Of a stretch of DNA of 37,368 nt, positions 1 to 37,368 are shown piece by piece. Each line of letters starts with the position of its first letter. Positions within the stretch are counted from its first letter, which is position 1. The DNA is taken from the IMG/VR virus record IMGVR_UViG_3300005662_008223, positions 1-37,368 of that record; one strand, written 5' to 3'. The DNA is from a virus (Duplodnaviria; Caudoviricetes). The position numbers and the translations under genes are program-made. The notes below the pieces were generated by a model. That model was not told where the DNA came from, did not search any database, and worked only from the letters and a program-made list of their open reading frames with translations.

Positions 1-1
1 A

Positions 2-340
2 TTTTTTAGCAAAATATGGAATAGCTAAAAGCAATTCTTTTTCATCAGATAAGTTAATTTTTTGGTACCAGCTTTGTTTTTCTTCAACTGTAAAAAACAT
101 CTGAAGTTGTTCCAGCAAATATAAGTATTTTTGTCTTAATAAGAATTTAGTAGAAACTTTTTTAGCTTTTCTTTTTGAAGACCAATCTAATACATATTGA
201 TTGTAATGATATAAAATATCACTTTCTATGAAAAGAGGCATTTGTCTTTTCCACTCTAAAAACGAAAGAGGCGCATCATAATCAAACGTTGATGCGTTAT
301 CTTTGCTAGCAAGTTGAGGTAAAAACGTATTTTTTTCCAC
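2..340 (-). CDS. Hypothetical virion/baseplate-associated protein, N-terminal part (runs off the window edge)
   Basis: Not in the ORF track. My translation from GTG at 340 is open to the edge (MEKNTFLPQLASKDNASTFDYDAPLSFLEWKRQ...LLLAIPYFAKK). TAAATA box at 352-357; follows the baseplate wedge genes. Confidence 0.7.
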   Translation of the reverse strand, partial: MEKNTFLPQLASKDNASTFDYDAPLSFLEWKRQMPLFIESDILYHYNQYVLDWSSKRKAKKVSTKFLLRQKYLYLLEQLQMFFTVEEKQSWYQKINLSDEKELLLAIPYFAKK

Positions 341-390
341 GGATTATAAAGTATTTATCGACCAATGCTTAAATTGACACTACTTTTTGA

Positions 391-3300
391 TTAATTTATA
401 TCAAAGAGTATTTTTGTTAAAAGTTGATTAAAGGAAATTTCTGCTATACCGTTTGGACCATACCATTCATCAGTAGAACTTATATTATAAGAAATTGTAG
501 TATTAGGTGAATCCCAATTTATAACATTGTTGACGTATCCTTCTAAAGTATTAGGAAGATATGTATAAAAATCATAAAATAGCATAGTGGGCTGCTTAAA
601 TCCCTCTAATTGTATTGCAGAAAGAGGATAACTTGTTTGTCCATTTGGTAATGCATTAACGTATATTAATTGATACAACTTAGTGCTTCTATCTTTAGCA
701 AAAATATATCCACCAGCTTCAATGTTATCCTGTTCACGGATTATTAATCCTAAATTGTTTATTAAATTACTTTCAATGTTAGGAATGCCTCTCAATAAAT
801 GTTTTGGAGTGGAAAAAATATTTAAAAGGCGTTGAATTTGCACTGGAAAATCAACACCAAAATTTTTATATGGCACATTAAGTTCTTCTGCCATTGCATT
901 TAACTGGGCAATATTTGAAGTCTCATAATCTCCATGAGATTGAACAAAATTTGCAATTTTCTCATAAGCAACGCGACCTAAGCTTTCCATTTTAGGATCT
1001 CCATTTCCAACTACACTAGGCAAAAATTCTTGAAATAAACTTGCATTATTTTTTAAAAGTTCCGGTAAAGCCAACGAATGCATATGAGAAGCACAATCAA
1101 ATTCTTCGTTCTTTTTTGTTAAAAATAAAGGCTCGTGTATATTTTTAATTTGAAATGGTTCAGATTTGCCGTACACATTCATCTTGTTTTCGCCTCCAGC
1201 GTACTTTTGAAACCACTTATTTCCTGTCCAATCTCCGGCCGCTTGTGCTGATCTTACATTTGTTGATGGCACGTTTATTACTGCATTGGTTATTGGATGT
1301 AAAACAAAGTTTGTTGTGGGAAATGGAATTATATCAACATTTCTGATAACAGTAGGATTATTAGAGTAAAAAACAACCGTTTCATTTTGTACTGAATTGA
1401 TTAGCCATACTCTATCATAAGGATCTATCGCCAAACCTCCCCAAATTTCATTGTCATTATTGGCAAGCAATACGTCCGCAGAAGAATATCCAGTGGTTAT
1501 TTGATTTAATTGCTTTGCGCTAGGGTCATATTTCCACGTTTCTATAAACAACGTATTAGGATTTAATTTACTACAAAAATCATGACCATGAGTAAACCAA
1601 ACATTGTTATTTCTATCTATAGCTATATAACTGGGTTTTAAGATGCCATTAAAAATATGTTTTACGTTGCCGTTAAGTGAATCGTAACAGCGAATCTCAT
1701 TCGTTTCCCTGCATGCAACCCAAACATCAGCTACAGCATCAATAGCAATAGCTACCGGAACAGAATTTAATGGCAAATTAGCTCTTAATACTTCATTACC
1801 TAAAGAATCAAACTTTATTAACATGCTACTAAGAGGATGGCCATAACAAACCCAAACGTTATTGTTTTGATCTGTTTCTATTGCAGGAGGTTCAATGTAA
1901 AAACTTCCATCAAACATAGCAGTTAAATTTGTTACTCCTGTCGGACAAGCAGTTAGTAGTAGATTTAAATTGGAGTCCAGTTTTACAACTGTTTGACTAG
2001 TATACATTGAAATCCACAAGTCTCCATATTTATCTATCGAAATACAAGAAGGAGTGTTATATATGCCGCTTGTATACGTAGAAAGAGAAATAGTGCTTAA
2101 CAGAACTCCAGAACTATCAAATTTATACAACAAATCTTTATCTGCATCTCCTGCATATAAATGTCTTGTGACAGGATTAACAGCCATTCCATAAACGCCT
2201 GTTGTTCCCAAGTCATAGTTAGTTAGCCCAACTTGCCCGTTGTTTGGTACAGTATATGCTTCAATTTTTCCGTCTATTACAGCTTTTTCTAAGATTAGCT
2301 GATCAACAGAAGGACATAAACTTGCATCTGTTACTATAGGACCAGGAACGAGGTAAATTTTATTTATTAAATTTTTTACAGGATGTGAAATATAAGCTGA
2401 GGGAGATATTAAATAACCGGAAGGAAACGTAAATTTGTGGGAACCTGATAGATCAAAATTTGTTACAACTGCACTTGCTTGCACTACCGTTGAACTAATT
2501 GCACAAAGAGAAGTTAATGTGGTAAAAATATATCCACTTTTTATTATTCCTTGCTCGTCTGTAGATTGAAAATATAACGGTTCATCTTCTACTAAACAAG
2601 AGCTAATAGGTAAACCCGATAACCACAATTTTAAAGCACCAGATTTTCCAAACTCATTTCTTCTGGGATAAGAAAGAACTTTTGTTTTATCTACTCCCAT
2701 TAGCGGAGTATAATTTGGCATTAAGCTAGGTTCATATTCGCATGTAATTAAAACAGGGATAGGAACATTTGTCCATTTTAACTCATAAATTTCACTCAAA
2801 AAGTTTTCAGTAATAAGAAATTTTGTTGGAATTACATCTTCAATTCTCCAAAACGTTGCAGCTTTTACTGTCTCGTTATTACTATAACTATAGTAAGGAT
2901 ATCTTACAGATTCAGGAGGATATGTGAAGTGCGTGGTGCTTAGTGTTGCAAGTATTGTTAATGGGCAAGTGGTACTTGTATCTACTCCAGTACTGGAATC
3001 ATCTATATAATAAAAAGATGCTCTTCCAGTAACCGCCACTATTTTTCCGTTTTTATATACTGGAACAGTATCAATAATAATACAATCATCTTGAAGCACT
3101 TCCATTGTAACCGCATCAACAAATCTCCATCTAGGAACTAAAAACTCCCATTTTGTAGGAACAGCATAGTGAGGTATAGAGTTTGTATTTATTGGTTGCA
3201 AAACAATTTTTTTGGTTTCAGTTATCTTTGCTGAGGTGAGACTAATAACAAAAGGTTCGGTCGAGGCAAGTCCAGGAAGACCATTAAGTGCTGGAACTTG

Positions 3301-3576
3301 TTCAAACTCCATCATATCTCTATAACGATAATCAACATTTATATATTCAGTTGTCGTATATATCTGTCCCCACTCTGTCCAAGCTGAAAGCGACACAGTA
3401 TAAATTCCTGGATATTGATATATATGAGTTACAGCCGAAAGATCATAATGAGACGTTCCATCACCCATATCCCACGCATAATCCGTAAAAACGGATGGAG
3501 TTGCTTTACTAAAAACAAAAGCGGTCTCATATACATATCCACTTAGGCTTGGTGTAACTAAAATATCAATTGTCAT
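391..3576 (-). CDS. Large baseplate-associated protein (gp7-like position): N-terminal PKD domain, central beta-propeller, C-terminal wedge-like region
   Basis: PKD signature YAWDMGDGT...THIYQYPGIYTVSL; repeated (I/V)AID/ETDxxNNVWV blades (NHL/Vgb-like); immediately downstream of gp6. The gp7 equivalence is inferred from position. Confidence 0.6.
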   Translation of the reverse strand: MTIDILVTPSLSGYVYETAFVFSKATPSVFTDYAWDMGDGTSHYDLSAVTHIYQYPGIYTVSLSAWTEWGQIYTTTEYINVDYRYRDMMEFEQVPALNGLPGLASTEPFVISLTSAKITETKKIVLQPINTNSIPHYAVPTKWEFLVPRWRFVDAVTMEVLQDDCIIIDTVPVYKNGKIVAVTGRASFYYIDDSSTGVDTSTTCPLTILATLSTTHFTYPPESVRYPYYSYSNNETVKAATFWRIEDVIPTKFLITENFLSEIYELKWTNVPIPVLITCEYEPSLMPNYTPLMGVDKTKVLSYPRRNEFGKSGALKLWLSGLPISSCLVEDEPLYFQSTDEQGIIKSGYIFTTLTSLCAISSTVVQASAVVTNFDLSGSHKFTFPSGYLISPSAYISHPVKNLINKIYLVPGPIVTDASLCPSVDQLILEKAVIDGKIEAYTVPNNGQVGLTNYDLGTTGVYGMAVNPVTRHLYAGDADKDLLYKFDSSGVLLSTISLSTYTSGIYNTPSCISIDKYGDLWISMYTSQTVVKLDSNLNLLLTACPTGVTNLTAMFDGSFYIEPPAIETDQNNNVWVCYGHPLSSMLIKFDSLGNEVLRANLPLNSVPVAIAIDAVADVWVACRETNEIRCYDSLNGNVKHIFNGILKPSYIAIDRNNNVWFTHGHDFCSKLNPNTLFIETWKYDPSAKQLNQITTGYSSADVLLANNDNEIWGGLAIDPYDRVWLINSVQNETVVFYSNNPTVIRNVDIIPFPTTNFVLHPITNAVINVPSTNVRSAQAAGDWTGNKWFQKYAGGENKMNVYGKSEPFQIKNIHEPLFLTKKNEEFDCASHMHSLALPELLKNNASLFQEFLPSVVGNGDPKMESLGRVAYEKIANFVQSHGDYETSNIAQLNAMAEELNVPYKNFGVDFPVQIQRLLNIFSTPKHLLRGIPNIESNLINNLGLIIREQDNIEAGGYIFAKDRSTKLYQLIYVNALPNGQTSYPLSAIQLEGFKQPTMLFYDFYTYLPNTLEGYVNNVINWDSPNTTISYNISSTDEWYGPNGIAEISFNQLLTKILFDIN

Positions 3577-3577
3577 A

Positions 3578-5392
3578 TTACTCCAGCGTTAAATAAGGTT
3601 CTTCGTTTACTTGAATTTTCTGGGATATGTTAGTTAGGTCATGAAAATATAAAAATTCAAATTCTTTTACTGTTATATCGTTAGTTACTACTCTTTTATC
3701 ATAAAGAGGATAATTTGGATTCCACATAAACAATGATAACCCTTTGTATATTTCCCCGCTATCGGTTCTTATAGTTTCAATTGATTGTATGCCGTTGATT
3801 GAAAGAATTGAGCTTACTAAGTTTGTATATAGTAAAGGGGTGCCAATTTGAAATACAGAAGGATCAAAAAAGGACCATAAAGAAGTTATAACATCTTTAA
3901 TAATACTAGCTGAAGCTCTTCTGTTTCCAGTGGCTCTTATAATTCTAAGCTGACAATAATCAATATCTTGTACAGTAATTACTCTTTGCTCGTCTGGTAT
4001 GCCAAAAGAAAGCGCTTTGTATATTGGCTCTAAAAACGAAATTTCAGTATTTACCATTTTTGAATTGTTAATACCAGATAAAATTATTTCTTTTTGAGCC
4101 GGAAGAAGATACTTTAATGTTGAAGTTTTTGACGTTTTAGGCAAAGCACAAACATACAAATTGTTAAAATTGCAAGAACTTGAGTACGTAAGTTGATTGA
4201 AAACTATTTGTTTAAAAGCATCTGGAGAAACTTGAATCTCTTCAAAATATTTTAAATATTTTGAAGCATATTCCCAGTTATTAAATATTTTTACATCAGA
4301 AATAAAGTTTGCAAAATTTACTTTAATAAAAGTTTCGTAATCTTTTTTCGTCACTAAACGATACTGACTTTTAAATTGTGAAGGAGCGTTTTTTCTTATA
4401 TTATCTACGCTTTCAATTCCTTTTGGTAAAGTAGAACCTGAATTATTGTTAAAAACAATGCTTTTAAATTCAGCATTAGTCATGTACGTGAATTTTTCTT
4501 CGTTTATATCATTTTGAATTCTATTGAAAGTAGTAGTAGAAAAGATTACAGAACCGTTTTTAGAATTTTTCAAACTATTTGGACCAACAACTCCTTTTTC
4601 ACCAGAGCTTTCTAAATAATAAACAGCAACAATATCTCCGGTTTGAAGTTTTCTCCCGTTTATATCATCTCCAAACAACAATTCATATCTGACATCTGAA
4701 TTCAATCGTTTTTCATATGTGCGATCATAAGATTGTTCTAAATATAAATTTGGAACTTCTTTGTACTCCACCCATTTTTCTCGCTTACTTTCATACACAT
4801 AAACGTGTATATTAAAATGATCGATGGGAATTCCGTCTAAGTTTAGAGTTAGTACTTCATTTAAATCGCCGGCTGCAGTATAAATGGGGTATTCACGAAA
4901 AATTCCTTGGTATAGAATTTTTTTGTTTGATAAATCAGTCAAAGGTTCGGTGATACTATCAGTTTGAATAGAAAAAGAAACGTCTTCGTTGAAGGAGAAC
5001 GGCGCTTCTCCAATCAAAAGATATGAATATTTAGGTATGGTATAAAATCCTTGTGAAAATCCTACAGCTGAAGCCTCAAAAGCAAGAGTGGATGTTTGGT
5101 AGCCGATTGGTTTGTAATCCAGCAATTTTACTATTCGATTCATGTTTTCAAATAGTTGAGCTTCAGTAAACGTAGCTTCGTTGCTTGTTCTATGCAAATA
5201 GAACATTAGTGTATTGAATACATAAGAAACTATATCAATGATAGCTGCTAAATTGCTTCCAATATAATTTTGATCAGTAAAAACCCCTTGTTCGTTTAAC
5301 CTTTCTAGAATTAAATTTCTCATTGCTATTGCATCAAAAGCTGCATAGCTATTTTTAGGAAGAGGAAATTCTGTTGTTGTTATTTCGTTCAT
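3578..5392 (-). CDS. gp6: Baseplate wedge subunit, T4 gp6-like
   Basis: FTDQNYIGSNLAAIIDIVSY, LLDYKP, YELLFGDDINGRKL, ESVDNIRKNAP...QYRLVTKKDYE are typical gp6/baseplate J motifs; adjacent to gp25. Confidence 0.92.
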   Translation of the reverse strand: MNEITTTEFPLPKNSYAAFDAIAMRNLILERLNEQGVFTDQNYIGSNLAAIIDIVSYVFNTLMFYLHRTSNEATFTEAQLFENMNRIVKLLDYKPIGYQTSTLAFEASAVGFSQGFYTIPKYSYLLIGEAPFSFNEDVSFSIQTDSITEPLTDLSNKKILYQGIFREYPIYTAAGDLNEVLTLNLDGIPIDHFNIHVYVYESKREKWVEYKEVPNLYLEQSYDRTYEKRLNSDVRYELLFGDDINGRKLQTGDIVAVYYLESSGEKGVVGPNSLKNSKNGSVIFSTTTFNRIQNDINEEKFTYMTNAEFKSIVFNNNSGSTLPKGIESVDNIRKNAPSQFKSQYRLVTKKDYETFIKVNFANFISDVKIFNNWEYASKYLKYFEEIQVSPDAFKQIVFNQLTYSSSCNFNNLYVCALPKTSKTSTLKYLLPAQKEIILSGINNSKMVNTEISFLEPIYKALSFGIPDEQRVITVQDIDYCQLRIIRATGNRRASASIIKDVITSLWSFFDPSVFQIGTPLLYTNLVSSILSINGIQSIETIRTDSGEIYKGLSLFMWNPNYPLYDKRVVTNDITVKEFEFLYFHDLTNISQKIQVNEEPYLTLE

Positions 5393-5396
5393 GTTA

Positions 5397-5897
5397 TTAT
5401 CTGTTTCTAGAGCTTTCTACAAATATAAAGCTTTGTTTTTTAAGATCTAATTGTGTATTTATTGTAGCCCTCGTGTTTAAAGTAGGCATTTGTACGATTA
5501 CATCAATATCATAAGTGTGTGTTTCAGGATCAGCAATTACATTTACTTTAATTAGTTTTACTCTAGGTTCATATTCTTGTATAGCTCTAGAAATACGTTC
5601 TCCTAAGGTCTGGCCATTGTAATCCGTGCATGGTTCAAATAAAAATTCGTAGAAATCTAATCCATATTCCGGAAAGAGAAACCTCTGTCCTCTCTTAGTA
5701 TTAAACAGATTTCTTAAAGAATTACGAATCGCAAGCTCATCTAAAGAAACTTTTATGTCATTTGTTTCTATTTTTTTTTCTAAAACATGGCTGTAATTAC
5801 CATCTATAGTCAGATCTAAATGTAAATCTTTATAGATATAATCTTTAATTGAATATTCTTCAGAGATTTGTTTGAGCTCTGTTATGTGAATTGCCAT
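5397..5897 (-). CDS. gp25: Baseplate wedge subunit / sheath initiator, T4 gp25-like
   Basis: YKDLHLDL, AIRNSLRNLFNTKRGQRFLFPEYG, LFEP, IQEYEPRV match the GPW_gp25 family. Confidence 0.93.
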   Translation of the reverse strand: MAIHITELKQISEEYSIKDYIYKDLHLDLTIDGNYSHVLEKKIETNDIKVSLDELAIRNSLRNLFNTKRGQRFLFPEYGLDFYEFLFEPCTDYNGQTLGERISRAIQEYEPRVKLIKVNVIADPETHTYDIDVIVQMPTLNTRATINTQLDLKKQSFIFVESSRNR

Positions 5898-5903
5898 AAA
5901 ATT

Positions 5904-5957
5904 TACTTATTCGAAGAGAAACAATAAGTCGAAAGTTTTGGTTTATTTGATTAAATA
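5904..5957. promoter_or_regulatory. Divergent pair of late-promoter-like boxes: TAAGTA (minus, 5904-5909) and TAAATA (plus, 5952-5957)
   Basis: Each box lies 5-6 nt upstream of its start codon and resembles the core of the T4 late promoter TATAAATA. Confidence 0.6.
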
Positions 5958-5962
5958 AAAAT

Positions 5963-6508
5963 ATGAACAAATTTGATGTGTTATTTGAACAGGAGCTTGA
6001 GCGCTTTCAGCAAGGAGGCGTAGTTATTGGCGATAGAGTTCGATTCAAAAAGAATTGTCTAAAACACGACTATATTAAAAATAGAGCTCAATCCTTTCAT
6101 GATATAATTCGCTCATGTATGGATCCCAAATTTGACCTAAACCTTCGAGTAGGCTCAGTAAAATCAATATATCCAACATCAGCTACAAATTTTCAAGCAG
6201 GACAAAATGCTCCAGATGGAGTATTTTTAGACATATATATTGAGTATGCTCCTGGTTTGTATCGCAATCCAATGACTGTACCAATAGAAGTTATAGAAGT
6301 AGTAACAGACGGAATAAATAGAGGTCCCGTTCCAAAAAGTTTACGCAGACCAAATAAAATTCACAATCCAGAACCAGTAAATATGAATCAACAAGATATA
6401 GATAAAAACCTAAACTTAACCGATGTTGATACAACTCTTCCCGGTGCTAATAAATGGGACGATACGCAACCTGGCGGAGGAAACTTCAAAGTAAAAGTTA
6501 AAAAGTAA
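5963..6508 (+). CDS. Hypothetical protein (possible head-internal protein)
   Basis: 181-aa ORF with a TAAATA box; N-terminus MNKFDVLFEQELE; no family recognised. Confidence 0.75.
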   Translation: MNKFDVLFEQELERFQQGGVVIGDRVRFKKNCLKHDYIKNRAQSFHDIIRSCMDPKFDLNLRVGSVKSIYPTSATNFQAGQNAPDGVFLDIYIEYAPGLYRNPMTVPIEVIEVVTDGINRGPVPKSLRRPNKIHNPEPVNMNQQDIDKNLNLTDVDTTLPGANKWDDTQPGGGNFKVKVKK

Positions 6509-6551
6509 TAGAACTTTTACAAAAATGCATTAATATTACTACGCGCAACCT

Positions 6552-6752
6552 ATGTACCAAAATAAAATTCAAAAGCTTTATTACAAATGTTTGGTAATGC
6601 TGTTTTATTACATAGGAGATATTGCATGCAGAATAAACAGCGAACTAACGTTTACTTTATATCAAAAATCCATGAACCTTTCTGTAAAATACGACGAAAA
6701 AATTGGTTGGTGGTATTGGCAAGAACCTTTAAATAAGAATACTGATTTATGA
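6552..6752 (+). CDS. Hypothetical small protein
   Basis: 66-aa ORF filling the gap, with an ATGA overlap into nrdB. Confidence 0.55.
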   Translation: MYQNKIQKLYYKCLVMLFYYIGDIACRINSELTFTLYQKSMNLSVKYDEKIGWWYWQEPLNKNTDL

Positions 6753-7741
6753 AAACTCAAACAAAACTTAAAATCTTTGAAGAACAAATTTCAAGAAAAC
6801 CAAACTTATATCCATGGACTGAACAATACACAGAAGCCATACATAATGGATTTTGGACTGATAAAGAGTTTAATTTTAAATCAGATATTCAAAACTTTAA
6901 AGTAACTCTCACTGAACAAGAAAGAGAAATAATTATACGTACTCTTTCCGCAATTGGTCAAATTGAAGTTGCTGTAAAAACATTCTGGGCAAAACTTGGA
7001 GAAAATCTTCCACATCCTTCTCTTGCTGATCTTGGGTATGTAATGGCTAATACTGAAGTAATTCACAATAATGCATACGAACGTTTATTAACAGTTCTTG
7101 GATTAGAAGATGTTTTTGAAGAGAATCTTAAGTTAGATTGGATTCAAGGGAGAGTCAAATATCTCAAAAAATATACTCATAAATTTTATAAAGACTCAAA
7201 AAAGCAGTATCTTTATGCTTTAATTTTGTTTACTTTATTTGTTGAAAACGTATCGTTATTTTCTCAATTTTACGTCGTAAATTGGTTTGCTCGTTTTAAA
7301 AACGTTCTTAAAGATACTGATCAGCAAGTAAAATATACTCGCAATGAAGAAAATCTTCACGCATTGATAGGAATTCAAATTATTAATACTATTAGAAAAG
7401 AATATCCTGAATTGTTCGATGAAGAACTTGAGGAAAAAATTCATCACGAAGCACAAGAAGCATTTGAATCTGAAGCAAAGATTGTTGATTGGATGGTCAA
7501 TGGAATTAAAGAAGAAGGATTAAGTGCTCAGATTCTGAAAGAATTTATTAAAAACAGAATAAATCAATCATTAAAGCAAATAAAATTTAAACCAGTTTTT
7601 GATGTTGATAAAGAATTATTAAAGACTACAATGTGGTTCGATGAAGAATTACTCGGAAACAACCAAACTGACTTTTTCCATAGTCGCCCGGTTGATTACT
7701 CAAAAAAATCTCAATCTTTTGATGAAGAAGATTTGTTTTAA
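6749..7741 (+). CDS. nrdB: Ribonucleotide reductase class I beta subunit (class Id / NrdBi-like)
   Basis: Ferritin-like ligands QIEVAVK, TEVIHNNAY, VENVSLFSQF, EENLH; C-terminal DFFHSRPVDYSK...DLF. Confidence 0.95.
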   Translation: MKTQTKLKIFEEQISRKPNLYPWTEQYTEAIHNGFWTDKEFNFKSDIQNFKVTLTEQEREIIIRTLSAIGQIEVAVKTFWAKLGENLPHPSLADLGYVMANTEVIHNNAYERLLTVLGLEDVFEENLKLDWIQGRVKYLKKYTHKFYKDSKKQYLYALILFTLFVENVSLFSQFYVVNWFARFKNVLKDTDQQVKYTRNEENLHALIGIQIINTIRKEYPELFDEELEEKIHHEAQEAFESEAKIVDWMVNGIKEEGLSAQILKEFIKNRINQSLKQIKFKPVFDVDKELLKTTMWFDEELLGNNQTDFFHSRPVDYSKKSQSFDEEDLF

Positions 7742-7744
7742 CGT

Positions 7745-7972
7745 ATGACGGTTAAAGAGCTAATTCACAAGCTTAGTACAAAAGATCCTTCAATGAGAGT
7801 TGTTGTGCAAGGGTATGAATGCGGTTTTGATGAATGCGATGAAATCCGCTTTGTATATATGACTCCAAATTCTAAAAAAGAAGGCAAACAATGGGAAGGG
7901 GAGTTTGAAGAATCGCATCATTCCAACAAAGAGGCAGAGACTGCTTTATGCTTTATTAGAAAATCCTATTAA
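7745..7972 (+). CDS. Small phage hypothetical protein (MTVKELIxxL...VVVxGYExG type)
   Basis: 75-aa ORF with 3-nt gaps to nrdB and nrdA; N-terminal pattern common among small phage proteins. Confidence 0.75.
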   Translation: MTVKELIHKLSTKDPSMRVVVQGYECGFDECDEIRFVYMTPNSKKEGKQWEGEFEESHHSNKEAETALCFIRKSY

Positions 7973-7975
7973 ATT

Positions 7976-9634
7976 ATGACTAAAGACAACCATTATTGGC
8001 TAAACAAAGATTCACGTAAGTTTCTCGAACGTGGATATTTGTTAGAGGGTGAAACTGCCGAACAGCGAATTGAAGATATTGCTCAAACTGCTGAGGATTA
8101 TTTAAAAATTCCAGGCTTTGCTAAAAAGTTTGCAGATTATATGGCATTAGGATTTTTTTCCTTGTCATCTCCTATTTGGAGTAATTTTGGAAGAAAGCGC
8201 GGACTTCCAATTTCTTGCTTTGGTTCTTTTATTTCCGATACAATGGAATCAATTTTACATAAAGTTTCCGAAGTCGGTATTATGACAAAACACGGAGGTG
8301 GTACATCAGCTTATTTTGGAGCGATAAGAGGAAGGGGCACGCCGATTTCTTGTGGAGGGGAATCAACAGGCTCTGTTCATTTTATGGAACTTTATAATAA
8401 GCTAATGAATGTTGTTTCACAAGGGAATGTGCGTAGAGGTTCATTTGCTGCTTATCTTCCTATTGATCATAAAGACATTGAAGAATTTCTCGAGATTCGT
8501 TCGGAAGGACACGACATTCAAGAAATGTCTTTTGCTGTTTGCGTTTCAGATCAGTGGATGAAAGAAATGGTTGAAGGAGATAAAGAAAAGCGAAAGATTT
8601 GGTCTAAAGTTATTAGAAAGCGTTTTGAATCTGGATATCCATATATTATGTTTTCAGATACAGTTAATAATAACGCTCCTCAAATTTATAAAGATAAAGG
8701 AATAAAAATTCACAACTCAAATCTTTGCAGCGAGATTGCACTTTCTAATGATGAAGAAGAATCATTTGTGTGTGATCTTTCTTCGTTAAATCTAGAGCGT
8801 TGGGACGAATTAAAAGATACAGACGCTATAGAAACTTTGGTTTGCTTTCTTGATGCTGTAATGACAGAATTTATCAATAAGACTGAAGGGATGCAATTTA
8901 TGGAAGCCCCTCGTAAGTTTGCTATTAATCAAAGAGCTCTTGGCGTCGGAGTGTTAGGATGGCATTCCTTGCTTCAATCAAAAACAATTGCTTTCGAATC
9001 ATTTGAAGCAAAATTGCTTAATGTAGAAATTTGGAAAACCATACGAGAACGAGCTGATAAAGCTACAGAAGAATTATCTAAAGCTTACGGAAAAGCTCCT
9101 ATTTACGAAGGTAGCAAATACAATCGTCGCAACGTAACTACGTTAGCTGTTGCTCCAACGACTTCCTCTAGTTTTATTTTAGGACAAGTTTCACAATCCA
9201 TTGAGCCTTTAAATTCAAATTATTATGTTAAAGATTTAGCAAAAGGAAAATTTACATATAAGAATCCTTATCTTAAACATCTGCTTAAACAAAAAGATAA
9301 AGATGATGATGATACATGGAAATCTGTTCTTGAACATGGCGGATCCGTTCAACACTTAGAATTCCTTTCAGAAAACGAAAAAGATGTGTTTAAAACATTT
9401 GCAGAAATTTCTCAAAAAGAGATTGTAATACAAGCAGCCCAACGACAAAAATACATTGATCAAGCTCAAAGTCTTAATGTTATGGTTCCTCATGATGCTA
9501 AACCAAAAGATGTCAACGAACTGCTAATTTTTGGTTGGGAACAAGGAATTAAAACATTTTATTATCAACGCAGCTCAAATCCAGCTCAAAAATTAGCTCG
9601 TACTATTCTAACTTGCAAATCATGTGAAGCTTAG
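7976..9634 (+). CDS. nrdA: Ribonucleotide reductase class I alpha subunit, short form without ATP cone (NrdAi-like)
   Basis: LPISCF, SNLCSEI (N-C-E catalytic residues), APTTSSS, DQAQSLN, KTFYYQR tyrosine dyad, C-terminal CKSCE. Confidence 0.96.
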   Translation: MTKDNHYWLNKDSRKFLERGYLLEGETAEQRIEDIAQTAEDYLKIPGFAKKFADYMALGFFSLSSPIWSNFGRKRGLPISCFGSFISDTMESILHKVSEVGIMTKHGGGTSAYFGAIRGRGTPISCGGESTGSVHFMELYNKLMNVVSQGNVRRGSFAAYLPIDHKDIEEFLEIRSEGHDIQEMSFAVCVSDQWMKEMVEGDKEKRKIWSKVIRKRFESGYPYIMFSDTVNNNAPQIYKDKGIKIHNSNLCSEIALSNDEEESFVCDLSSLNLERWDELKDTDAIETLVCFLDAVMTEFINKTEGMQFMEAPRKFAINQRALGVGVLGWHSLLQSKTIAFESFEAKLLNVEIWKTIRERADKATEELSKAYGKAPIYEGSKYNRRNVTTLAVAPTTSSSFILGQVSQSIEPLNSNYYVKDLAKGKFTYKNPYLKHLLKQKDKDDDDTWKSVLEHGGSVQHLEFLSENEKDVFKTFAEISQKEIVIQAAQRQKYIDQAQSLNVMVPHDAKPKDVNELLIFGWEQGIKTFYYQRSSNPAQKLARTILTCKSCEA

Positions 9635-9676
9635 AATAGTTGACCGGCTTTAATTTATTAATAATTAAAATTTGAA

Positions 9677-9715
9677 ACACACACAATTGGTTTCTTAGAA
9701 AGGACACACACAATT
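9677..9715 (+). repeat. 12-bp direct repeat ACACACACAATT flanking the ribosome-binding site
   Basis: Exact copies at 9677-9688 and 9704-9715, enclosing GAAAGG; the second copy abuts the ATG at 9716. Confidence 0.85.
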
Positions 9716-9940
9716 ATGCCAAAAAATGCTTACGAAATTCGTTTAGACGTTCTTCAAATGGCTCACACAGATGAAAATATGAGATTCCTCGAAAACCTCA
9801 ATAATCATCGCACGTATGATGCAAGAGGACATATGATTAATCCTTCAGAAGAAGTAATTAATTCTCTTTTTCCGAAGACCTCTGATATCATTAAACGAGC
9901 AGAAGAACTATATGCTTTTGTTGAAGACAAAGGTCTTTAA
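9716..9940 (+). CDS. Small helical phage protein (NAYEIRLDVLQMA...DIIKRAEELYAFV type), function unknown
   Basis: 74-aa ORF with an SD-like GAAAGGA and its own terminator; the motif pair resembles small proteins I recall from environmental T4-like phages. Confidence 0.8.
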   Translation: MPKNAYEIRLDVLQMAHTDENMRFLENLNNHRTYDARGHMINPSEEVINSLFPKTSDIIKRAEELYAFVEDKGL

Positions 9941-9978
9941 TTGAGTCGAACCCTGTCTTGATGTGGAATCAAGACTAC

Positions 9979-10027
9979 AAACTCTCTCTAGGCTACCAAC
10001 TTAGAGAGAGTTTTTTTTTGTTTTTTT
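9979..10027 (+). terminator. Rho-independent terminator
   Basis: Stem AAACTCTCTCTA (9979-9990) / TAGAGAGAGTTT (10002-10013) followed by a long T tract. Confidence 0.9.
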
Positions 10028-10052
10028 GTTGAAAAAAATTATCTATAAAAGA

Positions 10053-10058
10053 TAAATA
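10053..10058 (+). promoter_or_regulatory. Late-promoter-like box TAAATA upstream of hsp20
   Basis: GATAAATAAA directly downstream of the terminator and 5 nt before the left inverted-repeat arm. Confidence 0.6.
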
Positions 10059-10102
10059 AATTCGTAGTGCTCAACAAGACTACAAACAAAAACAACATAT
10101 AA

Positions 10103-10119
10103 CTCGCTTATTAAAGGAG
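10103..10119 (+). promoter_or_regulatory. ROSE-like RNA thermometer hairpin occluding the hsp20 Shine-Dalgarno sequence
   Basis: CUC-G-CUU (10103-10109) pairs with AAGGAG (10114-10119) with G10106 bulged; contains the ROSE consensus U(U/C)GCU; upstream of a small heat-shock gene. Confidence 0.7.
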
Positions 10120-10128
10120 AAAAAACAT

Positions 10129-10623
10129 ATGACAACATTAATAACAGCATCACCAACAACATTAACACCTGGACATTATTCGTCCACAGAGAGAGTACTT
10201 CGCCAGCTACCTGCTCTGTTCAACGACAGCTGGCTTGAAGGAGCGTTTGATAAAATTGATCGAGCGTTCGACGTGCCTGGAGCGGTTTATCCGTACAACG
10301 TCAAGGCCGTAAACGACTCAGCAGGAGAACTCACTGAATATATCATTGAGGTTGCTTTAGCTGGTGTCGGTAAAAATAACATTGATATTAAAGTCCGAGA
10401 AGGATATTTGTATATTGATGTTCTAACGGAACAAGCGGAAGAAGATGAAAGTACTTCTTTCCTTAAAAGAGGCATTAGCAAAAGAAAAGGACAATTGTCT
10501 TTTCTGCTAAATCAAAATGCAAACAAGAAAAAAATTACTTCAAGTTACATTGACGGATTATTGCGAGTAGTCGTTCCTGTAACTAAACCAGAAGTATTAA
10601 ACATTACAGTCAAGGTTGACTGA
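10129..10623 (+). CDS. hsp20: Small heat-shock protein (Hsp20 / alpha-crystallin family)
   Basis: YPYNV, YIIEVALAG, FLKRGISKR, YIDGLLRVVVP; AAGGAG SD. Confidence 0.93.
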   Translation: MTTLITASPTTLTPGHYSSTERVLRQLPALFNDSWLEGAFDKIDRAFDVPGAVYPYNVKAVNDSAGELTEYIIEVALAGVGKNNIDIKVREGYLYIDVLTEQAEEDESTSFLKRGISKRKGQLSFLLNQNANKKKITSSYIDGLLRVVVPVTKPEVLNITVKVD

Positions 10624-10661
10624 ATGAAATAACCCTTGTTGAGCACTACTTCTTTTTTAAG

Positions 10662-12674
10662 TTACCTACTAACCTCTTCCCAATCTACTGATGCAAAAAT
10701 TTCTTGAGCATTAGTGTCGCTAGCAACTACTAAAGTTAGTTCGTATGGCATTTGAGTTAATCCGTTTCTTTCTAGCTGAAATTTAAACAAAGCATCTTTT
10801 AATAAATTAGTTGTAGGAGACCCTTGATTAGAAGAATTTAAAAATCCAGCAGCTACAGTTCTTCCACTACTAAATCCTGTTCCTGTAATGTTATATTCTA
10901 CAGCACTTATATTATCAGCACTTATCCAACTTCCACCGGATGTTACTCCTGAAGCTTTTATTTGCCAATTATAGTTAATTCCGTTTCCTATTCCCATTAT
11001 AGACAACGCAGTAAGAATTACTATAGCATCCAATCTATCAGGAGAAGTTTTTAATCTTAACGAAATTATTGGATAAAATGTGCCAGCTACAGCTAATACT
11101 TTAGGAGTTTGTATAGGTGTTCCTATTGCTTGCTGAAGACCTCTAAGTTCATAGCCTCCTTCAGAAATCACAGTAGAGCAAACTTGCTTCATTACTCTTG
11201 AGCCATTTGTTGCATTTTTATTAGTAATTTCCTGTCTTAATGGTAAAGACGCTGTAGTAATATATGTTGAATCTATTTTATTTGCATGATGAAACGAATG
11301 ACATACGATAAATTGTCCGTTAATAACAAAGCCAATTCTCACTGTTCCCAAACCAAGCCACTCAATATCCATCCAAAGAATTTGTGCCTTTGTGATATCA
11401 AGAGTCAAACCAGATGGTCCTGTTCCGTTTAATTTATCTCCATTCCAAGCAGATAAAGGAACAATAGTTTCAGTCACAGGAAGACCATTAACTAAACTAC
11501 GTTTTACAAAGCTGATTTGACCATCATCTAACTGCAAATAAATTCCATTAGTTTGTCCAAAATAACCAACTCTTTGTCTTAAGTTTACAGCAGAAGGAGC
11601 CATCACAAAAGTAGTCAACACTTCCATCGATTTTCCGGGTTGATAACTAAAAACTTTTGTTGTTTCTCTGATAACTGAAGAGCCAGATAAATTATTTACA
11701 GACATTTCAATCAATCCTTGATTTGAATTAAAAAAAACAGACCCTCCATTTGCTGTTAAAGAAGACCAAAGATTGTTGTCATGATACCTATGCGAAGAAT
11801 CAAATATAGTAAGAGGCTGAGAAATTCTTAAACGTCCGAATGCATCAACGTTTGGTGTATTAGCAAAAGTAATTGGAAAACCAACTAGAGGATCAACAGT
11901 TGCAACTATAGAATTCGTAACATTAACATTTAATGAAGATGTTGCAGGAACTACACTTACGTTATTATCATTGAGATCTTTGATTGCAACGGAGTTAAGT
12001 ATATTAACAGCCGTAACGGGATTAGTCACTTCAACTGCAGTAACAGGGTTTAGTACATATACTGCAGTTAATTGATTTAATGCTGACAGTTGATTTAACA
12101 TGTTTAAACTACTTAACGCGTCATGAGCCTCACTCCACTGAATTGAGTTTCCTTCTAGGGCATATATCGTTCCAGTAGAACGTATATTTCCAGCAACAGT
12201 TAATGCGTCTGTTGGATTTTCTGTATTAATTCCAACAAACTCTGACTGCACAAATAATGTCGTTGGAAGGGTTTCCATACCCATCAAAACATCTCCATGC
12301 AAGGCTGCATTTCCCATTACAGTTAATGCTTCCGCTGGATCCTCTGTATTAATTCCGACTCTATTTTGTTCAACAAATAAAGTAGCGTAATTTTCTTCAG
12401 TTCCAATAGTTACATCACTACTAAGAGTAGTTGTGCCAGAGACTTGAAGATTGCCTGTAATAGTTCCTCCAGACAACGGAAGATATGGCATGTCTAAAAG
12501 CGGGCCACCTAAACCCCAAGAACCGGAATTAGAACTTACTGTCGTATACACGCTTTGCCAGTTTTCTGGATATAAGTTGCCAGCACTAATACTGTTAACA
12601 GTAACGCTATTAAATATGGGATTATCTGTTATATCTAAATCTTGAGGTACTCCAAAAGTAATTCTTGAACTCAT
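10662..12674 (-). CDS. Virion structural / fibre-like protein
   Basis: Two VGINTE(D/N)P...ALTVxGN shaft repeats, TNPVTAV repeats, and a C-terminal domain beginning DAFGRLRISQPLTIFDS of a type seen in environmental phage virion proteins. Confidence 0.65.
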   Translation of the reverse strand: MSSRITFGVPQDLDITDNPIFNSVTVNSISAGNLYPENWQSVYTTVSSNSGSWGLGGPLLDMPYLPLSGGTITGNLQVSGTTTLSSDVTIGTEENYATLFVEQNRVGINTEDPAEALTVMGNAALHGDVLMGMETLPTTLFVQSEFVGINTENPTDALTVAGNIRSTGTIYALEGNSIQWSEAHDALSSLNMLNQLSALNQLTAVYVLNPVTAVEVTNPVTAVNILNSVAIKDLNDNNVSVVPATSSLNVNVTNSIVATVDPLVGFPITFANTPNVDAFGRLRISQPLTIFDSSHRYHDNNLWSSLTANGGSVFFNSNQGLIEMSVNNLSGSSVIRETTKVFSYQPGKSMEVLTTFVMAPSAVNLRQRVGYFGQTNGIYLQLDDGQISFVKRSLVNGLPVTETIVPLSAWNGDKLNGTGPSGLTLDITKAQILWMDIEWLGLGTVRIGFVINGQFIVCHSFHHANKIDSTYITTASLPLRQEITNKNATNGSRVMKQVCSTVISEGGYELRGLQQAIGTPIQTPKVLAVAGTFYPIISLRLKTSPDRLDAIVILTALSIMGIGNGINYNWQIKASGVTSGGSWISADNISAVEYNITGTGFSSGRTVAAGFLNSSNQGSPTTNLLKDALFKFQLERNGLTQMPYELTLVVASDTNAQEIFASVDWEEVSR

Positions 12675-12675
12675 A

Positions 12676-13362
12676 TTAATACTTTGTTAGTAAAGCAGAA
12701 GCAGTTATTTCTTCGCTTAATGTTGAAGTTGAAATTTCATTTGAATTACTAATAACACTTATATCAATAGCACTATTTTTTCGCAAAGGAAGAGCAAACG
12801 CATTTCCGGTTTTTTTAATATATAAGATTGAATTAGAAGAATTATATACAGTGACTAAATTACATTCAAACGATGATAATGGTGTATATATACCTGATAA
12901 AGCAACTACTGGAATGATATTCCAATCTAATGCATTTGAAGAGCCTACATTAGAAACTGGATTTGTTATTTCAACTGCTGTTACTGGATTGGTTTGATGT
13001 ACAAGTAAAGAAGATGTTTCAGCAAAAACAGAAACATTATTTTCGTTTTTGTCTGCTATTGAAATTGTATTGTATTGAGGAGTTAAATTTTGATTTATAA
13101 CTCGGATAGCATTATATGTTCCATCAATGTATGTATATGGAGTTACATCACAAAGTAATCCCGTTTGCCCGGAAATTTTAATGTCTTCGATGGTAATTTG
13201 ACCAGCAGATAAAGAGACAGAAAGATCAGAAAGATTAGTTATATAACTTGCTTGTGCAAATAAAGGACGAGTCGGAACTCCTATATCTACAGGAATCCAG
13301 GAATAGCGAGCAGCTGTTCCAAAATTAACCGGGAATGCACATAATTCGTGAATAAATGTCAT
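12676..13362 (-). CDS. Hypothetical structural protein sharing a repeat module with the downstream 670-aa protein
   Basis: NNVSV..TSSL.V..TNPVTAVE(I/V)TNPV elements shared; TAAGTA box at 13380-13385. Confidence 0.65.
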   Translation of the reverse strand: MTFIHELCAFPVNFGTAARYSWIPVDIGVPTRPLFAQASYITNLSDLSVSLSAGQITIEDIKISGQTGLLCDVTPYTYIDGTYNAIRVINQNLTPQYNTISIADKNENNVSVFAETSSLLVHQTNPVTAVEITNPVSNVGSSNALDWNIIPVVALSGIYTPLSSFECNLVTVYNSSNSILYIKKTGNAFALPLRKNSAIDISVISNSNEISTSTLSEEITASALLTKY

Positions 13363-13393
13363 GATAGTAGCGTTTAAACTACTTATCGTTCAT

Positions 13394-14209
13394 TCATTCA
13401 ATTCTCATGATATATGCTAGTGCATAGAATGGAGGCATATTATTGTGAGGCATACAAGCACTAGTTGCTGTACCACCTTCGTTAGCAACAGTAACAGTAC
13501 CTGCAGGTGTACCTGCAGAATCAGAAGAAGTCTGTTTATTATTATCATCAGTTTCAAATGGATCGTTTACAGCAGTAGCCGTTCCTGATGAAACATATCC
13601 TTCTCGAGACGGATCAGCGCCACCTGGACCATGATATGTATGTTTGTGTCCAGACAACGCAATTCCAGTAAATGTAGCTGTGTGGTTATGCTTCGGCATT
13701 TCAGCTAAAGAAAGCGTGTGGGTTTCAGATCCTCCATTAGCACCTATAGCTCTTGTACCTCCGGATGTTACGCCATTTGGCCTTCCGCCAATTACAAACT
13801 TATCCATTAAGTTTGGTGTTGTTACAGAAACAATAGAGCCACCCATAGTAACACTGTGCACATTGCCGTTACAAAGTGCAAATTTTCTATACCTTCCTAC
13901 ACCTCTGCCAGTTGTAGGATGAAAATCTACAGTAGCTCCTTGTCCCGCATACATTATAATACAATAAAGCGGAACTTGTGTGTCTGCTTCATTATTAGCA
14001 GAAATTTCTATGTTTGTGGTTCTTGTTTCTAAAGGACCGATTTTAGCGATTTCATTAAAAGACGACAAAAGTTTTGTGTTTGTTGCTATTAGCCCAGCAG
14101 TTAGCTCTGCAGATCTTGTATCTAAATTTAAAAAATTAGTATTGATCGTCAGCAAAGAATTGCCAATACATTCAGTTTCTAAAATTTCATTTGTATATTT
14201 TCTTGCCAT
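13394..14209 (-). CDS. Short tail fibre with collar domain (gp10/gp12 collar-like)
   Basis: ECIGNSLLTINTNFLNL anchor; IIMYAG...ALCNG...TPNLMDKFVIG; GGSETHTLSLAEMPKHNH; HNNMPPFYALAYIMRI. Confidence 0.85.
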   Translation of the reverse strand: MARKYTNEILETECIGNSLLTINTNFLNLDTRSAELTAGLIATNTKLLSSFNEIAKIGPLETRTTNIEISANNEADTQVPLYCIIMYAGQGATVDFHPTTGRGVGRYRKFALCNGNVHSVTMGGSIVSVTTPNLMDKFVIGGRPNGVTSGGTRAIGANGGSETHTLSLAEMPKHNHTATFTGIALSGHKHTYHGPGGADPSREGYVSSGTATAVNDPFETDDNNKQTSSDSAGTPAGTVTVANEGGTATSACMPHNNMPPFYALAYIMRIE

Positions 14210-14218
14210 ATTAAAAGA

Positions 14219-17116
14219 TTATGGTGGTAAAGGAGGGTTTATAGTCCAGTTCTTAGCAACAGCGTTGGCTTTTGCTCCTACATAACCAGCAGTTCCAGCT
14301 AATCCTGAAGGTAATGTCCCTGTTCCGAAATTAAGTGCGCCGTTTGTGACTGTCAATTTGGATAACAAATCAACAATCTTTAATGGAGGCAACGCTCCAG
14401 TTCCTCCAGTTCCGTTTATGTTTATAACTTTTAAGTTAGTAAAAGTAGCAGGATTCCAATTCGGTCCACCTCCGTTAGCTGCACTAAACGTCGTCCCACC
14501 AAGATCTAATTGTTCTAATTTGTTACAACCAGTTAAATCTAAATTAACATTTGATAATCCTGAACCAGCAAATTCGGTTAAGTTGGTTTTACCACTAACA
14601 TTTAATGTGGTTATTCCTGTATTGGAAATATCTATCCTTTTTATTGTATTTGCTGCAGGAAGTCCAATAGTTGTTAATGTAGTGTTATCCGAACAATCAA
14701 AATCTTCTAATACAGTACAAGAATTTAAGCCAACTATTGACGTTAAAATATTGAATGAACAATCTAAGGTTACTAAATTAGTAGCACAAGGAGTTACATC
14801 AAAAGTAGTCAGCTTATTGGAACCAACATTCAATGTTTTTATAGAAGAAGAACCTACTAATGATAACGTAGATACACGAGAATGAAGTTCCACTTCTTGT
14901 AAAACCGACATATTTTCTAAAAATACATCGCCGGTTGCTCCAAGACCTGTAATATCTAGTTTAGTTGCAACAGCAAAGACTGCAGCGTTACTTGCATATA
15001 AGGTTTCAGTAGGACCTGAGGTAATTGTTTGAAAGTTGCCAGGAGCATATATGCTAGTTGGCGTTGAAGTTCCCATTTCCGAACTAGTAACAGGATTTGG
15101 AAATACAATAGTTGTTCCAGACCAAATCCTCGTAAAACCAGGAGGAGGAGGCAACGGCGTTGGAGTTGGCGTTGGAGTTGGCATAGGGGTTAAGGTTGGA
15201 GGTGGAGGTAATGCTCCACCTAAACTCCATTCTTTATTTCGTCTTCCGGACACAAGTTTTATAATAAAATATAAAGCATAATAAGGAGGTCTATTTTCAT
15301 GAGCTTTGTCTTGTCCGGTTGGAGCTGTATCTTTTATTCCTGTAGTACTGGAATCGGTTTGAACGTTTTCATCTCCTGATTTTCCGTCTTCATTATGCCA
15401 AGTAGCATCCATTCTTCTTTTTTTTGCACGCTTATAACCGTGGGTATGTCCCTTATCTACGCTGCTAATATTATGAACGTGTTCTGGGAGCTCAGGTATG
15501 CTCAAGTGATGTTTTTCCCAACCTCCTTCAGCGCCCATTGGATATGTAGTTAATGGACCAGAAACTAGATTTGTTTTCCAACCAACACCTGGCCCATTAA
15601 ATTCTGCTGCAACTATAAATTTACTTCTTAAATCAGGAGTTCTAAACGTCTCTGTTACACCATCTACAGTAATACTATAACTATTACCATTGCAAATAGC
15701 CCAACCATCATATTCTTTATCAGCAATGCCTAATCCAGCAGTTGGTCCAGTTGTGTCAAAATAAAAACCAACTGGCCTCGAAGCAACAGTAGAATACCAC
15801 ATAACAATTGTACCCTCTGCAACCGTTCCTATCTTTTTGTCAAACATGTCATAATCGATTTTATCAAATCTAACATGGTTGTTATGCTTTCTGACTAAAA
15901 CTGTTCTCTGATTAGCTGGAATAAAACTTAAAGATTGAGTTCCAGTTCCTATATCAGTTCTTACTAAAGCAGTATCATCATTTGCAGGAACATGTCTTAA
16001 ATGATCATTATCTCTTAATAAAACCGAATTAGTCGGAGCAACAGCGAAGGAAAGGTTTAATGTGTTTGTTCTGATTAAAGCTGAATCCGGTTGTGCTACT
16101 CTCCATTGCATTCTGTCGTCAGGAGAATTAGATACACCAGGACGAATAAATGCACTAAATGGAGCAGCAGAAATAGCTCTCACGTGTTGTTCATCTCTAG
16201 CAATTACGGAGTTTTCTGGAACAGGAGCAAATTGAAGATGCGTATTATCTCTTAGAAATACAGTATCTGTAGCAGCAGGCTTAAAACTTAAATTATCTGT
16301 TACATCACTTCTAAATAATGTTGTATCAGGGTTTGCAACGGAAAACCCGAGAGGCACAGTACCGTTTTCTCTAATGTATGCAGTATAGCCAGGAGCAGTA
16401 ACAAATCTTAAATCTGTTTGGTCTCTCATTAAAACGGAATCTTTTGGAGCATTAACAAAACTTAATGAGTTTGTTGCTGTTCTTATTAAAGCAGAATCAG
16501 TACCAGCAGGAGTCCAAACTAAATCGTCAGTAGGATTGGGTCTTACTAAAGCTGTATAAGGAGCTGCTTGAATGTCCTGAGGATCAGCATTTGGATTCGA
16601 AGTAGCGTTTCCTTTAACAGAATAAGGAGGCATTGCGCTAAGCGTTCTGTTATCAATTTGATCGTCTCCAATTACATCATTTTGAATAGTTTTTAATTCT
16701 AATCTGTCGCTTTGTATTGTTCTTAATGCTATTTGGCAGTTTATTACTTTATCAAAAGCTAAAGGAGCAGTAACTCCATTATAGCGGCCAAGCACAGAAC
16801 ATTCACCTGCAGGAATGTTTGTTGGAGTATTAGCAAACATTTGCGGATTACCTTTTACGGTAAAAGGAGGCATTGCTGAAAGCATTGCATCAGTAAGATG
16901 GCCATTTTCTCTTACATCTGCTGATAATATTCTAGTAATTGGATCATAACTTATGTCAATTGTATCGCTGTCATAAGGTATAATTGAAACAGAAGATAAT
17001 TCACAAACCGCTCTAGAGAGATTCTCAAAGTTTTTATTAATTTTTGGAAGAGAAGCTCCAATACATTCTCGTGGATCAATCGAGAGTGTAAACATGTTTG
17101 TAGTACAAATTGGCAT
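14219..17116 (-). CDS. Long tail fibre: anchor, repeat shaft, collar domain, Pro/Thr linker, C-terminal leucine-rich repeats
   Basis: ECIGASLPKINKNFENL; twelve ~19-aa repeats; GWAICNG...TPDLRSKFIV...HENRPPYYALYFIIKL; PTPTPTP linker; LxxLDCSxNxLT-type repeats. Confidence 0.85.
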   Translation of the reverse strand: MPICTTNMFTLSIDPRECIGASLPKINKNFENLSRAVCELSSVSIIPYDSDTIDISYDPITRILSADVRENGHLTDAMLSAMPPFTVKGNPQMFANTPTNIPAGECSVLGRYNGVTAPLAFDKVINCQIALRTIQSDRLELKTIQNDVIGDDQIDNRTLSAMPPYSVKGNATSNPNADPQDIQAAPYTALVRPNPTDDLVWTPAGTDSALIRTATNSLSFVNAPKDSVLMRDQTDLRFVTAPGYTAYIRENGTVPLGFSVANPDTTLFRSDVTDNLSFKPAATDTVFLRDNTHLQFAPVPENSVIARDEQHVRAISAAPFSAFIRPGVSNSPDDRMQWRVAQPDSALIRTNTLNLSFAVAPTNSVLLRDNDHLRHVPANDDTALVRTDIGTGTQSLSFIPANQRTVLVRKHNNHVRFDKIDYDMFDKKIGTVAEGTIVMWYSTVASRPVGFYFDTTGPTAGLGIADKEYDGWAICNGNSYSITVDGVTETFRTPDLRSKFIVAAEFNGPGVGWKTNLVSGPLTTYPMGAEGGWEKHHLSIPELPEHVHNISSVDKGHTHGYKRAKKRRMDATWHNEDGKSGDENVQTDSSTTGIKDTAPTGQDKAHENRPPYYALYFIIKLVSGRRNKEWSLGGALPPPPTLTPMPTPTPTPTPLPPPPGFTRIWSGTTIVFPNPVTSSEMGTSTPTSIYAPGNFQTITSGPTETLYASNAAVFAVATKLDITGLGATGDVFLENMSVLQEVELHSRVSTLSLVGSSSIKTLNVGSNKLTTFDVTPCATNLVTLDCSFNILTSIVGLNSCTVLEDFDCSDNTTLTTIGLPAANTIKRIDISNTGITTLNVSGKTNLTEFAGSGLSNVNLDLTGCNKLEQLDLGGTTFSAANGGGPNWNPATFTNLKVININGTGGTGALPPLKIVDLLSKLTVTNGALNFGTGTLPSGLAGTAGYVGAKANAVAKNWTINPPLPP

Positions 17117-17129
17117 ATTGTTTTATTTA

Positions 17130-18596
17130 TTAATAAATTTCAGAATCGGCAACCCAATGAGCCAAACTTATTAAAGAAGCTGGCGCTGCTCCAAGTACTG
17201 ACTGATCAACTTGTATTACACACTTTCTTGTATTACTTCTTTTTGGTAGAGCAGTCGTAACGACTCCTGAATTAACAACTGATGTTAGCACATTTGCTAC
17301 TGAACCATCTCTAATTAAAGATTGAGCGGGTGTGCCATCAAACGGATTATAGACAGTTACTATCGGATTATCTCTTTTTTCGGTTTGATATTTTTGTGTT
17401 GTATTAAATTCTGTCGGATTTCCAGGAATTTTCGCAAATACTTCTCCATCCTCCAGGTTATCGATAAAGCCAGCTCCTCCTGATGTGTTTTGAAGGACGT
17501 CGCCAGCCTTTCGTTCTTTAGGATAACTCTTTTCGTAGTAACGCTGACATAATTGAAGCTCGAGAGCTTCTGGTTTATGTTCATATGGCGTGTTGCAATT
17601 ACCAATTTCTAATTGAACGCCTGTAATTTTTATCGTGCTTCCTGGAGCTTGTTTAATAAAAGGAATTAAAGTTGGTGAATTTTTTACAGTAATAAAATCT
17701 CCATCAATCCACGTTTCAGTCATATTGCTAGCAGCTACACCATAATTATTTCCTGTCCCTATATTAAAGGAAACGGTCAATCCTTCAGTGTTTCCTATTG
17801 TTGGTAGAGCAGAAGATGATATTAGGCTAACTGGATTGTTATCTCCAGAAATTGTAATAGTTTTTGTCTCCCAATCACTAGTGGTAGTTTCATAACTAAA
17901 AATATATGAGCGATAAGGAGTAGCAATTAAATTTGTTTTAACTTTTATTTGACCTGAATATCTGCCAACAACAGACGTTTTTACATTAAACGTAAGAGTT
18001 GTGGTTTCAGCAAAAGGAGTTCCATATTTTAATCTCGCTAGGTCTTTTAATTCAATAACTTGAGATAAACTTGCTTTTGTAAAATCTTCTGGAAAGCTTC
18101 CTGCATTTATTTGAGTTGTATCAACAGAAAGAGTTACAGAATTCGCAAAACCGAGAGGAGCATCAGTATCTCTAAATACTTTAATTGTTGCTGCAGTAGC
18201 AGGAGTTTGCGGACTGCATTCACAAAACCATCTATCCGCTGAGTATGCTCTGGCTATATTTGTAGGATGCGTTGGAATTATCAAAGGAGTGCTGCAATAT
18301 CTTTGATCGATTGTCATCGCACCGTTTAGTAAAAAATTCCGAAATGCAAATTGACCGCCATCAAAAGCAATGTGCTTGTTTTTGATACTTCTTGTAATTA
18401 CGTCAGCACTAAGCGTATTTGTTGCTAAATTTCTATTTAAATCAATCGTAGAAGAATCAATTGCTGTTAAAGCTGCAAGAATTGATAAATCATAAGTTCT
18501 ATTAAAAAGTTCAATAAACGCATCGTTTATTGTAGCTAATGAATCACCAATGCATTCATCTGGATCGATTGGATTATAAGAAGATAGAGTTGTCAT
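17130..18596 (-). CDS. Tail fibre / receptor-binding protein with putative carbohydrate-binding-like domain
   Basis: ECIGDSLATINDAFIEL anchor; FRNFLLNGAMTIDQR, ADRWF, ITGVQLEIG...TPYEHKP...ELQLCQRYYEKSY. Confidence 0.8.
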   Translation of the reverse strand: MTTLSSYNPIDPDECIGDSLATINDAFIELFNRTYDLSILAALTAIDSSTIDLNRNLATNTLSADVITRSIKNKHIAFDGGQFAFRNFLLNGAMTIDQRYCSTPLIIPTHPTNIARAYSADRWFCECSPQTPATAATIKVFRDTDAPLGFANSVTLSVDTTQINAGSFPEDFTKASLSQVIELKDLARLKYGTPFAETTTLTFNVKTSVVGRYSGQIKVKTNLIATPYRSYIFSYETTTSDWETKTITISGDNNPVSLISSSALPTIGNTEGLTVSFNIGTGNNYGVAASNMTETWIDGDFITVKNSPTLIPFIKQAPGSTIKITGVQLEIGNCNTPYEHKPEALELQLCQRYYEKSYPKERKAGDVLQNTSGGAGFIDNLEDGEVFAKIPGNPTEFNTTQKYQTEKRDNPIVTVYNPFDGTPAQSLIRDGSVANVLTSVVNSGVVTTALPKRSNTRKCVIQVDQSVLGAAPASLISLAHWVADSEIY

Positions 18597-18601
18597 GAGG
18601 C

Positions 18602-20635
18602 TTATTTACTAAATGTTTTGCTATAATCTATTGACCATCCAGCAAGATAAATTGGTTCTATAAAAGTATCTTTACAAGAAGGAAGATCAGTCAGAGTACT
18701 TAAATTAACGTGGCCTGGTCTTTTAACAAAAAACCTGCACATTTGATTTTTCGTAAGACCTTTAAATCCTTCAACTATAACAGGAAACTGTGTTGCAATT
18801 AAATTTCCATAGGGACGGACACTTGCAACCGCTCTTACCGTAGGAGTAGTTGAGAGTTGCATGGCGAAAGATGTTCCATTGCTAACTATTTGACCTCCTA
18901 ATTCAAAATTTACTGAAGATAAAAGAAGATCTCCTATAGTTTCCTGATAACCAGCAACTCTTGCGTAATAATACCTTCGATGGTCGTTTATTTGAGTGAA
19001 AGTTCCTCCTACCGCAACACTGTCTGGAGATTGCAAACGTAACAAAGAGTTACTTTCGATTAAAGGAGCTCCTTGAAGGTATACATTCCATTGTAAATCA
19101 ATTCCTTGATTGAAAAACAAATTAGTAGCTTTTTGAATTGCAGCAAGATAACTTACATCCGAATTATTAATCTTAGTAAATTGACCAGCAATGTAAAGAA
19201 CGCTTTGAGGATTTCTGTCATGAGATTTAATTGCTGTTACGGGTGCATTGAATCTCGGTTTCCAATATTCTAAAACTTTAGGGCTTTGGTGTTGAGCTAA
19301 AGAAAACGCCATGGCATACGAAAACGAATGCTTTAACTCTGGAGCTGGAGTAAGACGCGGAGGACTATTGAAATCAATTAAATTGTAAAATGTTGTAAAA
19401 TCACCGCCAACATAAAGCGTATTTACGGGCAAACAATAATCAGTAAATAATTCATAAACTGGACCATTTAGAATTGGAGACCAGGTATTAACTCGTAATC
19501 CCTGAGAGTTAATTGCTGCTAAATGCTGCGCAACTAATTTATGATCTTCTAAAATCATAAATCTTCCACCTATATATAAAGAATTTGTTTTACAAGCAAT
19601 GGAATGTATAATTGCTGGACCAAAAAACAATGCGGACGTATTTTCAGCAAAATTTATATCTATAGAAAAATTGGGACTAACAACTAAGTTAGTTAAATTA
19701 ATTTTAGCAATTCCGTTAGTCTTAACTACTGGAGATGTTAAAGGCACAGAACTATAGTTAATATAATCAAAATCCCCAACAACATATAAATTATCTCCAA
19801 CAATTAAAGAATCAATTATTCGTCCATTTACATAAAATTGTCTCGACAATCCCGAATTTAAACTTTGAACGGTTAACCCTCTTCCTTTTGTGATTGAATT
19901 AAAACTACCACCAACGATTAAAAGAGATTCGCCGAGAATATCAATTCGCTGAATTGTAGTTACAGTACCAAAATCTTCTAAAGTTCCTCCTCCTGCAGAT
20001 AGCGGATCTCCGAGTAAAGAGCCTGTTGTTCCATAAGGCATCGCAACACTTCCACCAGATAAACTAATAGCTGCTAATTTTTTTCTCGTAACACCTTCTA
20101 TTTCGGTAAATTCACCGCCGATGTATAGCGTATTCCCGTCTTGATACAAAGCGGTCACTATATCATTTGGCCAAACTTTTCCTCTTTTATATAAGTTTTG
20201 AGAAGTTGCGCTGTTTGTTGCATATACTGTAGTATTGACATTGATTGCAGAGGAAAGCCAATACAAAGTAACCAAAGGGGAATTATCTTCAAGAGAAACC
20301 GTCTCAAAATAGCCAACAGGTTTTGGTTGACCTAAAGAAGCATAATCAAATTTATATGTATTAATTTCAGTTCCGTCATTAAAGGAATACGTTGCAGTAA
20401 CTACATTAGTTGTCGTAAAAGAAAACTCTTTTTGATATTCAATCGAATTTTGTGTATTGACTTTATATATAAATTGATTTCGTTCCGAAATAATTTCTTC
20501 AATGTGAATTCCATGATGTTCTCGTATAACAGGAACAGTTGCTGCAAAATCATTCAAAGAAACAAAATTGTCATTAATTTTTGTTAATGAATTTCCTACG
20601 CATTCGTCTTGGGAGATTGTATTGATCAAATTCAT
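18602..20635 (-). CDS. Fibre/baseplate-associated protein with beta-propeller repeats
   Basis: ECVGNSLTKINDNFVSL anchor; about seven LY(I/V)GGxFT-type blades. Confidence 0.75.
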   Translation of the reverse strand: MNLINTISQDECVGNSLTKINDNFVSLNDFAATVPVIREHHGIHIEEIISERNQFIYKVNTQNSIEYQKEFSFTTTNVVTATYSFNDGTEINTYKFDYASLGQPKPVGYFETVSLEDNSPLVTLYWLSSAINVNTTVYATNSATSQNLYKRGKVWPNDIVTALYQDGNTLYIGGEFTEIEGVTRKKLAAISLSGGSVAMPYGTTGSLLGDPLSAGGGTLEDFGTVTTIQRIDILGESLLIVGGSFNSITKGRGLTVQSLNSGLSRQFYVNGRIIDSLIVGDNLYVVGDFDYINYSSVPLTSPVVKTNGIAKINLTNLVVSPNFSIDINFAENTSALFFGPAIIHSIACKTNSLYIGGRFMILEDHKLVAQHLAAINSQGLRVNTWSPILNGPVYELFTDYCLPVNTLYVGGDFTTFYNLIDFNSPPRLTPAPELKHSFSYAMAFSLAQHQSPKVLEYWKPRFNAPVTAIKSHDRNPQSVLYIAGQFTKINNSDVSYLAAIQKATNLFFNQGIDLQWNVYLQGAPLIESNSLLRLQSPDSVAVGGTFTQINDHRRYYYARVAGYQETIGDLLLSSVNFELGGQIVSNGTSFAMQLSTTPTVRAVASVRPYGNLIATQFPVIVEGFKGLTKNQMCRFFVKRPGHVNLSTLTDLPSCKDTFIEPIYLAGWSIDYSKTFSK

Positions 20636-20638
20636 GTG

Positions 20639-21919
20639 TTATATATATTCTACGTCAATGGCATAATGCCAGGTTGACATTGAGTTTACAGCTGGTGTAG
20701 ATGTACCAGCAAATTGTGCAACAAGTTGTCTCGAAGACGTATAAACCGAATCCAAAACAATGTTGCCATCAGTAGACGTATTAGCTAAATTAGGGCTCGA
20801 TGAGTTAAAATTTCCAGTAGTTGGATGATAAAATTTGACATGTCCAACGCCAGGAGTTATTCTCTTAGTTGTTTGAAACTGAGAAATTAATTTAACTCCA
20901 GCTGTTGTAGTTCCATGAACAAGTATTTGCGCCCCAATCTTAGAATTTGTTCCTGGAGAAACATCTACTTCGTAACTTTTTTCATAAAATCTCTGACAAA
21001 GCTTGAGTTCAATTTCGTATGGTCTGATTTCAAATGCAGTAGCTCTCGTGCCTGCTTCAACTTGAATACTTGAAAAGAAAACCGTTGATGATGCATTATT
21101 GTCAATATCAATACAGAGTTCTAAATAATCTTCATTACTTAAATAATTGTAAGAAGCAGTAGGATTTGAAGTAGGACTTGTTGGAAGAGTTATTACATAT
21201 TCATATTTTTTCCAAGAGCCTGGTTGTAAAGTTTGAGTTATACTCGAAGACGTTGTTGTAGTAGGAGAAGGAGAAGTTGTAATAAATTGTTTGAAAAACG
21301 TTTTAACTTGAACTGGACTTGTTACATAAGCATAAAAAGAAACAGTTACTTTTCTACCTGCAAGAGTTTTTACGTTCTCTATTCTTTGAAATAAACGCGG
21401 CCAAACGTTTGACGTGCCTGGATTTGTTATGCTATAAGAAAGAAAATATTTTGGATTGTAAAATTCAGGATTGGAACCAGCAAATTGAGAGGAAGGAGCG
21501 ATTGCATTAAATGGCTCTTGTTTAACTGTAACTGTTGCTGAACCAGTAGGACCTCCAGCAAGCACTCCCCATCTATCAGCAGTAAATATTAAAGCAGGTC
21601 CTGTTATTCCAACAAAGGATGAACCTCTTTGCCAAAAATCGAACGAACCATTTATTAGTTTGTTTCTAAAACCATAATTTCCCTCATCAAAAGCAAGCTT
21701 ATAGTTGGTAAGCGATCTATCATTAATATAGCTCTGAAGATTGCGAGAGATGTTGTTATAACTCAAGCTTACCATTGAAGTGTCTGTAACGTTTATAGTG
21801 CTAGAAGATAAATCACACACATAACTTTCTAACGAGCTAAAATTATCATTAATTTTTACAAGAGAATCTCCAATACATTCAGACCCGTAAATAAAATTTG
21901 TTATTCCGCATTGTGGCAT
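20639..21919 (-). CDS. Tail fibre / receptor-binding protein, paralogue of 17130..18596
   Basis: ECIGDSLVKINDNFSSL anchor; FRNKLINGSFDFWQRG, ADRW, IQVEAG...ATAFEIRP...ELKLCQRFYEKSY. Confidence 0.8.
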   Translation of the reverse strand: MPQCGITNFIYGSECIGDSLVKINDNFSSLESYVCDLSSSTINVTDTSMVSLSYNNISRNLQSYINDRSLTNYKLAFDEGNYGFRNKLINGSFDFWQRGSSFVGITGPALIFTADRWGVLAGGPTGSATVTVKQEPFNAIAPSSQFAGSNPEFYNPKYFLSYSITNPGTSNVWPRLFQRIENVKTLAGRKVTVSFYAYVTSPVQVKTFFKQFITTSPSPTTTTSSSITQTLQPGSWKKYEYVITLPTSPTSNPTASYNYLSNEDYLELCIDIDNNASSTVFFSSIQVEAGTRATAFEIRPYEIELKLCQRFYEKSYEVDVSPGTNSKIGAQILVHGTTTAGVKLISQFQTTKRITPGVGHVKFYHPTTGNFNSSSPNLANTSTDGNIVLDSVYTSSRQLVAQFAGTSTPAVNSMSTWHYAIDVEYI

Positions 21920-21945
21920 ATGTAAATGTTATTTATTATAAAAAA

Positions 21946-22413
21946 TCAAATTTCAATGATTTCAGAGGGTTTATCGAAAAGCTTTTTCATTATTTCTTCT
22001 CTCGTAGCAACTAAAACATTATTATTTGTAACATGTTGCGTAGAGCCTTTTAATTGTGCCAATTGTTTTTTGCCTTCAAGTTTAATCATTTCTAATTGTT
22101 CGTCTCTATCAGCCTTTTTATCTATTAACGAACCTCTATTTAAAGTGTCTAAAGTTTGAGCTGTTGCTGCCATTAATTTAGACAATGCTTCAATTTCGCG
22201 TGCATCTTGTCCTTGCACAATCGTATGAGTTAAATCTTGTACTGCATTTACCCCAGCTTCGATAATTGCTTTACTTTTATCTAAAAAAAACTGCTTTGCG
22301 TCTTCTTCTTTTAATGTCTGTGACTCAATTGATGCAGTTCCCTTTGACTTGAGCGGCATCTCAAAGCTTGATAATTCATCTAAAAGAGTAGAAATATCTT
22401 GATCGTTATTCAC
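21946..22413 (-). CDS. Probable terminase small subunit, T4 gp16-like
   Basis: Helical 155-aa protein; QDAREIEALSKLM resembles the gp16 PRxxEV motif and VTNNNVLVATREEIMKKL resembles the gp16 VTNN..FVGST.EL tail; GTG start with TAAATA box at 22419-22424. Confidence 0.65.
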   Translation of the reverse strand: MNNDQDISTLLDELSSFEMPLKSKGTASIESQTLKEEDAKQFFLDKSKAIIEAGVNAVQDLTHTIVQGQDAREIEALSKLMAATAQTLDTLNRGSLIDKKADRDEQLEMIKLEGKKQLAQLKGSTQHVTNNNVLVATREEIMKKLFDKPSEIIEI

Positions 22414-22431
22414 ATTTTTATTTAAGGTCGT

Positions 22432-22462
22432 TTGACAATTTTGCTATATATAGTAATATTCT
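22432..22462 (+). promoter_or_regulatory. Sigma70-like promoter for the plus-strand replication island
   Basis: TTGACA at 22432-22437; candidate -10 TAATAT (22454-22459) or TATTCT (22457-22462). Confidence 0.5.
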
Positions 22463-22468
22463 TTCTGT

Positions 22469-22663
22469 ATGCAAATCACAGTACAAACAAGAGTAGGTTT
22501 ATTTATTATTCCGGATTCGAAAGAATCTGATTTTATTGTCTGGCTACAGCAAAATGCTATTAAGGCTGGAAATCAGGCTGTTTACGAGCAAGGACAAACT
22601 ATAAGTCAAAGTGGATATACAGGAAGACAGTTAATTTCTGAAGATATTGGAAGGGAGTTTTAA
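22469..22663 (+). CDS. Hypothetical small protein
   Basis: 64-aa ORF heading the plus-strand block; 3-nt gap to the next gene. Confidence 0.65.
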   Translation: MQITVQTRVGLFIIPDSKESDFIVWLQQNAIKAGNQAVYEQGQTISQSGYTGRQLISEDIGREF

Positions 22664-22666
22664 ACT

Positions 22667-23176
22667 ATGAAACATATTTTAGGTCCTAACTCTAGAAGTA
22701 ATCTCACTAATGTTCAAGAAGGAGACAGTCAACCTAATGCAGTTGATCTTCGATTGGATAAAGTTTTTAAGATTCTTCCAACCATTTTCGAAATTTCTGA
22801 CAACCATAAGAAGCTAAGAGAGACTCTAGAAGTGTTTCCTGATGAAGAAGGATATTTTAATCTTGATGTAGGAAGTTATGAGGTTGTTATGAGCAATGGT
22901 ATTTCAGTTGGAGATTCGGAGGCAGGTTGGGTTATAACGAGAAGTACTTTAAATCGTTCGGATATTTTTATTACATCAGGATTATACGATACAAAATATA
23001 ACGGTTGCATGGCTGGTTGTTTGCATGTGGGAACCGGTTCAGCTCGAATTAAAAAAGGAACAAGAATTGCTCAATATCTTAGTTTTGATGCAGAAGCATT
23101 GCACGACTACAATGGAAGTTACGGCTTCGGAGTAGACGGAAAACCAAAAGCTGATGAAGCAAAATATCATGTATAA
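22667..23176 (+). CDS. Trimeric dUTPase / dCTP deaminase family protein
   Basis: QPNAVDLRL, RSTLNRS, SGLYDTKYNG, RIAQ, YNGSY. No obvious deaminase catalytic Glu after the D..Y.G motif, so dUTPase activity is favoured. Confidence 0.85.
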   Translation: MKHILGPNSRSNLTNVQEGDSQPNAVDLRLDKVFKILPTIFEISDNHKKLRETLEVFPDEEGYFNLDVGSYEVVMSNGISVGDSEAGWVITRSTLNRSDIFITSGLYDTKYNGCMAGCLHVGTGSARIKKGTRIAQYLSFDAEALHDYNGSYGFGVDGKPKADEAKYHV

Positions 23177-23354
23177 GTTTCAAATAGGAGATAAAATTCG
23201 TAAGTCAAAGGGGTATACGTTTAATGGAGAAGTGCGTTCCGTGTTTACTACAATTGGAGGAGAAGTGAGAGTAGTTGCTGAGCTAACTACAGAAAATGGT
23301 ATTGGAATGCTTCATATTTTTAGTGAGTCTCAGCTTGAATTAAGAAATGAGTGA
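23169..23354 (+). CDS. SH3-fold miniprotein resembling type II dihydrofolate reductase (DfrB/R67)
   Basis: FQIGDKIRKSKG...GEV...VAE...GMLHIF...LE aligns by eye with DfrB FGMGDRVRKKSG...GQI...AVE...GSVQIY...LE. Start set at ATG 23169. Confidence 0.55.
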   Translation: MYKFQIGDKIRKSKGYTFNGEVRSVFTTIGGEVRVVAELTTENGIGMLHIFSESQLELRNE

Positions 23355-24279
23355 ATTTAACAATCTTTTCGTAGAAAAATATAGACCTAAAACGTTAGAC
23401 GATATTGTCTTATCTAAAGACGACAGACAGTTCTTTGAGTCTCTTGCAAACAAACAAGAAATTCCGCATTTGCTTTTTGCTGGAGTACAAGGAAGTGGTA
23501 AGACGTCTCTTAGTAAAATTATTATTAATGACATTTTAAAATGTGATTATTTGTATATTAATGCTTCAGATGAAACTGGTATTGATACCATACGAACAAA
23601 GGTAATAGGTTTTGCGAGAACTCGCTCAATTGATGGTAAAATTAAAATTGTTTTATTAGATGAGGCCGATTCCATATCATTTGAAGCAATGAAAGCATTA
23701 AGAAATGTTATGGAAGAATTTAGTTTAACTTGCAGGTTTATTTTAACATGCAATTATTTGCACAAAATTATTCCTCCAATTCAATCTAGATGCACAATTA
23801 TTAATTTAACACCTCCTATAGAAGGGGTGGTTCAAAGAGTAAAGCAAATATTACAGTTAGAAGGCATAACAATTCCTGAAAACCAAAAAGCTCTTTTAGT
23901 AGAACATATTCGCAAAAATCTTCCTGACATTAGAAGAATTATAAATGATATACAAAAATTTTCCGTAAGTGGCTCATTTGCACTAAAGTCGGATGGGTCT
24001 TCAGATTTCAGTAAAACAATTTTTAAGTCTATTTTAAATAAACAAGATTTAGTAAGCTTGCGTAAAGAAATTATTAAAAACGAAAGATTGTTTTCAAGTG
24101 ATTATAGAAATCTTCTTAAACAATTGTTTGAAACAGTTTTTGAAGAAACTTCATTAAATCAAGATAAAAAAGTAGACCTTTTGATGATTATATCAAAAGG
24201 TCTTGAAGCAGATGCTTTTGTTGTAGACAAAGAAATTAATTGTTTTTCGGTGCTATTAAATTTATCAAAACAAATTTAA
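23347..24279 (+). CDS. gp44: Sliding-clamp loader ATPase subunit (T4 gp44 / RFC small subunit-like)
   Basis: VEKYRPKTLDD, Walker A GVQGSGKTS, INASDETGIDTIR, Walker B LLDEAD, SRC motif. Confidence 0.95.
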   Translation: MSEFNNLFVEKYRPKTLDDIVLSKDDRQFFESLANKQEIPHLLFAGVQGSGKTSLSKIIINDILKCDYLYINASDETGIDTIRTKVIGFARTRSIDGKIKIVLLDEADSISFEAMKALRNVMEEFSLTCRFILTCNYLHKIIPPIQSRCTIINLTPPIEGVVQRVKQILQLEGITIPENQKALLVEHIRKNLPDIRRIINDIQKFSVSGSFALKSDGSSDFSKTIFKSILNKQDLVSLRKEIIKNERLFSSDYRNLLKQLFETVFEETSLNQDKKVDLLMIISKGLEADAFVVDKEINCFSVLLNLSKQI

Positions 24280-24542
24280 CTTCTTCCACAACATTTTCTT
24301 ACAGGAGGCTGTTGTTCTGGAACAACAGGTTGAACGACTGGTCTTCCTTCCTCTACAGAAGGAGTTGCTATATTACTAGTTTGTTCCTCTTTAGGTTGCG
24401 AAGAAACAAAATTCACTAATGCTTGAGAACAAGCTTGTGGATCAGGTAAGGTTTCTGTGGTGAAAACTATTTGTTCGTTTTCAACTGCATGTCCCACCCA
24501 ACCATTTTCATTATTAGTTACGTGAAGTGTGTATTTGCTCAT
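24276..24542 (-). CDS. Hypothetical protein with Pro/Gln-rich tail ending RKCCGRS
   Basis: 88-aa ORF; N-terminal half similar to the upstream 53-aa ORF. Confidence 0.7.
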   Translation of the reverse strand: MSKYTLHVTNNENGWVGHAVENEQIVFTTETLPDPQACSQALVNFVSSQPKEEQTSNIATPSVEEGRPVVQPVVPEQQPPVRKCCGRS

Positions 24543-24545
24543 ATA

Positions 24546-24707
24546 TTAATAATTTGATTGAAGTTCTATGGATTTTGTTACAGCAGAATTTTTACATTCT
24601 TCTTCTGTTTCGAAAACGTCAGTGGTAAAAATTAAAATTCCCGAATCATAAATTTTAGCAATCCATCCACCTTCTACTTGTTCTGTTTTAGTTTTTAATA
24701 TTCTCAT
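24546..24707 (-). CDS. Small hypothetical protein (53 aa), paralogue of 24276..24542
   Basis: Not in the ORF track. MRILKTKTEQVEGGWIAKIYDSGILIFTTDVFETEEECKNSAVTKSIELQSNY; fills the gap; TAAATA box at 24715-24720. Confidence 0.75.
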   Translation of the reverse strand: MRILKTKTEQVEGGWIAKIYDSGILIFTTDVFETEEECKNSAVTKSIELQSNY

Positions 24708-24726
24708 ATAAAATTATTTAATGTTT

Positions 24727-26640
24727 TTATTTTATTTTTTCAAACACAGTTTCTCTTTTTTTCACACGATGTATTTTGACAGCATAAATTCTATTATAAT
24801 ATACTCCAGCTTCAAATAAATGTTCTACTTTTACGACAAACCATTGTCCGTATAATTTATTATTATAATCATTATCCGGTGCTCCATCTGATCTATCTAT
24901 AGCGATAAAAGCGCCTGTTTCTCTATATGGAAGACCGAATACAGTAAAAGCAATACAAGCATTATGAAATAGTCCGCAATGAAGCAGATAATGAAGTCCT
25001 TTCGTTTGTCTTACAGTAGAATTGTCTCCGTTTACTGAAAATACTGGAAATATATTAAAGTTATTAGGTTCCACTTTACTTTCATGAATCACAGGTAAAA
25101 ACAAATCTTCAGGATTTGATGAATCTTGTTTATAAACGTTTTTAATCCAAGCTTCTGCTATAACTTTTCTTGCTTTTAAAACAGAATTTTTAGTAAAATC
25201 TATATCATATATTCGCTTTTTAAAATCATATGAATATACTGGACGCGAACGAAACACATTAGAGTTAGTAGCTGGAGACATATCAACAAAAGCAAAAGAT
25301 GAAATCTGTCCATATTTAAACGTTTTTAAATCTCGTTCAGACTGATCCTGTGCATCTGTGTAAGGAGCTTTAAACTTTCTGTTTAGCTTAGCTCCTTTCA
25401 TTTTTTCTTCTTTTTCGTTTATAGTTTGTGACGTAACAAAAAAATGTTCTAACTGCAATTCTCCAGGCTTCTCCCCTTCTGTAGATTGTTCAAAAAATTT
25501 TCCTAATGGCAGTAAGCATATTGTTGTATAATCCGGAACCGCAGCTCCTTTTCTAGAATGGAGTATGCACATATCAAATATTTCATCTGCTTGATCTCCA
25601 ACATATTTTTCACTCACATGATGTGCATAAACATATTCTAAGTCTTCGAGAGCAGAACAATCAGCAGGAGAGGTATAAAAAAGTTCACTCTTTCCTTTGT
25701 CCCAATTTATGCTTTTTATTGATTTTGATTTTCCTAATGGAGAAGCGGTTGCTGTTGATTCAGTATCGCATATAGGAACGTGTTTAAATTCCGTTTCAGT
25801 GTATTTGGAAAAAGCTGCATTTAAAATGTCCGACATTGCATCACCAGTAAATAATGTTCCTTGATTTGCTAGCTTATCTTCTGTAAAGTCTGGAGTGTAT
25901 TTTCCTACATCAAATGGGGACGCAGTAGAATATTCAAGATTTGTTGTTTCTAAAATATGATGCCTTACATCTTTAAAATAAAGCTTTAAGCATTTCATGT
26001 AAGTGCTTACTTGCATGTCCATGTTTGGAATATCATCAATATCTTCTACTTCATATATTGAAAACATATACGAAAGAGTCCATTCAGGCTTTAATTCCAT
26101 TTTAAGATTTTCTGAAGCAATTGAAGGAACAGCGTCATTATTATTTTTAGATGGAATACTTTCGCATGAAATAATGACTCTTAAAAGATCAAACCCATCA
26201 CCTCTGAATTCATAATGTTCTAAGTTTTTTCCAGTTTCTATAGCAGCACCCGTCACTGCTGTTGCTGCTTTATTTCCTCCGTTTGCATCACTAGCAGCAG
26301 ACTCAGCATCTTTTTCAGGTATATACATGAATACCATAGTTCCGTCATCAGCCCACTCACTGAATGTATCACTTATTCCAAGCTTTACAATAGAAGATGG
26401 ATTTATATGAAACATGTTAACATTAGAAAAAGAACCACTGTTAGAAAGGTATACTTGAACTTTATAGTTTAACCCATTATAAACCATTGATTTATATCCT
26501 TTCTCATCAAACAAATTTGTGGGAGGAGTATCTGGTAGAATCGAGCGTATACCGTTTTTAACCGCATCCGCAGCGTTTTTAGCAGCGTTTGATAAATTTG
26601 CTACAGGATTACTGCTTCCTAATTTTAAAATATCTAACAT
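24727..26640 (-). CDS. Probable baseplate hub protein (gp27/gpD-like)
   Basis: C-terminal FTVFG...GAFIAIDR...KLYGQWFVVKVEHLF...YYNRIYAVK typical of hub proteins; follows the gp53-like gene. Confidence 0.65.
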   Translation of the reverse strand: MLDILKLGSSNPVANLSNAAKNAADAVKNGIRSILPDTPPTNLFDEKGYKSMVYNGLNYKVQVYLSNSGSFSNVNMFHINPSSIVKLGISDTFSEWADDGTMVFMYIPEKDAESAASDANGGNKAATAVTGAAIETGKNLEHYEFRGDGFDLLRVIISCESIPSKNNNDAVPSIASENLKMELKPEWTLSYMFSIYEVEDIDDIPNMDMQVSTYMKCLKLYFKDVRHHILETTNLEYSTASPFDVGKYTPDFTEDKLANQGTLFTGDAMSDILNAAFSKYTETEFKHVPICDTESTATASPLGKSKSIKSINWDKGKSELFYTSPADCSALEDLEYVYAHHVSEKYVGDQADEIFDMCILHSRKGAAVPDYTTICLLPLGKFFEQSTEGEKPGELQLEHFFVTSQTINEKEEKMKGAKLNRKFKAPYTDAQDQSERDLKTFKYGQISSFAFVDMSPATNSNVFRSRPVYSYDFKKRIYDIDFTKNSVLKARKVIAEAWIKNVYKQDSSNPEDLFLPVIHESKVEPNNFNIFPVFSVNGDNSTVRQTKGLHYLLHCGLFHNACIAFTVFGLPYRETGAFIAIDRSDGAPDNDYNNKLYGQWFVVKVEHLFEAGVYYNRIYAVKIHRVKKRETVFEKIK

Positions 26641-26645
26641 ACGAA

Positions 26646-26987
26646 TTATTTAGTTTTAGCCAAAATGGCGGATACTACACTCTCGATAGGAACTTTTATT
26701 TTAGATCCAACTTCAGGTAGAATAGTAGGATTCATAATATTATTAGCTAACATTAGTAACCACCATAAATTTGGAGATCCAAGTGTTTTGTATGAAATAA
26801 AGGGCCACGTGTCTCCATAAATTACAATATAAGCAGTAAATAAATTTGAAGGTAGATCTTGAGGGAAAACAATACTTTGAAATAAATTGTAGAAATACAA
26901 TCCATTTTCATCTTGATACATATTGAAAATGATTTCCATATTATCGGAATTTAATTTTGGAAGTTCGTCTATATCGCTTTGCTTCAT
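26646..26987 (-). CDS. gp53: Baseplate wedge protein, gp53-like (LysM-type)
   Basis: YIVIYGDTWPFISYKTLGSPNLWWLLMLANNIMNP...GSKIKVP. Confidence 0.85.
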   Translation of the reverse strand: MKQSDIDELPKLNSDNMEIIFNMYQDENGLYFYNLFQSIVFPQDLPSNLFTAYIVIYGDTWPFISYKTLGSPNLWWLLMLANNIMNPTILPEVGSKIKVPIESVVSAILAKTK

Positions 26988-26992
26988 ACGAA

Positions 26993-28153
26993 CTACTGTT
27001 GTCCTCCAGTAATAGATTTAACCATCTCACTCGGATTTTTTGCAATTGATACTGCTTTGTCGAAATTACCTTGTGTAAGAGGTTTGTATGCCTCATTGGA
27101 GTCTACACGTTTTTTTGCTTCACCGTTTCGCACTGCTTCAAGCAAGTTTTTACTCGGCATAACCATTTCAGTTAAACTACATGTAAAGCGATAAGCATCT
27201 GGAACAACAGCAGCAATTCCTTCATCATCATACATTATACGTTGATTTCCCAAGTTTTCTACATTTATTTTACTAACGCTACTTGCTATACTAAAATATT
27301 GTCCTGGAACATACACCTCATAAAATACAGGAGGAATGCCTAAAATAAAATTCTTTTTGTTAAAAAGATTTTGATTCATAAACAAATACAAAAAATTTCG
27401 ATTTTTCTTCCAATCGTCTGGGTGTTTTGTATTATACAAAACAAAGTCTATTTCGATTGATCTGCTACCATGGTTTTGGAACATTCTTGGTCTATCAGCT
27501 ATACCAACTAACGGATACATAGATTTCATTAGGTTAGAAGCAATTCCAGCTCCAACTTCAACTCCCGTTGAAACTATATCTAATTTTCCGGCTAATGCAT
27601 TAGCACCAGTTCCCATTCCTTTTAACATACTTTGCGCTCCAGCAGAAGTCTCGCTAGCTGCTTTGCCAATACCTTCTAATGTTGCCCACTCAGACGTCGT
27701 TAGTTCGTAATTAACTTTAGAATAATAAGGAAATCTATATTTCCATTTTGTTGGCTTGTCTTTTGGAAAAATTTCATCATAAGCTCCTAATACTCCTCTG
27801 TTACCAGTTACTCCAGTAAAATCTCCAACGCCTTGAGCATAAAACATCAACTGACGTTTAAGACTGCCTTCGTTTACTTGAAACTCTCTTAATTCTACTG
27901 AAGGTACATCCCAAGTCATATCCTCTACTATTTTTGACATTGTCCATGGATACCAGCGAATTATATCAACATACCCAACGGAATTTTTGGGTTCTAGAGT
28001 GCTCGCTAAACTTCCCTCTTTGCCCATTCCAAAAGCATTATCGTTATCTAGTCCACCTTCAAACGAAACAGCTCCGGTTTTTGGAGGAGTTTTACTATTA
28101 AACAAACTATTAATCGGAGATGCGTGCGACACAGTTGTTGGTTTTGCTGCCAT
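26993..28153 (-). CDS. Probable baseplate tail-tube cap / initiator (gp48-like)
   Basis: PRMFQNHGSRSIEIDFVLYNT, PPVFYEV, VSKINVENLG, PDAYRFTCSLTEM tube-fold pattern; lies between tape-measure-like and gp53-like genes. Start set at ATG 28153. Confidence 0.6.
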   Translation of the reverse strand: MAAKPTTVSHASPINSLFNSKTPPKTGAVSFEGGLDNDNAFGMGKEGSLASTLEPKNSVGYVDIIRWYPWTMSKIVEDMTWDVPSVELREFQVNEGSLKRQLMFYAQGVGDFTGVTGNRGVLGAYDEIFPKDKPTKWKYRFPYYSKVNYELTTSEWATLEGIGKAASETSAGAQSMLKGMGTGANALAGKLDIVSTGVEVGAGIASNLMKSMYPLVGIADRPRMFQNHGSRSIEIDFVLYNTKHPDDWKKNRNFLYLFMNQNLFNKKNFILGIPPVFYEVYVPGQYFSIASSVSKINVENLGNQRIMYDDEGIAAVVPDAYRFTCSLTEMVMPSKNLLEAVRNGEAKKRVDSNEAYKPLTQGNFDKAVSIAKNPSEMVKSITGGQQ

Positions 28154-28163
28154 ATACAATTAC

Positions 28164-30989
28164 TTAATATGCAAACTTTTTAAACTCACTTCTTACTTGC
28201 CTTATATCAGGGTTTCCTTGTTGGGCAATTTGGGACATACTAACTTTAGATTGAGAGGCTTCTGAACGAGTATTATTTACAATTGTGGTGTTTCCTCCAA
28301 CAGTAGTTTTTTCTAACGCTTTAACTAGTAACAAAATATTATTGTTTAATGTTTCTAAACCTTTATAAGTTAGACGTGTATTTGTTGCAACCTGTATAAG
28401 TTCTTTGTTTGCTTGGGGTGCAGCTGATGCTTCTATGGATGTTGGTTTGTCTTCTGGCTTAATTGGACCGGCAACCACTCCATCCTTTTCGCTCAATTGT
28501 ACAATAGCTCCTTCTTTTGGAGAAGAAACAATCAAACCTTTTTTAGGATCAACTATAGCATCAGCAGCTTGTTGTATGGGCTGTTGAGATGGAAGAGGAG
28601 TTTTAGAAGTAGTTTCTATTTGAGGTTGTGATCCGCTCTCAGGTTTTTCTTCTTTTGGTTTTTCCCCATTAAGAAGAGTTATTACCTCTTCTGGTAAAAC
28701 TTTTGCTGCAAGCCATTTTACCCAGTCGGCTAACCCTTTCCACATTGCTTTGCCTTTTTCCACTATTGCTTCCCTAAGCTTTTCGAGAGGACTTTGTTTT
28801 GGTAAATCTTTATCAACCGAAGAATCTATGCTTGGAGTATCAAGCATAGTAAAAATTGCACCAATACCAGGTAATTGTTTTAAACCTTCCATCCACTCTC
28901 CAGCATAAAAATGCCGTACAGCTTTTCTTATTCCACCTAAAATGGGTACATTATCTAATTTTTCTTGAATCCAATCATTGACTCCTTTAAGCCAATCAAT
29001 AGCTTTAGATGCAGTATCTCCTACAAATTCTCCTGCTGATTTTAACACTGAAACTATTGATTGTACTCCAGGCAATTTAGCTAAACCTTCTAAATATTTT
29101 CCTTCTTTAAAGAATTCAATACTTTCAGCAAAATATCCAATTCCTGGAAGATTTTTTACTTTTTCTTTTATCCAATCTGATATTCCGCTCAACCAACTAG
29201 AAGTAGCGGTTCCTGCTGCTTGTGTCATTGGAGTAGTTTCTTTATCACCAAATGTAGCACCAATAAATTCAAATATAGGATTTATATATGCAATTTGTTT
29301 CAACCCTTTGAGCCATTCTCCAGCTTTAAAATGCTGCATTGCTTTAGCCCAAGGACCTATTATTGGGAGATCTACCATTTTTTTTGCAATCCACGCTCCT
29401 AAATCTTTTATCCAACCCATTATCATCGCTCCTTTACCCTTTTTACCTTCTCCAATACCTCCAGCTTTATAGTCTAAGAAAGCGTTTAAAGCGTCAAGTC
29501 CAAGACTTATTCCCCAAGCAACGGGAGCCCCAACTCCAGTTAGATATAATAAACCTGTTAAACCTGATAATGTATCAATAAATCCTCCTACAAAATCCCC
29601 TTGAAGAAAACGGCTTACTGCAAATCCTATACTAATTAACGACCCAACGAGCGGTACTTTTTTAAAAAACTTTAAAAGACCTCCTAGCATTTTAGGAATA
29701 ATGCCTTTAGATGCGCCAAGTCCTGTTTTTATAGCCACTTGTCCTGCTTCTTTTCCAAACAATCCCATGATAGACTTGCTAAAATTACCTATAAGTCTAG
29801 CGGGAATTTTTATCAATTTTGATGCAAGACCGCTTATGAATTTATTTAACGTTTTTGTAAATCCTGACACATGCAACAAACCTTTTCCTACAATTTTTTC
29901 AAGACCTTTATACCATTCATTTGTTCTTATTCCATCTAATATTAGAAACAGCCCCGCAAGTCCAGCCATTGCAGCTAAAGCTCCTTTTAATAAAGAAGGA
30001 CTAAGAAGTCTTCCCAAAAATCCTAATGGTCCAGATTTGTCTCCAGATTTTTCTTTTTCATCCGCAGGTTTTCCTTCTTTAGGAAAACAACGTTTGATAA
30101 TTTCTGGCAATTTATTAGATAGATCAGCAAATCCCTCTGGAGTGAATCCATGAAACAAAATTTTAGTAGGTTTTTCTTCAGCTTCCAACATTGACTTCGT
30201 TCCATCATCCGTAGATTGTCCGGTTGCTGAAGAAGAAACGATTGGAGCTTCAACTTGTGGCTTTTTCTCGTTTTGTGCTGGTTCTTTTTTTGGTGGTAAA
30301 ATTTTTGCTAGCAAACTTCCTATCCAGCTTGGCTGAGCTGTTTGCTGGATAGGAGAAGATGGCTTTTTTTCTGCATCTATTAGGATTCTTTCAGATTTTT
30401 GTGTTTTTGGCTCTAAACTTCCGGTAATACGTTTTAGAAAGTTTGAAACAAAACTTTCATTAATTTTAGTTTGTTCTAAAGAAGATTTAGAAAGAGAGCT
30501 AGTCTCCTCTTGAGACTGCTGTAATAAAGGAGGTGTTTTTGAAATTTCTCTAGAAGCTTCAGCTAATGGTGTTTTCTCAGCTGGAGGCAATACTCGCTTT
30601 AAAAATCTTTTGTATTCCTCAATATAAATTTGATCTCGTACTAACTCTTTGTATGCCTTTTTAAGGCTGTCGGAAAACATTAAAGGAGACACAGCTCCTT
30701 TAGTAGACTGTTCATCTTTGTTTGATTTAGGAGAATCAATTTTAATTGATTGCTTTTGATCTTGTGGAAGAACTGTTTTAGAGTCTCTTATATTAAGATT
30801 ATGTTCAATGACGTGCTCTTGAGTAGAAGCTTGTTTAATTGCTTTATCTATAGTAGTTTTTAATATACGACCGATTTCTGGAGCAACATCTTTAGTAAAT
30901 CGTTCGCCAAGTCTTTGCGTTAAAGAAGACACTAACTCTTCTTTAAAATCTGCTACTGTCTGTTGTCGTACATCTTCAATAGAAGCCAT
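28164..30989 (-). CDS. Tape-measure-like protein (gp29-like)
   Basis: 941 aa, helical, Gly/Ala/Trp-rich amphipathic repeats (KKVPLVGSLISIGFAVSRF), C-terminal GGNTTIVNN; tail-module context. Confidence 0.7.
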   Translation of the reverse strand: MASIEDVRQQTVADFKEELVSSLTQRLGERFTKDVAPEIGRILKTTIDKAIKQASTQEHVIEHNLNIRDSKTVLPQDQKQSIKIDSPKSNKDEQSTKGAVSPLMFSDSLKKAYKELVRDQIYIEEYKRFLKRVLPPAEKTPLAEASREISKTPPLLQQSQEETSSLSKSSLEQTKINESFVSNFLKRITGSLEPKTQKSERILIDAEKKPSSPIQQTAQPSWIGSLLAKILPPKKEPAQNEKKPQVEAPIVSSSATGQSTDDGTKSMLEAEEKPTKILFHGFTPEGFADLSNKLPEIIKRCFPKEGKPADEKEKSGDKSGPLGFLGRLLSPSLLKGALAAMAGLAGLFLILDGIRTNEWYKGLEKIVGKGLLHVSGFTKTLNKFISGLASKLIKIPARLIGNFSKSIMGLFGKEAGQVAIKTGLGASKGIIPKMLGGLLKFFKKVPLVGSLISIGFAVSRFLQGDFVGGFIDTLSGLTGLLYLTGVGAPVAWGISLGLDALNAFLDYKAGGIGEGKKGKGAMIMGWIKDLGAWIAKKMVDLPIIGPWAKAMQHFKAGEWLKGLKQIAYINPIFEFIGATFGDKETTPMTQAAGTATSSWLSGISDWIKEKVKNLPGIGYFAESIEFFKEGKYLEGLAKLPGVQSIVSVLKSAGEFVGDTASKAIDWLKGVNDWIQEKLDNVPILGGIRKAVRHFYAGEWMEGLKQLPGIGAIFTMLDTPSIDSSVDKDLPKQSPLEKLREAIVEKGKAMWKGLADWVKWLAAKVLPEEVITLLNGEKPKEEKPESGSQPQIETTSKTPLPSQQPIQQAADAIVDPKKGLIVSSPKEGAIVQLSEKDGVVAGPIKPEDKPTSIEASAAPQANKELIQVATNTRLTYKGLETLNNNILLLVKALEKTTVGGNTTIVNNTRSEASQSKVSMSQIAQQGNPDIRQVRSEFKKFAY

Positions 30990-31032
30990 GTATTTATTTA
31001 TTCACAAAACCATTAAAGCATGTGATATTATA

Positions 31033-31827
31033 TCAATACATCGTAAAGAGAGATCCGTCTATAGACACCAAATAATTTTGGCCGTTTGGCTTTTGAGAAG
31101 TTAAAGATTCATCCAATGATTTTTTGTATGTTTCAATAAAACGTATAACATCACTTAGCAAGGAAGCTGGTAAAGATTCAATGGCTTGCAATCTTACTTT
31201 AAAAGGTACTGTTGATAAATCAATGGTTTTTTCTTTTATTTTAATAGTTTTAACAGTCTTTGCTATTTCGTTAATAAATGCTTCTCCCAATAGCTTTCTT
31301 AATTGCTCTGGTGTTTCAGCTTGCTTGTCTAGCTTAGCTTTATTATTTTCAACGTTTATTTGATCTTCTATAAAAAGAAGAGGAACTCCGTAAATAATTT
31401 CACAAGATTCGGAAGTAACTGTTTGATCTCTAAACAAATTAGGATTTTGATTAACAAGGTCGTTTAACTTTTTCTTTATTTGATTTAAATCGATATCAAA
31501 TTGTTCTTGCTCTTCAGTTACTTTTAAAGTAGGAGACAGGGAATTAATTCTCGTATTTACTGCAAAAATTACCTTATCAATATAATTTAACTGATTGTAA
31601 TCTATTTGAGTTTCTGAAGATATAGAATTTTTAAAAATTCTATTAATTGTTGAAGAAAACAAGCTTTGAGTAACGGGCGAATCCACAACGGATTCAACCA
31701 AGTCTTTTAAATGCAGAGCAGTTAATGGTTTAATTTTTACAGGTTGTCTGTTTGTAAGTTGTATTGTATGCAGTTCTTGCTCTTTAATTTGATCTAAAAG
31801 AGAGAAAAATTCTTGATTACTATTCAT
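31033..31827 (-). CDS. Probable baseplate hub assembly chaperone (gp26-like)
   Basis: VKIKPLT, LNYIDK...RINSLS...IDL, IESLP...VIRFIE pattern; upstream of the tape-measure-like gene. Confidence 0.6.
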   Translation of the reverse strand: MNSNQEFFSLLDQIKEQELHTIQLTNRQPVKIKPLTALHLKDLVESVVDSPVTQSLFSSTINRIFKNSISSETQIDYNQLNYIDKVIFAVNTRINSLSPTLKVTEEQEQFDIDLNQIKKKLNDLVNQNPNLFRDQTVTSESCEIIYGVPLLFIEDQINVENNKAKLDKQAETPEQLRKLLGEAFINEIAKTVKTIKIKEKTIDLSTVPFKVRLQAIESLPASLLSDVIRFIETYKKSLDESLTSQKPNGQNYLVSIDGSLFTMY

Positions 31828-31856
31828 GTAATTATTTAGTTGTTAAATTTTGAACG

Positions 31857-32732
31857 TCAATGTAAATCTACATCTTCTTCAGCTTCATTTTCTCTCATTT
31901 TGAAATCATCTTCTAGTCTTCTAACAAAAAACATATATTCACCTGGCGTACATTCTTCTAAATAAGTTGGAGAAATATTAGCATATTTAGAAAGCATAAA
32001 CAAATTATTATAAATTGAATCTAAAGAGTCGTTATACAAAAGTTTTACGAACCAAATAAAAGATATAGCATTTGGAACAAATCTTAACTTTTCTTTTGTT
32101 TTAATTTTATATCTTAAAAATGCATCTTGCGAATTTATAAATTTTGCTATAGTATAAAAGGTTTCAATTATGGTATTGCCTTCTTTAGCACTCAAAGCAT
32201 TTAATATTTTTCTTCCATTTTCTATTGTATCAATTCTTAAAAAAGCTTGCTTATCACCCTCTTTTACTTGAGCACTTTCTAAAAAATTAAGAAACTGCTC
32301 GTCAGCATTAGCTTCTCCTAATAACTTAGAAATTGAAGGACAACCGTAATATAAGGTTAAATTATTAATTGTTAATGTTTGACTTTTACAAAAACTAGCT
32401 AATTCCCTAATATCTTCTTGAATCCAATCTAAACGTAAATCTACTTTTATTTGCTTATCTTCTTCTGCTGGAACAAGAATTGTTGAAATATTTCCCATGC
32501 TATTCGATCGAATTTCAATCAAAATATCCATTAAGTCGCATAAATTAAGAGTCTCAAAAAAATTATTCTCTTTGTCTGAATGTTCAGTTAGTACGGATAT
32601 TATAGTATCAGAAAGAGCTGAAATAGAAACATCGTCTCCATAAGAAGCTTTAATGATTTCCTTATATCCTTTAAGGGTTAATTCTTTAAGATATATGGGA
32701 GTATTATCAGAAATATAAAATTTATACTTCAT
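31857..32732 (-). CDS. Probable gp26-like chaperone with gp51-like C-terminus
   Basis: LKELT, LNLCDLMDILIEIRSNSMG (gp26-like); YNNLFMLSKYANISPTYLEECTPGEYMFFVRRL (gp51-like). Confidence 0.55.
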   Translation of the reverse strand: MKYKFYISDNTPIYLKELTLKGYKEIIKASYGDDVSISALSDTIISVLTEHSDKENNFFETLNLCDLMDILIEIRSNSMGNISTILVPAEEDKQIKVDLRLDWIQEDIRELASFCKSQTLTINNLTLYYGCPSISKLLGEANADEQFLNFLESAQVKEGDKQAFLRIDTIENGRKILNALSAKEGNTIIETFYTIAKFINSQDAFLRYKIKTKEKLRFVPNAISFIWFVKLLYNDSLDSIYNNLFMLSKYANISPTYLEECTPGEYMFFVRRLEDDFKMRENEAEEDVDLH

Positions 32733-32747
32733 TTATGGTATATATTT

Positions 32748-33476
32748 TTATTCAGGAAGGCCTTCAGTTGGACCTCTGGAAAGTCTTTGATCTACACGAT
32801 TATTAATCATGAATGAGTTTTCACTTTGCGTATCAATTGTATAGTGACTGTAAATAAATTTAGCTTCTCTTTCTTTTGCTGAAGACGTGGGAGCGTAATT
32901 AAATTCCTCATTTGAACAACTAATTGCACACAAATCCTTAAAAACAATTTTATTTAAAATAGAAGGTGGGTCTCCCGCTCGCGTTACACCAAATCGATAG
33001 CATGTTAGATTTGTCCTGTAATTAAGAGGTCCGCTTCGTGCAACTAATCCCCATCTTGCTGTAGCAATTACCCAAGGTCTAATAACATTGTCTACAAAAC
33101 TTACATTTGTATCTAAAAACGTCATTCTCATTTCAGGATAGGCATTTCTTCCTTGCCCTACATATCCTTTAATTAGGTTGTTTGAAGTTGTACCTTCAGC
33201 TACAGCAACCATGCTTTCTCCTGGAATATCAATTGCTTGAGCAAACATACAGCCTTTTGTATTTTGATAATGATCCGCATTTAATAAAGAAAATGCTTTT
33301 TCTATCATCCATTGCTCAGGTTCATTGCGAAGAGCTCTTTCAATTGCTGGAAAAATTCTTGTGCTAATATCATCAAATTGAACAACCCACTGAGCACCTT
33401 TCGGAATCATGCTTGCAGGATGCTGCAAGAAATCGTTTAAGAAAAATGGTATCTGTCCGGTGTGTTCTGTTGCCAT
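32748..33476 (-). CDS. Tail-tube family protein (gp54/gp19-like)
   Basis: FAQAIDIPGES, MRMTFLDTN...IRPW, FKDLCAIS...EFNY...AKFIYSHY tube-fold motifs. Confidence 0.7.
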   Translation of the reverse strand: MATEHTGQIPFFLNDFLQHPASMIPKGAQWVVQFDDISTRIFPAIERALRNEPEQWMIEKAFSLLNADHYQNTKGCMFAQAIDIPGESMVAVAEGTTSNNLIKGYVGQGRNAYPEMRMTFLDTNVSFVDNVIRPWVIATARWGLVARSGPLNYRTNLTCYRFGVTRAGDPPSILNKIVFKDLCAISCSNEEFNYAPTSSAKEREAKFIYSHYTIDTQSENSFMINNRVDQRLSRGPTEGLPE

Positions 33477-33488
33477 AAAGAGCTACTA

Positions 33489-33995
33489 TTATGCGACAGG
33501 TGGTTGCTCTGAAGTAGAATTCATATCAGGAAGAGCACTTTCCCCTCCTCCAGGTTGAGCATTCGGTCCTTCTTCTTGAGGCATTTGATCAACAGGAGGT
33601 GCTTGTACGTCTTTTAGCATTAATTCTTTAACGTAACTTACAACATCATCAAAGATAGTTTCTAACATTGTGTTTTTAAATTCTTTTTGCTCTTCGGGCT
33701 TTTTAAGATTAAAAACAGTGACAGAAAAACTTTCTGAGTCGCTTTCTTGCGTGGCGTGAAGTTTAATTGGTGGAATGCTTTCTTCTTTTGTATCAAGTAA
33801 TATCTTTTTAACATTATCTTGCTGATTATATACTTCTTCAGCATACTCATCAGCTGTTTTATCAGAAGAAATATAATCATTCTCTTGAAGAATTCGAATC
33901 AGTAGTTTAATATTATCTAAAAACGTGCTATCAATGTAAGCTTTTTCGTTTACACGTCTTGATAGCTCTTCGTAAATTATGTCGAATTTTTTCAT
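33489..33995 (-). CDS. Hypothetical acidic protein
   Basis: 168-aa ORF in the operon; N-terminus MKKFDIIYEE; low-complexity tail. Confidence 0.75.
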   Translation of the reverse strand: MKKFDIIYEELSRRVNEKAYIDSTFLDNIKLLIRILQENDYISSDKTADEYAEEVYNQQDNVKKILLDTKEESIPPIKLHATQESDSESFSVTVFNLKKPEEQKEFKNTMLETIFDDVVSYVKELMLKDVQAPPVDQMPQEEGPNAQPGGGESALPDMNSTSEQPPVA

Positions 33996-33998
33996 AAA

Positions 33999-34289
33999 TT
34001 AATGTTTTTCTGGAACAAGCACAGGAACTGTAAAAGAAGTTGGCTTATCGAACAAACAATAATCAGTTTCAACCTTGACTCCAATTTCTTCTAAATCTTG
34101 TTTTGTAGCTAAATGCTTAGTAGAGTATACAGCTCCTTCGTTAAGAGTACATAGTAAGTTATTTGTTACATCTCTTTCAACTAGATGGGATACTAAAATA
34201 ATAGAATCAACAGATTCTTTTAACGGTTGGTAAGAACCCACTTCTTCATTATATTTTTGTAAAAAAGACTCAAATTTTTTATTATTCAT
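33999..34289 (-). CDS. Hypothetical protein
   Basis: 96-aa ORF with 3-nt gaps on both sides; TAAATA box at 34294-34299. Confidence 0.7.
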   Translation of the reverse strand: MNNKKFESFLQKYNEEVGSYQPLKESVDSIILVSHLVERDVTNNLLCTLNEGAVYSTKHLATKQDLEEIGVKVETDYCLFDKPTSFTVPVLVPEKH

Positions 34290-34292
34290 GAT

Positions 34293-35681
34293 TTATTTAC
34301 TTATGAGTGATTTTTCTAGTTTTTCTATTCTTTCTAAAGCGTTTTGATATTTTTCGTTTAATTCTTTAAAAGCGTTTATAAAAACAAATGTCAAATCTTT
34401 TTCGTTTAATTGAAGAAGTTCTTGTTTTGTTCCATCAAGAACTTGTTCTTTTGTGTATACACAATTGGGAAACACTGGTTGAACCTCTTGAGCAATTAGT
34501 CCTACTCTTTCATTTGTTCCGGGACACGGCTCAAGAGTTTCTTTGTACCTAAATTTTATAGGATTCAATTTTATAATATCATTTAATCCTTGCGTATAAC
34601 TTGATGTTATTTCCTTAGCTCGAATGTCGGAAGTTGCTGCAGACCACGTTCCTCCAACATATTGATACAATCCACCATATGCATAAATTGAGCCTTTAGC
34701 TCCAATATCTTTATCTATATACAAGTCAGTATTTGTGTTTCCAACAAGTCCTGTAAAAGAATATGGTGTTGCTCCAGGATTTGGAAGAGTGGTAGAAGAA
34801 GAAGCTAGTTCAGAATAATTTCCGACACTGTTTCTCAATTGAAGAGAACCTTGCGATGTTGATCCAAACTGTCCGATTATAGCGTAATTTGTTGTTCCTG
34901 GTGTTGATTTTACTTTTAATGGAGTTGTTGCTTCTATTGTAGTATCTTTAATACTTCCTCCTGTAATATTGACTCCAGTTGACGGTTGAGTAGACATTGT
35001 ACCTAAACTTCTGGTTTTCCAATCTATAGGATGACCAGATACATCTAGCACTAAATTAGAGATTACATCTACACTAGCTAGATCAGTTTTAGCTACCCAA
35101 GCAGCAGCTGGATGAATATAATTGTTTGCCCCATTTTCTACGTTTAGTATCGTTCTAACTTCAACTGGAGTTAAGTCTTCAGGATCCCCAGTATTGCTGC
35201 TAATTCTTCCCTTAATTGTATTTGTACTAACATCAGCAAGCTTATTATTAGAAACGACATTATCAACAATTGTCAAAGACGTATTTCCCGTAACTTCGTT
35301 TGTATGAGTCAAGTGTTCTATTAAAATACTTCCTGTTCCGTTTGTTATAGTGATTCCTAAACCTGGAGTAAGATTAGTTAAAGTGTAACTAGTTCCATTT
35401 CCAATTAAAACTTGACCATTAGCCGGAGGAGTTGTAAGTCCTGTTCCTCCAGAACTAGTAGGAATTACTCCTGCTACTGCTGAAAGCGTTGATGTTGCTC
35501 CATTAAATCCTAATTTAATAGAAGGCGTATCAACAGTTTTAAATATATCTGCAAAAATGTTTTGTGCTTTAACTTTATAAGATATACCAGTTGCTCCAGA
35601 TCCTCTTGCGACGAGAAATTGATCAGTCGGACTTAAAGGAAGTGCTTCTGCTAAAGCTGAAATTTTTGTAGGAACTGCCAT
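34293..35681 (-). CDS. Tail fibre with C-terminal intramolecular chaperone (peptidase S74)
   Basis: KISAL...DQFLVARG N-terminus; GGTG...NGQVLIGNG shaft; SDIRAKE cleavage motif, LNPIKFRY, GLIAQEV, terminal coiled coil. Confidence 0.88.
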   Translation of the reverse strand: MAVPTKISALAEALPLSPTDQFLVARGSGATGISYKVKAQNIFADIFKTVDTPSIKLGFNGATSTLSAVAGVIPTSSGGTGLTTPPANGQVLIGNGTSYTLTNLTPGLGITITNGTGSILIEHLTHTNEVTGNTSLTIVDNVVSNNKLADVSTNTIKGRISSNTGDPEDLTPVEVRTILNVENGANNYIHPAAAWVAKTDLASVDVISNLVLDVSGHPIDWKTRSLGTMSTQPSTGVNITGGSIKDTTIEATTPLKVKSTPGTTNYAIIGQFGSTSQGSLQLRNSVGNYSELASSSTTLPNPGATPYSFTGLVGNTNTDLYIDKDIGAKGSIYAYGGLYQYVGGTWSAATSDIRAKEITSSYTQGLNDIIKLNPIKFRYKETLEPCPGTNERVGLIAQEVQPVFPNCVYTKEQVLDGTKQELLQLNEKDLTFVFINAFKELNEKYQNALERIEKLEKSLISK

Positions 35682-35717
35682 ATAAGTTATTTATTAGTAA
35701 GTTGTTGTTTTTGCACT

Positions 35718-36422
35718 CTATGTAGCACAAGTAATACTTACATCAAACGAAGAAATTCCTCCTGTTGCATCTTCTAGAAGTATTCTGTCATTACATAAAA
35801 CCGAATCAGTTATGCTAAATCCAGGAGTTCCACTTTCTACTGCTAAATAGCAACCAGGAACTTCAAACACGGAATAGAATTCCACAGAGTACGCAAATGT
35901 ACTTGGAGTAGAAAGAGACACCATTTCGTTCTGGAAAAACGTTTTTGTGCTATCTAAATCTAAAAACATATGCATCAGATTTAATTGTAAATAACTTATA
36001 GCTGTATCTTTATCAATTCTCATACATACACTTGTAAGAATAGGAGATGATGTTGTAAGACCTATTATGTTTTCAAAGCAAACATCAACATCGACATCAA
36101 CATTAAACGATGCTGCAATTGAATATTCCACTGCAGTGGGACATGAAGAGTAATACGCTGTAACAATTAATTTATTAATTTCAATTGTTGGAGTTGGAGT
36201 TGGCTTTGGTCCTCCAGTATCTTGTCCTAAACACTCGACTAGTATTGGTTGGCCGTCCGTCAGAAGAATGGGTTGTTCGTCTTCTTCGTCTAAAAGACTG
36301 CAGTAATACCCCAAAATAATTTCCGGCTTTGGGCAAGGCTTTTCCCACAAAAATCCCAAACCGTTATTTCCTTTTGGCTGTGCTGCATCCGGAAGTAAAT
36401 TTTTAATTAGACATTTCGTCAT
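35718..36422 (-). CDS. Cys-rich hypothetical structural protein
   Basis: 234-aa ORF with 10 Cys, PTPTPT linker and ILLTDG/ILLED motifs; upstream of the fibre gene. Confidence 0.65.
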   Translation of the reverse strand: MTKCLIKNLLPDAAQPKGNNGLGFLWEKPCPKPEIILGYYCSLLDEEDEQPILLTDGQPILVECLGQDTGGPKPTPTPTIEINKLIVTAYYSSCPTAVEYSIAASFNVDVDVDVCFENIIGLTTSSPILTSVCMRIDKDTAISYLQLNLMHMFLDLDSTKTFFQNEMVSLSTPSTFAYSVEFYSVFEVPGCYLAVESGTPGFSITDSVLCNDRILLEDATGGISSFDVSITCAT

Positions 36423-36469
36423 ATAATTTGATATATTTCTTAATTATCAAAAAAATTACAAAATGAAAG

Positions 36470-36497
36470 TTGATTAACATATAAACTTTAATAGAAT
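36470..36497 (+). promoter_or_regulatory. Sigma70-like promoter
   Basis: TTGATT (36470-36475), 16-nt spacer, TAGAAT (36492-36497), 7 nt before ATG 36505. Confidence 0.4.
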
Positions 36498-36504
36498 TAA
36501 AATC

Positions 36505-36723
36505 ATGAAACAAATTTTTTACGATTGTGGACATACTGTATTGGTAACCCCTTGTGAGGGAATAACAATGTCACAAGAGGACGGAAAGGTAATAAAAACG
36601 ATGGTGGAATGTGTGGAAATTGAAATACATTATGATAAAAATCCAGATATTACTTTAGCTTTAAGCAAACAATCTGCTCTCAGTCTTGCTTCTCAAATTA
36701 CAAAGATTTTTACAACTAATTAA
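36505..36723 (+). CDS. Hypothetical small protein
   Basis: 72-aa lone plus-strand ORF filling the gap, with a candidate promoter. Confidence 0.6.
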   Translation: MKQIFYDCGHTVLVTPCEGITMSQEDGKVIKTMVECVEIEIHYDKNPDITLALSKQSALSLASQITKIFTTN

Positions 36724-37192
36724 AAGCTTCCCAAAGAAGATCTGTAGGACTTTTTTCAGTAGAAACAGGTATCGGTTCACTTAACGATCCGTAATCTCCA
36801 TATGGATCACTTGTATTTTGGGAAAACGATGTAGGAGTAAATTCTATTCCAGTAGAATTATTAGATGTTGGAAGGGTTTTTTTTATTCGCTCTATTAGTA
36901 ATTCTAATAATTGCTTATATGCTATGTCTTTTTGAGCTGCCTCTACAAAATCTATAATGTCTTGTTTTTGAAATTTGCCTTTAAGTGCAACGAAGACGTT
37001 TGGATAATGTTCTACAACTACAAACGGTAGATATTTATGAGCAATTTTTGCACAATCTTTTATAACATGATAAGCTGCTTGGTTTTGAATGGTTATACCA
37101 ATTGTTGGATTTTCACTTGCTTTTTTTGATGGCTGAAACAGTTTTGCTTCTTTTAATTGACTGTTTGTAATTAAAATTTCAATAAATTTCAT
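36716..37192 (-). CDS. Hypothetical protein
   Basis: 158-aa ORF; no family recognised. Confidence 0.7.
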   Translation of the reverse strand: MKFIEILITNSQLKEAKLFQPSKKASENPTIGITIQNQAAYHVIKDCAKIAHKYLPFVVVEHYPNVFVALKGKFQKQDIIDFVEAAQKDIAYKQLLELLIERIKKTLPTSNNSTGIEFTPTSFSQNTSDPYGDYGSLSEPIPVSTEKSPTDLLWEAFN

Positions 37193-37200
37193 TTGTATGT

Positions 37201-37368
37201 TTAAAATAAAAGTTCGTTAAGTTGTTCTTCTTGAAATTCTTTAAATGCACGCTTTACTTTGTTGTTAAAGGCTTTGACTTTTTGATCAATAGTATCAAAA
37301 TTTTTTTTGATTTTAATAATTTGCTCATCGTCTAAATCAAAAATTTGATCTAATGATTGATATTCGAT
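37201..37368 (-). CDS. Hypothetical protein, C-terminal fragment (starts outside the window)
   Basis: Open frame IEYQSLDQIFDLDDEQIIKIKK...EEQLNELLF ending at TAA 37201-37203. Confidence 0.6.
   Translation of the reverse strand: MEYQSLDQIFDLDDEQIIKIKKNFDTIDQKVKAFNNKVKRAFKEFQEEQLNELLF

Follow-up and report, generated by a model that had tools for sequence, protein, structure and literature searches.

To our knowledge, only a handful of bacterial mRNAs are established cases of pairing between the two ends of a message, and most of the evidence comes from mutants in a single species. In the hbs message of B. subtilis, a 14-bp pairing between the 5′ and 3′ untranslated regions (UTRs) is reported to stabilize an mRNA of less than 600 nucleotides (nt), as judged from compensatory mutants (PMC5737220). 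In hok, as described in PMC9841398, a metastable 5′ hairpin of the nascent RNA gives way to a 5′/3′ stem in the stable full-length mRNA; this closure keeps the SD sequence sequestered until 3′ processing opens it, in a system that comprises an antisense RNA and a toxin. Elements of other kinds are also relevant here. ROSE-like thermometers are defined by a U(U/C)GCU sequence that pairs with the SD sequence and leaves a G bulged (PMC11342760). Intrinsic terminators consist of a local GC-rich, short-loop hairpin and a U-rich tract of 7 to 9 nt at the base of its stem. For such terminators, the upstream arm is reported to be replaceable by an antisense oligonucleotide, with release of the RNA in vitro (PMC3351154), and terminators lacking a U-tract are described as inactive even with mycobacterial polymerase (PMC3993855). 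Finally, Fremin et al. 2023 (PMC10690425) listed 19 candidate viral structures located at most 25 bp upstream of HSP20 genes.

The phage hsp20 locus analyzed here resembles hbs in that UTR-UTR pairing is backed by compensatory change, in this case natural covariation rather than engineered mutants. Unlike in hbs, which is a single-gene case, the pairing covaries across a clade and begins at the predicted transcription start (+1), and its stem competes with a conserved 5′ hairpin and occupies the slot in which relatives carry a terminator. As with the tac and fbi structures of hok, a 5′ hairpin is replaced by a 5′/3′ stem; for the phage message, this replacement is a prediction, with both folds conserved, and the encoded protein is a chaperone instead of a toxin. 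With ROSE thermometers, as described in PMC11342760, PMC11182007, and PMC4166951, the leader shares two hairpins and a UCGCU sequence that pairs with the SD sequence with a bulged G, but it differs from the elements described there: a bulged G is present in hairpin 1 as well, and the 3′ end of the message captures this hairpin. The stem of this locus is directly followed by a U-run, as in the intrinsic terminators of PMC3993855, and its upstream arm is supplied separately, as in the oligonucleotide-mediated termination of PMC3351154; unlike in these terminators, this arm belongs to the same RNA, at a distance of 556 nt, and the U-run is absent in most relatives. The leader type itself has probably already been catalogued by Fremin et al. 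2023 (PMC10690425), whose table is one of upstream structures only and shows no 3′ partner in its HSP20 rows. We found no description of 5′/3′ pairing at a phage hsp20 in the literature searched, which consisted largely of papers accessible without subscription.

The hsp20 locus and its complementary arms

The locus lies in a stretch of 37,368 nt (referred to here as the window) comprising positions 1 to 37,368 of the virus record IMGVR_UViG_3300005662_008223, which is estimated to be 18% complete. With genes for a gp25 baseplate protein, a gp44-like clamp loader, and ribonucleotide reductase, it belongs to a T4-like phage. The sequencing runs that contain this phage are mainly from freshwater, its NrdA is ∼60% identical to those of phages of unrelated hosts, and the cultured-phage matches are 13 distant cyanophage records with 25 to 28% identity. 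The hsp20 gene (10129 to 10623, plus strand) encodes a 164-amino-acid protein of the alpha-crystallin family (PF00011; E value, 2.3e-13). Downstream lies a convergent gene for a 670-amino-acid protein (10662 to 12674, minus strand) with no Pfam match, whose stop codon is 12 nt past the 3′ arm described below; upstream, a terminator-like hairpin with a T-run (9979 to 10022, plus strand), called from the sequence, would insulate hsp20 against transcription from upstream. Among the four RNA runs examined (of five), two metatranscriptome runs yielded contigs that span hsp20 from position 10120 onward with few differences at most, and positions 9976 to 10069 are uncovered, such contigs giving presence in the library and neither ends nor levels. 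Contigs of one run end at 10644, inside the arm, and those of another continue at low coverage to ∼10727, although contigs cannot map ends.

Between nrdA and hsp20, we observed a conserved open reading frame (ORF) of 74 amino acids (9716 to 9940) with no Pfam match, whose leader contains ACACACA runs and whose homologs (42 to 78% identity) are found upstream of hsp20 in 25 related loci. The terminator of this ORF (9943 to 10022 in the window) keeps the loop GGCTACCAAC in 11 loci, with a covarying stem, and GAGTCGAACCC is located just 5′ of it in most of those loci. On the minus strand, both sequences resemble what we take to be the D-loop and T-loop words of a tRNA, in tRNA order; ARAGORN found no tRNA at this terminator.

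A TAAATA box (10053 to 10058, plus strand), which we take to be a promoter of the T4 late type, lies 5 nt ahead of the left arm, as the sequence-only reading of this locus had pointed out. Boxes of the form TAA(A/G)TA are found 4 to 7 nt ahead of the ATG in 10 of the 33 ORFs of the window, against an expectation of ∼0.13 (ORF starts at 5897, 17116, 18596, 22413, 26640, 30989, 31827, 34289, and 35681 on the minus strand and 5963 on the plus strand). Given that these boxes adjoin the ATG and that an SD-like word precedes only 5 of the 33 ORFs, many genes of the phage look leaderless; hsp20, with its 65-nt leader and strong SD sequence, is an exception to this pattern. The apparently leaderless genes imply a +1 about 5 to 6 nt after the box, and G10064 is thus the predicted +1 of hsp20.

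This G is also the first base of the 5′ arm, GTAGTGCTCAACAAG (10064 to 10078, plus strand), which was recovered by an inverted-repeat search and is, as claimed earlier, the exact reverse complement of the 3′ arm (10635 to 10649, plus strand), with hsp20 enclosed in the 556 nt between them. The 3′ arm complements the 5′ strand and the loop of a local hairpin at the 5′ end (hairpin 1) and is directly followed by the U-rich tail TTCTTTTTT (10650 to 10658, plus strand). The statement that no local hairpin accompanies this tail also held, as the trailer (10621 to 10665) folds to 0 kcal/mol and no plus-strand terminator was called in it. Perfect inverted repeats of at least 15 bp occur five times in the window, the other four being spaced by 4.7 to 25 kb, so that repeat length alone is not decisive. 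However, the perfect match between leader and trailer measures 15 bp at hsp20 and at most 9 bp at the other 32 of the 33 ORFs, and a chance origin of the arms is very unlikely because they are conserved with compensatory change in relatives. The long-range stem is present in both the MFE and the centroid fold of the predicted window mRNA. A CIRCE/HrcA operator, a motif with a 9-nt spacer, was ruled out by the 556-nt spacing and the variable arms, and Rfam searches over positions 9500 to 10800 and on the leader returned nothing at gathering level.

Covariation of the message ends in related phages

To collect related hsp20 loci, we started from a first viral scan, whose 19 hsp20 loci were the basis of a search alignment, and scans with this alignment yielded 59 viral and 80 metagenome loci. 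The 140 rows examined consisted of the window, the 59 viral loci, 79 metagenome loci (the remaining one, identical to the window, was excluded), and 1 locus from a pattern scan. Removal of 35 duplicates, 7 rows with a short 5′ flank, 9 with a short 3′ flank, and 2 with no ATG left 87 distinct loci. Bacterial genomes gave no cellular member of this clade and only 2 weak partial matches.

The arm class is defined by a duplex between leader and trailer with an energy of −26.9 kcal/mol or stronger, which 68 of the 87 loci have and 19 (referred to here as arm-less) lack. This cutoff is also passed by 8 of 65 outgroup hsp20 loci, showing that energy alone separates the classes poorly; a perfect run of at least 10 bp separates them better (56/68 arm, 0/19 arm-less, and 1/65 outgroup loci). 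The long-range anchor pair occurs in the whole-mRNA MFE fold of all 68 arm loci, where the duplex measures 15 to 32 bp (median, 27) and its longest uninterrupted run 9 to 17 bp (median, 13). A one-base bulge in the 3′ strand, 1 to 3 bp from the outer end, is found in 33 of 63 loci, and the window carries the short (15 bp), bulge-free form of the duplex.

For the covariation analysis, the bulged G served as the anchor for the columns, and registers were chosen for maximal pairing. The eight core columns contain, among 544 cells, 510 Watson-Crick pairs, 23 G-U pairs, 5 A-C combinations, and 6 others. Cognate arms pair at a fraction of 0.94, versus 0.71 for partners shuffled among loci (maximum of 0.76 in 2,000 shuffles), and parsimony on a quick tree gives ∼36 same-branch double changes over nine columns; all these figures lean high, since the registers were fitted to pairing and the loci are related. 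A neutral local alignment, which runs into AT-rich flanks, gave a weaker signal (106 G-U versus 72 A-C). In 45 of the 52 arm loci with a late-type box, the duplex's outer G-C pair comes 5 to 6 nt past this box, which places the end of the duplex at the predicted +1; the remaining arm loci have a TATAAT-like box (11 loci) or no box (5 loci). The sequence-only reading had proposed an RNA-level stem between the ends of the message, to be sought as covarying complementarity at related hsp20 loci, and the duplex found in 68 of 87 loci, together with the folding and the position of its end, bears this out. We consider it almost certain that the ends of the hsp20 mRNA pair as RNA.

The arm is limited to one clade. 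Among 119 loci returned by a leader scan for the GTGCTC core, 33 were distinct and complete hsp20 loci; the arm is present in all 8 of those in the clade and absent from all 25 of those outside it, showing that it is specific to the clade and not a by-product of the leader sequence. Presence versus absence of the arm corresponds to a single change on the quick tree, on a branch with weak support. Compared with synonymous shuffles, folding of the coding region has a median z score of −4.4 in arm loci (16 of 68 loci), −2.7 in arm-less loci (11 of 19), and −1.8 in the outgroup (14 of 65); these values, from 12 shuffles per locus and among related sequences, are no more than suggestive.

The closest comparison is with the arm-less locus L155, which shares its upstream ORF, its NrdA, and its convergent downstream gene with the window, with 81% identity in NrdA and 77% in the downstream gene. 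The neighbors of the window's hsp20 are those found in arm-less phages, and an arm-type hsp20 amid them suggests that the whole cassette from promoter to trailer was exchanged.

Alternative folds of the leader and the terminator slot

Hairpin 1 (10064 to 10083, plus strand; bulged G10069) is the predicted nascent, open fold of the 5′ end, which the 3′ arm would displace. It folds locally at −3.0 kcal/mol and excludes the long-range stem, in agreement with what had been read from the sequence. The five pairs nearest the bulge are paired in 67 to 68 of the 68 arm loci, and the hairpin and its bulged G are kept in arm, arm-less, and outgroup loci alike; the bulged G belonged to the search pattern, whereas the pairing of hairpin 1 did not. 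Its median energy is −6.3 kcal/mol in arm loci versus −8.9 in arm-less and −9.4 in outgroup loci. Given that the 5′ arm also forms this conserved but weakened hairpin, a switch from an open nascent to a closed RNA is likely. In the window model at 37°C, hairpin 1 has a probability of 0.97 in the absence of the trailer and of 0 in its presence, and the predicted long-range stem keeps a probability above 0.9 up to 80°C, so that the clamp itself is not predicted to be a thermometer.

We observed that the SD sequence and its hairpin are lost at 18 of the 19 arm-less hsp20 genes, which have retained the bulged-G hairpin 1 (loci L152, L154, L155, L157, L160, L162, L165, L171, L179, L192, L216, L223, L242, L246, L231, L234, L235, and L240). 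This retention hints at a separate role for hairpin 1.

The SD hairpin, or hairpin 2 (10103 to 10119, plus strand), folds as CUC-G-CUU/AAG-GAG: UCGCU (10104 to 10108) pairs with AAGGAG and leaves G10106 bulged, as the ROSE-like motif does, and the leader's two hairpins before a small heat shock gene are within the two to four of ROSE-like leaders. The alignment to ROSE_3 (RF02523) scored 10.1 bits (E value, 4.6), far below the Rfam gathering threshold of 43. Between the two hairpins lies an A/C-rich single-stranded spacer (10084 to 10102, plus strand), predicted to be ∼0.96 unpaired at 37°C whether the 3′ arm is present or not, which is a possible ribosome standby site. The SD hairpin motif is found in 67 of the 68 arm loci versus 1 of the 19 arm-less ones. 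An estimated ∼3,900 viral stretches carry the motif, and in 103 of 120 sampled viral loci (L021 to L140) the two-hairpin bulged-G leader precedes an hsp20-like ORF, making this leader a control element that is widespread among large phages; several of the remaining sampled loci have short unrelated ORFs behind the same leader.

The sequence-only reading had also considered a switch coupled to the thermometer, and this direct coupling finds no support in the folding. Unlike in hok, closure leaves the SD hairpin untouched in the folding models: the duplex stops 4 to 41 nt before the anti-SD sequence in every one of the 68 arm loci, the distance in the window being 24 nt, and the predicted unpairing of the window SD sequence at 37°C is 0.39 with the arm and 0.45 without it. 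Opening of the SD sequence is almost nil up to 50°C in the model, which omits noncanonical pairs.

Arms and local terminators exclude each other. Local terminators of −12 kcal/mol or stronger are missing from all 68 arm loci but occur in 15 of the 19 arm-less and 29 of the 65 outgroup loci, and in L155 the terminator stem and U-run align to the arm and U-run of the window. Since loss or gain of the arm is one change on the tree, both this exclusion and the link between arm and SD hairpin represent approximately one event; the arm, the SD hairpin, and the loss of the terminator all fall on about one branch, and the link is not independent evidence.

Four arm-less and terminator-less hsp20 loci carry a nearly invariant element of ∼95 nt after the hsp20 stop codon (L231, 858 to 955; L234, 1699 to 1796; L235, 1400 to 1497; and L240, 1672 to 1769), which is also found in L233. 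Its predicted fold has several stems, the last hairpin being covarying with a GGAGA loop. It had no Rfam match, and a 19-mer from it had no exact match in viral contigs. This element could be a riboswitch- or ribozyme-like RNA.

Possible roles of the proposed closed message

Of the roles that the sequence-only reading had proposed, protection of the ends fits best, and our tentative preference, held at somewhat less than even confidence, is that an end-to-end clamp of the mRNA replaces the terminator stem as end protector. Transcription would start at G10064, and folding would begin with hairpin 1, which is weak, and with the ROSE-like SD hairpin. As the trailer emerges, its first bases would pair with the loop of hairpin 1 and then displace this hairpin up to the +1, leaving a stem with a short U-rich overhang in which the +1 is paired and 3′ trimming is blocked. 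The 3′ end would be set by release at the U-run, which is likely possible in the window, and, where relatives lack a U-run, by trimming as far as the stem. The outcome would be a long-lived message whose closed loop likely shields both ends, with translation gated separately by the SD hairpin upon heating; in this phage, the closed loop may also stop transcription. The arm-less relatives speak against the clamp, given that they protect both ends by a simple terminator plus hairpin 1, which leaves the retention of a switchable design unexplained by protection alone.

Protection has to be weighed against termination itself, that is, a split intrinsic terminator in which the 5′ end of the mRNA serves as the upstream arm of the stem and the RNA is released at the U-run if hairpin 1 can be invaded, a step that could be gated by a ribosome at the stop codon, by heat, or by a bound protein. 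As a general account we regard this as rather unlikely, with higher confidence for the window than for the family. In the window it is plausible: 8 of the 9 nt directly at the stem base are U, in the slot of the L155 terminator, and release with a separately supplied upstream arm in vitro (PMC3351154) makes such a split feasible. The consistent absence of local terminators from arm loci fits as well, as do the proximity of the pairing to the gene (starting at most 5 nt from the stop codon in 45 of 68 loci) and the U bias of the tails (265 T versus 173 A; on average 4.1 T in 8 nt, versus 2.4 in downstream background sequence, some of it coding). Family-wide the idea does not fit, since at least 5 U in the 8 nt after the stem are found in only 27 of 68 arm loci, compared with 13 of 15 true terminators, and a U-tract is reported to be needed (PMC3993855). 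Neither the window nor any of the 68 arm loci has the local GC-rich short-loop hairpin of a standard terminator, strong tails are not more common before convergent genes (5/17) than before co-oriented ones (21/41, by a crude orientation call), and a 556-nt loop would have to close within a short pause. A promoter-like box lies 3′ of the arm in 24 of 68 loci, and of the 30 loci with an ORF starting at most 26 nt from the arm, 16 have no box of its own for that ORF, implying read-through past the arm. The more specific proposal of a gene-spanning terminator, with the first 15 nt of the message as an upstream arm 556 nt away and translation or heat deciding on stopping, is unlikely in our estimation; such gating is suggested by a trailer whose pairing begins immediately after the stop codon and has to break into a bulged-G hairpin. 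If it were true, the state of a thermometer at the 5′ end would control transcription beyond hsp20.

The remaining readings treat the duplex as a target, a switch, or a DNA element. RNase III processes the stems of rRNA precursors from longer transcripts, and closure of the hsp20 mRNA could likewise make a double-stranded substrate whose cutting would take off the 5′ end and start decay, or free the hsp20 mRNA from a longer transcript; the median duplex of 27 bp (range, 15 to 32) and the tRNA genes or co-oriented ORFs close downstream in many loci agree with this. We nevertheless find it improbable, as the uninterrupted runs are short (9 to 17 bp; median, 13), a bulge interrupts 33 of 63 duplexes, the window stem has just 15 bp, and the stem ends at the predicted +1 instead of flanking a product. 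A translational switch, in which closure would remove a protein-binding bulged-G hairpin (e.g., one for Hsp20) or hide a standby site, so that nascent and finished mRNAs would be translated differently, seems quite unlikely, although slightly less so than processing by RNase III. It would account for the conservation of the hairpin 1 bulged-G pattern in all three groups and for duplexes that end 4 to 9 nt before the anti-SD sequence in many loci, and there are parallels in IbpA, reported to repress its own 5′ UTR (PMC10474464), and in the metastable 5′ hairpin and 5′/3′ stem of hok (PMC9841398). But the duplex never pairs the anti-SD or SD sequence, the 24-nt spacer of the window stays open, SD unpairing hardly changes, and the co-occurrence of arm and SD hairpin (67/68 versus 1/19), which at first favors a switch, is about one evolutionary event. 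Finally, the perfect inverted repeat formed by the window arms could point to a DNA-level element, either an invertible segment or a pair of protein-binding sites. The sequence-only reading had judged inversion less likely, partly for want of a recombinase in the window, and we consider any DNA-level element highly improbable. The arms of relatives are bulged and vary in sequence, so that exact DNA repeats are not conserved, and their excess of G-U pairs on the sense strand, together with the bulges, argues for an RNA rather than a DNA element. Furthermore, the complementarity stops at the predicted +1, the contigs of four DNA runs contain no strand-changing joint (contigs drop rare variants), one contig, which may come from the source sample, spans both arms in the orientation of the window, and no recombinase is among the Pfam matches of the 33 ORFs in this 18% complete record.

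Whether the end-to-end clamp or another of these roles applies, this phage clade offers a naturally covarying series of paired message ends, whose sister loci carry an ordinary terminator at the corresponding position. Two questions thus become directly testable: whether a 5′/3′ stem can stand in for a terminator, be it to protect the ends or to terminate transcription, and what purpose the second bulged-G hairpin serves in phage hsp20 leaders.
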